DNA of 64,000 bases, from positions 310,001 through 374,000 of IMG/VR virus record IMGVR_UViG_3300032236_001850; one strand, written 5' to 3'. Positions within the stretch are counted from its first letter, which is position 1. Every line of letters starts with the position of its first letter. Positions 1 through 64,000 of this stretch are shown piece by piece. Below the pieces are notes generated by a model, which saw nothing but the letters and a program-made list of their open reading frames with translations, was not told where the DNA came from and did no database searches. Made by a program: the position numbers and the translations under genes.

Positions 1-17
1 ACGAGGAGGCTTCTCCC

Positions 18-929
18 ATGTATGACGAGATACCAGAAGTAAAATCAATATCTGATGATGGATATGAGATAGAGGCAGAAAGATTTGATGATGAAAATCA
101 GGATCCACCATTTGGTAAGGTGTTACTAACAAAGGATTCTCCTAAAAATGTTAGACTTTCCTTTCATAACTATAAAGGTAAAAAAATTAAGGATTTGTGG
201 ATACCTAAGGATCATTGCCAGATTAAGGACGGTAAGGATGATTCGTGTTTGGTGACAATACCTGGTGATAGCAATTGGTTAAATTCTGATGAGAATAGAA
301 ATAAACTTGAGGATTTTATAGAGGGATTATATAATAGTAAGATGAGGGATAAGCTTTATTCCGATGATATAATTGAAACCATAAAAAATGACGTGTATCA
401 TATAATGGATATGATCGGTATACCTTGTGAGGTTGTAAGTGTTAATAAACTTGATGGTGATAACGAATATGAGGTTGTGTTGGATAATGATATTTCAATA
501 GACGTTAATAAAAAATCAGCAAAAGAGCTTCTTGGAAATTTTAAGATGTACAAGAACAATAGAGAAACATCTCCTTCGGTTGAGATAAAAAGCAAGGGTG
601 GAAAGCATAATTTTTATTTCTATAACGAAGATTTGCCAAATTTAGAGGATGAATCAGATTTAATAGACGTTAAGAAGAATCATAGATTATATTACTTGCT
701 TAAAAAATCATTAGGTGTTGATAATAATGAGGATAGAGAAATTTTTTACAATCATTTTGAGGCGAAATCTAAAAATTTTAACAATGAGAATGGCGAAAAA
801 CTAAATCCTGAAATGAAAAGAATGAGAATTGAGGACGGTAAAAAGTTAAAAGATCTTAAGAATATTGCAAGTACTTTTAAACCAGAGAATGAAATAATAA
901 AAATATTTCCAAAAAACTTAGTAAATTAG
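18..929 (+). CDS. hypothetical protein, probably 5'-truncated by the window edge
   Basis: 303-aa ORF; frame is open from position 3 (EEASP-M), so the true start may lie upstream; no recognisable motif. Confidence 0.7.
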   Translation: MYDEIPEVKSISDDGYEIEAERFDDENQDPPFGKVLLTKDSPKNVRLSFHNYKGKKIKDLWIPKDHCQIKDGKDDSCLVTIPGDSNWLNSDENRNKLEDFIEGLYNSKMRDKLYSDDIIETIKNDVYHIMDMIGIPCEVVSVNKLDGDNEYEVVLDNDISIDVNKKSAKELLGNFKMYKNNRETSPSVEIKSKGGKHNFYFYNEDLPNLEDESDLIDVKKNHRLYYLLKKSLGVDNNEDREIFYNHFEAKSKNFNNENGEKLNPEMKRMRIEDGKKLKDLKNIASTFKPENEIIKIFPKNLVN

Positions 930-944
930 TAAAAATAACGAAAC

Positions 945-990
945 AAAACTCCATTATGTAATCTACAATGTTTATGTAATGGAGTTTTTG
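945..990 (+). terminator. stem-loop, putative intrinsic terminator or operator
   Basis: Perfect 12-bp inverted repeat AAAACTCCATTA (945-956) / TAATGGAGTTTT (977-988), extendable inward with G-U pairs; intergenic. Confidence 0.5.
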
Positions 991-1031
991 TATGTGAAGA
1001 ACTCGAAAAAGAAAAAAGAAACTCTAAAATA

Positions 1032-1688
1032 ATGATATCAGGTATTAAAAATCTTTTTTCCTCAAAAAATAAAAAACCTAAAAGAATGAATTTAGCTGAA
1101 ATTAAAACTATTGATGAAGTAAAAGCGCTTTATAACAATATGGAATTCCAATGGATCAAGGGTGATGATGTTGGTGCTATTGAATCTTATAAGAATGTGA
1201 CATCTGTTGGTGATGATTTTTTCCTTGAGTTTAACAGTGGCAAAAGAATGAATGTGAATCTTGTGGATGAGTTTCTGATGTACTATCCAGCCCCACCTAA
1301 ACAGGATCTTGGAATAAAAGCTGAATTTGTTGAGGTCTCTAAACCTTCAAGTGTTACGTCAATAATCTATAATGACACTCCGACTAGAAATGAATTCGAA
1401 GAATCACCGATATATAAGCTGTTAAAAAAGCAGAAAAAAAATTCTGTTGAGGTTGGAATAAAACTCAAATTAAACCTTCCATCAAAAGAACTCTATGGCG
1501 TTTTATCAAGTTCATTTGAAGATGCGGAGAAAGAAATAATAGATTTTGTTCTCTCTGGTGTTGATATAGATGATATTAAGGCATCACTTGCTGATTCGAT
1601 AAAAAGAACCTATTACGTTTCTGAAGATAAAAAGGAAACAGTGAAACCTGCTAGAGGTCAAGCAAATAAAAAAGAAACAAATGAGTAA
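1032..1688 (+). CDS. hypothetical protein
   Basis: 218-aa ORF (start could be a later Met, MNLAEIK); overlaps next gene by 8 nt. Confidence 0.75.
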   Translation: MISGIKNLFSSKNKKPKRMNLAEIKTIDEVKALYNNMEFQWIKGDDVGAIESYKNVTSVGDDFFLEFNSGKRMNVNLVDEFLMYYPAPPKQDLGIKAEFVEVSKPSSVTSIIYNDTPTRNEFEESPIYKLLKKQKKNSVEVGIKLKLNLPSKELYGVLSSSFEDAEKEIIDFVLSGVDIDDIKASLADSIKRTYYVSEDKKETVKPARGQANKKETNE

Positions 1689-2265
1689 AGAAAAAATATT
1701 ACTTGAAACCCCCAAATTTGATGTTGTAGAAAGAGGTGAAAAACCTGGTGTAGTTTCAAGAGTTGAGACTGTTATGATCCTCCCCTTTATAAGCGACGAT
1801 CAGGGGCTACCTTTAATGATTGGTGTTCTTAAAGAACAAAATCTTTTCAGAGATGGCGGAAATGCTCAAAGTCTAATAACAGGAACATGTGACGAGGAGG
1901 ATCCTGATTATTTAGCAACAGCAAAAAGGGAGCTTCTTGAGGAATCAGGCTATGATGTACCTGATAATAATAAGTGGTATTTTTTAGGTACAGTTTCCGG
2001 AAATAAATTTGTTGACAAAGAATACCCATCCTTTGCAGTTGATGTTACAGGAATAGAAAAGGGTAAAGCAGAGGGTGATGGTTCGGAGCAAGAAAAAAAT
2101 GCAGTTTTCCATTTCATTCCTGCAAACGATGTCGTAAAAGCCAAGGATATTTTTATACCTGGTCTTTTTCTAAAGCTTTTTAAATTTGTTGTTGGAATGG
2201 ATTTATACAACAGAGAAGATTCAGTTTTCGGTAAGGAGAGTGGATTTAATGATGTTGAAATTTAA
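1681..2265 (+). CDS. Nudix hydrolase (ADP-ribose pyrophosphatase-like)
   Basis: Nudix box variant GTCDEEDPDYLATAKRELLEESGY preceded by the VMILPF strand. Confidence 0.85.
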   Translation: MSKEKILLETPKFDVVERGEKPGVVSRVETVMILPFISDDQGLPLMIGVLKEQNLFRDGGNAQSLITGTCDEEDPDYLATAKRELLEESGYDVPDNNKWYFLGTVSGNKFVDKEYPSFAVDVTGIEKGKAEGDGSEQEKNAVFHFIPANDVVKAKDIFIPGLFLKLFKFVVGMDLYNREDSVFGKESGFNDVEI

Positions 2266-2275
2266 TATGTAATTT

Positions 2276-2566
2276 ATGAGCAACAGAAGACAAAGAAGAC
2301 AAATTTTAAGATCGATGGGTTTATTAAATATATCTAAGAAAGATCCATTTGATAACAAAGCAAAGATAGAGGAGGGTAAAAATAAACACCGTCTGCATCT
2401 TCAGAATGTTAAAAACAACCAAATACAAAAAGAAAATAAAAATGATTCCGAGGATGATTTCTTCATGTATAGACAACAGGATTCGGAATATTCTTCGTTC
2501 CAATCCATGCTTATGAAAAGAGATTGGGATAGTCTGGAATCTAATGATGCTAATGCAGGAAATTAA
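2276..2566 (+). CDS. small hypothetical protein with basic N-terminus
   Basis: 96-aa ORF MSNRRQRRQ..., tightly packed in the operon. Confidence 0.65.
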   Translation: MSNRRQRRQILRSMGLLNISKKDPFDNKAKIEEGKNKHRLHLQNVKNNQIQKENKNDSEDDFFMYRQQDSEYSSFQSMLMKRDWDSLESNDANAGN

Positions 2567-2879
2567 AGTAAATTTTTATTTATCGAAATATTCACCTAAA
2601 GAGGCCAAGAAAAGATCAACAATTGGTTCAGATTTCTATGTTGTGGATATATCCAAAATAATAAGAGATCTTGGTTATGAACTAGATAATCTAACTAGAG
2701 AATCGGAGTTTGTAATAAACTACACTATTCGAAAGAAAATACTACAAGGAATATATAGTACAAAGTGTGATGGTATACTTGTGTGCTATAAGAACATAAA
2801 TCAAGATTTTATAGAAAATCTTGAAAATCTATTAGACGAACACCCAGAAGAAATACAGTATTCCATTCACAATCTTTAA
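2544..2879 (+). CDS. hypothetical protein
   Basis: 111-aa ORF overlapping the previous gene; exact start uncertain. Confidence 0.65.
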   Translation: MMLMQEIKVNFYLSKYSPKEAKKRSTIGSDFYVVDISKIIRDLGYELDNLTRESEFVINYTIRKKILQGIYSTKCDGILVCYKNINQDFIENLENLLDEHPEEIQYSIHNL

Positions 2880-2891
2880 AAAAAAGATTAG

Positions 2892-4748
2892 ATGTTTATG
2901 GGTCCAACGATAAATACTGGAACTAGTGCTCCTACATTAGAGGAGATTAGAGGCCAAGGTATATTGAACACCTCTGTTCAGAAGTGGAGTAATTTAGGTT
3001 CTGATAATCCATTCAAAGGTCCAACTGCAAGAACTCTTTTCTATGAGGCTGCAAAAAGAAAACCGGGTAAATATGGGCAATTTTTACTTTACTCTTTCGG
3101 TAACCATGAAAATAATTTTATAGATGCCTATTACAGATCTGAAAACAGAGAACATAACAGATCGATATCTCCTAGATTGTCTAAAAATCCCTCGGCTGGT
3201 CATCTGGTAAGGGAAACCGGTAATCTGGAATCTGTTATTTATAATTGTAATCATTCGGTTACGGGACTTACTTCAAATCTCGAAAAAAGTATAGTTGGAG
3301 GATTATCTGCACCTTATTATTGGAAAGATTTTCTTTTCTGTAAATATTACGCAACGATCCCAAATAACTACATGATAACTTTAAGAAGATTTCCTACCCC
3401 AGTTTTGGATAATCTCTCAGTTCCTGCTGCTATAAAAACAAGCGGTGCTTTCAATATTGAGGGTGCTGCAAGACCTGTTGCACAAGCAGTAACATGGTTT
3501 GGTGGAAATACCGGAAATAAATTGAATGATTTACTGTCATTTAGTGCTGGTATAAAATGGAAAGAAAAGGATCAAAGCTCAATAGCTGAACAGCAATCCA
3601 TGACTCAAGGATTTATAAACGATGGTTCAAAAATTATCGGTGATGTTTTTGGTAGTGGAATAGGTGACAGCGGATTTCTTAAAAATGGTAAATCTGTGCT
3701 TGAATCGTTAGGTATTGCAGCAGATCCAAGTAATACCAGTATAGAGAATTACAAATTTATGAAATTCAGGGAGTTGATTAAAGATAGTAGACAAGGTGCT
3801 GGACTTATGGGTGAATATATTTGGACATCTGTCGATGTTGTTAATAAAACACACCTCAGAGATATGGGCTTGCCTTTTACATGGGGTTCTGGAGCTATAT
3901 CAGTTAACTTCGAATATGAATTAACATCAGTCGGTGAGGTTAACAGTAAAGCAACAATGTTGGATATTTTGGGTAATCTCCTAAGTATCGGTACAAATTA
4001 TGGTTCCTTTTTAACCCCTGATTTTAGATATAATGCAAATTTATCCGCATTTGGATTTCCTGGAGGTAATAAAGGACTTGAAACTTTTTATAAAAATCCC
4101 TTAAAGTGGTTTGTTGATTTTGGCGATAAACTTACAAATCCATCAAATAAAGATGCATCAGCAGATAGTCTAAACAGAGGTGGTTTTAGTAGTGATCAAC
4201 TTGCAGAATTTAAAAATCAAATGCAAACATTAACAAAAAATGCAAATGGTAACTTTTCAGCTGTTGCTGATGCATTGAAAAAAACTTTTGGTGATGCTGC
4301 TGAAAGATTGCTTCAATTAACAGTAACACCAACATTAATTGAGGCTTTCCAATTTCCAGCCAGTATTTTAACAGGTGCACCAATAGGGGAATGGCATCTT
4401 GTAATAGGTAATCCTTGCAATCCCATAGCTATGATTGGAAATCTTATATGTGAAGGTGTTAAAATATCTTTTGGAGAGGTTTTAGGACCTGATGATTTCC
4501 CTACCACTTTGAAAGCCACATTCACTTTGAAACATGGTAGAGATAGAGAAAGAGGTGAAATTGAAAGTATCTTCAATAGAGGTGATGGTAGACTTTACCA
4601 GTCATCAATGCCAACTACAGCAGATTCTCAATCAGTTAATGGAATAGTAAACTCGGAAGGAGCTAATCTTCAATTAGCTGTCAGTGGAGCACTTTCTGGA
4701 GACTCTTATGGTAGGACAGTAAATAACCAACAATCACCTGGAAAATAA
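2892..4748 (+). CDS. putative baseplate/tail-tube-initiator-type structural protein
   Basis: 618 aa; directly upstream of gp53- and gp27-like genes; C-terminal strand pattern (IGNLICEGVKISFG...FPTTLKATFTLK) resembles tube-fold baseplate proteins; assignment mostly from context. Confidence 0.45.
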   Translation: MFMGPTINTGTSAPTLEEIRGQGILNTSVQKWSNLGSDNPFKGPTARTLFYEAAKRKPGKYGQFLLYSFGNHENNFIDAYYRSENREHNRSISPRLSKNPSAGHLVRETGNLESVIYNCNHSVTGLTSNLEKSIVGGLSAPYYWKDFLFCKYYATIPNNYMITLRRFPTPVLDNLSVPAAIKTSGAFNIEGAARPVAQAVTWFGGNTGNKLNDLLSFSAGIKWKEKDQSSIAEQQSMTQGFINDGSKIIGDVFGSGIGDSGFLKNGKSVLESLGIAADPSNTSIENYKFMKFRELIKDSRQGAGLMGEYIWTSVDVVNKTHLRDMGLPFTWGSGAISVNFEYELTSVGEVNSKATMLDILGNLLSIGTNYGSFLTPDFRYNANLSAFGFPGGNKGLETFYKNPLKWFVDFGDKLTNPSNKDASADSLNRGGFSSDQLAEFKNQMQTLTKNANGNFSAVADALKKTFGDAAERLLQLTVTPTLIEAFQFPASILTGAPIGEWHLVIGNPCNPIAMIGNLICEGVKISFGEVLGPDDFPTTLKATFTLKHGRDRERGEIESIFNRGDGRLYQSSMPTTADSQSVNGIVNSEGANLQLAVSGALSGDSYGRTVNNQQSPGK

Positions 4749-4759
4749 AATAATTTAAA

Positions 4760-5356
4760 ATGTCAAATTTTCAAATAGATACATTATCAAGAAATAAAAG
4801 TATATTTAATCCGGTACCTTCGAGGGATTCATCCGCATTTGGTATATGGGATCTTACCCGTTCTTCAATAAATTATTTGAGTGGAATGGGGTTGGATGAT
4901 TTTTTTGTTGTGACTGAATATTATCAGATGAGACCAGACATAATCGCTGCTATAAAATTCGGTGACCATGGTATGGTTGGATCGCTTCTTAAATTTAATA
5001 GTATAAGTAATCCATTTGCAATAATGGAGGGAAATGTTTTAATGATACCCAATTCAGATTCCATTGAAAATTCTTTTAATACTAAAACTAAATTAAGTCA
5101 GGCACAAGCACTTTCAGACAATAACACAAACACTGATCAAAACACACAATTTAAAAAAAATCAGGAGAGTAAGAAATTTAAGGTTAGTGATGCTAGAAGA
5201 AAATTTCTGGAGCAAAAAGTTAAAAATCAACCAAATATTGTGCTTCCTCCTAATGTACTTCAACCTAACGAGAAAGCAACACCTATGAAAAAAGATGGAT
5301 TCCTGATTTTTGCACCTAATGCAGGTGGTGGTGGATTTAATAAACCAGTTAATTAA
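4760..5356 (+). CDS. baseplate wedge protein, T4 gp53-like (LysM-like)
   Basis: RPDIIAAIKFG...LLKFNSISNPF matches the gp53-type RPDxIA..YG...N.I.NPF pattern. Confidence 0.7.
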   Translation: MSNFQIDTLSRNKSIFNPVPSRDSSAFGIWDLTRSSINYLSGMGLDDFFVVTEYYQMRPDIIAAIKFGDHGMVGSLLKFNSISNPFAIMEGNVLMIPNSDSIENSFNTKTKLSQAQALSDNNTNTDQNTQFKKNQESKKFKVSDARRKFLEQKVKNQPNIVLPPNVLQPNEKATPMKKDGFLIFAPNAGGGGFNKPVN

Positions 5357-5358
5357 TA

Positions 5359-6897
5359 ATGACGGAGAAGGATATAAAAATAAATTCAATTGCTTTAAAT
5401 AACATCAAACTTGATGAGCTGCTAAAGGTCGATAATGCTGATGGATCGGAAGACATTAACGTACAGAGAGACACTAATGCTTCGGAGGAGAAATCTACAG
5501 GTTTGTTATCTCCTTATGTTTATATAAATGGTTATAACGTTTCCAGATTTATGACAAATTTTAATTTGGATCTTTCTGGATTTATGCCTGTTCTTAGATT
5601 TACATTTTCTGCTGCAGATACGATATTCATTTCAGTGAATTATCCAAAAGATGGTGATTTAGTTTCTGTATACATAAGATCTGCCGACAACTATTATAAG
5701 CCATTCAGAATGGATTTTCTAATACTTAGCGTTGTTGGTGATGTTTCTAGTTCATATTCTGATGAGGGATCAGATCCGGAAGGTGAATATTTTAGATTCT
5801 CTGTTATTGCTGAATGCTACATTCCAGGTATCTATAAGCAAAGAATAAAAGCATTTCCAAATATGAATTCAATAGATGCTCTATTGGAAGTGTCACAAGA
5901 CATAAATTTAGGCTTTTCTACGAACGATAAATCAACCAATGATATAATGTCTTGGATATGTCCAAACTATTCGTATTATGACTTTATACAGGAAATTGCG
6001 ATTAGATCATATAAGGATGACGAGGTAAGCTTTTATGATTGTTGGATAGATTCGTATTATAATTTGAACTTTGTTAATCTGGGTGCGCAATTTGCATTTG
6101 AGGGAGAAGTAAAAGAGGAATGTTATTTTGTTCCTGGTTATACCCCAAAAAGCCCAAAGGTTGATACAATTCCCGGAACACCAACACCTGGAATATCATC
6201 ATCTCCTCTACTTCTTACTAATTTTGCAGGATATGAGATAACCCCATTTTTTATAAATGGGTATACATTAACATCAAGAGCTGGTAATAATAGCAATCAA
6301 ATGGGCTATATTACAAGTATAGGTTTTTATGATGATATTGATCAACCTGGTAATCCTGTACAAAAATATGTAAAATATGATATTGAATCGATAACGACTG
6401 ATAATGTTTCAACTGGAACAATGTTACAGAAAGGCAGGGTAAAAAGTAAAGATTATAAGGAAGAAACAAGAAGTGAATGGCTCGGTGTGCTTAATAGATT
6501 TTCTGATGGTTCTGGTGTTCATCAGAATTATTTGCATTCTAAATATCAGAATCTTGTAAATCTAAATGATGTAACTAAAATGACATTGGAGGTTGAACTG
6601 TCAACCTATTATCCAGGTATAATAAGGGGTCAAGTAATACCTGTTGCAATATATGTTACTAAAGGTGGAAATCGTCAGCAAAATGTTGGTAAAATACCAA
6701 ACAATCAGCTAAATAAAACACTTCAGCCAACTCTTGATTCCTTTCTCTCTGGTAATTATGTTGTCATGGGTATGGAAGTTTATTGGACATTAAGTGGGGG
6801 AATGAGACAAAAATTAATATTAGCAAGGAGAACATGGCAAGCAAATTCATCGGGTGCTACACAAAAAGGTTCACCAATAAGCATACTTAACAGATAA
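5359..6897 (+). CDS. baseplate hub protein, T4 gp27-like
   Basis: 512 aa between gp53-like and gp5-like genes; C-terminal LSGNYVVMGMEVYW...QKLILARR typical of hub proteins. Confidence 0.55.
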   Translation: MTEKDIKINSIALNNIKLDELLKVDNADGSEDINVQRDTNASEEKSTGLLSPYVYINGYNVSRFMTNFNLDLSGFMPVLRFTFSAADTIFISVNYPKDGDLVSVYIRSADNYYKPFRMDFLILSVVGDVSSSYSDEGSDPEGEYFRFSVIAECYIPGIYKQRIKAFPNMNSIDALLEVSQDINLGFSTNDKSTNDIMSWICPNYSYYDFIQEIAIRSYKDDEVSFYDCWIDSYYNLNFVNLGAQFAFEGEVKEECYFVPGYTPKSPKVDTIPGTPTPGISSSPLLLTNFAGYEITPFFINGYTLTSRAGNNSNQMGYITSIGFYDDIDQPGNPVQKYVKYDIESITTDNVSTGTMLQKGRVKSKDYKEETRSEWLGVLNRFSDGSGVHQNYLHSKYQNLVNLNDVTKMTLEVELSTYYPGIIRGQVIPVAIYVTKGGNRQQNVGKIPNNQLNKTLQPTLDSFLSGNYVVMGMEVYWTLSGGMRQKLILARRTWQANSSGATQKGSPISILNR

Positions 6898-6912
6898 AAA
6901 TAAGATAACAGA

Positions 6913-9294
6913 ATGTCATTAGGAGCAACGGATAAACAAAGGAGTTTATTTCTCAAAGGATTTAAACTTTCCAAACAGGGTCAATATGAGGATCCAACAT
7001 ATCTTGGATTTAAGATTGTTGTTGATTTTGGTACCCTGCCAATAAATTCGGAGGATGGACTACCACCGAGTCCACTTTTTAAGGCTACCAGTTATCTGTA
7101 TGGTAATTCCAATGATTTTTGGGCTAGAAATCCTTTCGGACAGGAGCAGTATAATTTCAGAACCCAAACAAATGTGGCATATTATAGTGCCACCAGTTAT
7201 CTGGAGGAGAGGGAAGCAGATTTCCAATATGGTGGTAAAAGATCGGATATGATAAGACAATTCACTAATTCATTTAGTGATCTTTTGAATAACACCCCGT
7301 GGTTCATTCAATCTATACAGGGTTTGGATGAACTTATGAAGGCTCCGAGGGGTGGATATGCGTCACAGGGTGATGCTGCCAATGTTTTTAATCCACAAAG
7401 AACAGCTAATAAAACTTTAACTTTCAATACTCTAGAATCCATGAATCTTAGAGTAACAGCTCTAGCTGATTTGTATAATCAAGCAACTTTTGATTATGAT
7501 TTTATGAGGGAGGTTGTTCCTAGGAATCTTAGAAAATTTACGATGTACATATTTGTTTCTGAAATAAGAAATTTCTTCAAAACTTCAAGACTTATAGGAT
7601 CATCTGCAGCATTAACAGCAATAGATGATTTATCATCATTACTAGGATCTGGTAATAATCCAGGAAGCAGTGTGGCTGCAGCAACAGATGTTGCTTCACA
7701 ACAAAATTCAACATATAGTAATGGTTCACCTGGAGATTTGAATCCTGCAAGTTCATTCAATTCCTTTGTTGGTAATATATTCAACCAAGCTGGCTTGGAT
7801 AATGATTTTTCATTATTGAAAAATCAGCAGGATCAGTCAGGTATAAAACCGATGCTTGTTTTTGAATGTAGAAATTGTGAATTTGATTTTAGTGAGAGCA
7901 CACCGATACCTACTGAAATACATGCAGGTACAGCACAGGGTAGCGCTACACCAGAATCTCAAAAATTCAAAGTGCATGTTGGAAGAGTAAGAATGAGAAA
8001 TCAATATCCTAATATAAGATTAGATGGTAAGCCTTTAGTACTGGGTGATAGCTGGGACGGTGCAAGATCATCAGTTCAGAAATCTCCAAGTGGAGAAGCA
8101 TCAGACCTGTTAAGTTTAGGTGGTGAACTGCTAACAAATTTTGTGAGTAATTCATTAAATGATCTTATAAATGAGGGAGTAGCAAATCTTGCAAAAAATC
8201 TGGCCGGTGCGGATAAAGCAGTTCTTGGTAATGCTTATAGTTTTAATCCAAGTGAGCTTTTAACGCATCTATCTTTTAACAGTGCCCAAGATTTTCTTTC
8301 TCAGCTGGGTGGAGCAAATATAGGTATAACTAAAACCACAATACCTAATCCACAATCTATGGGACTTGGTGGTCCACCAAATAGAATTTATAACGCTCCT
8401 TCGGGTGATGAATATCCAACTTCACCAGGACAGGATCTAGGTGTTCCTCAAAGAATTTATAACGCTCCTTCTGGAGATGCTTATCCAACTTCACCTGGAC
8501 CAGATCTTGGATTACCTCAAAGGGTTTATCCAGCACCGGGTGGTGATGAATATCCAACTTCACCTGGACCAGATCTTGGATTACCTCAAAGGGTTTATCC
8601 AGCACCGGGTGGTGATGAATATCCAACTTCTCCGGGACCAGATCTAGGTGTTCCTAATAGAATATATCCAGCACCTGGAGGTGACGAATATCCAACTTCA
8701 CCAGGACCGGATTTAGGTGTTCCTAATAGAATTTACCCACCAACCACTGGTGACGAATATCCAACTTCGCCTGGACCAGATCTAGGGGTTCCAAATAGAA
8801 TTTATCCACCAACTACTGGTGATAAGTATCCAACTTCGCCTGGACCAGATCTCGGAGTACCGAATAGAATATATCCAGCACCAGGTGGTGATGCTTATAG
8901 TGGAGTTCCTGGGCAGGATCTTGGGGTTCCAAATAGAATTTATCCAAGCCCATCTGGTGACGAATATCCTGGATCACCAGGAGCTGATCTTGGAGTTCCT
9001 GGAAGAGCATACGGAACGGTAAATCAAAACGTTTATCCGAATCAAGGTGTAGTTTCTAATAGTGGACAATTAATAAATGAAAATAATAGTTTTCAGCAAC
9101 CACCAGGTACAGTTTATAGTGCACCTCCTACCAACACTAACACAATATCAAGGGGTGACCTCGAAAAGGCATATCCACCAACTAGTGGGGATTTCAAGGT
9201 GGAAAAACCATTAAATCTTGGAAACCTAAAACCTCCTACTAAATATAATATAAGTACTGATGGATTTAATTCCGATAAAAATGACTTTGTATAA
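6913..9294 (+). CDS. putative tail/baseplate structural protein with Pro-rich tandem repeats
   Basis: 793 aa within the baseplate cluster; globular N-terminal region, nine 23-aa repeats near the C-terminus. Confidence 0.55.
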   Translation: MSLGATDKQRSLFLKGFKLSKQGQYEDPTYLGFKIVVDFGTLPINSEDGLPPSPLFKATSYLYGNSNDFWARNPFGQEQYNFRTQTNVAYYSATSYLEEREADFQYGGKRSDMIRQFTNSFSDLLNNTPWFIQSIQGLDELMKAPRGGYASQGDAANVFNPQRTANKTLTFNTLESMNLRVTALADLYNQATFDYDFMREVVPRNLRKFTMYIFVSEIRNFFKTSRLIGSSAALTAIDDLSSLLGSGNNPGSSVAAATDVASQQNSTYSNGSPGDLNPASSFNSFVGNIFNQAGLDNDFSLLKNQQDQSGIKPMLVFECRNCEFDFSESTPIPTEIHAGTAQGSATPESQKFKVHVGRVRMRNQYPNIRLDGKPLVLGDSWDGARSSVQKSPSGEASDLLSLGGELLTNFVSNSLNDLINEGVANLAKNLAGADKAVLGNAYSFNPSELLTHLSFNSAQDFLSQLGGANIGITKTTIPNPQSMGLGGPPNRIYNAPSGDEYPTSPGQDLGVPQRIYNAPSGDAYPTSPGPDLGLPQRVYPAPGGDEYPTSPGPDLGLPQRVYPAPGGDEYPTSPGPDLGVPNRIYPAPGGDEYPTSPGPDLGVPNRIYPPTTGDEYPTSPGPDLGVPNRIYPPTTGDKYPTSPGPDLGVPNRIYPAPGGDAYSGVPGQDLGVPNRIYPSPSGDEYPGSPGADLGVPGRAYGTVNQNVYPNQGVVSNSGQLINENNSFQQPPGTVYSAPPTNTNTISRGDLEKAYPPTSGDFKVEKPLNLGNLKPPTKYNISTDGFNSDKNDFV
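8383..9003 (+). repeat. coding tandem repeat, 9 x 69 bp (23 aa)
   Basis: Consensus RIYPAPGGDEYPTSPGPDLGVPN; 69-nt period checked (units start at 8521 and 8590). Confidence 0.95.
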
Positions 9295-9296
9295 TT

Positions 9297-9974
9297 ATGC
9301 CTAGTGAAAAAACCTACCTCGGTCAGATTGTAGATATTAGTGATCCACTTAAACAGGGAAGAGCTAAAGTTGCTGTTTTTGGTCTCTTTGATAACATACC
9401 AATAGAGAATATACCATGGGCTGAACAAAATTCAGGTTTATCTTTTGGTTCCAATTACGGCGGAGGTAATATAACAGTTCCTAGACTTGGTGCGGTTGTT
9501 TCTGTTCACTTCGAAGAGGAAAACTACTATAAGATAACATATGACTATATTAAAGAACAGTCACATGATATTGCAGCTGAATTGCAGGAAGAAAATTCAT
9601 ACGAAGGAACTCAATCAATTGTATTTGATGGTGAAGCTTTACCAGGAACACTGAAGATAATATACACCAGAAAGAAAGGTCTAGTTATGGCTTTGGGTGA
9701 TGCCAAAGTTCAACTTGACACACAGAATGGTGGTGAACTTAGAATAGTTATTAAAATGGGTGATGATGAAATTAGAATGGAACAGAATAAAGTTATAGTA
9801 AAGTCTGAACATATTGAACTTGGTGAGGGTGCTGTTGAAAAACTTGTTAAAGGTAGCACGTTTTTAAATTACTTCAATTCACATACCCATCAAACCGGTG
9901 TGGGACCTTCTGGAGTTCCAATTGTTCTTATGACGGATGCAGAACATCTTAGTCAAGTTTCAAAAACAAAATAA
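9297..9974 (+). CDS. baseplate central spike, gp5/gpV-like (OB-fold, no lysozyme domain)
   Basis: N-terminal DPLKQGRAKVAVFG...PWA...VPRLGAVVSVHFE (Gp5 OB domain); C-terminal FNSHTH metal-binding apex motif. Confidence 0.85.
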   Translation: MPSEKTYLGQIVDISDPLKQGRAKVAVFGLFDNIPIENIPWAEQNSGLSFGSNYGGGNITVPRLGAVVSVHFEEENYYKITYDYIKEQSHDIAAELQEENSYEGTQSIVFDGEALPGTLKIIYTRKKGLVMALGDAKVQLDTQNGGELRIVIKMGDDEIRMEQNKVIVKSEHIELGEGAVEKLVKGSTFLNYFNSHTHQTGVGPSGVPIVLMTDAEHLSQVSKTK

Positions 9975-9975
9975 C

Positions 9976-11802
9976 ATGGCAGCAGATTGGACAACATTCA
10001 TATCTGATGTAAGCGATAAGCTGGCATCCCAATCTATTGGATCGTACGAGGAGATGGCGGATTTTCTTAGAAATGAATATATTTCTGCAACCGTCGGTAA
10101 AGCAGCATCCCCGTACGGCGAGATGCACGTGCAGGGGAAAGATGATATAATGTTTGAGGGTTTTAAAAAAGGATTTAAAATACTTTATGAAGGTGGGGAT
10201 TTAACATTCGAGGAAAAGAAAACAAGTCCTGAATATGCTGATCTTGATGTACAACCACCAACAATAGACATTTCCGGAGCTGTTGATCAGGTTGATCTCG
10301 ATTTTAGAGATTGGGCTGAAGCAAATAAAGACACAATTCCTCCTTTTGTTTATTCTCAATTTTTTTCACAATATCCAAATTTTCCGAAAGATAGAAATCA
10401 AGCAGTTCTTGAGATTGCTAGAAAAATTCTACACCAGTTTGATGGTACAAGTTCCTACATACAATGGATGATGTCATTGAGAACAGGACCATATAGTGAT
10501 TGGGGAAATCTAATAATGGATCAGGTTGTTAATATTATAAACGTTGCTGATAGTAGCGAACTAAAACCTGGTGATTTGGTAAGAGGATTTGCTAAGTATA
10601 AAAACGTTGATAATATTTTTATTAAATCCGTTGTTGGTGATAATATAGATTATATTATTCAGCCTGATGATGGACATAATTATTACGAATATTACGCAAT
10701 CTATGGCAGAGGTGCTACTGTTAGCGGGAATGACGTCTTTAATTATATAAAAGGTGATACTGACATAGATAATACAAAGGAATTTACGCAATCGCGATTA
10801 GATACTAACAACCTGCAGGAAACTGATCTTATAGAAGGAAAGATAGTTTCTGTGCTTGATGTTAAGGGAGGACGCAATATTAAAATATCCTTTTATGATA
10901 AAAAATATAATAAAAATTTCATAAAAGAATTGATACCAGGCACAGTTACTAGGAAATTGTCTCTTAGTGATCTTGCTGGAAATATACCGTCGGTGGATAT
11001 AACCCGTCAGATTTTCCAGGATCAGCATTTGAGCAATCCTAATAAAATTCCAGATTATATGACATCGAATTTTATAATACATTTTACATATTCTAAATAT
11101 GATGCTGGATATCTTAGTGAATGGTTAAGAAGATATACTAATGGTGGAACCGCCGATGAGATTCTTAGAGAATTTGATGGCTCATATAGTTATGGTAGCG
11201 ATATTATTGGAATTTTGGGAAGAGGTGGTCTATATTCAACAAAATTATATCGTGATAATTCCAATATTTTTTCTTATGGTGGAGGATTTCTAAATGATTT
11301 CTCATGGATTAGTCAAATGCGTAACACAAATAAATATTTTGAATATACTGCGGAAGAAAACAGATTTAGAGAGCTCAAGATAAGATGGATAAACGAGATA
11401 GCTGATAAAGCAAGAAAAAATGAGGATCCTGATAAACCAGAGGATGCATATAATCTCATGGCTAAAGGTGTTTTAGACTATTGGAAATCCTGTGCACAAC
11501 AACCTTTAACTAATGAACCCGGTGCTCCCCCATGTTTATTTTCTCCACCACAGGGCGGTATTTATGTTCCCATTTATTATGGAAGTCAAACAATGTTGGG
11601 TAACAATATAAAAAGAGCTTTTAATACGGGTAAAAGATTCACACAGCCAGGCGAAAAAATAGTAGCTGCAAAAATGGTTGCTTCAGCTCTTGCTTATTCC
11701 TTTTCCATGCATCTCCTTGAATTAAAGTTCATCTATCAGGGTGGTATACCTGGACCAGATGGACCTATTCCTATGATTGGATTTATTCCACTTGTATATT
11801 AA
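9976..11802 (+). CDS. hypothetical protein, probably virion-associated
   Basis: Track gives 9937; the ATG at 9976 (MAADW), 1 nt after the spike stop codon, is the more likely start. Confidence 0.65.
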   Translation: MAADWTTFISDVSDKLASQSIGSYEEMADFLRNEYISATVGKAASPYGEMHVQGKDDIMFEGFKKGFKILYEGGDLTFEEKKTSPEYADLDVQPPTIDISGAVDQVDLDFRDWAEANKDTIPPFVYSQFFSQYPNFPKDRNQAVLEIARKILHQFDGTSSYIQWMMSLRTGPYSDWGNLIMDQVVNIINVADSSELKPGDLVRGFAKYKNVDNIFIKSVVGDNIDYIIQPDDGHNYYEYYAIYGRGATVSGNDVFNYIKGDTDIDNTKEFTQSRLDTNNLQETDLIEGKIVSVLDVKGGRNIKISFYDKKYNKNFIKELIPGTVTRKLSLSDLAGNIPSVDITRQIFQDQHLSNPNKIPDYMTSNFIIHFTYSKYDAGYLSEWLRRYTNGGTADEILREFDGSYSYGSDIIGILGRGGLYSTKLYRDNSNIFSYGGGFLNDFSWISQMRNTNKYFEYTAEENRFRELKIRWINEIADKARKNEDPDKPEDAYNLMAKGVLDYWKSCAQQPLTNEPGAPPCLFSPPQGGIYVPIYYGSQTMLGNNIKRAFNTGKRFTQPGEKIVAAKMVASALAYSFSMHLLELKFIYQGGIPGPDGPIPMIGFIPLVY

Positions 11803-11834
11803 AATATCCAGCAATTTAAAGGAACTAAAGATGA

Positions 11835-11842
11835 GATATATA
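11835..11842 (+). promoter_or_regulatory. GATATATA motif, putative late promoter
   Basis: One of 8 intergenic copies; 42 nt before the S1 gene start. Confidence 0.5.
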
Positions 11843-11884
11843 GTATAATTAATAGTAACGTATAATCATCTAAAACTAAAAAAA

Positions 11885-13045
11885 ATGAATTTTGATTCCT
11901 TAGAAAATTTTGAATGGGACTTACCTAATGGTTTATCTGTCAATTCTAAAATCAAATCCCCGGCAGGATCTAAAATATATTGCCACGAACCTTATGCTGA
12001 CGAACTAGCGAAACTTTATTTTGAAAGCAATGATAAATTCGAAGGAGGATCCAAGGATCTTTTGGACGGTGGAGTTTATCCTTGCACAATTATAAGTGTT
12101 AAAGCTGATGAGGCTTTAGCGCAAACTAACTCTGGTCAAACAATCTATATTGATTTGAAAAGAGAAAGAAGAGATGCAGAGAAACTTAATATTACCGGGA
12201 TTGGTTTTTATCCTGGTGAGGAGCTTAAAGCAAGAGTTCGAAAAATGAACGGAAGCTATTCCGGTTCTATCATAGAATATTACATACACAGTCTTAGAGC
12301 TGAGTTATTTGAACAAATCAAAAAAGAAAGTAATGCTTACCTTGTTAAGATTGTTAGTATCAACAAGGGTGGATATATTGCTGAATTGTCAGGTATCAAA
12401 TGTTTCATGCCTGGTTCATTAGCAGCAGCAAACAAAATAACTGATTTCGAATCGTACATTGGTAAAGAAATGCACGTAATGATTGAAGGTTACGTTGAAG
12501 CTAAGGATATATTCATAGTTTCTTATAAGAAATATCTTAATAGAATCATGGATTCCAAAATACAGGAACTTGATCTTACTAAGAAATACAAAGGGTATGT
12601 TACAGGAACAAGTGACTTTGGTGTGTTTGTTGAATGGGATGATGTTTATACAGGTCTTATACACAAAACAGAATTTGCTGAAGGAAACAGCTTAGCTTCA
12701 CTTTCTCCTGGTATAGAAATTGAATTCTATGTTAAAGAGATAAAAGACAACAACAGACTGACACTTACTCTAGATCAACCACTTGAAAGAAACGTAATCA
12801 TTCAAGATTTGGAATCTCAAGTTAATGATGGAACTGTTGAACCTATGGAAGCAAAGGTTAAACACAAAAGAAAAAATGGAGCTTTGGTAGAAATACAAGG
12901 ACTTGGTCTTCTAGCTCTAATACCTCAAGATAAATTGGGTAAGAAAGGAAACAGTATTAAAGTTGGAGACGACGTTACTGTTATTCCTTACGAGGTTGAA
13001 ACGATCTCGGGAAAAATATTCGTTAAAGTAGTAGATGTCGGATAA
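11885..13045 (+). CDS. rpsA: ribosomal protein S1-like protein (about 4 S1/OB domains)
   Basis: NKGGYIAELSGIKCFMPGSLA and GYVTGTSDFGVFVEWDDVYTGLIHKTE match bS1 domain 2 and domain 3 patterns. Confidence 0.8.
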   Translation: MNFDSLENFEWDLPNGLSVNSKIKSPAGSKIYCHEPYADELAKLYFESNDKFEGGSKDLLDGGVYPCTIISVKADEALAQTNSGQTIYIDLKRERRDAEKLNITGIGFYPGEELKARVRKMNGSYSGSIIEYYIHSLRAELFEQIKKESNAYLVKIVSINKGGYIAELSGIKCFMPGSLAAANKITDFESYIGKEMHVMIEGYVEAKDIFIVSYKKYLNRIMDSKIQELDLTKKYKGYVTGTSDFGVFVEWDDVYTGLIHKTEFAEGNSLASLSPGIEIEFYVKEIKDNNRLTLTLDQPLERNVIIQDLESQVNDGTVEPMEAKVKHKRKNGALVEIQGLGLLALIPQDKLGKKGNSIKVGDDVTVIPYEVETISGKIFVKVVDVG

Positions 13046-14441
13046 TAGAACACATTTTGATAAGCTCAATGCACTTAGCTCTTCCGTAATTGGATTTGAA
13101 TTTGAATTTTTTACTGACCTTTTAAAAGGTAGGGCTGCCGAAGCATTATCCAAACTTATCAAAAAGAAAGTTGTAGTTTCCGAAAAATATCACTCAAAAA
13201 CACCTGTAGATGCCAACAATTTTAAAATTGAACCTGATTATTCTGGTGGTAATAAAATGGTTGAGCTCATCACAGGACCTCTTCCTTACATGGAAGCAAT
13301 TCCAATTTTAATAAAAATATTAAAATGGATAGATGAAAATGGATGGACAAATGATAGATGTGCATTCCAATTTTCTGTAAGCTTCGATAAAAACAGACCG
13401 GAAGTAAAGAACAAAATTGAAACTATCGATAAACTTAAGTTTATATTAGGCCTTGATGAAGGCCTAATATATTCCAAGTTTGGAACTAGAGAAAAAAATG
13501 TTTATGCCAAGTCTGTTAAAAAAGTACTTCCTAGAAATAGATTTTCAATACTTGAAAACATCACCAGCATAGATCCTAAAATGTACCGAGTACCAGAGGA
13601 CAAATATTATGGTGTAAATTTTACAAAGATACCAAAGGGTTACATAGAATTTAGATATCTTGGTAACAGAGATTATCAAAAAAAGATAAAGGACATAAGG
13701 GAAATAATTGATTATATAGTTCTTTACCTTTATGATATTCTAAGCGGAAGAATCAGTGGGTACACTAAACAAGATCTTGCTACTCTCCAGGGTATGATGA
13801 ACAAATATGCTAAAGTTGTTAGATCTTTTAGCGATCCTGAAGTTTTCTTTAGAAATTATCCAGATTTTCACATATTCATAGATTTAAAGGGTTGGGATGA
13901 AAATGTTAAGACCTATTTTTTTGCAATAAGGGACAAAATATTTGATCTTATTGTGGATGGTAATATAACATCCTGTTATTTTAACTATGATACAACAACT
14001 GGTAGATTCCAAGTTAAGGAAGCTAGAAGTAGAGGTGCATTTGAAATAAGTGGGGTTGATCTTATATTATGTGATATAAAAAATGCAACAGTTAGAAATT
14101 GTAACATTTACAACTGCTCCATAAAAAAATCATGCATCGAGGATTCTTATATTTTTGGTGGAACTAAGGTTATATCATCTAAAATAAAAGCAACCATAAT
14201 TGATTTCGGTAACGAGCTCAAGGATTCCTTTGTCGATTGTGAAAATAAGAATATAAATTGTAAGATAATTGGTGGAGTATTTAGAGCGGGGATACTTGGT
14301 GATAATTCAGAACTAAGTAAAGAAACCATAAAAATTAAAGCTCCGGAGGATATTAGAATGACAAGATTTGTTACTGATAGTAGACTTAAAAATCTTAACG
14401 ACAAATATGGTGGTTCCAAGTTTGGAAACATGAACTACTAA
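13035..14441 (+). CDS. putative amidoligase (COOH-NH2 ligase, Amidoligase_2-like) with C-terminal beta-helix-like repeats
   Basis: IGFEFEF, EPDYSGG, VELITGP, TNDRCAFQ, KYYGVNF and YIEFRYLG motifs in family order; C-terminal I-x-x-C/S-x-I repeats. Confidence 0.65.
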   Translation: MSDNRTHFDKLNALSSSVIGFEFEFFTDLLKGRAAEALSKLIKKKVVVSEKYHSKTPVDANNFKIEPDYSGGNKMVELITGPLPYMEAIPILIKILKWIDENGWTNDRCAFQFSVSFDKNRPEVKNKIETIDKLKFILGLDEGLIYSKFGTREKNVYAKSVKKVLPRNRFSILENITSIDPKMYRVPEDKYYGVNFTKIPKGYIEFRYLGNRDYQKKIKDIREIIDYIVLYLYDILSGRISGYTKQDLATLQGMMNKYAKVVRSFSDPEVFFRNYPDFHIFIDLKGWDENVKTYFFAIRDKIFDLIVDGNITSCYFNYDTTTGRFQVKEARSRGAFEISGVDLILCDIKNATVRNCNIYNCSIKKSCIEDSYIFGGTKVISSKIKATIIDFGNELKDSFVDCENKNINCKIIGGVFRAGILGDNSELSKETIKIKAPEDIRMTRFVTDSRLKNLNDKYGGSKFGNMNY

Positions 14442-14455
14442 AATAAAAACTTAAC

Positions 14456-15250
14456 ATGACACAGGAAGAATTAGTACAAGAAATCGAGGATGCTCTAAAT
14501 TTTAGCTGCGCATTACCTTATAGCTTAAATGGAACTGAGGTTGAAAGAATCATAAAGAGAGCAAAGGCTTGGTTTTATGACAACTATCAATATGCAGTAG
14601 AGGATAGAGTTTTTGTTATAGCAAATAATATTTTCGCACATCCAGAATTCAGAAGAACCAGACAGATAGTACTTCCACCTTCAATAGTTGGTGTATATGA
14701 GGTTAGAGAACTGGGTGGTTATGGTGTATCAGGAACACCGGATAGAGATTTCGGTGATTCAAAATTGCTTGGTTCTGAATTACTTCTTTCTCCTTTTATG
14801 GGTGACAATATGGTTTATAGAACCGTTATGTACTCATATTTTGATTTATCAAAAGCATATCAACTAAACACCTTCGCTTACAAATACAATAAAAATACGA
14901 AAGCTCTAACCATACTTGGTAGAGATCCTAATAGATCTGGTATGGGTGCAAGCCAATCTGCACAATTAGCCCAAGGTTTTAACGGTTCTGGTGGTATGGA
15001 CGTTTCTGTTAGATGTCACGTAGCCATTCCTGATGAATACCTGTTTGATGATGAACTTTTTGTTAGATATTGTATAGCTAAATCTAAAATAGCACTTTCT
15101 CAGATGCTTGGTGTATTCACATACAATCTTCCTGGCGGTGTTACAATTAACGCCAGTGAAATAGGAACTCAAGGTACTACTGAACTTCAGGAGGTCATGG
15201 ATATGATCACTGGAGAAAATACTCCGTCCTATTTCTTACAATGGAATTAA
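14456..15250 (+). CDS. neck protein, T4 gp13-like
   Basis: C-terminal NLPGGVTINASEI signature; size and position fit. Confidence 0.75.
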   Translation: MTQEELVQEIEDALNFSCALPYSLNGTEVERIIKRAKAWFYDNYQYAVEDRVFVIANNIFAHPEFRRTRQIVLPPSIVGVYEVRELGGYGVSGTPDRDFGDSKLLGSELLLSPFMGDNMVYRTVMYSYFDLSKAYQLNTFAYKYNKNTKALTILGRDPNRSGMGASQSAQLAQGFNGSGGMDVSVRCHVAIPDEYLFDDELFVRYCIAKSKIALSQMLGVFTYNLPGGVTINASEIGTQGTTELQEVMDMITGENTPSYFLQWN

Positions 15251-15254
15251 TCTC

Positions 15255-15278
15255 GATATATAAGGGGAATTAATTCCC
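15255..15278 (+). promoter_or_regulatory. GATATATA motif followed by a 14-bp palindrome
   Basis: GATATATA at 15255-15262; GGGAATTAATTCCC at 15265-15278; ATG at 15280. Confidence 0.55.
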
Positions 15279-15279
15279 T

Positions 15280-15651
15280 ATGAGAGAAATTTATAATAGA
15301 GATCCCGACGATCCAAAGTACAATCCTTACCAATTAGAGGTAACAGATCCAATAGAAATCTGTACTGGTCAACTTAAAATGCTTCTCCTTACCAATAAAG
15401 GTGAGGTTCTTGGTGATCCTAAATTTGGTTTAAATTTAGAGGATCTTATTTTCAATCTGGAACTTTCTGAATATAGTATAAAAAAGGAACTTGATCTCAA
15501 TCTTAAGGTCTACGTTCCTCTTTTTTCTACGCTAGGTGGGACCTATGATTTAAAATTCTATCAGGGAACTCTAAGAGACATTGCAACCCTTGATTTTTAT
15601 ATACAAGCTGATGGTGGACTAAGTCCATTAGTAACCCTAAAATTAACATAA
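15280..15651 (+). CDS. baseplate wedge protein, T4 gp25-like
   Basis: LLLTNKGEVLGDPKFGLNL matches the gp25/gpW pattern L.T..GER...P.FG. Confidence 0.85.
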   Translation: MREIYNRDPDDPKYNPYQLEVTDPIEICTGQLKMLLLTNKGEVLGDPKFGLNLEDLIFNLELSEYSIKKELDLNLKVYVPLFSTLGGTYDLKFYQGTLRDIATLDFYIQADGGLSPLVTLKLT

Positions 15652-15655
15652 TAAA

Positions 15656-17380
15656 ATGAATATATTTAAGAAGAATAATATACTTATAGATGGATTACTT
15701 GGTGATACATTTACCTTTCTACAAAGTACATATAATCAAACAGCAAATGTCTTCACCGTTGCTTCCGCTTGGGGACAAATTCTTTTTGTTTTGCAGAATC
15801 TTTCTCAGCTTATACTTTATTTTATTGAGGATTCCATAACAGAGTTAAACATTCAGGAAGCAACGAGGGACTATTCAATAAGAAGCTTAGCAAGGATTGC
15901 AGGTTATGACCCAGGTAGAGCTTCTGCTGCGCAGGGAGAAATTAGTATGGCTTGGAATACCAGGGAAGGTGATGTTTCTGGTGGTGCAGTTATTATAAAA
16001 AATAATTCTCAAATAAGATGCCTACAAAATGGTAAAATATATTCACTCAGATTTGGAAGTAGTGAGGTTACAATTCCGTTGGTAAGAGGTAATAGTATAG
16101 CAGCAAAAATAGTTCAGGGTAATTTCGAAACAGCAACACTTACTGGTACTGGAGTAGGTTTACAAAGTTATAATCTTCCATCAGCTTCCGGAGCTTATAT
16201 AGATCAATTTTATATAGATGTTTATGTGAATGAGGAGAATTGGAAAAGATATGATTCTTTATATGATATACCGCTTAATGGGAAAGGTTATCTTGTTAGA
16301 AGTGGAATACAGGAGGGAATAGATCTTTACTTTGGAAATTCTAATTTTGGTATGGTTCCGCCACCTGGTTCAATGATTAGGGTTGAATATTTACAAACTA
16401 GTGGTGTAAGCGGCAATACAAATTCAACAAAAGAATATCCATTGACTTATAAATTCGTAACCAGTGGAACTGATTTGTTTGGTAGTGAGGTTGATCTCAA
16501 TCTTTACATAGACATGAAAAATGTTATTGATCCATCTTTTGGAACAAATCCTGAAGCAATCTCTCTAATAAGATTAGTAGCACCAAAAACAAGTAGATCT
16601 TTTGTTTTTGCAAATCCGGAAAATTATGAAATCTTCCTAAGTAAATTTGGTGTTTTTTCACAAATACAAGCATTTTCCACTTTTGATGATGATTATCTTG
16701 ACGACGATAACATAGTTTATCTTTACTTAGTTCCTGATATCACGTTAAATCTTACAACAAATGAGGACTATTTTAGTGTACCAGATGCTGACTTTTTACT
16801 TACTACCCAACAAAAAACAAAGATTATAAATCTTTTACAGGATTCTGGTTCAATGATAGCTACAACAGTTGTTAAAATCGTTGAACCTGTTATAACAAGA
16901 TATGTTGTTAATGTCGTAATATCCATATTTGAAGGTTATGATCCTGAGACTATAAAACAAACAATAAGAAAAAGATTCTCCGATTATATGCTAGGTAATA
17001 AAAGAAGAGATAAAATACCCAAATCCGATCTTATTGCGATAGTTGAGGGAATACTTGGTGTTGATTCAGTTTCTTTATTTTTCGTTGGTCAAAAGAATGA
17101 GGCTAATCAAATAGCAATTAAGGATCTTACGAATGTTAGTGATGCTCAATATAATGAGGTTATAGGAATGGATAACTTTGGTGACATATTAATAGGTAGA
17201 AATGAACTAGTAATACTCAGAGGTGGATGGTCAGATAGGAATGGTACATTCTTTACTGATTCAATTGTAGCTGGTAAACCAGGACCTCTTAATATAACTA
17301 TTGCATCAATCGTACCTAAAAATTTAAGAAGCGGTCTAACAGATGATCTAAAAACACAATTAGCAGCACAAAATAAATAA
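15656..17380 (+). CDS. baseplate wedge protein, T4 gp6-like (baseplate J-like)
   Basis: SIRSLARIAGYDPGRASAA; LYFGNSNFGMVPPPGSMIRVEYLQTSG; follows gp25-like gene. Confidence 0.85.
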   Translation: MNIFKKNNILIDGLLGDTFTFLQSTYNQTANVFTVASAWGQILFVLQNLSQLILYFIEDSITELNIQEATRDYSIRSLARIAGYDPGRASAAQGEISMAWNTREGDVSGGAVIIKNNSQIRCLQNGKIYSLRFGSSEVTIPLVRGNSIAAKIVQGNFETATLTGTGVGLQSYNLPSASGAYIDQFYIDVYVNEENWKRYDSLYDIPLNGKGYLVRSGIQEGIDLYFGNSNFGMVPPPGSMIRVEYLQTSGVSGNTNSTKEYPLTYKFVTSGTDLFGSEVDLNLYIDMKNVIDPSFGTNPEAISLIRLVAPKTSRSFVFANPENYEIFLSKFGVFSQIQAFSTFDDDYLDDDNIVYLYLVPDITLNLTTNEDYFSVPDADFLLTTQQKTKIINLLQDSGSMIATTVVKIVEPVITRYVVNVVISIFEGYDPETIKQTIRKRFSDYMLGNKRRDKIPKSDLIAIVEGILGVDSVSLFFVGQKNEANQIAIKDLTNVSDAQYNEVIGMDNFGDILIGRNELVILRGGWSDRNGTFFTDSIVAGKPGPLNITIASIVPKNLRSGLTDDLKTQLAAQNK

Positions 17381-17385
17381 TAACA

Positions 17386-17916
17386 ATGCAATCATATTCA
17401 CCGTTTTTTCCGGATCCAAATCTTAAAATAAATTACACTGTTAAGGGGATAACTCCAAAAACAACAAACACAACATTTTATAATAGTAAGGATCTTTATT
17501 CAACAATAGAACTTGCGACTAACCGTGCTTATAATATTGGGTGTTCCGGGTATCGTGCTATTACGTCCAATGCAAATGGAAGCTATTTATTTGGCCCGTG
17601 CTCATCGTCCGATGACTATAAAAGAATAATGAAGGAGATGACAACTGAAAGTGTTGATAGAAGATATTATGATTTCGATCCTGGACAAAACATATATGAT
17701 ATAAGGGACACACAAAATGATAATCTTTACAATGGTTTTGATTATAAGGATCAAATTCTTAGAAGAAGTTTATCTAATGTTATATACAGAGACCCTATCA
17801 AGGAAGGAATTCTTAGCTATTTTGAAAGAGTAGTATATGGATTGATTGAATCAACAAAGGAGATAAAAAACTTTGTTAACTATACGGTTAAAAGAAACAA
17901 TAAAAGAGTTTTCTAA
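17386..17916 (+). CDS. hypothetical protein in the baseplate cluster
   Basis: 176 aa; contains IGCSGY...GPC Cys pair. Confidence 0.65.
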   Translation: MQSYSPFFPDPNLKINYTVKGITPKTTNTTFYNSKDLYSTIELATNRAYNIGCSGYRAITSNANGSYLFGPCSSSDDYKRIMKEMTTESVDRRYYDFDPGQNIYDIRDTQNDNLYNGFDYKDQILRRSLSNVIYRDPIKEGILSYFERVVYGLIESTKEIKNFVNYTVKRNNKRVF

Positions 17917-17922
17917 TTTAAA

Positions 17923-20900
17923 ATGGCAAATCTAAATCTTAATTTTTATAATAAAAACGGGAATCCATTAAATTTCGATTATATAGGACCAACCGGACCG
18001 ACTCCTCTTGATACTAAATTCTCCCACATATTAAGTGATTCTCCATTAGTTGCTGGTTATTTTGAATGGACCGACAATCCGGATGACTATACATTAACAC
18101 TAAATATAAATGATGTAAACAATACGAATTTATATAAGTGGTGTATCGAGGCTGAGGATTTTATTGCTAAAGGTGCAACTCTATACCTTAATGGATTAAT
18201 TCCTGTTGCAAATACAAATTTTAAGGGAAAGGTATCCTCAGTTACGATAAATTCTAATCAAACGTTTGACGTTGTTTTACCAAAGAGCCATTTCCTTGGA
18301 CAAAGTATATTAAGCTATGATACCCAAGTTTATTTTGAGGGAACTTATGAGAACAGACCTGGTGGATATTTCAAAGGTAACATTTATTTTGATCCCATTT
18401 CAACTAGTCTTTATGAGAATCAGCAAATATTCGTTGTTCAGGAATTTTTAAATCATTCCGGAGATTTAGTGTATGGATTACCTCACACATCCAATCTTGG
18501 TTTAACCGGAGGTAAATGGAGAACAAGATGGTATAATGATAATTATGGGGATATTGACGTTTCCGAGATTATATTTACCTATGCCATAGAGGACCAGCTG
18601 GAAGGTGGTGACGGACAACCTCTTATTGTTAGTTATCCAAATATGGTTATGCCAGTTGGCTCAAGTCTTAGTGATTCGTATTCAAATGGGTTTATAATTA
18701 GTAATAATATAGTTTCTGATGCTATAGGAATAAATGTTGCACTTAATTCCCCGGATGATCTGGAAAATGTTTATGAAAGGAAACTTATTGTTGAGGACAT
18801 ATCAATCGGAACCCCACAAAAAGTTATAGAAATTGACTTTTATGGACAGACAGTTGGTGAGGATGAGAGGTTTAAGGTGCTTCTTGAAAATATTGGAAGA
18901 TCGTTTTACAATAGTGATTCCATAATACTTAGAGATCACGATCCTGCTGAACCAGTTCCAAACTTTTTGGAAATCAACGAAAAAAGAAAGGAGTTACTTA
19001 TAGCTGGTGAGGATATATTCCCATATATAGGTAGTTATAAAGGCCTTATTAATGCCCTTAAATTCTTCGGTTATCAGGACATGAGAATTAAGGAGTATTG
19101 GTTGAATCTAAATTATAAGAACCTAAAACTTGAATCACCATTACAACAAAACCAATCTTTCCTTAATAAAATAAAAAATGAACAAGCAAAGAATGGTTAT
19201 TCACAATCATACACGATAGGGGATGTTCTTGATAATGAAAATTCAGGTAAATATAAATTAACACAGACATATGGACCTGACAATAAAGGAAATTATGTTC
19301 TTAATGTTACGTCCGAGAATTCTCAACTCCCTAGTAAATCACTAAAGAAAACTTCACTGTTTGGTCTTTATTATGATCTAAATAAGGTTACTGATGATGT
19401 TGACGAGTATGGATACCCTGTGGTTGTTGATGCTTTTAAATTCACTCAAGAGGAAGTTCTTATAAAAATCTTTGCTCTAAAGCAAAGATTGAAAAGAGAT
19501 TATCTTCCATTAAATGCCAGAATAATAGATATCACTGGGGAAGGTGTTTATTTCATGATACAAAACACAAGATCCTGGACTGATCAGATGTTAAGATCTG
19601 ATATAAACATAGGTTATGACTTTGATTTTTTTCCAAACCCAGATTTTGGCTTTATTGAGGATCTTAGAAATTTCACGGTAAGACCAAATCCAAACTATAT
19701 TCAGATCCCAAGCTCCTATGATAATTCATACAGTATTGATGTTTCCTTTCCTGGTGGAACCGGTAGTGCAATAAGATTTACCGGTGATATTCCTAATGGT
19801 ATAACTGGTGATAATCCAATATTAAAATTACAAGCAGGTAAGTCATACACTTTTAATGTTACTGATACTAATTCAACGGGATCGAATCTTAACATTACTT
19901 CCTTTGCTGGGTTTCCAAATTATCCTTACCAGTGGTCAACAAATACACCAACAGGTATTGTTAATAACGGAGCAACCGGTGGGTATTCCTTGCAATGGTA
20001 TATAGCACCTGATGCTTCGGGAACTATACATTATTATTCCACAACAAATCCAAGTCTTATGTCAGGAGTTATACAGATAGTACCTGCAACAGTATCGGAT
20101 CTTGGTAACATTATAAATCCTCTGGATGTCCAACAAAATTATACAGCAGCACAAAACGAATCACTTCTATCAGCAATAGCCAAATTTTATGATTTAAAAC
20201 AGAATGGTGAAATATTGGAACTTGGCGATGGTAGATTTGATCCTCCTGCTTATATAGATCCAGTAACGGGTAAGATGTACGAAACACCTGTGGGAATGCC
20301 GGTAATTCTGGAACTCTCTGCAAATAAGTGGATATGGAATGAATTAAATATAGATTGGGACGCATTACTTGTGCCAACTTATAGACCTGGTGATAGGGTT
20401 AAAGTTAAAGCTACAGGAATATTTGGATCAGTTATTACCGTTTATTATAGTAACGGCGAATATGAAATAGCTCTTGACAATTCAACTACTGGAATATTTG
20501 GTGAGGCTGAATTATACTCTGGTGTACAGAATTACAGCATGCTCAATTGGAAGAATATAGATTTTTCCAATATGATGGAAATTGAGTGGATATTAAATAA
20601 ATCCGCAACACAGACCGGTACACCTTACCATTTCGAATTTAGAGGATCCATAGTTGATTATTATAAACTTGCCCACTTCTTACCTTACACCGGAGAATAT
20701 CAAGTCATATGTAACACGTATGACGCTTTTAACGCAAAGACAACCGTTATTAAAAATGCATCAATCTACGTTGATCCGAAAACTGTCGATATAGATTCTT
20801 GGACTAGATATAGAGAGGTTGAAAATTATCTATGGGATAATGTTGATAGAGAATGGAGAGAATATGAATCCATATGGGAATATCCAGCCGAAGGATCAAC

Positions 20901-22710
20901 CATAGACGAACTTAGAAAAAAAATACCTTCGGAGATTCTTGATTTTGCAACATACGGAAATAAATCAAGAGATGGACAGGATGTTTATGTGAGAACAACT
21001 GAACCACCAACCGGAGCTTATGGTACAATAAAACTAAACCAAACAATTCTAAGTATTTCTTCCGTTGAATCCTTACAGATCTCGACCGGACAATATGGTT
21101 ATGCAAACATTATAACTCCTGTTGTACATGATCTTATGAGTGGTGACGAAGTAACTATAACCGGTAGTATTCCACAAATTAATGGTAGATGGTATGCTAC
21201 TGTTGTAGATCCGTATACGTTTTATATTCCAGTAACTCTTGATTATTCATGGAGCGGTGTTTTGAATCAAAGTACACCACCACAAAAGCTTTATGTTGAT
21301 ACTTCCATATACAATTCTCAAAAAATACTTGGTAGTGGAAGTTTATCTGTGTATGTTAATGATAGACTTATTGGATATAGTGAAACAGGTGACAGTTTAT
21401 ATAACACTGCAAATGAGATAACTTCAGCAATAAATTCATTAAGAACCTATCCTGATTATTTCGCTTCTTGTGAAAATCCACAGGAAGATCCAGTAACAAT
21501 CACAATTTATGCTCCTAGTGAACTTGGAGCAAATCAGAACGGGGTTTCTTTGAGAGTTCAAGAGAGTGGTTCAATTAATATATTTTCATTTACCCCTTCT
21601 CTAACCGGTGGTATTAATCCTAATGATTATTATGTTTATTGGGATGAAAATATGACAGAATATCCCAATCCAAATCTTAAATATTGGGGAACTAAAAGAT
21701 TGAATTGGGAGATATTCAACGAAAGTACCTGGGAGGATGGTTATGCTCATTCTTGGTATGATTATGAATTTAATAATGATTGGCTTGGTGGATATGAGTT
21801 ACATAGTTTAAGACACCTTGACACATTAAAGATATCGACCGCTAATGAAACTTATCCGTTTCCAGAAACTATGGTTTTCAGCGGGAGTGGTAAATTCAAA
21901 ACGTTAACACTTTCTAGTGCAGCAGCACAACTTAATTCTGCTGGACCTAATATAGAAAATTTTTATTATAGAGTTATACCAGACGACACTGGATCCATGC
22001 TAGCTACGGTTGGGCCAATAAATGTTGTTGTTGGTAATAGTGGATTGGTTAATGGACCGTATTATCCGCCACCGTCATTAGTTGGCGGTAGTCCATTGCT
22101 TATCGCTAATTTTGGTTATACTGGAGGTTCTCCTGTTACAACAACTACAACAACCACGACGACTAGTACAACCACAACAACAACGACAACCACAACAACA
22201 ACTAGTACAACCACAACAACAACGTTGCCTCCAACGACAACGACAACCACAACTGCTCCTCTTTATGATTGTAGTTTGTCTGGAACCGCTGTGGTTAATT
22301 ATCCAACTACAACCACAACAACCAGTACAACAAGTACTACTACAACCACAACTGCTCCACCATATGGAACATTTAGGGTTAGAAATAGTACAGGACATAC
22401 AGTAACAGGTAATTTTCAAATTACCTTGAATTCTGTTCCACAAAATGCTTACAGCGCTGGTTATGCCTCAATACCTCATACTGGATATGTTGATTTACCT
22501 TTAAATGTTTCATATACTACACCAATAACTGGATCATACGTGGTAACATTCTCAGGAACTGGTATAGGTACATCTAATTTATGTCAGTTACTTAATGCAC
22601 ATGTTGTTGGACCTGTTAATTTCACTTATATTGGCGGTAGTCAATATTACGCAGGATTCACTCTAAATAGTGGAAATTCTCAAAATGGATTTGAATTTGG
22701 TGTATATTAA
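17923..22710 (+). CDS. large baseplate wedge protein (gp7/P2 gpI-like segment) with C-terminal mucin-like poly-Thr linkers
   Basis: 1595 aa; FPYIGSYKGLINALKFFGY..IKEYW resembles the gp7/gpI wedge motif; follows gp6-like gene. Confidence 0.6.
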   Translation: MANLNLNFYNKNGNPLNFDYIGPTGPTPLDTKFSHILSDSPLVAGYFEWTDNPDDYTLTLNINDVNNTNLYKWCIEAEDFIAKGATLYLNGLIPVANTNFKGKVSSVTINSNQTFDVVLPKSHFLGQSILSYDTQVYFEGTYENRPGGYFKGNIYFDPISTSLYENQQIFVVQEFLNHSGDLVYGLPHTSNLGLTGGKWRTRWYNDNYGDIDVSEIIFTYAIEDQLEGGDGQPLIVSYPNMVMPVGSSLSDSYSNGFIISNNIVSDAIGINVALNSPDDLENVYERKLIVEDISIGTPQKVIEIDFYGQTVGEDERFKVLLENIGRSFYNSDSIILRDHDPAEPVPNFLEINEKRKELLIAGEDIFPYIGSYKGLINALKFFGYQDMRIKEYWLNLNYKNLKLESPLQQNQSFLNKIKNEQAKNGYSQSYTIGDVLDNENSGKYKLTQTYGPDNKGNYVLNVTSENSQLPSKSLKKTSLFGLYYDLNKVTDDVDEYGYPVVVDAFKFTQEEVLIKIFALKQRLKRDYLPLNARIIDITGEGVYFMIQNTRSWTDQMLRSDINIGYDFDFFPNPDFGFIEDLRNFTVRPNPNYIQIPSSYDNSYSIDVSFPGGTGSAIRFTGDIPNGITGDNPILKLQAGKSYTFNVTDTNSTGSNLNITSFAGFPNYPYQWSTNTPTGIVNNGATGGYSLQWYIAPDASGTIHYYSTTNPSLMSGVIQIVPATVSDLGNIINPLDVQQNYTAAQNESLLSAIAKFYDLKQNGEILELGDGRFDPPAYIDPVTGKMYETPVGMPVILELSANKWIWNELNIDWDALLVPTYRPGDRVKVKATGIFGSVITVYYSNGEYEIALDNSTTGIFGEAELYSGVQNYSMLNWKNIDFSNMMEIEWILNKSATQTGTPYHFEFRGSIVDYYKLAHFLPYTGEYQVICNTYDAFNAKTTVIKNASIYVDPKTVDIDSWTRYREVENYLWDNVDREWREYESIWEYPAEGSTIDELRKKIPSEILDFATYGNKSRDGQDVYVRTTEPPTGAYGTIKLNQTILSISSVESLQISTGQYGYANIITPVVHDLMSGDEVTITGSIPQINGRWYATVVDPYTFYIPVTLDYSWSGVLNQSTPPQKLYVDTSIYNSQKILGSGSLSVYVNDRLIGYSETGDSLYNTANEITSAINSLRTYPDYFASCENPQEDPVTITIYAPSELGANQNGVSLRVQESGSINIFSFTPSLTGGINPNDYYVYWDENMTEYPNPNLKYWGTKRLNWEIFNESTWEDGYAHSWYDYEFNNDWLGGYELHSLRHLDTLKISTANETYPFPETMVFSGSGKFKTLTLSSAAAQLNSAGPNIENFYYRVIPDDTGSMLATVGPINVVVGNSGLVNGPYYPPPSLVGGSPLLIANFGYTGGSPVTTTTTTTTTSTTTTTTTTTTTTSTTTTTTLPPTTTTTTTAPLYDCSLSGTAVVNYPTTTTTTSTTSTTTTTTAPPYGTFRVRNSTGHTVTGNFQITLNSVPQNAYSAGYASIPHTGYVDLPLNVSYTTPITGSYVVTFSGTGIGTSNLCQLLNAHVVGPVNFTYIGGSQYYAGFTLNSGNSQNGFEFGVY
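22138..22353 (+). repeat. low-complexity ACN-codon repeat encoding poly-Thr tracts
   Basis: A run of about 28 Thr/Ser, then LPP-T7-AP, then YP followed by about 16 Thr/Ser; synonymous codons are mixed. Confidence 0.95.
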
Positions 22711-22723
22711 AATTATATAAAAA

Positions 22724-23662
22724 ATGACAGTAACAATACAATTAACAGCAGCAGGAGCAGATACCGGATCATTTTCAATATTTTCCAATTTGGATCTAGT
22801 GACTCCCATAGTAACAGGTATTTCTAGAGCCTCTTTGTTAACCGGGTATGCGGTGGTTGTTCCCAATGGAGCTACAAGTGTTATAGTAAAATCAAACTCT
22901 ACACATTGTACAAATCAAGTAACTATACCTATAACAGGAATAACTACAACAACCACGACAACAACACAGATGTGTACAAGTGCAACTTACGGATATGATC
23001 CCGATATTGGACAAACAGCATGCGATAATTATATAAGTGGACCGAGTGGTCAATCTGTATATCAATGGAATGGATCTATTCTCTATAATTACTCATCTAC
23101 CGATCCTTGCGGATTAACAGCATCTATTGCTGATCCTGGCTATTATTCAGATGGAACGAACATTTGGTATTGGGACGGATCTGGTAGTTTCACCTATGAT
23201 AGTGCATGTAGTAATCTTAGAAATATAACAATCCATGCTAAGAGAAATGGATCAATAGTATCATCCGATAATCACGTAAGAATTGTTGTTAGTCAGGACG
23301 GTGGGGCAACTTGGAATGTAATAACCCCTAATTCAGTATTAACAGCCTCCTTTACATCAACAAATCAATGGACATACAGTGCAACTGCAGGAAATCCTTT
23401 ATGGATTGGTGCACTCCTTAGTGATGCTTTTACTGGAATCTCATTTGGTTCGGCCCTATCACCATCAAACACAACCTGTTTAAATCTTATGGCATATTGT
23501 GGTAATCCTTCGACTGTATCAGTGGTAGCTCCTGGGTGTACTTCCTTTGCTGGTCCGTTCTCATATAATTATGGAATAGTTAGCACTGATGCTGACATAT
23601 ATTTGAATTTTAATACGGTGTATGACGAGTTTTTAGGTAATATTTATATAAGATGCTATTAG
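22724..23662 (+). CDS. Cys-rich putative virion surface protein with a Thr8 linker
   Basis: 312 aa; small beta-rich N-terminal domain, TTTTTTTT at 22943-22966, several Cys. Confidence 0.65.
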   Translation: MTVTIQLTAAGADTGSFSIFSNLDLVTPIVTGISRASLLTGYAVVVPNGATSVIVKSNSTHCTNQVTIPITGITTTTTTTTQMCTSATYGYDPDIGQTACDNYISGPSGQSVYQWNGSILYNYSSTDPCGLTASIADPGYYSDGTNIWYWDGSGSFTYDSACSNLRNITIHAKRNGSIVSSDNHVRIVVSQDGGATWNVITPNSVLTASFTSTNQWTYSATAGNPLWIGALLSDAFTGISFGSALSPSNTTCLNLMAYCGNPSTVSVVAPGCTSFAGPFSYNYGIVSTDADIYLNFNTVYDEFLGNIYIRCY

Positions 23663-23705
23663 AAACAAACTTTGCTAGCTATCTATAATAATTAAAAGCT
23701 AATTG

Positions 23706-24668
23706 ATGTTAAATAAGGTTGTTTTTATTTGTGCCCAACCGGATGTTCCATATTTTCATTGGCAAGTGGAGGTTTTCATTCATAATGCAATGAAAAGTGG
23801 AATAAATCCAAATTGGATAGAAATTTTGTTCGGATATGATAATAACCCATCCCCCGAAGGTATGGCTCTTGCTAGAAAATATCCGTATGTGAGGGTTTTC
23901 TTTTATAAGAAGGATGTAATTGAAAATTACGGGTACATTCCAATAATAAGACCAAATATTCTTGCAAAACATTTTGCAGCATATCCTGGATTATCTGATG
24001 AAAATATTTTTTATCATGACTCTGATATAATATTCAGAGAACTCCCAAATTTTGATTCCTTAATAAAAGATAAAACATGGTATCTTAGTGATACTGTTTC
24101 ATATATAGGATCAGATTATATAAAGGGAAAATCTGTTGAATTATTCAACGAGATGTGTAATATAGCTGGTGTTGACCCTTTGTTAGTGGAGGAGAACAAT
24201 AAAAATTCAGGGGGTGCTCAATATTTAATGAAGGGAATAGATAGCGATTTCTGGAAGGAAGTCGAGTTTGTTTCCCTTGATCTTTATAAATACATGAGCG
24301 ACAGGGAGACGGAGGAAAGAAATAAATTATCAGAAACTGAGAATGAAACTTATAATCCAATCCAAAAATGGTGCGCAGACATGTGGGCAGTATTATGGTG
24401 CGGACTTAAAAGAGGTAATGAAATTAGAATATCTGATGAGCTTGGATTTAGCTGGGGATCATCCTACGGTACAACTGAATGGTACAAATATAAAATCATG
24501 CATAATGCCGGTGTAACTAATAATTTAAACGGCAAGGTTTTCTACAAAGGTGATTTTATAAACGAAGCTCCATGGGATCACGATTTTAGTGATATTGATA
24601 AAACCCACAATTCATATAACTACGTCCAAGCAATATTGTACGCTAAGGAAAAAAGGGATTCCCAATAG
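23706..24668 (+). CDS. GT-A glycosyltransferase resembling peptidyl-Ser/Hyp O-glycosyltransferases (GT96/GT95-like)
   Basis: DxD motif FYHDSDIIFR; PYFHWQ..HN..KSG, YIPIIRP, GGAQYLM, KWCADMWA and late HN motif; ATG at 23706 preferred over TTG at 23703. Confidence 0.7.
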   Translation: MLNKVVFICAQPDVPYFHWQVEVFIHNAMKSGINPNWIEILFGYDNNPSPEGMALARKYPYVRVFFYKKDVIENYGYIPIIRPNILAKHFAAYPGLSDENIFYHDSDIIFRELPNFDSLIKDKTWYLSDTVSYIGSDYIKGKSVELFNEMCNIAGVDPLLVEENNKNSGGAQYLMKGIDSDFWKEVEFVSLDLYKYMSDRETEERNKLSETENETYNPIQKWCADMWAVLWCGLKRGNEIRISDELGFSWGSSYGTTEWYKYKIMHNAGVTNNLNGKVFYKGDFINEAPWDHDFSDIDKTHNSYNYVQAILYAKEKRDSQ

Positions 24669-24689
24669 TTTTTGTGCCTATTTTATTTA

Positions 24690-24697
24690 GATATATA
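24690..24697 (+). promoter_or_regulatory. GATATATA motif, putative late promoter
   Basis: Intergenic, 20 nt before ATG 24718. Confidence 0.55.
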
Positions 24698-24717
24698 ATC
24701 TGAATATAAATCGACAG

Positions 24718-26598
24718 ATGGCAGATCAACAATTAGGTATAAATCAAGGGGATCATATTTATTATTATGACCTTAGCACCGGAGGGTTATCAAGAAATTG
24801 GACTTTCCAGGGAGGAACACCGCCCGGTGCTACTTCATATGGACCTGATGTTAGATATTATGGCGTTAATTATGATGGATATAGCACGGGATTGGTTATA
24901 ACTGGTGCAGGTGGTATAACTGCTGCTGCATACAAACCAAACATAATTGTGGTTTATCCTGAGATATTCGATCCTGGCATCCAGATAACGCAGGGTATGG
25001 CTGAGGTTATTGATAGCCCAATGAGTAAGGTTGTTACATATTCAGTATCTGGATCTGCAAGTAGTGGTTTTTCTATGTATAATTGGACCATACCTCAATT
25101 AGGTCCAACATCCGGATCCCTATTATCTTATGTGAATTATGCTTGTACTGATTGGTACACCCTAACTGGAAGCTATCTTGGATCTCCAAATGCATCTTAT
25201 GTTGCAACTGTAGGTCTGGATGTTATCTCAACTGTGGGTAACGAATCTGCTATGACAGCATCATTTAATTTCAGAAAGATAGGAGTTGTTGAGAACGTAA
25301 ACTATTGGTCACCCGGTACATACGCAACAGCTGGGAGATATTACGACTCCTCAACATTGCCACAAAGAACCTCTGCGTTAGGTTTAGGTGGAACCTCTTT
25401 AATATTTAAGATTGATCTTGCTCCTTATACCCCGAAGTGGAATAATACAAGTTTTCATTCCACTCAAGAAGCTGTTTATTTTTGGCCAAATAGTCCCGAC
25501 GTTTCTAAAACATATTCTTCGATAAAAACAAATATCATACTTAACGGTTCTGCTCTATCTAGCGCAGGTATAACTGGTGGATACACAACATCTCCAAGGA
25601 CAATGTCTGGTAATTATATAATACCTGGGGACATAGCATCAAATTTCAATAGTAAATTTTACATCAGTGATAATCTATCCGGTAATATTTTTACAACCCT
25701 GGTTGATGGACTCAGGAAATGGAACACTGCTGCAGTTAGTGATTTTGTTTTAAATAAATACTATCTCTCCGGGTCAAGTAAGTTTATAGAACTTGGCGGA
25801 TATAAGAAGGTTTTTATAGAAAGCCCTGATCCATTAGGTTTTGGTTACTTTATTAGACCACCTTTTGCTGATCTTGCATCGGGAATAGGGTATAAGAATA
25901 ATTATCTTAGTTATCTTTGGGATGGTGGATGGGCAGCAGAAGATGGCTACGGTTTACCAACCTCTGCATATCACGGCATTTGTATACCCACAAGTGCTTT
26001 TATAGAGGAAATATACGGTGGAGGTGTTGTTAATGTAGATGTGAGAATAATATTGAAAGATTCTGCAGGTTCCACCATAACGGATTTCCAATTCGATCTT
26101 TCAGCTTCAAGTAATACCGGTAATACCCCAGATTTTTACATGATAAGTGCTTGCGATACCTCATATGGTAACTTTTCAGGAATAGTAACTTTGCTAAATG
26201 CAGGGATAGCGGCTAGACCCGGTGGGCTTTCCAATAATATAATATTTGAATTAAATAATAGTCTTGCACCATATTACGATGGTGGTGCGGAGGGAATTTA
26301 TTTGGCTAATTCTTATTTTGGTGGGATGAAGATGTCAATTAAAGATCCTAAAACGAGTTCAACTTATTCCAACCGTTATATACATTCCATGGAAATATCA
26401 TGGGGATCTCAGATGCAAAGCTTTTTAACTGAAGTTGGATTGGATTTTGGACCTTTCCCAACAGCCCCTTTTGCATCTAGCGTTACTGCTAGTGGAGCTG
26501 CTATGGCATCCTGGACGGGTCTACCGTCCAAAATAACAGTCCCAACATCATCATATACTAATTATTTTAGAGGTTGGAAAATTGGTGGGTCTTTATAA
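24718..26598 (+). CDS. putative virion protein with N-terminal PKD-like domain
   Basis: YYDLSTGGLSRNWTFQGGTP...PDVRY is a PKD-type pattern; G/S/T/Y-rich. Confidence 0.6.
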   Translation: MADQQLGINQGDHIYYYDLSTGGLSRNWTFQGGTPPGATSYGPDVRYYGVNYDGYSTGLVITGAGGITAAAYKPNIIVVYPEIFDPGIQITQGMAEVIDSPMSKVVTYSVSGSASSGFSMYNWTIPQLGPTSGSLLSYVNYACTDWYTLTGSYLGSPNASYVATVGLDVISTVGNESAMTASFNFRKIGVVENVNYWSPGTYATAGRYYDSSTLPQRTSALGLGGTSLIFKIDLAPYTPKWNNTSFHSTQEAVYFWPNSPDVSKTYSSIKTNIILNGSALSSAGITGGYTTSPRTMSGNYIIPGDIASNFNSKFYISDNLSGNIFTTLVDGLRKWNTAAVSDFVLNKYYLSGSSKFIELGGYKKVFIESPDPLGFGYFIRPPFADLASGIGYKNNYLSYLWDGGWAAEDGYGLPTSAYHGICIPTSAFIEEIYGGGVVNVDVRIILKDSAGSTITDFQFDLSASSNTGNTPDFYMISACDTSYGNFSGIVTLLNAGIAARPGGLSNNIIFELNNSLAPYYDGGAEGIYLANSYFGGMKMSIKDPKTSSTYSNRYIHSMEISWGSQMQSFLTEVGLDFGPFPTAPFASSVTASGAAMASWTGLPSKITVPTSSYTNYFRGWKIGGSL

Positions 26599-26618
26599 AA
26601 AATTAATAAAATAGATAA

Positions 26619-29600
26619 ATGGCAAGTTACAGCTTAATAATGAATCAAATAGCTCTAGATAGTGAATTCTATGTTTGGGGATGTGGTCAGGATCTTAGGA
26701 GATTCAATGGTGATTCTTGGGAATATTATGATTATACTAATTCTGCAGTTCCTAGCGGATTTCCATATTTTCTTGATACTAGAAGTATTGACATTGATAA
26801 TGAAGATGTTTTATGGTGTGGAGTTGCACAGGGGCCAACTGCTGGACTTAATGAAGTTGCAGTTTTTTCTATGAATACAAATGATGTTTCTTTGGGAAAA
26901 AGTTGGAAATTTTCAGATCTTGGGGTCTTTAATCAACCCCAAGAAATATCCCTTGTTTATGCTTGTCCTTTTGGTGATGATGTTCTTGCATTTTCAACTC
27001 CTTTGAATGGTATAGGTGGTACTGGAACTACTGGATATACTGAGGTTAATGGTGTTACTGGCGGTAGACTTTTTTATTATCTGAAGGAAATTGATAAATG
27101 GCAAGAAACAGTACCTGGTTATAAATGGCCTCATATCTACGACATAAAGGCTAAAGGTTACGAGGGAAAGGATTATTTTTATTATGTTGCAACTTCAGAA
27201 GGACTATTTACTATGCCTCAAGGATCGCAGGAGGTACAATACCTAGATTCTGTTGGTGAGATAGTGGAGCAGGTTGAGGTTTATAATACAAAAACCTCGG
27301 AAATAATATCCGATAACATTTACTCAATAGATCTTGACGAGGATGGAAATCTTTGGATTGGAACTGATCTTGGCTTATCTTTTTTTAATGGCAAAAAATT
27401 CTGGAATTTCCCAAATGACCAGTATGTTGGTGTTGATGGACCAGTAACTAAAGTTCTTTCTAGACCTAATGGACACGTGTTTTTCACTATTGGTGACGGT
27501 GAATTACATCAAGGTACAGGTTTTTATCATTTTAATGGATCAAGCATTAATAATTTTACCGATGGATCTCCATCCCCAAGTAGTACACAAACTTATATAG
27601 GAAACAATGATGTTCTTGATTTGAAATTAATAAAGCATAACACCAAACAGGGAAATCTCACCCTTTATGAAAATTCATTATGGGTTCTTTGTTATAATGA
27701 TCTTGCATCATTTAATTACGATCAACCGCACGTTTATGGTTCTTCCAGAAATGCTGGTGCAACAGGTTGGAACTTTACATATTTTAATGAAGCTAAAGGA
27801 TTGGACAATATTCCAATACCAAAGGTTAACAAATACACCTGGTCATATCCAGAATGGAGAGTTTATCAGGACGAATACCTTGCTAAAAGATTTCCAGGTC
27901 TTGACGAAAGAAATCTTTTTCTCACCACAAAACTGAGCGATATAGCTGACGGAAGTGCAGGAAAGCAGTCATATTGGAATAATTGGCCAATTCAAACTTT
28001 TGAAGATAAGCAAAAGGAAGATTCAATACAACCAACTTACTTCAACAATCAGATAACATTAGCACATTTGTCACCACCTGATATATTTGGACAACTAAGT
28101 GGATCTATAACAATAACTTGTTCAACTTCTTTAAAAACGAGACATGGTATAAAATATTACGTTGGTGGATATCTAAATGGAAATGTTGAAGCAACATTTG
28201 GTTATGATTACAATGGTAATCCTATTTCTTTGAAGAATCTTAATCCAACTTTGGGAGGTAACATAGATTATGGAACATATCCATCAAATTCTCATGATTA
28301 TGGTGCAATGGGATTTGTTGTAACGTTTAGTGAATATGGCACTGTTGATGCGATAATTCCATTTAGAGGTTATAGAACATACGTTCAGGATATTGCACCT
28401 TCCGAGGATGAAAATTTTATTGCTGTTTCTGGTTATTTTTCAAGGTTTATAGAGAATGGTCCGTATATATGGGATTCTTTAGAAACAGAAAATGCATTGA
28501 GAGGTGGTCCAACAGGAGCACCAGCTGGATTAACTAATAATAATTATTACACTTCTCACTCCTCTGATTTTCCTTGGTGTAATTCAACATCAACTATAGG
28601 ATCTGGAACTTGGCAATACACAACAACGGTTCCACCAATAAGTACTGGTTTTAATGTGAATTTTCAGAATAATCAAAATTTTGAGGAAGTTGTTTCTTTC
28701 TCCTTCAATTATAATGATATTTTTGGTAACCAAACAAGTCAATTACAGTCGTTCGTTACTGGTAACGTTCTTAATGTAACGTACGGTGCTGTTAACGCAT
28801 CCTATATAATAAATTCTGTAGAGAATATTGAGACTCTTTCTGGTCTTATCTATAATGTTACTTATGCTTCTGGTGCAACTGGTCCTTTCACTCCCACACC
28901 TGGTAGTAATTATAATTTCCTCTTCTATGATACAAAATCTGGAGTTTTTCCCGCAGTTAAAGGACTAAGATCCAGAGCTCAATATTGGAACACAAACCAA
29001 ATCATCTGTAATAGTCCATTCGTTGCTAAAATTGGTAGGGATCTAGGAAATACCACCTCATTTACAGGGCTAGGACAGAATTCAGATTTTACAAGTGATG
29101 TTAGAAAATCTTACAGAGGTCTTGGCTTCAGACATTTTCCTGCAAAATATATGTCGAAAAGAACAGATCTTAAAAATTCCAAGGTGGATATAACTAAATA
29201 TTCTATAAATCTTGCATTGTCATCCTTTGTTAATCTTTCCGTTAATAGATCCGTTATAAAAACAGCTGACGTCTCAACCCTTAAAAATCTTTGGAAAAGA
29301 ACCAATGATGGATTTTATACAAGCGAGAAAATATTAGGAACAACATACCCAATATCACAAACTTGGTCCGGGGATTCCGTTATGTCATATGTTAGATTAT
29401 CTTCCGATGATTTGTCATTAATGGCAACAACAAATTCACAAACGTATCAAATTGGATCTTTAACATCCTCAACTAAAAATCTTAGTATTGCTAAGTCCAT
29501 GCATAATGATTCAAGTACTATCATAACAGGTAATTCTAATAGATCATTTAGTATGGCAGGAATAGATTTTTTTAATGGTACTCAGGGAACATATAATCAA

Positions 29601-30713
29601 TTCTATATCCTTATCGATGGTAAAGGTTTAGGAATAACCGGCGGATACGTGAATGGTAAATCTGGATCTTCGTATTTACCTAAAGCCACGAATGATCAAT
29701 CAGTTTATTATGTCACGACTGAATTTGGAGCATCTGGTAGCTATTTTGGAAATAATTTTATTGCTGAATCCGCAACTGGTTCCTATTTCCTTACATCAAC
29801 GATAACTGAACAGGGAACACCGAAGACTTTCTATAAAACTTTTGTTGGAAGACCTTCCATCTCAACTTTCCTTGATGATGTTGAGTTATCGGGTGATGAT
29901 CAATATTTAATAACATATAAAACGATAGGTTCCACAAATCCACCGTTTTATAACATGCTTAAAACTGATTTAACTGGTGTTCCTCTTGCTTCTATTAATT
30001 TTGGTGGTGCGAATCTAAATTGTTTTACTTCCACAACTGATCCGGATGGAAATATTTTTATGTCTGGTTATTATTACAGAACAGATGGATTTGATTATGA
30101 TGGTTACATATATTTGTCGAACGATAGTGGATTCAGTCTCTTATCAAAAAGACATAAAGCAGATCTTGGTTTAAATATGGGTCAAATTATATCAAGACCT
30201 GGATCCGGTGCATGGACATGGTGTGATGTTCACTCTACAAATAGCGGAATGCAAATACCACTAATGACAACGGTTGTCTTTAATAATTATGCTTCCAACA
30301 TATACGGCAAGAAAAATAATAAATGGATACTTAGTGATTCTGTGACTGGTGAGGAGATTTTAAACGTAAAAAACACCCCTTATTTCATCTATACTTTTAC
30401 AGCACCTGGTAACTATACAATTTACAATAGTGTTGAGGACGCGGCAGGTAACGTGTACGTACAGACCAATCCTGGGTACATCGAAGTTATAAATCACAAA
30501 CAAAAAAATCCAAACGATAAACGTCCGGATTTTGTTAATTCGTTTGATTATGGACAGCCTGAAGTATTTCCTGGAAGAGATTATCAAGTTCATAAATTAG
30601 CTAAAGATATGGAACAAGAACAAGCCTCTATATTAAAAGGTGAAGCCGTTCCTTTTGGTGCAGGCTTTACAGTTTATCATAATCCTGATGCAACATTTAG
30701 ACAGGATGGATAA
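26619..30713 (+). CDS. large putative virion protein with beta-propeller repeats and a C-terminal PKD-like segment
   Basis: IYSIDLDEDGNLWIGTDLGLSFFNG (two-component regulator propeller-like repeat); YTFTAPGNYTI. Confidence 0.6.
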   Translation: MASYSLIMNQIALDSEFYVWGCGQDLRRFNGDSWEYYDYTNSAVPSGFPYFLDTRSIDIDNEDVLWCGVAQGPTAGLNEVAVFSMNTNDVSLGKSWKFSDLGVFNQPQEISLVYACPFGDDVLAFSTPLNGIGGTGTTGYTEVNGVTGGRLFYYLKEIDKWQETVPGYKWPHIYDIKAKGYEGKDYFYYVATSEGLFTMPQGSQEVQYLDSVGEIVEQVEVYNTKTSEIISDNIYSIDLDEDGNLWIGTDLGLSFFNGKKFWNFPNDQYVGVDGPVTKVLSRPNGHVFFTIGDGELHQGTGFYHFNGSSINNFTDGSPSPSSTQTYIGNNDVLDLKLIKHNTKQGNLTLYENSLWVLCYNDLASFNYDQPHVYGSSRNAGATGWNFTYFNEAKGLDNIPIPKVNKYTWSYPEWRVYQDEYLAKRFPGLDERNLFLTTKLSDIADGSAGKQSYWNNWPIQTFEDKQKEDSIQPTYFNNQITLAHLSPPDIFGQLSGSITITCSTSLKTRHGIKYYVGGYLNGNVEATFGYDYNGNPISLKNLNPTLGGNIDYGTYPSNSHDYGAMGFVVTFSEYGTVDAIIPFRGYRTYVQDIAPSEDENFIAVSGYFSRFIENGPYIWDSLETENALRGGPTGAPAGLTNNNYYTSHSSDFPWCNSTSTIGSGTWQYTTTVPPISTGFNVNFQNNQNFEEVVSFSFNYNDIFGNQTSQLQSFVTGNVLNVTYGAVNASYIINSVENIETLSGLIYNVTYASGATGPFTPTPGSNYNFLFYDTKSGVFPAVKGLRSRAQYWNTNQIICNSPFVAKIGRDLGNTTSFTGLGQNSDFTSDVRKSYRGLGFRHFPAKYMSKRTDLKNSKVDITKYSINLALSSFVNLSVNRSVIKTADVSTLKNLWKRTNDGFYTSEKILGTTYPISQTWSGDSVMSYVRLSSDDLSLMATTNSQTYQIGSLTSSTKNLSIAKSMHNDSSTIITGNSNRSFSMAGIDFFNGTQGTYNQFYILIDGKGLGITGGYVNGKSGSSYLPKATNDQSVYYVTTEFGASGSYFGNNFIAESATGSYFLTSTITEQGTPKTFYKTFVGRPSISTFLDDVELSGDDQYLITYKTIGSTNPPFYNMLKTDLTGVPLASINFGGANLNCFTSTTDPDGNIFMSGYYYRTDGFDYDGYIYLSNDSGFSLLSKRHKADLGLNMGQIISRPGSGAWTWCDVHSTNSGMQIPLMTTVVFNNYASNIYGKKNNKWILSDSVTGEEILNVKNTPYFIYTFTAPGNYTIYNSVEDAAGNVYVQTNPGYIEVINHKQKNPNDKRPDFVNSFDYGQPEVFPGRDYQVHKLAKDMEQEQASILKGEAVPFGAGFTVYHNPDATFRQDG

Positions 30714-31487
30714 TTAATCTAAATTGTTATCCTCTTTGTATTTTTCGTAGTTATCTGTTAACTCAACTAGAATAGGATTTCTTACTATATCCTCCCTTGT
30801 AAAAGTGAATGAATCACATTGACCTACTCCGTTTGCTATTTTTTCTGAAAATGTAAGTAGGTCTTTTTTTCTTGCTTTTAAATCCCATTGTGTGATGTCC
30901 CCACAAATAACTATTCTAGAATTCTGACCCATTCTGGTTACAACAAGCATTATTTGTCTAAGGTCTGCATTTTGTGCCTCATCCAAGATTAATATGGTGT
31001 CATCGAAAGTTCTACTTCTCATAAAAGCTAGTGGCTGCATATCAATTGTTTTTGTATCAGTCATTAGTTTTATTTTTTCCTTTGCTTTTAGTATTTTTTC
31101 CATGTTAGAGATATAACCTTCCATGTAAGGTGCTATCTTTTCATCAACTGATCCTGGAAGAAATCCAAGATTTTCCCCTGATTCAACTGCTGGTCTAGCA
31201 AGGATGATTTTAGAATGTTCTCCCTTTCTTATAAGATCTAGAGCTGCATAACACGCCACGAATGTTTTCGCTGTTCCTGCCGGTCCAGTGCAGACTGTTA
31301 AGAAATTACTTTCGATTGTTCTAAAAAATTTTAATTGTGAATCTGTGAATTTGATGTGATTGAAATCTTCCTTCTGTAGAATTGGCCCTTTTGGTAAACT
31401 ATCAACTTTAGAAGTTTTTGTTGATTTTGTTTGTTTTTTCTCCGTCTTAATTGGAGCTGGCTCATTTTTTACTTTTTTTCTTGGCAT
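30714..31487 (-). CDS. phoH: PhoH-like ATPase
   Basis: GPAGTAKT Walker A variant, RPAVESGENLGFLPG, LAFMRSRTF, ILDEAQN, GDITQWD, DIVRNP. Confidence 0.95.
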   Translation of the reverse strand: MPRKKVKNEPAPIKTEKKQTKSTKTSKVDSLPKGPILQKEDFNHIKFTDSQLKFFRTIESNFLTVCTGPAGTAKTFVACYAALDLIRKGEHSKIILARPAVESGENLGFLPGSVDEKIAPYMEGYISNMEKILKAKEKIKLMTDTKTIDMQPLAFMRSRTFDDTILILDEAQNADLRQIMLVVTRMGQNSRIVICGDITQWDLKARKKDLLTFSEKIANGVGQCDSFTFTREDIVRNPILVELTDNYEKYKEDNNLD

Positions 31488-31560
31488 TTGTTTTTGTTTT
31501 ATTTAGTTAATAAGAACTTTTTCAGATAACACAAAGGTTTGTAGTGTTGATTTGAACATA

Positions 31561-31568
31561 GATATATA
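31561..31568 (+). promoter_or_regulatory. GATATATA motif, putative late promoter
   Basis: In the divergent intergenic gap, 29 nt before ATG 31598. Confidence 0.55.
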
Positions 31569-31597
31569 TTTCACACAAAAAACAATTAAAAAGAAAA

Positions 31598-32503
31598 ATG
31601 GCAACAGTAAACATTAATGAAATCTTAGGAACCGATTCCATTTCAGGTTCCAGAGTAACCATAAATTCTAACTTTCTAATACTCCAAAATTGGATAAATG
31701 GTTATGTTAGTGTTTTTGGTATAGACACAACAAATGGAATATTAGATTTATCTAATGCTTCTACCGGAAAAGTACAAGCAAAAATTGGTAGATTTGATTC
31801 TTTATCTCTTCCTTCAAGCGGAACTGCTACTGCATCAATTAGTTCTGCCGGAGCAGCTTTATTTTCTGATGTGCAAACCACAACATTTACAGCATCGGGA
31901 GCTCTAGTTGCAAATGGAACAATAACCTTAGGAACAGGTTCAAGCTTTGTTGCTGGAGGAACCGCTTCATTCAATGGCCAATTGGGAGCTAATGCTGCTC
32001 TTGTGCTTGGACCCCAAGGTAGAATAACAAGTCAAAACACAACTTTTGTTAATGGTGCAACAGTGGGTCAAGCATTTCCAGCTACCAATTTAGGTGGCGG
32101 TGGAGTAGCTACTTCGGTTAACTCACCTTATGCTATTACTGGATTGGAGGATGTTATTTATGCTAATTGCGCATCTCCAGGATTCTATATGAAAGTTTGT
32201 GATGGTGTTGCACCTGTTGGTGGTACTGTTGCAGCTATAGCAGCTGGTACAAGAATAACCATCATTAACACTTCCTCTACTGCTGGATATATTGTAACTG
32301 GTGTTACTGGTTCACCTAGCTATTATACTGGGTTTAATACTGCTGCTCTATATGGTGGATTTAATTCACCAGGTATTACAGCTGGTGCCGGAAAGGCATA
32401 TAGATCTGCTATAACTTTACAGTGGGAACCTAGAGTTGGTAAAGGACAAGCAACACAAAATGGTTCTTGGGTAGTTCTAAGCCATAGTAACGTAACACTA
32501 TAA
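31598..32503 (+). CDS. putative short tail fibre/virion protein
   Basis: N-terminal INEILGTDSISGSRVTINSNF resembles the N-termini of the 44007-51133 fibre paralogues; G/A/T-rich. Confidence 0.55.
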   Translation: MATVNINEILGTDSISGSRVTINSNFLILQNWINGYVSVFGIDTTNGILDLSNASTGKVQAKIGRFDSLSLPSSGTATASISSAGAALFSDVQTTTFTASGALVANGTITLGTGSSFVAGGTASFNGQLGANAALVLGPQGRITSQNTTFVNGATVGQAFPATNLGGGGVATSVNSPYAITGLEDVIYANCASPGFYMKVCDGVAPVGGTVAAIAAGTRITIINTSSTAGYIVTGVTGSPSYYTGFNTAALYGGFNSPGITAGAGKAYRSAITLQWEPRVGKGQATQNGSWVVLSHSNVTL

Positions 32504-32520
32504 AATAAAAAACAAATAAA

Positions 32521-34737
32521 ATGGCAAAAACCCCATTTATTAGACCTTTGCAGGTACAGGGAGGAACTTTTTACACATTCTCCTCTTCCGCAGAAGATCT
32601 TTCGTTTACTTTTAATAATACTTCAAACAAATTTAGATTTTCTAAATTTGCTTTGTTGAATATACCAAATTTCGACGATGGTACAGGAACTAAATCCTTT
32701 AGTAATTATGTAAAATTAGATGCTCCAGATAGTTCATTCATAGATTATTCAACATCAGCAGGTAAAATTATAACAGGAAATGGTAATATAGATTTTTCAC
32801 AAAGTTTTCAAAGCTATTGTTTAAATTTGGAATCTACCATAACAGGAACTGATGAGTATGATTCTGGATTGAAACAAAATATTTCAGAGAGAGTATTTTT
32901 CAAATGGCTGAAAGAATTAGGTGCTATTAGATGGAGAAATGCAAATTCTAATGAGGTTGCACCATCACTTAATCAAACAACGGTAACTTACGATTCTGCA
33001 GGATTACCTGTAACCCAAAAAAGGTACGCGGAAGGGGACGCTCCCGCGGGAACAACTGGATCTTATGGCATGACAGGTTCATTCTATAATAGAGTTGTAC
33101 AATATGTTGGTAATTTGGATATAGTAAACTCCGTAAAGAATTCAACAAACACCTATTCGGAAGTTTATGTTTATGTTCCTACAAGGGACGGTAATTCGCC
33201 AACTGTTCTATTTAAAAATGTGGTTGATACCAATTATTATCCTGATTATCAGTGGACAAATAATCCTGCAAATCCTCTTAATGACGAGTATCTTCATGGT
33301 AGAAATTATGATGAAACAAATCCAAGTGGACTTACCAATCTTGCTATATTTGATGATGATGCTCTAGGAGTACCCACATCATCATACATTGATACGTATA
33401 CGGGAGCAACAGGTATTGCTGGAAATTGGTATTCTCCTAGGGATACTGCAAACACATATTTTACAGATTCCCAATCTGCATTTACTGATCCTTCCAATTA
33501 TATAATAACCAAAAATAATAACGGTAGAAGCATCACTTATGTTAGAAGTAAACTTGATTCCATAGGTATAGATTTTGACCCAAATTCATACCAGGGTATA
33601 GTAAGCAATCCAAACATATCAACATTAGAGGAATTTAATGCAACTGCAGATTCAACAGATTTTGAGTTCAATGCGATTCTTATTTATTATGATGTTTACG
33701 ATCCAGCTACACCATCAAGTGTTGCTACAAATCTTTATGGCGTTCTATTCATAGATGATGTTAATTTGGTTAGCAGTGATGTATTTATACCTAGACTTGC
33801 AAAACACAGACCGAATCCGGTAACTAAACTTAATGGTAATTCTTACGGATTTAAAATAAATCTTAAATTTGATACTGATATAGACCAAACAGGGGTTGAG
33901 CAAGCAATAAATGACTATTCGCCATTCTCCTTATCCATGTTTATGGATGCTATGAATGTGTTACAGGACGCTAGCTCAACTTTAAATAACAGTGCAACTG
34001 AATTTATAGATCTTAGCAATAGAGTGACTAATTTGGAAAATATTACATTATCAACTTCCACCGTCACAAATATAGACAAAAGAATTGCAATGTTGGAAGA
34101 AGCATTTGCAGCAAATCAGGCATTGTTTAATAACACACAAGCGGTTATGGGACTTATAAATCAGAATTATGATCTAGTAAGAGCAATTATAAACAACCAA
34201 ACTAGTGTTGAGGTTTCTTATAATCTTGATCTGTTAAAACAAGGTCCTGGTGTTACTTTGGATAGATCCACGCCTAATCAAGTTACTGTCTCAAACTCTA
34301 GCCAGGATTTTAATATGTTAAATACCTTGGGAGTTGGTACATTTACACAAAATGGTGATAATATTATAGATCTTGTTCCATTTTCTAATTATTATAAACA
34401 TGTGAACAATTCCACACCACTGACTTTAAGCGGTGATCTAACAATAAAAATCAACGACGGAACGGTGAACTGGAAAAATGGACAGAGATTTAGATTATCA
34501 TTTGGCGATAAAATATATCCTGGAAATTATATAATAAAGATCCTTACCAATTCACTTGGTAAATATCCAATAGCCAATCCTACAACTTCTCCGTATTCAA
34601 AGATAATAATATCTCTTAATGATGATATCTTTTCTGCTCATGATTATGAACCTGTTTTTGATATAGTTTGTATAGATGAGAATAATCTCAAATTCCAGGT
34701 AGACGTGATAGGAAAAAGCTTAACAAATAATCAATAA
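32521..34737 (+). CDS. putative virion structural protein
   Basis: 738 aa in the structural operon; coiled-coil segment LSNRVTNLE...IDKRIAMLE. Confidence 0.55.
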   Translation: MAKTPFIRPLQVQGGTFYTFSSSAEDLSFTFNNTSNKFRFSKFALLNIPNFDDGTGTKSFSNYVKLDAPDSSFIDYSTSAGKIITGNGNIDFSQSFQSYCLNLESTITGTDEYDSGLKQNISERVFFKWLKELGAIRWRNANSNEVAPSLNQTTVTYDSAGLPVTQKRYAEGDAPAGTTGSYGMTGSFYNRVVQYVGNLDIVNSVKNSTNTYSEVYVYVPTRDGNSPTVLFKNVVDTNYYPDYQWTNNPANPLNDEYLHGRNYDETNPSGLTNLAIFDDDALGVPTSSYIDTYTGATGIAGNWYSPRDTANTYFTDSQSAFTDPSNYIITKNNNGRSITYVRSKLDSIGIDFDPNSYQGIVSNPNISTLEEFNATADSTDFEFNAILIYYDVYDPATPSSVATNLYGVLFIDDVNLVSSDVFIPRLAKHRPNPVTKLNGNSYGFKINLKFDTDIDQTGVEQAINDYSPFSLSMFMDAMNVLQDASSTLNNSATEFIDLSNRVTNLENITLSTSTVTNIDKRIAMLEEAFAANQALFNNTQAVMGLINQNYDLVRAIINNQTSVEVSYNLDLLKQGPGVTLDRSTPNQVTVSNSSQDFNMLNTLGVGTFTQNGDNIIDLVPFSNYYKHVNNSTPLTLSGDLTIKINDGTVNWKNGQRFRLSFGDKIYPGNYIIKILTNSLGKYPIANPTTSPYSKIIISLNDDIFSAHDYEPVFDIVCIDENNLKFQVDVIGKSLTNNQ

Positions 34738-34750
34738 AAAATAACCAAAA

Positions 34751-37700
34751 ATGGCTGGAACACAAAATACAATAAGTTCTTTAGTAGCTCAGTTTTTAAG
34801 ACTTCAGAAAAATTCCCTTGAAATAATCAACGGATTAAATCAAGTTGCGGTATCTACGAACAATACCGTTTCTATTGAGGTTCTTGATGAACAAGGTTTA
34901 CCTAAAACCGCAAATATACCTTCGTATGGATTTCTTAGAGGCGAGATAGACAGGCTTGATAACAATATAAAATCACTTGCTGGTATCGGTGATTCGTCAT
35001 CAACTGTTAGAAATCCAGACGGAACATATTCCCAGGTTTTCAAGGTTGAAACCCTAAAAAATCCACCTAGCTTGAGTAATCTTGCTGTTCCTAGTACATT
35101 TGCTGTTAAGGATAACTGGTTTTTCGAAAGCTTTTTAACTCCCTTACTTTATATAAGCATAAATGTAACTGGGCAAATATCGGATGCTGCTGATAGAATA
35201 GTCGTTAAAAGGGTTATTGCGAACACGCAGACGGATGATCAAAAGGCATACTTTGATGCAAATATAAAGGGAAGAAACGACTTAAGTTATGATCAATATT
35301 TAAAATTGTTAAATGATAACGGTATTGGATATTTTGTTGATGAGGACATAGTTCAACTTCCTTTAAGAACTATAAGATATATCGGAAACTTCGGTGTTAT
35401 AAGCTATTATGATGATACTGTTACGTCAGTTGATGCTAATGGAAATTCGTTCCAGGAGACAAGAAGAAATTATAAGTTAGATAAAATAGCCTACACTGAT
35501 ACATTAACTAACGTTAAAGATGGGAAAAGTCTTGATGCTGGTGATAAAGTTGCAACTCAGGACGGAAGTTTATATCAAGTAACAGCAGTTAATAAGGATC
35601 AAGCTTCTATACAAGCAAAGAGAGTTTCTGGGTATCAACCTATACAGATTGGTGCAAATAGTATATCAATTTCATCCACCGATTTTGGTCCTAGATATGT
35701 TCAGGTAAACGTTGGATATAATGAAAGACAAGGTATATTTTTCAAAACGATAGATGATAACTTTAACATAGTAAGCGCCGATTGGTCAACTGGGGTGGTT
35801 TTCTGGAGTAATGAACTAAAGACAAAAAATTCCAGCGGTGAACTCGTAACTCTTGAAACGTATTATCTCAATGAGGTTTCGGATCTTGGTAAGGCTTTCC
35901 TTGGTGCTGCTAAGGAGAATAAAATTCCTGCCATTCAGGGTCTCAGACCTGATGCTCCAAAGGTTACCGTTGATAGTTTTAAGGTTGTTCAGATAAACAA
36001 GCAGGTTACTGATTCAACTTCAGTTAAAGTTGTTGAAGATAAGTTAAATCTAAAGACAACTCTAAAAAGTGAAATTGATGCGCTTGACCAAGCAATAGCT
36101 GAAACAAGACTTGAACTGAATGCTGGATTATCCAGACACGTCACACATACTCAGTCACCAAGGTCTTTCATTAGTGATTACACACAATTCGGAAATGGTT
36201 ATGATAACGGAATAAACGTTCCGAATAGAAACTATGATAACATCATAACAAATAGTAATATAACTTCACCTCCTGGTACAGATGTTGCTTCCATAAGAGC
36301 AAATCTTAACAGCTTGATTGATGAAAGAACAAAGAAAGCACAATTGTATGCTTCTCTTGTTGATGAGGTGAATGTGTTAGTTAAGGATGTTCCGCAGATA
36401 GTCGAAGCACCTAAATATAGAGTTAGAGGTTTTTGGCCCTTTCCTGCACCTAAGATTGATCCTACGACTGGTGCACAAGAGGTTATCCAATTCAATGTTA
36501 AATATAGATATCTTAGTAACGGTGGAGCTTCACAGCCAGCTGAACAAATTGAATTTGTTGATAATGATGGCGCGAAGAAGAATGCCGCATTTTCAAACTG
36601 GACCGAATATAAAACCGACATTAGAAAAAAAGTATATGATGAAACAAAAGGGATTTATGTTTGGTCAGCTGAGGTAACTTCGGATGCTAATGTTCAGAAC
36701 GTCAATCAGTTGGATATAGCAATAACTAAGGGTGAAAGAGTAGAAATTCAAATATCTTCTATATCGGAAGCTGGATGGCCAGAAAATCCTTTAACATCTG
36801 ATTATTCTGATTCTGTTATTATACAATTCCCTGATAGTTTATCTGTGACTGGTGTTGCTGATACATTGAACACAAATACGCAGGATGCTGCTGTTGTTAA
36901 AATGCAAAGAACCCTTGATTCTCAGGGATTACCTTCGCATCTTTCTCAACAATTCACTGCTGGTAATAATACATATTACCATGACACAACAGGTATAGCT
37001 AGTGGATTCTTTACTAGCGCAGGTACTGTGATAAGCCTGTTTGATAAAATAACCGATTTACAAAATCAGATTACATTATTAACAGCTCAATTATCTAAAG
37101 CTAAAGGTGTTCTTGAAGTTTATATACTTGATTCAAATAACAATAAAATTAAGGTATCTAAAGGGTCAACAGTTAAAATTACTGCTGGTTTTTATTCTGA
37201 TATATTTTCGGATCCTCTTGGATTTGATGCAGGTAAAACAGCCTCATTTACTTACAATCTTCAGCTTTTTAATCAACAAGCTTCCAGCGTTGAACTTGCA
37301 TCGATTATACCTGGAGGTTTAGCACAAAAGGCACCTTCAACTATAAGTGCTTCGTTCCCGGTAGGATATAATGATAATCTTAGATATGGTGATTGTCCTA
37401 TTTCATTAACAGCATTAACTCTAACCGATCCATCCATAATTGATAATAAATGGTTTAGACAAGCACCTCCATTTGCTTCCGCTAATGCATATTCACAATA
37501 CGTTTATCCTAGATTTAAAACAGTTGGATATGATCAGCCGTTATATCAGAGTGATGCTAGCTTATCGACATATTTCATTAATCCACCGGAGACATCCTCA
37601 TACAGTGGTAATGCATTGAGTGCAACAAATTTCGGTATAACAAAAAATGGAACATCTGCAACATATCCTCAGAGTGGTTCATTTATGATACCTTATAATC

Positions 37701-38434
37701 CAACTGTATCTCCTCCGCCAGAATCTGGTCCAACTAATAGTGCTATCTGGAATGGTACTTATTCCGGGGTAACTGGTGGTACTGCTAACGGTGGTGGTTA
37801 TATAACAGAATTTTGTATACATAAGGATCACCCTTATTTAATAACTGTTGGCCAGACTAATGGATATAGTACATATGAATATATGGTTAAACCTTTCGTT
37901 TCTGGTGGTAAGGTTTATCCTCCATTTAGACACACCCAAACTTTCTGGGGTGATACAACTCTTAACTATTATTGGATTCAACAAGCCCATAGGGATCCTG
38001 TAAATTTTGCACAAACCTCAACTGACGTTAGAACTGATTCCATGTATGCTGATAAACTCGGGTTTACTGTTAATGATCAATTTTTAATAGGCAAGTATTC
38101 TTGCGGTGCATATTTATATCTTGCTCCACAATCTGGATCATCCATACAGGTTTCTGGTACCACTGCTCTATCTACACTTTCACTTGGAACAGGAGAAACT
38201 AATGCAATAAATGTTCCTATAATATTTCAATTTAGAGCAGTAGATAAACTTGGATATATCGGAGGATGGAGAAAATCAGGAAATCTTTCAAATATAACTT
38301 ATACAAAGAAAATTGGTATTGATATACAAATACAAAATGAGGATTCATTTTCTTTCGATGTACAAGTTACTGGATCATATAAAAATGACACATTAGTTGC
38401 TCCTAATTTTGACAGTGGTCTTACAACTAATTAA
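34751..38434 (+). CDS. large putative virion structural protein
   Basis: 1227 aa with coiled-coil segments and beta-rich regions; structural operon context. Confidence 0.55.
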   Translation: MAGTQNTISSLVAQFLRLQKNSLEIINGLNQVAVSTNNTVSIEVLDEQGLPKTANIPSYGFLRGEIDRLDNNIKSLAGIGDSSSTVRNPDGTYSQVFKVETLKNPPSLSNLAVPSTFAVKDNWFFESFLTPLLYISINVTGQISDAADRIVVKRVIANTQTDDQKAYFDANIKGRNDLSYDQYLKLLNDNGIGYFVDEDIVQLPLRTIRYIGNFGVISYYDDTVTSVDANGNSFQETRRNYKLDKIAYTDTLTNVKDGKSLDAGDKVATQDGSLYQVTAVNKDQASIQAKRVSGYQPIQIGANSISISSTDFGPRYVQVNVGYNERQGIFFKTIDDNFNIVSADWSTGVVFWSNELKTKNSSGELVTLETYYLNEVSDLGKAFLGAAKENKIPAIQGLRPDAPKVTVDSFKVVQINKQVTDSTSVKVVEDKLNLKTTLKSEIDALDQAIAETRLELNAGLSRHVTHTQSPRSFISDYTQFGNGYDNGINVPNRNYDNIITNSNITSPPGTDVASIRANLNSLIDERTKKAQLYASLVDEVNVLVKDVPQIVEAPKYRVRGFWPFPAPKIDPTTGAQEVIQFNVKYRYLSNGGASQPAEQIEFVDNDGAKKNAAFSNWTEYKTDIRKKVYDETKGIYVWSAEVTSDANVQNVNQLDIAITKGERVEIQISSISEAGWPENPLTSDYSDSVIIQFPDSLSVTGVADTLNTNTQDAAVVKMQRTLDSQGLPSHLSQQFTAGNNTYYHDTTGIASGFFTSAGTVISLFDKITDLQNQITLLTAQLSKAKGVLEVYILDSNNNKIKVSKGSTVKITAGFYSDIFSDPLGFDAGKTASFTYNLQLFNQQASSVELASIIPGGLAQKAPSTISASFPVGYNDNLRYGDCPISLTALTLTDPSIIDNKWFRQAPPFASANAYSQYVYPRFKTVGYDQPLYQSDASLSTYFINPPETSSYSGNALSATNFGITKNGTSATYPQSGSFMIPYNPTVSPPPESGPTNSAIWNGTYSGVTGGTANGGGYITEFCIHKDHPYLITVGQTNGYSTYEYMVKPFVSGGKVYPPFRHTQTFWGDTTLNYYWIQQAHRDPVNFAQTSTDVRTDSMYADKLGFTVNDQFLIGKYSCGAYLYLAPQSGSSIQVSGTTALSTLSLGTGETNAINVPIIFQFRAVDKLGYIGGWRKSGNLSNITYTKKIGIDIQIQNEDSFSFDVQVTGSYKNDTLVAPNFDSGLTTN

Positions 38435-38454
38435 TAACAAATAATAAATGACAT

Positions 38455-41400
38455 ATGTCTGGATCAAAACTTTTTGATTATAATTCTTCATTTGCCGTTA
38501 TAAGAACAAACCCTAAGATTACTGGTAATCTTAGGGTAACTATTGATTCTTCGGGTAAGGTTTCTTTCAATTCAATGAACGCAAACCAAACTCTTAGTAA
38601 TGATAGATTTAAGAATTTCAACATAACTGGGGAGAATACATTTGCTCTTGATGTTTTTAATTTTTTCGATAAGGGTAAACTAGCAAATAATATAATATTT
38701 GATACAGCAAGATTTACTAGAGGTGACAGAGAAGTTTCCAAAATATTCTCAGATCAATATGATTTTTTTTATGCTAGTGGAGCATCCGCTTTAGCAGATA
38801 AAAATTACACTGAAACTTTTAGTTATTTTGCTCCTATTTGGTTAAAAAATGAAATACCCGATTACTTTGTGATCTTCAAAGTTCCTGGTCCGCTGAGTTA
38901 CATATATTCCAAAAATGAAACTGATATAAAGTCAGGTTTAAAATACAAGATCATAAAACACTATAACAGTGATTCTGATTTTGTTATATCATATGGGAAA
39001 ACACCATCAGGTGAACCCATATACATAAACAGTGGATCCATATTTACTGGATCCAGTGAATATCCTACTTATGAAATTGTTAGTGGCTCTGGTATAGTTT
39101 GTATATTTGATGAATTATATAATATTGATCTCGTTGATGATGTCACAACAACATTCAAGGAAAAAATATTACCAAATTGTTTAGCTATAAAAACATTTGA
39201 TCTTACTAAAACTTCTAAGATTGGTAAATATATCAGAAGTATAGTTTCTGATAAAAATTTTACAGATTCACCAATTGATGTAAATTGGGGACCAAATTCA
39301 TACACATATTATAATGGTGTTTCTGTATCACAGGGTTTATACACAAGAAAGGGTGAAATATTATCCGGATATTTTTCTAGTGATTCGTCAGATACTATGA
39401 TAGATTTTGAATCCTATGTCACTAATGGTTTTTCTAGAAATGGTGTAATCCCACCCAATATATTAAATCTTGAATTTCTTTTTGATGATGATGAGGCTGA
39501 TAACTATTCCATAAATAGATATTTTGGTATGTATGTTTCCAGAAACGATCTTAATGTATTGAGATCTAATGGAGAATTTTATTATAAATTCAAGGACCTT
39601 GATGGTAATGAGAATTTACCCAAACCAACAAGAGATGCTTTTGGATATTATTATAATACTGAAAGTTATGGGATAACTGCAGATTCTGGTGTTAGATTAT
39701 TTTATGAAAAAGACATTAGTGATGGAAGTAGTCCTGGCGTATTACCTGGATCCGATAATGTTAACATATTGGATTCCAATAAACTTTATTATATAACGGA
39801 TAAGAATGGTAATTTTTACAGTCTCAAAAGGGATGAAGACTATGTTAATTTTGGTGGTAATTCTCCTAAATATGCATACGGGCCTTATGACGAATTAACT
39901 GGTACATTTGGTACTACTGGTTCTAATTTTATTTCAACTATGGGAAGTTTTGTTATACAAAATAAAAAAACTGATCTTCTTAATTTCACTGGAATAACTG
40001 AAAAAATATCAACCATTCCAGCAACACATGCAACGACGCCAGGTAGAGCTTATGCTGAAATTAAATTTCTTAAAAGTTATGATAAAATAAAACCTGTAAC
40101 GTTTAGACTGTATTGGCCGAATGGTAAGAATAAGGAGGGTAATAAAAGATTTGATGTAGTTTCTTCTGCGGATCTTTCTGCTGTTCTTGTATGGATTGAT
40201 GGATCTTATTACTCAACCGGATCCTCCTTTTATTTCAATGCAGCAACAGGCAAGACTAGTGATGTTGCTAGCGCTTTTTCCGGTGTTATTAATGATGTTG
40301 ATAGTGTAACTTGGGATGCTGGTGTAAACCTCGATTCCTCCGTAATCAGGCTTAGAGATTACGGAGAGTATGGAAATAATTCATATTCAATAGCGGTTTT
40401 TGATGATTACGATGATTTTTTATTAAGATTTAAAGGTGATTGGTCAAATAGTAAAACTTACTATCAAAATGAAATTGTTTTGTATAATAATATTTTTTAT
40501 TATGCCTCAACTACAATTTATCCATCGTATCAGGGTCCTGGTACATATACATCCTTTTGGATAACATATAATGGATTCAATAACGATGGATATATTGAAA
40601 TCAACGGAACAGATGCCTCCATATATAATGGTCCAGTTAACTTTGTAGGTGGAACTAGAAAATCTGATAGCAGATTAATATTTCCGAGTACCTACTTGGA
40701 TTTTATAAAACCTGGTGATTTTATAAATACCAAGGCTGGTTATACAAAGGTTAATTCAATAACAAGATATATTGACACACCTCAGAGAGATCCGATAAGT
40801 GATAAAATAATTGGATTTGAAAATTTTACCTATAATTATGTTTTAAATATAGATGATAACATTGAAATTGATCTGGGTTACGATAAATCTTTTAATGTTT
40901 ATAAATCTGCTAAAATTAATTTAGGTGTATTTACATTTTTTGACGTTAAGGAATTCGATTTTGATTTCTGGAGTTCCGATTATGGGTACACACCAACTCC
41001 TGAAACATATAAATATTTTCAGATACCAACGGGTGTTACCGGAATAATTAAACCAAATGTACCATATTTGGTTAAGCAGGGACAGGTTGAATATGCTGGA
41101 ATCGTTTATCCACAGAGTGGAAGTGGATCAGTTCAAACATCCAATCTTTTTTATGGCGCCACTGGATACACATCAATAAAAAATGCAAGACCTGATTTAT
41201 TTAAGGAACTTATAGTTATTCCTGCTGAATATTCTGATATCTACTATGATTCATCAACTGATATAATTTATGGAGCAACAGGAAGTCCAATAGGATATAA
41301 TAAAGATCTTGATACATTTAATGGATTTATAGGAATACAGGATATTTCGCCAAGTTCTGTTGGTATAGATCCATCCAAAATACAAATATTTAATAGAGGT

Positions 41401-44004
41401 AAATTAGAAACTGAATATCAGTATTTGAATGAAAACTACAGCACTAGTCTTTCAAATGTTTCTAGAATTGTGCCCTTTATAAACAAGTGGGTTTATACTG
41501 ACGGTACTGATGCTAGAGGCAATGGGTATAGATTAAATTCAAGTCCTGCCTTTTCGCCAACAAATTTTTCTCCGAGTTTCGATAAGAATAATTCCGATTC
41601 CAGATATCTTACCCATGAATGGTTCTTATTAGAACAGCCTCCTAGAAATTTTCCAATCGAGGCTATGAAAAACCAAAATAGTTATCTGCCTGGAAAAATA
41701 GATTTGGATCTGGCTATAGGTGATGGTAATTATTTAGAATCTTATTTTACTGTTGAACCCTCCGATTATCCTCTGGAATTTAGAGATGATAAATCTTACA
41801 CGAAGGAATTGTTTACTACATTCACGTATAACAAATCTAGTGGCTTTTACGAGACCCTTTTCAGAGGAGCTAAGATTGTGCTTAAAAAAAGATCAAATCT
41901 CTCTAATAGTGTCTCAGATTCGTTAGACAGATATATTCCAAAATATAGAAACTATGAGGATTATAAATTTGCTGCTATATTAAGACCAATAGTAGAAAAT
42001 GATGATGTAATACAAGATCCTGTTAGTTATAGAATAATTGAAAATCAAAACCAAAAATTTATACTGTTTGTTTGTGATGTTGTGATGAGGGATTACAAAT
42101 CCCAGGGAGTTGGTTACACTGGAGGAACTGGGGGTGATCCAATATTGGATTATACTCTTCTTTATTCAGTTAACAATAAGGAAAAACTAACATATCCTAT
42201 GGTTCCTGGTTCTAGACTTTATGAGATATCGGACATTAAATTAAGTTCAGCTCTGGATCTTTCTGTTGGATCAGGATCTGTTGTAAATACAACAACGGGT
42301 GGTAAAGTTAATATAATATCTAGTTCAACTTACGATACCGATCTAAGGGAAGAAATTCACACATTCTTCAGTGAAAATTCAGCTAATGCAACTTCTGGTC
42401 CATCTGCAACTGGACCTGGTAGTTTTTATGTGACCCAATTTACACCTTTGGTAACATATCCTTGGCCAATAGGTGTTGGTCCAAATTATTTAGATTTTGC
42501 AAAAATAGTTCCACCAGGAACACCGAATGGTTCAGGAACATCTCCTGAATATACATTCTCTATAAACTTTTCATCTTCCAATCCGGTCATAGTTCCTGTT
42601 GGACCTCAGTCAATTTATAGAAATAAACCGGTTTTCCAAAAATCAGGAGGTCTGGGTTATTATAGTTCTATACTTCAGAGAATATCACTTTCTGGTATTG
42701 CCTCTAGAGTAAATACCAATTCTTCGTATATTAAATATGAAACTTATAAGGATACTGGTGTAGTTTATAATGATTTTGAATTTCATATGGATAAGCCTTC
42801 TAGGATAATAAAATCTAAGGGATCAAAATCAAGTAAATATTACGGAGGTCCACAAACTCTTGGTGAATCGGTAGCAACAGCATACACAATAAATGCAAAT
42901 CTTGATTTGCCGTCAACACTTTTAAGATACTCTGGTGGATATGAGCCTATCTTTAGAAAGATAATACATTTTGATAGAGATAAAAGTGATACAATAGCCC
43001 AAGTTTCTTATGATCCTTGGATATTCGATCTTTCTTTTAGAAATTGTAATTTTGCTCCATATAAAAGATATTTTGGACTATCTAGGAATCTATCTTTTAC
43101 CAAGGTTTCAAACGATAAGAACATATTATCATTGAGTCAAAATTTACCGGAAGGTCCAGTATATCCTCTTGTTGGTCAATCACCTATATGGAAAAAGAAT
43201 TTCAATGTTTTCTCATCCTCTTGGGATCCAGGATATTATGATAGATTTAGCGGACCTTTGACTTACGATAGAGTTGCAGGTACAAGATCTATGCAGGAGT
43301 ATAAAGGTTTCTTGGGTTCAAAGATAATGAAAACTCCTAACACTTTGGAGTTTGATAATTATATAACCCTGGAGATAGTTAGAAATGGAATATCCTATGC
43401 TATCTCTGATGTGGCCCTTATAAATTCCCAGATAGATTCATTTTTAAAATCCATACAAAATATTACTGTTGCTAATTCTGGAACAGGAATAGGTAGACCT
43501 GACCCATATGCTTCGGGTGTTGATTATGATAAACTAGATCTAAATCTTTTTCCTAATGCCGAACTTGTTTGGCAATATTTTCCTGATATAAATAAGGTAA
43601 AAGGTATTATAAGAATGGATAGAATGCTTAGCAGATATCTTCTAAATGATGGCATAAAACAGGTTTTTATAGATAACATTATATCCGAATTTGGTGTAGG
43701 TAATCCGGATTCCATAGATGATGATGTTGCAGAATATGTAAAAAATAACATTATTCCGTTATTCATGGGTGAAAATATGACACTTTTTGCTAAAAAAGAA
43801 TCATCTCCTAATGCACAGGAAACAAACAATACAAAATTAGTTAGAGGTGATATAGCAACAGCATATAAATACCAGGAAGGTTTCTATCCGGAATCTAATT
43901 TTAAATTAACAAAATTGACCAACTTAATATATACATTCGAATATAATCTAGATAACAATTATTTATATTCCTTATTGTTTAATTTAGAAATAACCAAGAT
44001 ATAA
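38455..44004 (+). CDS. very large putative virion/baseplate protein
   Basis: 1849-aa uninterrupted ORF; context only. Confidence 0.55.
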   Translation: MSGSKLFDYNSSFAVIRTNPKITGNLRVTIDSSGKVSFNSMNANQTLSNDRFKNFNITGENTFALDVFNFFDKGKLANNIIFDTARFTRGDREVSKIFSDQYDFFYASGASALADKNYTETFSYFAPIWLKNEIPDYFVIFKVPGPLSYIYSKNETDIKSGLKYKIIKHYNSDSDFVISYGKTPSGEPIYINSGSIFTGSSEYPTYEIVSGSGIVCIFDELYNIDLVDDVTTTFKEKILPNCLAIKTFDLTKTSKIGKYIRSIVSDKNFTDSPIDVNWGPNSYTYYNGVSVSQGLYTRKGEILSGYFSSDSSDTMIDFESYVTNGFSRNGVIPPNILNLEFLFDDDEADNYSINRYFGMYVSRNDLNVLRSNGEFYYKFKDLDGNENLPKPTRDAFGYYYNTESYGITADSGVRLFYEKDISDGSSPGVLPGSDNVNILDSNKLYYITDKNGNFYSLKRDEDYVNFGGNSPKYAYGPYDELTGTFGTTGSNFISTMGSFVIQNKKTDLLNFTGITEKISTIPATHATTPGRAYAEIKFLKSYDKIKPVTFRLYWPNGKNKEGNKRFDVVSSADLSAVLVWIDGSYYSTGSSFYFNAATGKTSDVASAFSGVINDVDSVTWDAGVNLDSSVIRLRDYGEYGNNSYSIAVFDDYDDFLLRFKGDWSNSKTYYQNEIVLYNNIFYYASTTIYPSYQGPGTYTSFWITYNGFNNDGYIEINGTDASIYNGPVNFVGGTRKSDSRLIFPSTYLDFIKPGDFINTKAGYTKVNSITRYIDTPQRDPISDKIIGFENFTYNYVLNIDDNIEIDLGYDKSFNVYKSAKINLGVFTFFDVKEFDFDFWSSDYGYTPTPETYKYFQIPTGVTGIIKPNVPYLVKQGQVEYAGIVYPQSGSGSVQTSNLFYGATGYTSIKNARPDLFKELIVIPAEYSDIYYDSSTDIIYGATGSPIGYNKDLDTFNGFIGIQDISPSSVGIDPSKIQIFNRGKLETEYQYLNENYSTSLSNVSRIVPFINKWVYTDGTDARGNGYRLNSSPAFSPTNFSPSFDKNNSDSRYLTHEWFLLEQPPRNFPIEAMKNQNSYLPGKIDLDLAIGDGNYLESYFTVEPSDYPLEFRDDKSYTKELFTTFTYNKSSGFYETLFRGAKIVLKKRSNLSNSVSDSLDRYIPKYRNYEDYKFAAILRPIVENDDVIQDPVSYRIIENQNQKFILFVCDVVMRDYKSQGVGYTGGTGGDPILDYTLLYSVNNKEKLTYPMVPGSRLYEISDIKLSSALDLSVGSGSVVNTTTGGKVNIISSSTYDTDLREEIHTFFSENSANATSGPSATGPGSFYVTQFTPLVTYPWPIGVGPNYLDFAKIVPPGTPNGSGTSPEYTFSINFSSSNPVIVPVGPQSIYRNKPVFQKSGGLGYYSSILQRISLSGIASRVNTNSSYIKYETYKDTGVVYNDFEFHMDKPSRIIKSKGSKSSKYYGGPQTLGESVATAYTINANLDLPSTLLRYSGGYEPIFRKIIHFDRDKSDTIAQVSYDPWIFDLSFRNCNFAPYKRYFGLSRNLSFTKVSNDKNILSLSQNLPEGPVYPLVGQSPIWKKNFNVFSSSWDPGYYDRFSGPLTYDRVAGTRSMQEYKGFLGSKIMKTPNTLEFDNYITLEIVRNGISYAISDVALINSQIDSFLKSIQNITVANSGTGIGRPDPYASGVDYDKLDLNLFPNAELVWQYFPDINKVKGIIRMDRMLSRYLLNDGIKQVFIDNIISEFGVGNPDSIDDDVAEYVKNNIIPLFMGENMTLFAKKESSPNAQETNNTKLVRGDIATAYKYQEGFYPESNFKLTKLTNLIYTFEYNLDNNYLYSLLFNLEITKI

Positions 44005-44006
44005 TT

Positions 44007-45548
44007 ATGCCGGTAACCAATATAAAATTTATAAATTATAGTGACGGTCAAAATCTAGCAATAGATAAAATAAACCACAATTTTGACGAAATTGTAGAAG
44101 CCCATGGTGGATCTGTTGGAGAAACTGGACCTAGTGGGGATAGAGGACCAATTGGAAGTAATGGTTTAATTGGACCGACTGGAAATGATGGTCCAAGGGG
44201 AACCAAATGGTTTGTGCAGGGAATTATGCCATCAACAACACCCGGAAATTCTGTGGTTTATGGAGATTATTGGGTTAATAATGGGGATAGTTTAATTTAT
44301 CAATTTGGTCCTACTGGATGGAATAGCACAGGATATAGTTTGTCGTCTTCCGGTAATATATTTAATGATGTTACCTCATATTTTACTAATGGAGGAACAG
44401 GAATTTCTGTTAAATTTGATCAGGTTTCACCCGAAAATTATACTTTTATAATTTCGGATAAATCTGCTCAGTCTGGAATAATTAACGAGAAGCTAGCAAA
44501 ATTCCTTATTTCCACAGATACCTCCGGAGATCCTTCGGCTCTTCTTGAATTCATGAAAAGTGATTTGATTTTAAGCAACGCTGGAGATTATGCATTACAT
44601 CCAACTTTCTCGTGGGCTACCAGTTTACCAACTGATAACTCGTTGAAGTTTGATGTTCCTGGTGGATCGTTATTAATAGGAGCATCCGGTGGATTTTCCT
44701 CGAATTCACAAAAAATTGATGTCTCTGCAGGTTCTGCTATAGATATAAATTACGGAGCAACTTCTGGATCTGGTATATCTGCAACTGGTGGAATCAATAT
44801 CATTTCATCAAATCCAACAAACGGTGTTTTTAATATACTAAGTGATAATTTAAGTATAACTGGTGGACATGCATCCTTTAAAAGTAGTGTAGAGTTAAAC
44901 GGAAGTCCAAGTGGTAATTCTCCATCAGTTGAACTCATCATTGGTGGGACATCAGGTTTAAGAACAAGAAGAACAGCAGATAATTTTAACACCATATCAA
45001 ACAGTGTATATAATGTTTCTCTTGAAACACAAGCTGATAAGGAATTCTACATAAACACAAAGGGTAAAATAAGAACTAAAAAACTTAAAACAGGTGTGAC
45101 TTATCAAAGTTATCAGAATTCAGCATTTAGTTCCGGTGGAACAAATTGGTATTTTATATCAAGACCTGGTGGTCCAGTTCAATCTACTGTTATTAAAAAT
45201 GGAAATACTGTTATAGTAACAATAAATGAACCTAACCCAATAGCAAATTTTGGTATTGGTTTGTATAGTGATCCGCTTTATTCTTTATGGGGTCCTGGAT
45301 CAATAGACAATGGACAAGCCATTGATATAAGTGTTTACTGTAGTCCAGATTTAAACCAAGGATCCAATACTCTTTTTAAATATATTGGTGTTGGTACAAC
45401 TGGTGGTGTGGTTCCCAAAGTAACTTTACCTACTCCAGCATCAGCTGTTGATTTTACTATTGTCAAGGGTGTAACTGGTAGTACCACAACAGTTTATTAT
45501 AAAGCTTATACTAGTGCTGGAGGATCTGGAGGATCTTTTACAGTTTGA
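44007..45548 (+). CDS. collagen-like tail fibre protein, paralogue 1
   Basis: KINHNFD, then 10 Gly-X-Y triplets (44109-44198), GTKW...GDYW. Confidence 0.7.
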   Translation: MPVTNIKFINYSDGQNLAIDKINHNFDEIVEAHGGSVGETGPSGDRGPIGSNGLIGPTGNDGPRGTKWFVQGIMPSTTPGNSVVYGDYWVNNGDSLIYQFGPTGWNSTGYSLSSSGNIFNDVTSYFTNGGTGISVKFDQVSPENYTFIISDKSAQSGIINEKLAKFLISTDTSGDPSALLEFMKSDLILSNAGDYALHPTFSWATSLPTDNSLKFDVPGGSLLIGASGGFSSNSQKIDVSAGSAIDINYGATSGSGISATGGINIISSNPTNGVFNILSDNLSITGGHASFKSSVELNGSPSGNSPSVELIIGGTSGLRTRRTADNFNTISNSVYNVSLETQADKEFYINTKGKIRTKKLKTGVTYQSYQNSAFSSGGTNWYFISRPGGPVQSTVIKNGNTVIVTINEPNPIANFGIGLYSDPLYSLWGPGSIDNGQAIDISVYCSPDLNQGSNTLFKYIGVGTTGGVVPKVTLPTPASAVDFTIVKGVTGSTTTVYYKAYTSAGGSGGSFTV

Positions 45549-45554
45549 TATATA
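45547..45554 (+). promoter_or_regulatory. GATATATA motif, putative late promoter
   Basis: Overlaps the TGA stop; 24 nt before ATG 45579. Confidence 0.5.
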
Positions 45555-45578
45555 GTCTAAGATAATTAAACTGTATAG

Positions 45579-47270
45579 ATGGCCCTTATAAAATTACTGA
45601 GAATAGAAGACGGAGATTCCCAAAAAAATCTAACTGACAAGTTAAATTATAACTTTAATAGATTAGTTACTTTTGGTGGTGGACCTTATGGGAGGATGGG
45701 TAAAAAAGGTCCCATTGGTCCAAAGGGACCAACCGGTCCTATTGGATCGCATGGAGATTCTGGTATAAGAGGAACAATCTGGACTGTTGGTGTTTGCCAG
45801 CCTTCCATTGCATCATCCATTGATGGTGATTATTGGCTTAATACTTATTCAGGTAATTTAGTTTATCAATTTTCTCAGAGCTCTGGCTGGAACTACTATG
45901 GATTCAATATAAAATCAACCGATTTATTTGATGTTTTTGGCCCACTTTCAACCTTAAGTGGTGTTAGTGCATATAGAGGATACTTTATAGCTTCACAAAC
46001 CCCTCTAAATTATACAGTTGTTATAAGTGATGCTGATCTTTCAAGCGGTGCAGGAGCAACTGCAGCAAATCTTTTTATTAATCCTCAGTATTCAAAATTT
46101 GTAATTGCGACTGATAGTAATAACACTTCGAAAAATTTATTGGAATTCAGTAAGGGTGACTACGCTGATGATGTGAGCTTCACTTCAAAAACACCAAAGA
46201 TTCTTTGGAATCCTGGTGCAACAGCTGACAGAGGTCCATATGGATTGTTATGGAATAATGACTATCTTAATATAAATGTCAGAAATTCCAGTTCTTCCAA
46301 TGGTTATTTTAATATAAAATCAAATACCGGTAATTTCTTAGTAAATTCTACCGGATTTAATTATTTTTCCAATGATCCCAACCAAATATCCAATCTTATC
46401 TCCTATGGAAATATAATTTTTGATTTAGGGTCGGGTAAAGTTCTTTTCTCTACTAAAAATATATCTTGGAACGTTGATAAATTTTATATAAATTCCTCGC
46501 TTGGTATATCAACTGGAGCATTAGAATCAGAATATGCTTTAGATCTTGTGTCCAGTGATTCTGGGTCTGGAAATCTTAGATATATTTACAATTCAAATGG
46601 TGTTAGAGATGCGGTGCTTATGAATTTCTATCAAAGTAGCCCATCATATTATCAATTATTTACTGTTACTGGTGATGGTGTAACATATGCTGATAAAACA
46701 GTAAGATCTGTACAAACACCGCAACAATTAACTCAAAGTGGAAGTAGTTCAACTTCCATAGGAACGGTTAATTGGGTTTCATTGGTTCCTTCGATAACAA
46801 ATACTGGATATATTAATGGCTGTTTTTATGTTAATAATGGTGCAGACCATATAATAGGAAAATCACCATCAGCATCGGCTGGTAATAGAGGGATATCAAT
46901 ATTTACACCAGCAACGGGTGGATATCTAAATAGCGAAAATGGTGGATGGCTAAATATCCTTGATAATTATGAAGCAATAAGCTTTACTGTAAGAAGCGAT
47001 AATCCAGGAGCAACTGGTAGTTGTTTTAAATACATAGGTCTAAATACAGATTATAATGAACAAACCTCACCTTCAACCCTACCTTCGCAATCGGATGTTA
47101 TTCTTGCTGGGTATGCAGCAAACATCGATATAACGATAATAAACATGACTGGATCTGGAGCAACGTTAAGTTCTAATAGATGGTTTAGAGTTTATTATTC
47201 TGCTTGGGGTGGAACTTTAAACACACCACAATGTGGTGTTATATCAACATATAATTCAATAGCAAATTAA
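45579..47270 (+). CDS. collagen-like tail fibre protein, paralogue 2
   Basis: KLNYNFN, then 10 Gly-X-Y triplets (45681-45770), GTIW...GDYW. Confidence 0.7.
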   Translation: MALIKLLRIEDGDSQKNLTDKLNYNFNRLVTFGGGPYGRMGKKGPIGPKGPTGPIGSHGDSGIRGTIWTVGVCQPSIASSIDGDYWLNTYSGNLVYQFSQSSGWNYYGFNIKSTDLFDVFGPLSTLSGVSAYRGYFIASQTPLNYTVVISDADLSSGAGATAANLFINPQYSKFVIATDSNNTSKNLLEFSKGDYADDVSFTSKTPKILWNPGATADRGPYGLLWNNDYLNINVRNSSSSNGYFNIKSNTGNFLVNSTGFNYFSNDPNQISNLISYGNIIFDLGSGKVLFSTKNISWNVDKFYINSSLGISTGALESEYALDLVSSDSGSGNLRYIYNSNGVRDAVLMNFYQSSPSYYQLFTVTGDGVTYADKTVRSVQTPQQLTQSGSSSTSIGTVNWVSLVPSITNTGYINGCFYVNNGADHIIGKSPSASAGNRGISIFTPATGGYLNSENGGWLNILDNYEAISFTVRSDNPGATGSCFKYIGLNTDYNEQTSPSTLPSQSDVILAGYAANIDITIINMTGSGATLSSNRWFRVYYSAWGGTLNTPQCGVISTYNSIAN

Positions 47271-47278
47271 TAAGGAAG

Positions 47279-50200
47279 ATGCATTTTAATACTAAATACA
47301 TATTTAAGGGTGATACCGAAAAAGAAATAATTGGAAAAATCAATTATAATTTTGATCAAATACTTTCATTTGCAATAGGTCCCGATGGTCATCCTGGTCC
47401 AAGAGGAGCAACAGGTATCTTTGGACCTGCTGGTAAAAGAGGTCCGAGTGGGAGCCCTGGAATTAGAGCATCGAAATGGTATAAGCAACCGACGGAACCT
47501 TCCGATGCACCAAATACTAATGATGTTTGGATAGACAATTCGGTTTCTGATGGAAATATAAAGATATTTAATTATCCTATAACAAATTACCAATGGCAGA
47601 ACAGCGGATATTCTTTTTTGAATTCCAAATATTTCCAATCCTATTCATATATCCAAGGACCTGGTGGTGCTACTGATAAATATGTGATAGGTTTTAAATA
47701 TCCTGGCGGTATAACAGGTTCAGCTAATACCTCTCTTTTAATAAGTGATTTCAATCTTAATTCTGTAAAATCAAATCCTAATAATTCCAAGGTTGTCGTA
47801 TCCACACAAGATCAAATTGATAGGCCCATTATGACTTTTTCTAAAAATGGTGCTATCTCCGATGATGTTCCATCATTCTATTGGAACTCGACAGGTAATA
47901 ATGCTGGATTGAAGTTTGATATTGGCGGTGCTTTTAGTGTAACAACAAATAATGATTTTTCTATAGACAGCGGACTTGCTAGAACCCTTATTACATCCAA
48001 TCTTTCAACATTTAGAAACAATCAGGGTGCATTCAATGTTCACGGTGATGGTGATTTTTTATTTGCTAGTAACATTGGTTTAGGTGTTGGCGGATTTTTA
48101 AGTATAACTACAAAAAATTTACAGGTTGATAATTCTTCTGTAAATCATTATGGCGGTGTAACTATAACATCACCTCTGACATCGACCTATATACTTAATT
48201 CGAAACCGAGTTCCCCGTCATATCTGAATGGAATATCTGCTAATATAAAAACGTCTGCTGTTATAAGAACCTTTGAATTTGAAGATTATACTGGGAATGC
48301 CATTATGTACGGTAAACCATCTGGATCTGTTTCTAGTGGAAATCTTGCACAGACCGTGTTTGGCACTAGCGGTGGTTTTACTGGTGGAACTGGAGGACCT
48401 TTTTCTTACCATGTTAGAAAGGTGAAAGAGGTTAGACAATCAACAACTGGATTAAGTGCTAGACAATATCTAACAACCACAACAAACAATCTAACCGATG
48501 TATTGGATATGTCAACTAATACTATATGGGAAAATGACATAATTCTTGCAACACCTACCGCATACAGTAGCGTTTCTAGTTCAAATTTAGGAAGTTTTAA
48601 AGTTGGTGACATAGATTCAAGCTTTAATTATTCATCGGGCTTAGACATTTTTGGGTCAGGATTTAAAAATTCTTTAACTGGAACCGGTGTTTATGATGCT
48701 GTTGTTAATGATGTTTTTAGATTAACAGATGGAAGCGGAAGCACAATATTTGCTGGAAATTTTAAATATTATAATGATCAGCCAGTGAAAACGGGATCTT
48801 TAACTAATGTATTAGGTCTGGTTAAAGTCAATTCTGATGGTACGATGGATACAACATTCAGAGCCAACATTTCTGCAATTTCTTTAGTTTCTGTTACCTC
48901 CATTAATGGTGCTGTAGTTGATGAGTCTGGTGGTCCTTACGGAAGTGGTCTTATTTATATTTATGGTTGCTTTACTCATACTACAAACAAAAATGGGATA
49001 TTGTGTTTAAATTTGGACGGAACACTATATAGTACGTTCAATTCAAATATGGGTATTGGAATAAATTCTGGTTCCTCTATATTCAAAGCTGGTATCGATC
49101 CAACAGGTACTAATTTATTTGCTGTTGGTGATTTTACTTATTATAAAACAACAACAACTTTTAGAAATAAGTTAATGAAGATAAAAATAAATGGAGCATC
49201 GGATGGATTACTTAATACATCATTTTTAAGTGGATCGACTTCGGTGGGACCTGGATTCGTTGGTTCAAGCAATATTCCCTACTGTTTTGATTTTTTGCCA
49301 AGTGGTAATATAATTGTTGGAGGATCCTTTAATTCCTTCAATTCATCAACGAGCGGTTCACCATTTACTATTAATTCTGTCATTGAATTGAATAGCAGCA
49401 ACGGTTTAAGAGTAACCACTGGAGGATTTGCTAATATAATTTATTCTACATTTATAGCATCTGATCCTATTGTTTCATCTATTAAATATAATAGTTATAA
49501 TTCCTATATCTATATAGGTGGAAGTTTTTCCAAAATAAATGGGACAGATTACGGAAGAATAGCAAGATTTACCATAACCGGAACAACTTTTACCCTCGAT
49601 TCAACTTTATCCTCAACTACAGGATTTAATGATATTGTTTATGATTTTGCTTTTGATGGTAGTAAAGTTTACGTTGGCGGAAGATTTACTTCTTATAGAG
49701 GAACATTATGTCCCGCTTTTGTTAAAATAAATAATAATGGATCAATAGATCCTACCGCTTCGATATATCACAACATTGTTAGTCCTAAATCAATTCAGCC
49801 AACATTTGAATGGACTGTTGGATTGGTTAAAAAAATGTACCTTAGTATAGTTGATAATGAATTCATGTATGTTGGTGGTTTTTTAAATAGTGTATTTTCA
49901 GCATCAGCTTCGAATAACGGAATTTATATCAAGGTACCATCATCCATAACACAAGATTATTTACCTGTTTATACCGATGGTACTACTACTAATTATAGAG
50001 TATTTCTTAATGATCCAGGCAATGATGCAAAGTTACACTATATAAAGGGATTGGTATTTGATGCTGGTTTACCGAATGCTGTGACGTCATATGTTGATTT
50101 TTCACAGGGTGCTACTGGTTGTCAATATGTGGATCTCATGTGGGTTTCTAAAACAAGTACAGCAAATATTGCTAATCCTAGACTTTTTTATAAAAACTGC

Positions 50201-51133
50201 GAGGGTTTTAGCGGTTATGTTGACTTTGGTTCTAATGGTGTTTATTCTACCGCACCTGCATCATCAAATGGTGGACAGAATGTAAGTGTTACCTGGGAAT
50301 TTAGTAGACAACAAACTGGATCGTGTAACATTTATAAAAATGGAACATCAATTTCAAATCTTCTTATAAATAAAACAACTTCAGGAAATGGTTCTTTACC
50401 ATACTCCATAGGAGATAAAATATATTCTAACGTTTCCGCTGGTGGTGCTAGCTCCGGTTATATCGGTGCCTATGCATCATTAAGAATAACGAAAACTTCA
50501 TTAAGTACTGGTATAACAACAACTGAATTCACACAAAGCATTACTGCAGATGTTGGTACTGTTAATAATTTCTCCAATCCTGTTACGTTAGTTGCTGGAT
50601 ATTCTTATTATATAGAATGTGTTGCACAATCTACACCAACAGGTGGAGGTTGTTGTTTTGTTGGTGATACTCTTGTAACCATGTATAATGGAAGTTTAAA
50701 AAATATTTCTAGTGTAATAGCTGGTGATCTTATATTAACATATAATGTTGAAACGGATCAATATGGAAAAGGTACTGTAACGTCAATAGAGTCACCTATA
50801 AAGGACGATATTATAGAATTCATACTATCCAATGGAAATTCAATAAAAGCCACAACTGAGCATCCATTTTGGGTTATAGGAAAGGGTTGGAGCTCTTATA
50901 GTCCTGACAGAACGATGTTTGATCATCAAATGGAAGTTTCTAAATTGTCCATTGGTGATGTACTATTGGACGAAAGTGGAAATGAAATTGAATTATTATT
51001 TATGAATAATGATGCTCAAGATCTTCAAAGAGTTTATAATATTCTTATGGAAGATGGAGATCACACTTATTATGCAAATGGGATATTGGTTCATAACAAG
51101 CTTCAGTATAACGATGGAAATGGTTTAGTATAG
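47279..51133 (+). CDS. collagen-like tail fibre protein, paralogue 3, with delta-60-like beta-propeller repeats and a C-terminal Hint domain
   Basis: KINYNFD, then 10 Gly-X-Y triplets (47378-47467); repeats such as VKVNSDGTMDTTF, IIVGGSFNSFN, VYVGGRFTSY; Hint blocks at the C-terminus. Confidence 0.75.
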   Translation: MHFNTKYIFKGDTEKEIIGKINYNFDQILSFAIGPDGHPGPRGATGIFGPAGKRGPSGSPGIRASKWYKQPTEPSDAPNTNDVWIDNSVSDGNIKIFNYPITNYQWQNSGYSFLNSKYFQSYSYIQGPGGATDKYVIGFKYPGGITGSANTSLLISDFNLNSVKSNPNNSKVVVSTQDQIDRPIMTFSKNGAISDDVPSFYWNSTGNNAGLKFDIGGAFSVTTNNDFSIDSGLARTLITSNLSTFRNNQGAFNVHGDGDFLFASNIGLGVGGFLSITTKNLQVDNSSVNHYGGVTITSPLTSTYILNSKPSSPSYLNGISANIKTSAVIRTFEFEDYTGNAIMYGKPSGSVSSGNLAQTVFGTSGGFTGGTGGPFSYHVRKVKEVRQSTTGLSARQYLTTTTNNLTDVLDMSTNTIWENDIILATPTAYSSVSSSNLGSFKVGDIDSSFNYSSGLDIFGSGFKNSLTGTGVYDAVVNDVFRLTDGSGSTIFAGNFKYYNDQPVKTGSLTNVLGLVKVNSDGTMDTTFRANISAISLVSVTSINGAVVDESGGPYGSGLIYIYGCFTHTTNKNGILCLNLDGTLYSTFNSNMGIGINSGSSIFKAGIDPTGTNLFAVGDFTYYKTTTTFRNKLMKIKINGASDGLLNTSFLSGSTSVGPGFVGSSNIPYCFDFLPSGNIIVGGSFNSFNSSTSGSPFTINSVIELNSSNGLRVTTGGFANIIYSTFIASDPIVSSIKYNSYNSYIYIGGSFSKINGTDYGRIARFTITGTTFTLDSTLSSTTGFNDIVYDFAFDGSKVYVGGRFTSYRGTLCPAFVKINNNGSIDPTASIYHNIVSPKSIQPTFEWTVGLVKKMYLSIVDNEFMYVGGFLNSVFSASASNNGIYIKVPSSITQDYLPVYTDGTTTNYRVFLNDPGNDAKLHYIKGLVFDAGLPNAVTSYVDFSQGATGCQYVDLMWVSKTSTANIANPRLFYKNCEGFSGYVDFGSNGVYSTAPASSNGGQNVSVTWEFSRQQTGSCNIYKNGTSISNLLINKTTSGNGSLPYSIGDKIYSNVSAGGASSGYIGAYASLRITKTSLSTGITTTEFTQSITADVGTVNNFSNPVTLVAGYSYYIECVAQSTPTGGGCCFVGDTLVTMYNGSLKNISSVIAGDLILTYNVETDQYGKGTVTSIESPIKDDIIEFILSNGNSIKATTEHPFWVIGKGWSSYSPDRTMFDHQMEVSKLSIGDVLLDESGNEIELLFMNNDAQDLQRVYNILMEDGDHTYYANGILVHNKLQYNDGNGLV
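50654..51097 (+). other. Hint (intein-like/BIL) autoprocessing domain, 148 aa, no endonuclease
   Basis: Block A CFVGDTLV, block B ATTEHPFW, blocks F/G RVYNI...HTYYANGILVHN; the +1 residue is Lys. Confidence 0.9.
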
Positions 51134-51161
51134 AAACTAAATATCATCAAATAAAAAATGT

Positions 51162-51169
51162 GATATATA
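51162..51169 (+). promoter_or_regulatory. GATATATA motif, putative late promoter
   Basis: Intergenic, 15 nt before ATG 51185. Confidence 0.55.
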
Positions 51170-51184
51170 ATAAAATTATAAAGT

Positions 51185-51430
51185 ATGAAAGATTTAACAG
51201 ATCAAGAAAAAGAAAGATTGCTTAGATTATCTAAAAAGTTTATTAAGGTCCACCAGGACATTTTTAAAATAGAGGAATCTATTAAAATTATGCAAGAGAG
51301 ATCATGTAAACTGATTGGAGATCTTGAGAAATGTAGAGATGCAGAAAAAGATTTCATAAAGGATCTATCTCAAAAATATGGTAATGGAACTTTAGATCCA
51401 CTTACGCTAACCTGGAAAAAAGAAATATAG
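51185..51430 (+). CDS. small coiled-coil protein
   Basis: 81 aa, heptad pattern, ends KYGNGTLDPLTLTW. Confidence 0.7.
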   Translation: MKDLTDQEKERLLRLSKKFIKVHQDIFKIEESIKIMQERSCKLIGDLEKCRDAEKDFIKDLSQKYGNGTLDPLTLTWKKEI

Positions 51431-51943
51431 ATGGCAACTCCTAAAAAAGAAACAGTTAAGAAACAGACACCCAAGAAAAGAGCTCCAAGAAAAGCGACTG
51501 TTGTTGAATCAGTAGAGACAAAGTTAACACCCAAATTTGACATCAAAACGATAGTTATAATTGTACTTCTTGTTTTTAGTTTGATTTTTGGTTTAATGTG
51601 GTTCTTTGGTGGAAACGATGCTTCCAAGGAAAGAGTAAAACAACTTGAAAGTGAATTTAAAAAGCTTGAAGAAGATAAAGCTGCAGCTGATGCTAAAATT
51701 GCAGATTGGCAAAACAAGTATAATGACGCAGATAAAAAGGACAAGGAGCTAGAAACTGAGGTTGTCAAATTGAAATCAGATTCCAAGATAGCACAGGAAA
51801 AGGCTAAAAAATCAAAGGAAGATCTTGATAAAGTTCAAGGCGGGATAACTGAAAATAGAAAGGAAATAGAAAATCTTAAAAATAATCCACCTACATTGAG
51901 CGACGAGCAACTTTTAGAAGCTTTAATCAAAAAAATGAATTAA
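51431..51943 (+). CDS. membrane-anchored coiled-coil protein (i-spanin-like topology)
   Basis: Basic N-terminus, one TM helix (IVIIVLLVFSLIFGLMWFF), long charged coiled coil. Confidence 0.55.
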   Translation: MATPKKETVKKQTPKKRAPRKATVVESVETKLTPKFDIKTIVIIVLLVFSLIFGLMWFFGGNDASKERVKQLESEFKKLEEDKAAADAKIADWQNKYNDADKKDKELETEVVKLKSDSKIAQEKAKKSKEDLDKVQGGITENRKEIENLKNNPPTLSDEQLLEALIKKMN

Positions 51944-51948
51944 TAGAA

Positions 51949-52461
51949 ATGAGAAAAATTTTTACATTATTAATGGCGTTAGTTTTGACGTCGCTATACT
52001 CACAAGTAACACCTGAAATAAAATATCCAAAATTTGAGACAGATTCACTTGGGCAAAAGGTTATAGTTATGACAATCCCGCAAGCGATGAAACTTAACAA
52101 TAACTCAGATCTTTTGGAAAAGTTTGAAGCTCAGGATATAAAAATGAAAGAATACGAGACACTTTGTGTCAAAGTTATTTCTGAAAAGGATGATGTGATT
52201 GCTAAGTTAAACCTAACAATAGGAAAACAAGATGGTCAATTATTAGTTAAGGACGAAAAAATCAAATCCCTCCAAGGTGAAATTTTGGGATGGATGGAAA
52301 GAAATGGTGTTCTTGAAAAACAATTGGCAAATAGACAGCAGGTAATAGATGAAAAAGATAAGCAATTAAGAAGATTAAAAACTAAGATGGTTGTCGGAGG
52401 AATAGGTGGTGGAGCTGTTATAGTTGGCCTTGTTCTTAAAGCTGTAGGAATCATCCACTAA
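51949..52461 (+). CDS. secreted coiled-coil protein with C-terminal Gly-rich hydrophobic helix
   Basis: Signal peptide MRKIFTLLMALVLTSLYS|Q; C-terminus MVVGGIGGGAVIVGLVLKAVGIIH. Confidence 0.55.
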   Translation: MRKIFTLLMALVLTSLYSQVTPEIKYPKFETDSLGQKVIVMTIPQAMKLNNNSDLLEKFEAQDIKMKEYETLCVKVISEKDDVIAKLNLTIGKQDGQLLVKDEKIKSLQGEILGWMERNGVLEKQLANRQQVIDEKDKQLRRLKTKMVVGGIGGGAVIVGLVLKAVGIIH

Positions 52462-52482
52462 AAATATTAAAAAAATATAAAA

Positions 52483-54792
52483 ATGGCATTTAGCACTTCA
52501 TCTAAATACGTTCAGATAACTCCATATTTACTTATGGAATATATGTATGCTGATCAACCTCAACCGGAGACACATTTTGTTAATACCGGTTCTTCGACTG
52601 TTGGTTACGATAAATTAGTAAATGGATTTAGATCGGGTGATGTACAGATTTTCAATCCAAATAATGATTATGATATAACGCATAATACAACACAGGATAG
52701 TGTTGTTAGGATAAGCGAAAACTCCTTTGTTACGTTAGATTCCAACCTTATCATACCATTCAATGATTATGCTGACGAATTAACTAATACTGCTAATTTA
52801 CCAATAGTATTTCCATCAAATCTTTTAGTTGTTTATGATAGCGTTAGGTATCATATTAGAGCTGGATATAATCTTGGAAACATAGATGGTCTTATAATGT
52901 CAATTGAATATACTGATGTAGATAATACACAAGTTCTTGTTTCACAGATACTTATAAAGAAAGGAACAAGCGAAGATTACAATCTAAATCCAAATCCTGT
53001 TACCATTGGTTCAAATATTTATGACAAGTATATTGAGATAAAAATCCCCAACCTTAGGGATATGAATAATAAATACCAAGCTGCTTCGTCTGTATTTAAA
53101 CCACAAACTTTAGCTGGACTTATTAGTCATAGTGGATTTGGATTCATATATAATGCTCCAATAAGAATAACTGCATGGCAAATCCAAAGTACTGTTGATT
53201 ATGCAGGTTATGCTAAATATGATTCTTCAAAAATAGCTACTCTTTCTCTCGAACAGGAAGATCAGTTTGGGAACATAGGTGCAACAATAAGACCTTCTGA
53301 CAGAGGTGAATTTTTTGAATTCTATGCAACTGATAATGAGGGATTCATTGAGGATTTTATATTGTTCCAAAATTCTTTGGGTAATGCTTATTATATAGGA
53401 CACCAAATCGAAGTGTTAGAACAGATTGGTGCATCACTTATAAGAACGTCACATTTTGATTCTGTACAAACAACAGCATATGATTCACCAAACTACTACA
53501 GACCGATAGTTAGGAATGCCGCTGTTGCAGCAAGTTTTACACTTAGATACACAATGACCCTTATTAATAGTGTCGATCAAAGTAGAACCATAAGAATATC
53601 TTCGTACACTTCAGCCAATCCAGCCGAATGGGGATTGAAAATAAAACCAATTCAGCTTAGTACTTTTCCACAGGTTCAGAAAATATACAATAGAATATAT
53701 TCTCAGCCAACAATAAACATGAACAGTAGTAACCCTGCTCCTAAGGAAATCCTAAAATACACTAATGTTTTTATAAATCAGAATTACGTTACAGCGAGCA
53801 TGGATAATCTTACTTTTACCAACAATTCATTAAGAGTTGATTCAGGTTCTTCCCAAACTGTTGCTATAGGTAGTGGTAAACTTACGATATCCATATCTCC
53901 ATTTGACACCTATATGAAATTCAAATTTATAAAAAGTGGACCTTCCGGAGATCCGGTTCCTATAGATCTTACAAGTTCTGGTGAATTCAATATTTCTTTT
54001 ATAGATCTTAGTGGTAGTAAAATACAAATACCTTCATTAAAGGATAACACCCTTGCAAATCCTGGATTGGGTGAGATTGCTTTTAAAATTGACGAATCAG
54101 CAGCTGGTAGAATTTTACAAATCAACGACCGAAGATTTTTCATAACAAATGGTGTTTCTATAAATCAAACAAACCTTTCTGCTACAGAAAAGAGCACAAT
54201 AACTGTGAATGCTGGAACAACAAATAATGTTTTAGAAAAAAGTATTGAAAGCGTTATAGCAGATAGAAGAGATGCTAATAAAGCTATAAAAGGTGCAAAT
54301 AACTATGTTAATACAGCAGCACAGAATAATATATTAACTCCTGTTAACAATTCAAATTCTGTTATATATTGGGGTTATTGGAAAAAGAACGGAGAGGAAG
54401 ATTTTGCTACCGGAGCTACTGGGTCTACAAGCTTACCTGTTTCTATGGGAAGCACAGGAGCAACAGCCGCTGCTGTTCCGAACCAAGTCAATGCTCCTGC
54501 GTCATCAATTAGATCGATAATGCCAGCAACGTCAGGATCAGGTACAGCGGGTATAGGTACGCCAACAGCAGCTTCAACAAATCAAACTCTAGCTGGATCC
54601 GCTTTAATAGCATCATTGAGTGCTGAAATGAACGGTTATAAAGCTATTGGTTGGGCTGATCAAACAGTAATAGATTATTTCCTTACTCCTGGTAAACCTG
54701 GAAGAATAAAATATCCAAATATAACAAAAGCTGATGTTGTTAAAGCTGGTAATGGTATATTAGCGCCTGCATCTTTAAAAAAATTAACTTAA
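52483..54792 (+). CDS. putative virion structural protein
   Basis: 769 aa, beta-rich, with an A/T/G/S-rich linker near the C-terminus. Confidence 0.5.
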   Translation: MAFSTSSKYVQITPYLLMEYMYADQPQPETHFVNTGSSTVGYDKLVNGFRSGDVQIFNPNNDYDITHNTTQDSVVRISENSFVTLDSNLIIPFNDYADELTNTANLPIVFPSNLLVVYDSVRYHIRAGYNLGNIDGLIMSIEYTDVDNTQVLVSQILIKKGTSEDYNLNPNPVTIGSNIYDKYIEIKIPNLRDMNNKYQAASSVFKPQTLAGLISHSGFGFIYNAPIRITAWQIQSTVDYAGYAKYDSSKIATLSLEQEDQFGNIGATIRPSDRGEFFEFYATDNEGFIEDFILFQNSLGNAYYIGHQIEVLEQIGASLIRTSHFDSVQTTAYDSPNYYRPIVRNAAVAASFTLRYTMTLINSVDQSRTIRISSYTSANPAEWGLKIKPIQLSTFPQVQKIYNRIYSQPTINMNSSNPAPKEILKYTNVFINQNYVTASMDNLTFTNNSLRVDSGSSQTVAIGSGKLTISISPFDTYMKFKFIKSGPSGDPVPIDLTSSGEFNISFIDLSGSKIQIPSLKDNTLANPGLGEIAFKIDESAAGRILQINDRRFFITNGVSINQTNLSATEKSTITVNAGTTNNVLEKSIESVIADRRDANKAIKGANNYVNTAAQNNILTPVNNSNSVIYWGYWKKNGEEDFATGATGSTSLPVSMGSTGATAAAVPNQVNAPASSIRSIMPATSGSGTAGIGTPTAASTNQTLAGSALIASLSAEMNGYKAIGWADQTVIDYFLTPGKPGRIKYPNITKADVVKAGNGILAPASLKKLT

Positions 54793-54796
54793 TCCA

Positions 54797-55345
54797 ATGT
54801 TATTAAACCCAAAAGGTAATAGTTTTTATTTTGTATTTCCTAAAGGATTTTTCCCTCCTAAAGTTGTTGATAAATATTTGCCTTATATCAAAAAACAACC
54901 TGTGCCCTTTGATAATATTAGTGATTACATGAATAGCACAATTCAGACTATAGGGTTTCCTAATATGACGATAGATTCAGTGGAACAGATTAGAAATCTC
55001 GGTAAGAAAATATCATACAAGAGTTCAACGAACGTTCAAGATTTATTCTCCCACGATTTTAGTATTGGATTTAAGAATGTCGATGGGTTTATAAACTATT
55101 TCATCATGCTCGATACCATATTACATTTTTTAAATTTTGAAAATCCGGAGTTGAGATTACCAAATTTGCCATTAAGAATAATGGACAATGAAGGAAATAT
55201 AGTAACATCCGTAACGTTCAAAGAGGTAATATTAACATCATATTCGGAATTGCAATTGAGTTATTCAGCTAATGCAAATCAATTCACACCATTTACTTTA
55301 GGTTTCAAATGTAACTACCTTGATATAGTTCTAGAAGCAAAGTAG
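54797..55345 (+). CDS. tail-tube-fold protein, T4 gp3-like tail completion protein
   Basis: 182 aa; IQTIGFPNMTI...FINYFIM...LRIMDNEGN..VTFKEV...L.Y...FTLGF fits the gp3/gp19 fold; lies near uvsY/uvsW as in other T4-like phages. Confidence 0.55.
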   Translation: MLLNPKGNSFYFVFPKGFFPPKVVDKYLPYIKKQPVPFDNISDYMNSTIQTIGFPNMTIDSVEQIRNLGKKISYKSSTNVQDLFSHDFSIGFKNVDGFINYFIMLDTILHFLNFENPELRLPNLPLRIMDNEGNIVTSVTFKEVILTSYSELQLSYSANANQFTPFTLGFKCNYLDIVLEAK

Positions 55346-55352
55346 ATATATA
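55345..55352 (+). promoter_or_regulatory. GATATATA motif, putative late promoter
   Basis: Overlaps the TAG stop; 19 nt before ATG 55372. Confidence 0.5.
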
Positions 55353-55371
55353 CTTAAACAAACAATTTAAA

Positions 55372-55608
55372 ATGAAAACATTCTCAAATTTAAAAGAACT
55401 AAACGAAGCAAAATATGGCCAGCCGTTATATAGCGAAAAGGACCATATGAAGAATCTTCTTATTGCTGCTTGTGGTAATGATAGAAGAGTTCTTGATGAC
55501 ATCGTAGATTGCCTTACTGATGAGCAAGTTAAGTCTTGTTTTACTAAGTTATCTAAAGTGTATGGAACAACAAATTCGGTTGGACAAAAACAGGATATTA
55601 ATCAGTAA
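55372..55608 (+). CDS. small protein with capsid-targeting-like N-terminus (possible internal head protein)
   Basis: MKTFSNLKELNEA; preceded by GATATATA. Confidence 0.55.
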   Translation: MKTFSNLKELNEAKYGQPLYSEKDHMKNLLIAACGNDRRVLDDIVDCLTDEQVKSCFTKLSKVYGTTNSVGQKQDINQ

Positions 55609-55620
55609 TACATAAATTAT

Positions 55621-56334
55621 ATGAATTTAGTCGGAATCGACTTCTCACTGAATTCTCCAGCTTTTTGTTGTTTTAAGAACAATAGATATATATGGGGATC
55701 AGTTTCAAGATCAGACAGAACGTCTGAATCTTTATTAAAAAACAAGAAAAAACCATATTTTATACTTGATTCTAACGATAGCTTTATTGTAAAGATATTA
55801 GAGAAACAGGAATTTACTACAGAGTATTCTGCTAGGGAAAGAGAAAAAATGGGATATTTCTTAGAAATTGTTGAAGTTCTTTGGAATTCTATACTTGAGA
55901 TCATGGGCGATGAGCCATTCCATGTAGCAATGGAGGGTTTAAGTTTTTCGTCCAATGGTAACTCACTTGTAGACATCTCGATGGCAACAGCTCTACTGAG
56001 AGAAAGAATAATAGATAGAATTGGAAGTGAAAATTTTTATGTTTTCTCACCAACAACTCTTAAAAAATTCGCAGTTAAGGGCAACGCAAAAAAGGATGAA
56101 TTGTATCACGCATTATATAATTTAAGAGAGGATGAAACAAACTTGAATGTGTTCTGTAAGATATTAGAAGAGAATAAAAACGAATGGATAACTAAGGCTA
56201 AGGCAATAAACAAGCCAATAGATGATGTTGTCGATTCAACTTGGGTAAACTTGTATTTAAAAGAGGAATTAAGAGGGAATAATGAAATTATTAAAGGAAA
56301 AAAGAATAACAAAACTACAAAGAAATTGGGATAA
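55621..56334 (+). CDS. RuvC-like (RNase H fold) nuclease / Holliday junction resolvase
   Basis: LVGIDFSLNSPA, VAMEGLSF, PTTLKKFA..GNAKKDEL, DDVVDS: acidic catalytic residues in RuvC order. Confidence 0.75.
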   Translation: MNLVGIDFSLNSPAFCCFKNNRYIWGSVSRSDRTSESLLKNKKKPYFILDSNDSFIVKILEKQEFTTEYSAREREKMGYFLEIVEVLWNSILEIMGDEPFHVAMEGLSFSSNGNSLVDISMATALLRERIIDRIGSENFYVFSPTTLKKFAVKGNAKKDELYHALYNLREDETNLNVFCKILEENKNEWITKAKAINKPIDDVVDSTWVNLYLKEELRGNNEIIKGKKNNKTTKKLG

Positions 56335-56405
56335 AATTCTATTGACTCTTTCTGAGCAATCCCCAATAATCGAACAAGCAATCAATATTTTATCATATAC
56401 AATTT

Positions 56406-56436
56406 GACACTAGGTACAACTATCTGGTGTCTTTTT
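56406..56436 (+). terminator. intrinsic terminator-like hairpin
   Basis: 11-bp stem GACACTAGGTA / TATCTGGTGTC (two G-U pairs), loop CAAC, followed by TTTTT. Confidence 0.65.
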
Positions 56437-56491
56437 GCTGTTTGGTATTCACCATAAAAAATAAAAAAAATGTAATATTATAAGATTAGAG

Positions 56492-56572
56492 GAAACAAAA
56501 AGAAAAACAAAAGTAAAATTTAAAGAATTTAAAACAAATTAAAAAACAAAATTAAAAAAAAATTAAGAAAAG
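56492..56572 (+). promoter_or_regulatory. A-rich unstructured leader with ATTAA/TTAAA repeats (putative gp32 autogenous translational operator)
   Basis: AATTTAAAG AATTTAAAAC AAATTAAAAAAC AAAATTAAAAAAA AATTAAGAAAAG then ATG. Confidence 0.5.
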
Positions 56573-57550
56573 ATGAGTAATTTAGACATTTTCAATTTAG
56601 ATGCAGAGGCATTCGTAACAAAAGTTCCAACATCAGGAGGAGACAAAGATGATTTTTATAAACCATACCCAGAAGATGGTAAAGATGGAGTTTATAAATC
56701 ATTAATCAGATTCTTACCAAATCCAGAGAATCCAGCAAAATCAAAAATCCACAAATATTATGTTTATTTGAAAGATCCAGTAAGTGGTGATGGATTTTCT
56801 GCAGACTGTCCTTCAACCGTTGGTAAAAAATCAGTATTAAAGGATTTATTCTGGAAGCTTAAGAATTCACATTCTGCCGCTGACCAGGAGTTATCTAAAA
56901 ACTTCGCAAGAAAAGAGGATTTTTATTCTCTAGTTCAAATCGTACAAGATAAAAATAGACCAGAATTGGAAGGCAAAATTATGATCTTTAAATTCGGTAA
57001 AAAACTTAACGATATGATCGAAGCTCAATTGCAACCAGAATATGGTGCACCTTGTAATCCTTTCGATCTTTTCGAAGGTAGAGAATTTTCTGTAAGTGTA
57101 AGAAAAGTTGGTGAATGGAACAACTACGATCTTTGTTCTTTCGTTGGTGAAAAAACAGCAATCAAAGTTAATGGTAAATCAATGGAGAAAAACCAAAAAG
57201 ATATGGAAGTTATCCTTGCTTACTTAAACGAGGGTCCTAAAAATCTTACTAGCTTTGATTATAAAGACTGGGATGACGATCTTACAGAGAAAGTTATGAA
57301 TGTTATTAGAAATAGCGTTCCTGAGCAAAGAGTTCTTAATGAGATCTTAGGTGGAGCTGCTTCAGCACCTTCTAGACCAGCACCTCAAGCTGCTCCTAGA
57401 TCATCTGCTCCACAAACAAGTAATTCTGCTAATGATCTTTATGATGAGGTTAGCAACACAAAGGTAAGTGGATATGAAAACACTGCACCTTCAGCTCCTA
57501 GCACAGCTAGTGCAACAAATTCATTAGAGGATCTTTATAACGACCTATAA
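56573..57550 (+). CDS. single-stranded DNA-binding protein, T4 gp32-like
   Basis: IRFLP, DCPSTVGK, GKIMIFKFGKK, NPFDLFEGREF, NYD; Ala/Pro linker and acidic tail LEDLYNDL. Confidence 0.9.
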   Translation: MSNLDIFNLDAEAFVTKVPTSGGDKDDFYKPYPEDGKDGVYKSLIRFLPNPENPAKSKIHKYYVYLKDPVSGDGFSADCPSTVGKKSVLKDLFWKLKNSHSAADQELSKNFARKEDFYSLVQIVQDKNRPELEGKIMIFKFGKKLNDMIEAQLQPEYGAPCNPFDLFEGREFSVSVRKVGEWNNYDLCSFVGEKTAIKVNGKSMEKNQKDMEVILAYLNEGPKNLTSFDYKDWDDDLTEKVMNVIRNSVPEQRVLNEILGGAASAPSRPAPQAAPRSSAPQTSNSANDLYDEVSNTKVSGYENTAPSAPSTASATNSLEDLYNDL

Positions 57551-57562
57551 TATTTTATAAAT

Positions 57563-57600
57563 AAAGGGACATCTCCTTAGACGAGTTGTCCCTTTTTATT
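57563..57600 (+). terminator. intrinsic terminator after the SSB gene
   Basis: Stem AAAGGGACA (57563-57571) / TGTCCCTTT (57587-57595), inner CTC/GAG pairing, T-rich tail. Confidence 0.75.
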
Positions 57601-57608
57601 TTATAGAG

Positions 57609-58673
57609 ATGCAACTAGATAAAATCGAAAAAGCGGTAAGGGATGTCCTGGCTAAGGAATTTTCAGGAAATCCAAATAAACAAATAGTTTACAAAGCGGG
57701 GAATCGTTTGAATTTCTCGTGCCCTTATTGTGGAGATTCGAATGATGCTAGAAAGAAAAGAGGTAACTTCTATATGGACACTATGGCTTATAAATGCTAT
57801 AATGGTGGATGTGGAATTTACAAGGATTCTATATCCTTCTTTAAGGATTTTTCTCTGTATGGTAGGTTTAGTGGTGACGAGCGAGAGGAATTAAGATCAA
57901 TCATAGATAATAATAAAACAAGAAGAAGATCTGCTATAGGTAAAATAGACATCACTTATTTCTTTGATAATGATATAAGTGATCTTCTGATACCAAGATC
58001 AGATTTTATTAAGAAGCTTAGATTGCAGGAAGTTTTTGGTTCGTCCATACACAGGTATATTACTAGAAGACAACAAAAGCCAGATATGAAATTTGCTTGG
58101 GATCCAAGAAAGGAAAGACTCTTTCTTTTCAATCTTACTCCCGATGAAAAAATAATCGGGCTCCAAGTTAGAAATATGAACTCAATAAAAGGAAGTTCTA
58201 AGTATTTAACTTATAAGCTTAGTGGAATATACGAAAAGCTCTTAAATGTTACCGATGAGACAATTTTAGATAGAGCAAGAGATGTCGATCCTATATCTAA
58301 TGTTTTTGGTATTGGTAACTTGGATTTTTCTAGTGATATTACAGTTTTTGAAGGTCCTATGGATTCCTTCTTTTGGCCAAACTCTGTTGGTTTATGTTCC
58401 CTTGAGAATAGATTCCCATTCGATGTTGAAAATAAAAAATACTTCTATGACTGGGATAAAGCTGGTATAGGAAAAAGTATGGATCTCCTAAGTAAGGGTG
58501 AGACTGTTTTCAATTGGGGTAAATTCTTAGAGGAGAATGGAATAACAAAGAATCGAAAATGGGATCTTAATGAACTTGTTGTACATCTAAGAGCAATAGG
58601 AAAAAAGGTTAAAAGAATGGATAATTATTTCACTAATGATATACTTGACCTCAGATATTTTATCAATGACTAA
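57609..58673 (+). CDS. DNA primase, T4 gp61-like
   Basis: Zn ribbon CPYCGD...KCYNGGC; TOPRIM motifs VFEGPMDS and YDWDKAG; KWDLNE. Confidence 0.85.
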   Translation: MQLDKIEKAVRDVLAKEFSGNPNKQIVYKAGNRLNFSCPYCGDSNDARKKRGNFYMDTMAYKCYNGGCGIYKDSISFFKDFSLYGRFSGDEREELRSIIDNNKTRRRSAIGKIDITYFFDNDISDLLIPRSDFIKKLRLQEVFGSSIHRYITRRQQKPDMKFAWDPRKERLFLFNLTPDEKIIGLQVRNMNSIKGSSKYLTYKLSGIYEKLLNVTDETILDRARDVDPISNVFGIGNLDFSSDITVFEGPMDSFFWPNSVGLCSLENRFPFDVENKKYFYDWDKAGIGKSMDLLSKGETVFNWGKFLEENGITKNRKWDLNELVVHLRAIGKKVKRMDNYFTNDILDLRYFIND

Positions 58674-58911
58674 AATTGATCAGGAAAATCTAATAGAGGA
58701 TTGGGAGAATGAATTGCTAAAAAATCAGGAATCTAAAATAAAATTCCCGATAATTGTTAAAGGTGATGAATCCTTAAATGTGAATGTGGATTTTTCTGAA
58801 CCAAAAATAAAAGAACCAACCGAGAAAAAGGTTGTTAAAAATAAAAACGAAATCAGGGTTTTAGATCTTCCTAAAAAAAGAAGCTCTAAAAACAAACCAA
58901 AATTATTTTAA
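58666..58911 (+). CDS. hypothetical protein
   Basis: Track gives 58636; the ATG at 58666 overlapping the primase stop is more likely. Confidence 0.55.
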   Translation: MTKIDQENLIEDWENELLKNQESKIKFPIIVKGDESLNVNVDFSEPKIKEPTEKKVVKNKNEIRVLDLPKKRSSKNKPKLF

Positions 58912-58912
58912 T

Positions 58913-59356
58913 ATGTCTGAACAAAAAGCAGATTTCGGAAAGATTTTCGAAAACGAGAGAGAAGAGTGGAAAGAAAAAATACAGGTGCTCTCGTTAAATA
59001 TGAAGGACATCAAAACCTTAGCAAAAGCTCAGGTTGATATGTTCAGTTATAGACAGGTGCTATTGGAATATAGCTATAAATTAGCCGGTATAGTTTCCAA
59101 ATTAAACTCCAAATATAAATCTGACAAGGCACGAAAAATGAGAGAATATTCGGAACAGATGAATGTTAGATATGGAGCAACTGAAAAAATGTTGCTTATC
59201 GAGGGAGATCTGGTTGAGATATCAGAAAAAATGGAACTTGTTGAGAATCATAGAAAATTCATCGATCAGACGATACAGACTGTTGATCACATGTTATATG
59301 GGGTTAGACAAAGAATAGCTTTGGAGGACTATTTAAGAGGCTCCACTGTAAAATAA
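58913..59356 (+). CDS. uvsY: recombination mediator, UvsY-like
   Basis: 147-aa helical protein immediately upstream of uvsW; LLIEGD...FIDQTIQTV..M.Y.VR..I pattern. Confidence 0.6.
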   Translation: MSEQKADFGKIFENEREEWKEKIQVLSLNMKDIKTLAKAQVDMFSYRQVLLEYSYKLAGIVSKLNSKYKSDKARKMREYSEQMNVRYGATEKMLLIEGDLVEISEKMELVENHRKFIDQTIQTVDHMLYGVRQRIALEDYLRGSTVK

Positions 59357-59366
59357 GAATTATAGC

Positions 59367-60908
59367 ATGTTAAAATTTAGAGTAACTGACGATCATCAAT
59401 GGATGCTCCTATTGGAAGCATTGGACGAGGTTGAGAAAAAACAGGTTGAGATATCTTTAACACAAAAGATACATAATCATTTTTTTCACCCTTTGGTGAA
59501 GAAAAAGATATGGGACGGATCAATATGTTTCATAGAAAAGAAGGGTGGATTTTGGAAGGTTCCAATAGGACTCTGGAGAGAACTTTTAGATATTGGAGAA
59601 AAATATAAAATCCAAATCAATATCGAGGGTCTGAATAATGTAATAACCAATGATATAAAACTTGAAGATTTTACTCAATGGGTTATGGAATTCTTTGAAG
59701 GAGGGATTGGTGGAAATCCAGAAAAGATGCCAAGAGATTATCAAATAGAGACAGCATGGAAAATTCTTAGATATAGATATTCAGTTTCTGAGGTTGCTAC
59801 ATCATCAGGAAAAACACTTATTTCATTTATGATATTTGCTTATCTCAAATCTAAAGGTCTTGCTAGAAAGATACTTATGATCGTGCCAAATTCCAATCTG
59901 GTTTTTCAGGGTAATGACGATTTTGAGGAATATGGTCTTGATAAATTGGATGGCGTTAAAATACAGCAAATTGGAGGCGGAAGTAAAATGAAGGATGGCT
60001 GTGATATTATAATAGGAACATACCAATCCCTAGTTAAGAGAGAATCTGATTTTTTCGAGGAGGTTGATTGTGTTTTTATAGATGAGGCACATCATACCAA
60101 TAGTACATCAATAAAGAAGATAGTTTCTCAATGTATGCATTCCAAATGGAGATTTGGCCTTACTGGAACTCTAACAAAAAAAGGGACTGCCGACTATCTA
60201 ACAATCCAACAATTTCTTGGACCTTTAGTTATGGAAATACCTCCAAGTTTTCTTTTTGATAATGGATATGCAACTCCAGTTTCCATAAAGGTTGTCACTA
60301 TGGATTGGCTTGATCCCGTTTATAAGGAAAAGCTAGCAGATTTAAAACTCAGCGACAATAATGTCGAGGGTAACGAAATTTATAATCTTGAAAGAAAATT
60401 AGTTATTGAAAGCAAGGTTAGGCTAAATTATGTTACAGATTTTATAAATAAAACCTCTAAAAATTCTCTTGTTCTTTTCCAATCAGTTAAGGAAGAATAC
60501 GGTAAGCAAATATGGAATCTTCTTAGAGAATTAAATGGCGATAGAGAGGTGTTTTATGTCGATGGCGACACGAGTGAGGCTTTGAGAGAGGAATATAAGA
60601 GAAGAATGTCAATTGGCTCTAATAAGGTCTTAATTGCGACATACGGAACTTTCTCAACAGGTATATCCATAAATAACTTACATAATATATTTCTTGTTGA
60701 GTCCTATAAAAGTGAAATTTTAATTAAACAAAGTTTAGGTAGGGGAATGCGTAAGATGGAGGGCAAGGAAAAAGTTAATGTTATAGATTTCGTTGATGAT
60801 TTTAGCACAAGAAAATATAAGAGCTATTTAGCTAAGCATAGTCTGGAAAGAATAGAAATCTACAAGAAGGAAGGTTTTGAATATAAGATTTACAATGTTA
60901 AACTTTAA
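59367..60908 (+). CDS. uvsW: SF2 DNA helicase, UvsW-like
   Basis: PRDYQ, ATSSGKT, DEAHH, FGLTGT, TFSTGISI, QSLGRGMR, IDFVDD. Confidence 0.9.
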   Translation: MLKFRVTDDHQWMLLLEALDEVEKKQVEISLTQKIHNHFFHPLVKKKIWDGSICFIEKKGGFWKVPIGLWRELLDIGEKYKIQINIEGLNNVITNDIKLEDFTQWVMEFFEGGIGGNPEKMPRDYQIETAWKILRYRYSVSEVATSSGKTLISFMIFAYLKSKGLARKILMIVPNSNLVFQGNDDFEEYGLDKLDGVKIQQIGGGSKMKDGCDIIIGTYQSLVKRESDFFEEVDCVFIDEAHHTNSTSIKKIVSQCMHSKWRFGLTGTLTKKGTADYLTIQQFLGPLVMEIPPSFLFDNGYATPVSIKVVTMDWLDPVYKEKLADLKLSDNNVEGNEIYNLERKLVIESKVRLNYVTDFINKTSKNSLVLFQSVKEEYGKQIWNLLRELNGDREVFYVDGDTSEALREEYKRRMSIGSNKVLIATYGTFSTGISINNLHNIFLVESYKSEILIKQSLGRGMRKMEGKEKVNVIDFVDDFSTRKYKSYLAKHSLERIEIYKKEGFEYKIYNVKL

Positions 60909-60919
60909 TTTTTATTAGG

Positions 60920-60927
60920 GATATATA
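60920..60927 (+). promoter_or_regulatory. GATATATA motif, putative late promoter
   Basis: Intergenic, 18 nt before ATG 60946. Confidence 0.55.
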
Positions 60928-60945
60928 GAAAAACATTTTTTAGCA

Positions 60946-61494
60946 ATGATTATAAAATCTTTTTCTGAATTTAACGAATCCAATCTGGATGAATCATATT
61001 ATGATCAATATCACGAAACCCATGGTAAGACATCTTTTACCAGATGGCTTAGAAAAATAGGTGATAAAATAGGAATAGGAGATAGTGGATATACCAGTTA
61101 CTATGCAGATTCTGATCCCAATTCTGACGCTATACTTAGTGGGAGAAGAGCTATTGCAGCTACTGTAAGTGGACTCGCAAAAGGTACCGCTTCATTTATA
61201 GATTTTTTATCTCCTGGTGAAGATATAAAATCCTGGAAAGATCTTGACAAGGAAGAAATAAAAAGAAGAAAAGAGGAGATTATTAGAAAATGGGAAGCTG
61301 AGCATATAGAGAATAAACATGTTACTGACCACGATGCCGAGGAATTTTATAAATCTGGAGTTCTTAGAGGGAAAAAATATTTTGGTAACGATTTTAAGCC
61401 ACAAGATCCTAAAAGTAAGGATGAAGAGATATACAGAGATTATCTTAGAGATGTAATGAATACCTATTATAGAAAAACCAAAAAGAAAAAATAG
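60946..61494 (+). CDS. hypothetical protein with capsid-targeting-like N-terminus
   Basis: MIIKSFSEFNESNLDES. Confidence 0.65.
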   Translation: MIIKSFSEFNESNLDESYYDQYHETHGKTSFTRWLRKIGDKIGIGDSGYTSYYADSDPNSDAILSGRRAIAATVSGLAKGTASFIDFLSPGEDIKSWKDLDKEEIKRRKEEIIRKWEAEHIENKHVTDHDAEEFYKSGVLRGKKYFGNDFKPQDPKSKDEEIYRDYLRDVMNTYYRKTKKKK

Positions 61495-61505
61495 GATGAG
61501 TAACG

Positions 61506-62426
61506 ATGAATAGGATACTCAATTTTTCTGATTTTATTTTTGAAGGTGGTGCTGCTATAAAAACTTCCAGAAGAATAAGGGAGGATGAATTTCCAGAAAC
61601 ACTGAAGAGTATACAGGAAAATCTTTTTCCGCTTATTGGTATGGTTCCTAGCAGAATCAACGATCAATATGTTGTTATTGGTAGTATAGGTAAAAAACAA
61701 AATCCCGAGGATACATCTGGTGATTTAGATATTGGTTATGATGCAATATGGTATTCACAGGATAATGGCATAGAGAAAAAGGAATGTTCTAGTTTTATTT
61801 ATGAGAAAATAAAAAATGGGATTGGTGATGTGCTTGGATTTGTACCAGAGATTAATTATATGAGAGGACTTAATATAGTTAGTTTGGGATGGCCAATAAA
61901 GGGTGATGAAAATAACGGTTTGGTTCAGCTTGACCTTATTCCTTTATCTGATATGGCATGGGCTGATTTCATATATTATTCACCAAACTACAAAGTTGGT
62001 GAGAGTAAATATAAATCCGCTCATAGAAACTGGCTTTTAGCTGCTATATTATCAGCTAGGAAGGAGATTAGAGAAAGAGATCAATTTGGTGAAATATTGG
62101 ATTATGATACGCCTGTTCTTATTTTAAGTGATGGTCTATATTGGCACACTAAATCATATAGAGGTAAGATAAAAGACAGATTAAAGAATCCTAAAAAAAT
62201 AGAGGGAAGCGAGAGATTTATCACTAATGATCCTCAGGAATTTATAGATTTTGCTTTAGGTAAAGGTTATACGGAAGATGACGTTAAAACTTTTGAGAAG
62301 TTATTTAATATAGTAATTTCACCTGATTTTGAATTAAAAGATAAATTACCAGAAATAAAGGAAAGATTTTTGGAATTTTTACAAAGAGTTGGACTAGAAA
62401 TACCTACAGAGGTTAACGAAATATAA
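61506..62426 (+). CDS. Pol-beta-superfamily nucleotidyltransferase
   Basis: IGSIGKK...SGDLDIG (GS plus DxD) and third Asp in VQLDL; N-terminal MNRILNFSDFIFE. Confidence 0.7.
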   Translation: MNRILNFSDFIFEGGAAIKTSRRIREDEFPETLKSIQENLFPLIGMVPSRINDQYVVIGSIGKKQNPEDTSGDLDIGYDAIWYSQDNGIEKKECSSFIYEKIKNGIGDVLGFVPEINYMRGLNIVSLGWPIKGDENNGLVQLDLIPLSDMAWADFIYYSPNYKVGESKYKSAHRNWLLAAILSARKEIRERDQFGEILDYDTPVLILSDGLYWHTKSYRGKIKDRLKNPKKIEGSERFITNDPQEFIDFALGKGYTEDDVKTFEKLFNIVISPDFELKDKLPEIKERFLEFLQRVGLEIPTEVNEI

Positions 62427-62446
62427 TAAACATTAAAAAGCTAATT

Positions 62447-64000
62447 ATGGCAGGCATCAGTCATTTATATGATATTTATAACAAAAAGGGTAAAGATTTT
62501 ATTGATAATCTCTTTAACTCCTATGTGACAATTAATGAAAAAATGGATGGTTCTGCTTTTGTCTTTGAGAGAGATCCAGAAACGGGCAGATTCAATTTTT
62601 ACAAGAGGGATCAAAGATATCCTATAACTTTAGTTGATCGTACTTTGATGAAATACTACGAGAAGCCCATAAATTATATAGAATCTTTACCTCCACACAT
62701 TCTTAAGGAAATTCCTAGAGGATGGAGATTTGGACTTGAATATTTTTCAAACAACCAACCTGTTGAAATTGCTTATGATAGATTACCTAAGAATAATCTG
62801 ATACTCTCGTACATCCACACCAAAAACGATAATGGTAAACCTGCATCCACAATACAGGATCAGGAACAACTCGATAATTGGGCAGATTTACTTGGTGTTG
62901 AAAGACCACCGATCATATTCCAGGGTATGTTAACTGATGATCAGAAAAATCAGATACTTGATTTTTTAAGAACACCCTTTGATCAATTAGTTTCTGAATT
63001 CAAGACTAAAAGCTTTGTTAGGTACATAATTGGGGTTCTTAATCCCGAAGCTAAAACAAGCGCACTTAATAACGATCTTGATAAACCGATAGAAGGAATA
63101 GTCTTTAGATTTGGTGAGGATGATAATGGTAAAGAACCTATTTTATCCAAAATGGTAGATCCGGTTTTCACCGAGATGGCCAAAGAAAAATATAATAAAA
63201 GATCGACTGAAAGACCTAGCGATTTTCTGGGTCTAACAATAATGGATATAATGAACTTCATTTTAGAGGAGGGAGTTGAATCTTTCAATGTTGCCGGCGA
63301 TACTGATGATGAGAGATACATTTCTTTCATATCTGACGTTTTTGTTAAGTTTCTTTCGGAGTATGCCTATAAATACAGAGGAGCAGATTTTCAGGAACCT
63401 GAATATTTAAAGAAGGATGAATTCAGACTTAATCACGATATGATAAAGGATAAAAGAGTTCTTAAATATCTTGATACTGATGATTCTTACGAATCTCTAT
63501 TCAAGCTTATGCTTAATTCTTTTAGAAAAATAAGAAAAAGAGCAAGCGGAATAATAACTCCCGGTATAATAGATCAATTTAATATAGTTGTTAGTGACAT
63601 AGAAAGAGTTGTTTCTAAAGAACCTAAACCTGCTATACAAGAGTCCGAAGCTATACCATCATTCATGGATTTCAAGAAAAATAATCTGTCATCTAAGAGA
63701 ATAGATTATGTAACTAGCGAATCTGACAATTCTGAGGAAGCTGATACTGATGATCCATTTTATTCATATAACGAGTTCATATCGGCTCTAGAAACAATAG
63801 ACACCACCAAGAAAGATAAATCAAAAGAAATCAACGAGGACACTGAGGAGGATAAAAAGAAACTTCAACCTGTTAATCTATTAGTTGGCAGATTTCAACC
63901 ATTCCATAATGGACATTTAAAAATGGTGGATCAGTTATACAAGGAAAATGATCTTCCTAGCATAATTGCAGTTGTGCATCCTGGTCATAATAAATCCGGT
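62447..64000 (+). CDS. fusion of an RNA/DNA-ligase-type nucleotidyltransferase domain and an HxGH (cytidylyltransferase/NMNAT-like) domain; 3'-truncated
   Basis: Absent from the ORF track (no stop in window); translated by hand, 518 open codons. Motif I EKMDGS (62537-62554), III GLEYF, IV IEGIVFR, V KMVD; then VGRFQPFHNGH (GRFQ starts at 63887). Confidence 0.8.
   Translation, partial: MAGISHLYDIYNKKGKDFIDNLFNSYVTINEKMDGSAFVFERDPETGRFNFYKRDQRYPITLVDRTLMKYYEKPINYIESLPPHILKEIPRGWRFGLEYFSNNQPVEIAYDRLPKNNLILSYIHTKNDNGKPASTIQDQEQLDNWADLLGVERPPIIFQGMLTDDQKNQILDFLRTPFDQLVSEFKTKSFVRYIIGVLNPEAKTSALNNDLDKPIEGIVFRFGEDDNGKEPILSKMVDPVFTEMAKEKYNKRSTERPSDFLGLTIMDIMNFILEEGVESFNVAGDTDDERYISFISDVFVKFLSEYAYKYRGADFQEPEYLKKDEFRLNHDMIKDKRVLKYLDTDDSYESLFKLMLNSFRKIRKRASGIITPGIIDQFNIVVSDIERVVSKEPKPAIQESEAIPSFMDFKKNNLSSKRIDYVTSESDNSEEADTDDPFYSYNEFISALETIDTTKKDKSKEINEDTEEDKKKLQPVNLLVGRFQPFHNGHLKMVDQLYKENDLPSIIAVVHPGHNKSG

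What the first reader, a model, noticed from the sequence alone, without database searches (positions are those of the whole stretch)
50630..51133. C-terminal Hint domain on a tail fibre: self-cleavage or ligation rather than splicing
Seen: ...PTGGGC|CFVGDT...TTEHPF...VHN|KLQYNDGNGLV-stop. Cys1, the block B TxxH and the terminal HN are intact, but the +1 residue is Lys (not Cys/Ser/Thr), the C-extein is only 11 aa and there is no homing endonuclease. Knowledge: bacterial intein-like and Hedgehog Hint domains form an N-terminal thioester that can be hydrolysed or attacked by an external nucleophile. Inference: a domesticated maturation device that releases itself or covalently couples the fibre C-terminus (GGGC) to another molecule.
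Basis: partly seen in the sequence, partly recalled or inferred. Interest (0 to 1): 0.62.

Follow-up and report, generated by a model that had tools for sequence, protein, structure and literature searches.

The report
Self-cleaving Hint domain ending phage fibre
The far end of a putative tail-fibre protein of a 434-kb freshwater jumbo phage carries an intact, endonuclease-free bacterial-intein-like (Hint) domain that most likely cuts itself off after folding; this is a known kind of domain in a place where it has not been described, and related phages have lost or swapped it several times.

Summary
ORF 47279-51133 (1284 aa) ends in a 148-aa Hint domain (Cys1126 to Asn1273), followed by Lys1274 and a further 10 residues. 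Pfam PT-HINT scores above its threshold. The AlphaFold model matches the bacterial-intein-like (BIL) domains 6TMM (Z 24.2) and 2LWY (Z 20.9).

It fits a type-A BIL domain, not a mobile intein. Cys1, TxxH and His-Asn are 95-100% conserved in 439 related copies. The +1 Lys is a family signature (K 67%, R 12%), not decay. Most relatives also sit at or near a C-terminus.

Among syntenic fibre orthologues, 11 carry the Hint and 7 lack it, needing at least 3 changes on the tree. One Hint-less allele keeps a decayed Hint 3' remnant behind its stop codon. One lineage has a swapped Hint. Where present, the Hint is under purifying selection (dN/dS 0.09-0.22). Hint-less fibres end 8-17 residues past the junction.

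Best reading: a dispensable self-removing C-terminal module. A thioester forms at Cys1125-Cys1126 and the Hint leaves. Ligation to Lys, as shown for the closest solved relative (Tetrahymena BIL2), is not excluded. The chemistry is inferred, not shown.

The parts
47279..51133 (+). Putative tail-fibre / receptor-binding protein gene (1284 aa, P0001), carrier of the Hint domain
   Evidence: ORF list and translation. PHROG tail-fibre hit through the collagen-like N-terminus. It is the third of three paralogues that share about 230-260 N-terminal residues. A tail-tube gene (phrog_45) lies at 54797-55345. The same synteny is seen in related jumbo-phage contigs.
47378..47461 (+). Short collagen-like Gly-X-Y repeat (residues 34-61) inside the N-terminal region shared with the two upstream paralogues
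   Evidence: Pfam Collagen hit below threshold, residues 34-61. BLASTP to ORFs 44007-45548 and 45579-47270 gives E 1e-16.
48584..49903 (+). DUF5122 / delta-60-repeat beta-propeller region (about residues 436-875); absent from the syntenic 838-aa orthologue P0016
   Evidence: Pfam DUF5122 58 bits. Similar to Flavobacterium and Hymenobacter T9SS proteins. The P0001/P0016 alignment skips residues 436-875.
50276..50641 (+). Distal Ig-like beta-sandwich domain (about residues 1000-1121). Its last part (50466-50676) is hyper-divergent between otherwise similar pond strains
   Evidence: AlphaFold model residues 41-161 are all-beta, with only weak matches (Z about 7) to Gram-positive pilin domains. 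Contigs from pond metagenomes show a 'same length, diverged' block at 50466-50676.
50642..50653 (+). Gly-rich linker and -1 residue (G1122-G1123-G1124-C1125); predicted C-terminus of the mature fibre
   Evidence: Sequence. The linker is conserved in orthologues, and Hint-less orthologues stop 8-17 residues after this point.
50654..51097 (+). Type-A BIL-like Hint domain, 148 aa (Cys1126 to Asn1273). Block A is C1126-F1127, block B is T1192..H1195, block G is H1272-N1273
   Evidence: Conservation in 439 related copies: C1 1.00, T1192 0.95, H1195 1.00, D1227 0.90, H1272 0.96, N1273 0.98. dN/dS is 0.09-0.22.
51098..51133 (+). +1 Lys1274, the 10 following non-conserved residues, and the stop codon
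   Evidence: The +1 residue is K in 296 and R in 53 of 439 copies. Orthologue tails are 6-16 aa and variable beyond +1/+2.
44007..47270 (+). Two upstream paralogous fibre-like genes (513 and 563 aa) without a Hint domain
   Evidence: The own-genome search finds only one copy of this Hint.

Best explanation
Residues 1126-1273 form a catalytically intact, endonuclease-free Hint domain of the bacterial-intein-like type A kind. It is fused through a GGG linker to the distal end of a putative tail fibre of a 434.5-kb freshwater jumbo phage, whose host is probably in the Bacteroidota. The most likely course is as follows. After folding, Cys1126 attacks the carbonyl of Cys1125 (N-to-S acyl shift). 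The thioester is resolved mainly by water or a small thiol. The roughly 18-kDa Hint (159 aa with its tail) then leaves, and the mature fibre ends at ...PTGGGC1125. Asn1273 probably cyclises as well and clips off the 11-aa tail. The module is an accessory. Selection keeps it working where it is present, as expected for any element that must remove itself so as not to spoil the fibre tip. The fibre works without it, and it is repeatedly lost or exchanged by recombination. Shown here: the fold, the catalytic residues, their conservation, the distribution, the losses and the selection. Inferred: the chemistry, and that the Hint is absent from virions.
For: Identity of the domain:
- Pfam PT-HINT scores above its cut-off.
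- The best solved relatives are BIL domains: 6tmm Z 24.2 and 2lwy Z 20.9, ahead of all inteins and of Hedgehog.
- It has the type-A BIL features (Cys1, His-Asn, no +1 nucleophile) as defined in PMC4031507. For these domains cleavage products dominate.

Catalytic residues and selection:
- The catalytic residues are 95-100% conserved in 439 copies from 254 proteins.
- Hint dN/dS is 0.09-0.22, as low as in the fibre's own domains.

C-terminal architecture:
- 62% of relatives end within 30 aa after the His-Asn (138 of 222).
- The same holds for 53 of 73 ORFs in cellular genomes, many of them Flavobacteriia.

Dispensability and turnover:
- Seven full-length orthologues in the same synteny lack the Hint and stop 8-17 residues after the junction, so they look like the predicted cleaved product.
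- One of them (L011) keeps a frameshifted remnant of the Hint 3' end behind its stop. The remnant is 49/65 nt identical to L003, and tblastn to the Hint C-terminus gives E 0.004.
- The tree needs at least 3 gain/loss changes.
- The Hint allele was replaced in P0012: N-terminal dS 0.32 versus Hint dS 1.49 against P0004.
- No neighbouring gene co-varies with Hint presence.

Recurrence:
- A second, unrelated phage has a C-terminal Hint on a long protein just after gp25-like baseplate genes.
Against: No biochemical or proteomic data exist. No RNA run or proteome was available. The strong conservation of His-Asn and of a basic +1 residue holds even in 51 proteins that end at or one residue after the Asn. 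This is not explained by simple N-terminal hydrolysis and hints at a coupled C-terminal or amine-dependent step. The closest solved relative, BIL2, ligates to lysine rather than merely cleaving. Purifying selection cannot tell a useful maturation device from a harmless self-removing passenger. That the protein is a tail fibre rests on context and weak profile hits only.
Confidence: 0.55

Rival explanations
1. Amine-resolved splicing onto the tail. The thioester at Cys1125 is attacked either by the epsilon-amine of the conserved Lys1274, or by its alpha-amine after Asn1273 cyclises. The Hint then excises itself and the fibre ends in ...GGGC joined to the 11-residue tail by an isopeptide or peptide bond. 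This would be a C-terminal 'intein' that leaves a small scar.
For: The +1 residue is Lys in 67% of 439 copies. Only 1 of 222 proteins ends at the Asn itself, while 51 end at or one residue after it. Asn is 98% conserved. Type-A BILs are proposed to splice through attack of the freed amine (PMC4031507). BIL2, the best structural match, yields a Lys epsilon-NH2 isopeptide (PMC8616854).
Against: Arg replaces Lys in 12% of copies and other residues in about 20%. That fits an electrostatic or structural role better than a nucleophile. One orthologue (P0010) has His-His in place of His-Asn. The tail is variable and has no evident use. For type-A BILs cleavage dominates over splicing.
Confidence: 0.2
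2. Intermolecular covalent coupling. The thioester is captured by an amine or hydroxyl of another molecule, such as a neighbouring fibre subunit, another virion protein or a host-surface component. This would cross-link the fibre tip or make adsorption covalent.
For: Hint thioesters are transferred to outside nucleophiles in Hedgehog (cholesterol) and in BIL2, which conjugates ubl4 to other proteins. The site is the distal, strain-variable tip of the fibre.
Against: There is no extra domain after the Hint to recruit a nucleophile, only a variable 11-aa tail. Hint-less orthologues in the same synteny evidently function. No residue in the fibre body co-varies with Hint presence except Tyr1061, and no Lys does. 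No neighbouring gene co-varies either. A thioester would have to survive from assembly until host contact.
Confidence: 0.1
3. A non-processing module. The Hint stays on the fibre as a structural or binding domain, as the related AXH domain does in ataxin-1, or it is simply inert.
For: Pfam AXH is the best-scoring model, and AXH is a non-catalytic binding domain. Tandem arrays of 2-8 copies in relatives could be read as repeats of a binding unit.
Against: Near-total conservation of exactly the catalytic set (Cys1, Thr and His of block B, His-Asn) across 439 copies. AXH lacks these residues and covers only the first two thirds of the domain.
Confidence: 0.08
4. A canonical mobile intein, or a pretoxin Hint that releases a C-terminal effector.
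For: The distribution among orthologues is patchy. Pfam PT-HINT is above threshold. Some Flavobacteriia carriers have RHS repeats upstream.
Against: There is no +1 Cys/Ser/Thr, no endonuclease, and no C-extein domain, only 11 variable residues. The insertion is not inside a conserved site. Every orthologue tail is 6-16 aa, so there is no toxin to release.
Confidence: 0.03

Closest known systems
Type-A bacterial intein-like (BIL) domains, e.g. Clostridium thermocellum BIL (PDB 2LWY)
   Same: Hint fold (Z 20.9, rmsd 1.6 A over 135 residues, 31% identity). Shares Cys1, block B TxxH and C-terminal His-Asn, and has no +1 Cys/Ser/Thr and no endonuclease. Sits in a variable region of a non-conserved extracellular protein. 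Expected to cleave more than splice.
   Different: The carrier is a phage virion protein rather than a bacterial secreted protein. The domain is at the extreme C-terminus with only a short tail. The +1 Lys/Arg is conserved across the subfamily. No activity has been measured.
BIL2 of the Tetrahymena thermophila BUBL1 polyubiquitin-like locus (PDB 6TMM, 6Y75)
   Same: Best structural match (Z 24.2, rmsd 1.9 A over 153 residues; Foldseek E 5e-13). Sequence match E 9e-10. Same Cys1 and His-Asn set.
   Different: BIL2 lies between two ubiquitin-like domains and transfers the upstream one to lysines as an isopeptide. Here the upstream cargo is a fibre and there is no downstream domain.
Pretoxin Hint (PT-HINT, PF07591) of polymorphic toxin systems
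   Same: Pfam score above the gathering cut-off. Sits in large surface or delivery proteins and marks a recombination-prone module boundary. Some cellular relatives follow RHS repeats.
   Different: No toxin domain follows, and the tail is 11 variable residues.
Hedgehog C-terminal autoprocessing (Hog) domain
   Same: The overall layout, a cargo followed by a C-terminal Hint whose thioester frees the cargo. Fold match to 1AT0 at Z 17.1.
   Different: No sterol-recognition region follows the Hint. His-Asn is present here but not in Hog. Sequence identity is only 14%.
Peptidase S74 intramolecular chaperone domains of phage tail fibres, tailspikes and endosialidases
   Same: A C-terminal module on phage fibres that removes itself after assembly (PMC7824862; PMC12143355). 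This is the closest functional analogue.
   Different: Unrelated fold and chemistry: a Ser-Lys dyad in a triple-beta-helix context versus a Cys thioester in a Hint fold. There is no S74 hit in P0001. A chaperone role for the Hint is not shown.
Mini-inteins of phage genes (e.g. gp41-1, DnaB)
   Same: Fold (Z 19.4-19.5), similar size, and Cys1 with His-Asn.
   Different: No +1 nucleophile and no second extein. Not inserted in a conserved site of an essential enzyme.

Membership tests
Type-A BIL domain | Hint (Hedgehog/intein) fold | tested here: met
   AlphaFold model pLDDT 87. Z 24.2 to 6tmm and 20.9 to 2lwy.
Type-A BIL domain | N-terminal Cys (or Ser) nucleophile and block B Thr-x-x-His | tested here: met
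   C1126, T1192 and H1195. They are 100%, 95% and 100% conserved in 439 copies.
Type-A BIL domain | C-terminal His-Asn as in inteins | tested here: met
   H1272-N1273. HN is present in 417 of 439 copies. Definition taken from PMC4031507.
Type-A BIL domain | No nucleophilic +1 residue | tested here: met
   +1 is Lys1274. In the family, C, S and T together account for 24 of 439 copies.
Type-A BIL domain | Located in variable regions of non-conserved, usually extracellular proteins, with a patchy distribution | tested here: met
   It sits at the distal end of a fibre whose neighbouring 210 bases are hyper-divergent. Presence varies, 11 with and 7 without.
Type-A BIL domain | Autocatalytic N- and/or C-terminal cleavage | not testable with these tools
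   Needs expression and mass spectrometry.
Canonical (class 1) intein | +1 Cys/Ser/Thr and a functional C-extein that is re-ligated | tested here: not met
   +1 is Lys, with an 11-aa variable tail.
Canonical (class 1) intein | Insertion in a conserved site of a conserved host protein, often with a homing endonuclease | tested here: not met
   The position is terminal. The 148-aa domain has no insert.
Pretoxin Hint (PT-HINT) of polymorphic toxins | Profile match above Pfam's gathering score | tested here: met
   31.4 bits against a 27.7 cut-off.
Pretoxin Hint (PT-HINT) of polymorphic toxins | Followed by a C-terminal toxin domain (with an immunity gene) | tested here: not met
   Only 11 residues follow. 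The downstream 81-aa gene is present in Hint-plus and Hint-less loci alike.
Hedgehog Hog domain | Sterol-recognition region after the Hint; no terminal His-Asn | tested here: not met
   No region follows the Hint, and His-Asn is present.
Peptidase S74 intramolecular chaperone | S74 profile / Ser-Lys dyad domain at the fibre C-terminus | tested here: not met
   No such Pfam hit in P0001. The C-terminus is a Hint fold.

The most novel reading that the evidence does not exclude
This Hint belongs to a very large, undescribed 'His-Asn-Lys' subfamily (8414 representative clusters) found in phages, giant-virus-like contigs, Flavobacteriia, CPR bacteria and DPANN archaea. In this reading the conserved +1 lysine, or an outside amine, resolves the thioester. 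The domain would then be a lysine-directed ligase or splicing module, as shown for Tetrahymena BIL2. On a tail fibre it would either cap the tip with an isopeptide-linked tail or bond the fibre covalently to a partner such as another virion protein or the host surface.
Probability: 0.2. Interest if true: 0.8.

Novelty: new member of a known kind. Interest (0 to 1): 0.5.

Why it matters
Phage fibres are known to shed C-terminal S74 chaperone domains. A Hint/BIL domain in the same position would be a second, chemically different self-removing end-module. It appears here in at least two unrelated phage lineages. My full-text searches found no report linking Hint domains to tail fibres.

The family-wide conservation of His-Asn-Lys is of interest to intein biochemists. 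Many proteins stop right after that lysine, and the closest solved relative makes lysine isopeptides. Together these give a directly testable question: is lysine the acceptor? A small, endonuclease-free Hint that works at a C-terminus could also be a useful protein-engineering part.

The paired Hint-plus and Hint-less alleles in the same synteny are a natural experiment on whether such modules are useful or merely tolerated.

Tried and rejected
Other copies and phage records:
- A search of the phage's own 434.5-kb record for other copies of this Hint found only the one.
- tblastn against 50,697 deposited phage records found only 15 weak hits: helicase inteins in Vibrio phages, and an internal intein-like insert in a Ruminococcus phage hypothetical protein. 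These have a different architecture.

Cargo and neighbour annotation:
- Pfam and PHROG scans of the cargo parts of ten other carriers, and of the neighbouring large window proteins, gave nothing useful.
- PDB sequence searches with the fibre body and with the 769-aa downstream protein found nothing. 'Sheath' for the latter is therefore not claimed.

Possible further remnants:
- The tails of four Hint-less orthologues (motif F-x-A-D-N-I-L) resemble block G of the Hint. However, 6-8% of shuffles score as well, so this is not significant.

Population variants:
- Contigs from four pond and viral metagenome runs were laid on 49400-51700 to look for deletion variants of the Hint. None was seen, only a diverged block upstream. 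These are contigs, so rare variants would be missed.

Acceptor residue:
- A search for a residue in the fibre body that co-varies with Hint presence found only Tyr1061 and no lysine.

Missing data:
- DNA for P0002 and P0257 could not be fetched. The closest pair could therefore not be used for dN/dS.
- The Dassa 2004 paper on BIL splicing is not held. Its content is cited through reviews.

Other checks:
- The in-frame position of the downstream 81-aa ORF is coincidental. Stops intervene, and the frame differs in L012 and L013.
Full report
**1. The observation**

The window is bases 310001-374000 of a 434,509-base IMG/VR virus record with direct terminal repeats. GC content is 34%.

ORF 47279-51133 (+) encodes a 1284-aa protein, P0001.
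- The junction reads ...PTGGGC|CFVGDT.
- Cys1 is residue 1126 (codon 50654-50656).
- Block B is T1192..H1195.
- H1272-N1273 precede Lys1274.
- The tail is 11 residues, and the stop lies at 51131-51133.

From Cys1 to Asn is 148 residues, so there is no endonuclease insert.

The match is not chance:
- Pfam PT-HINT scores 31.4 bits (cut-off 27.7) and AXH 49.9 bits (cut-off 33). The intein and Hedgehog Hint models score below their cut-offs.
- Sequence search of the PDB finds ataxin-1 AXH (E 2e-10), BIL2 of Tetrahymena (6tmm/6y75, E 9e-10) and the C. thermocellum BIL domain 2lwy (E 1e-8).
- An AlphaFold2 model of residues 960-1284, built on 98 aligned relatives, has mean pLDDT 87.
- The Hint part of the model superposes on 6tmm (Z 24.2, rmsd 1.9 A, 153 residues) and 2lwy (Z 20.9). 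These rank ahead of mini-inteins (Z about 19) and Hedgehog 1at0 (Z 17.1).

**2. The carrier**

P0001 has these parts:
- An N-terminal region with a short collagen-like repeat.
- A DUF5122 (delta-60) beta-propeller (about residues 436-875).
- A distal Ig-like sandwich (about residues 1000-1121).
- A GGG linker, then the Hint.

The two genes just upstream (513 and 563 aa) share the first 230-260 residues with it and differ thereafter. That is the usual look of paralogous fibres. PHROG hits to tail-fibre families are weak and run through the collagen repeat. A tail-tube gene (phrog_45, E 9e-10) lies 3.7 kb downstream. The propeller resembles T9SS surface proteins of Flavobacterium and Hymenobacter. 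The phage occurs in pond and viral-fraction metagenomes. 'Tail fibre' is therefore probable but not proven.

**3. The family**

An exhaustive search with residues 1100-1284 found 8414 representative clusters at E <= 0.001, and 1643 at E <= 1e-10.

In 439 full-length copies from 254 proteins:
- Cys1 is present in 438, and His-Asn in 417.
- Block B Thr is 95% conserved and His 100%.
- The +1 residue is Lys in 296 and Arg in 53.

Copies often stand in tandem (2-8 per protein), separated by only 1-6 residues, for example HN|KGG|CF.

After the last copy, 51 of 222 proteins end at or one residue after the Asn. Another 87 end within 30 residues.

A scan of one genome per prokaryotic species found the same motif in Flavobacteriia (Aquimarina, Dokdonia, Tenacibaculum, Flavobacterium), Bacteroidales, CPR bacteria and DPANN and other archaea. 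In 53 of 73 ORFs with a stop, the Hint again lay within 30 residues of the C-terminus. That scan used a pattern containing the Lys, so it says nothing about +1 frequency. Some of the Flavobacteriia carriers have RHS repeats upstream.

A different phage (157-kb contig) has a 1382-aa protein with this Hint at its end, directly after gp25-like baseplate genes.

**4. Distribution among orthologues**

A search with the fibre body (residues 60-1110) found full-length orthologues both with the Hint (11) and without it (7, plus fragments). All sit in the same gene order in related jumbo-phage contigs.

- The Hint-less proteins stop 8-17 residues after the position of the junction.
- A maximum-likelihood tree of the body needs at least 3 gains or losses, forced by starred branches.
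- One loss is caught in the act. In L011 (P0255) the reading frame stops shortly after the GGGG linker. The non-coding DNA behind the stop still carries the 3' end of a Hint. It reads TNVILVYNKRIYSFGP followed by the old stop. It is 49/65 nt identical to the Hint of L003, with a 4-nt deletion.
- A second assembly (P0256) has the same kind of end.
- In P0012 and P0014 the Hint is a different allele. It is 37-46% identical to the others, while the body is 84-88% identical to P0004 and P0006. Against P0004, dS is 1.49 in the Hint versus 0.32 in the N-terminal region. This indicates replacement by recombination.
- A syntenic 838-aa orthologue lacks the propeller but keeps the Hint.
- Where present, the Hint has dN/dS 0.09-0.22 (main allele). 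This is similar to or lower than the adjacent distal domain.
- No neighbouring gene and no lysine in the fibre co-vary with the Hint.

**5. How it most likely works**

By the published definition, type-A BILs have Cys1 and C-terminal His-Asn but lack the +1 nucleophile. They give mostly cleavage products. They can splice when the amine freed by Asn cyclisation attacks the thioester (PMC4031507; PMC7664689; PMC7765530). Every sequence and fold feature of that definition is met here. Activity cannot be tested with these tools.

The most economical outcome is self-removal. A thioester forms between Cys1125 and Cys1126, it is hydrolysed, and the roughly 18-kDa Hint is released. This leaves a fibre that ends where the natural Hint-less fibres end.

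I put this at 0.55. The main reason for not going higher is the conserved His-Asn-Lys, even in proteins that stop at the Lys. Plain N-terminal hydrolysis does not explain it.

BIL2, the closest solved relative, produces a Lys epsilon-amine isopeptide and conjugates its upstream domain to other proteins (PMC8616854). So ligation to Lys1274 (0.2) or to an outside amine (0.1) stays open. The 12% Arg at +1 argues for an electrostatic rather than a nucleophilic role.

Whether the module benefits the phage or is a tolerated self-removing passenger cannot be decided from sequence. A benefit could be a transient cap or folding aid, like the S74 chaperones. Purifying selection is expected in both cases. 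The repeated losses, the allele swap and the tandem arrays lean towards 'dispensable'.

**6. Known or new**

The domain is a new member of a known kind (type-A BIL / PT-HINT-like Hint). Three things seem not to be described, as far as full-text searches of the held library show: its position as the terminal module of phage fibres, the conserved +1 Lys/Arg, and the size of the terminal 'His-Asn-Lys' subfamily. Subscription papers were not searched.

**7. Limits**

- There is no expression, proteomic or biochemical evidence.
- Model coordinates could not be inspected.
- The 254-protein sample was chosen by similarity to the query.
- dS values near or above 1 are saturated, so dN/dS is approximate.

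Noticed in passing
window 50654-51016 (P0001 residues 1126-1246): The AXH domain of human ataxin-1 and HBP1 matches the first two thirds of this Hint subfamily significantly. phmmer gives E 2e-10, with a shared motif around H-P-F-W-V..K-G-W-S-S..P..T. Pfam AXH is the top-scoring model for most family members, at up to 146 bits. A full-text search found no paper that mentions both 'AXH domain' and 'intein'. This suggests AXH descends from a Hint of this kind that lost its catalytic ends.
   Followed up: partly
proteins P0108, P0109, P0110, P0112, P0011 and others: Relatives carry 2-8 tandem Hint copies separated by only 1-6 residues (for example HN|KGG|CF), often filling the whole C-terminal half of the protein. 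What a string of self-cleaving domains would achieve is unexplained.
   Followed up: partly
L011 6388-6500: A Hint-less fibre allele keeps a frameshifted, stop-ridden remnant of the Hint 3' end and its old stop codon. The intergenic gap is 157 nt, against about 45-50 nt in other loci.
   Followed up: yes
window 50466-50676: In pond-metagenome contigs that are otherwise about 95% identical, this 210-base block is replaced by a diverged block of the same length. It covers the end of the distal sandwich domain and the linker just before the Hint. This looks like a receptor-binding hot spot or a recombination boundary.
   Followed up: partly
window 44007-45548, 45579-47270, 47279-51133: Three consecutive paralogous fibre-like genes share a 230-260-residue N-terminal region with a K-I-N-x-N-F motif and a short collagen-like repeat. 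Only the third carries a propeller and the Hint.
   Followed up: partly
L008 8001-10517 (P0016): A related 314-kb phage contig has, at the same position, an 838-aa fibre that lacks the whole DUF5122 propeller (residues 436-875 of P0001) but keeps the distal domain and the Hint.
   Followed up: yes
L024, L041 (Aquimarina, Psychroserpens) and other Flavobacteriia loci L018-L039: Long chromosomal proteins of Flavobacteriia, some with RHS repeats, end in this Hint plus 4-12 residues and have no toxin domain behind it. This is the same terminal layout as in the phage fibre, in the likely host phylum.
   Followed up: partly
L009 8001-10298 (P0034): A 765-aa protein with two terminal Hint copies lies on a 326-kb contig. 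Its neighbours include 2OG-Fe(II) oxygenases, SET-like and Pox_C4_C10-like genes, a radical SAM enzyme and glycosyltransferases. This looks like a giant virus or another very large phage.
   Followed up: no
window 51185-51430: An 81-aa ORF directly downstream lies in the same frame as the fibre gene, separated by stops. It is conserved (79-88 aa) in Hint-plus and Hint-less loci alike. Its function is unknown, and the shared frame is not conserved in relatives.
   Followed up: partly
window 50459-50461 (Tyr1061): This is the only fibre-body position that tracks Hint presence. It is Tyr in 10 of 11 Hint-bearing orthologues, and Phe, Ser or Ala in all 7 Hint-less ones. With three loss lineages this may be phylogenetic noise.
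   Followed up: no
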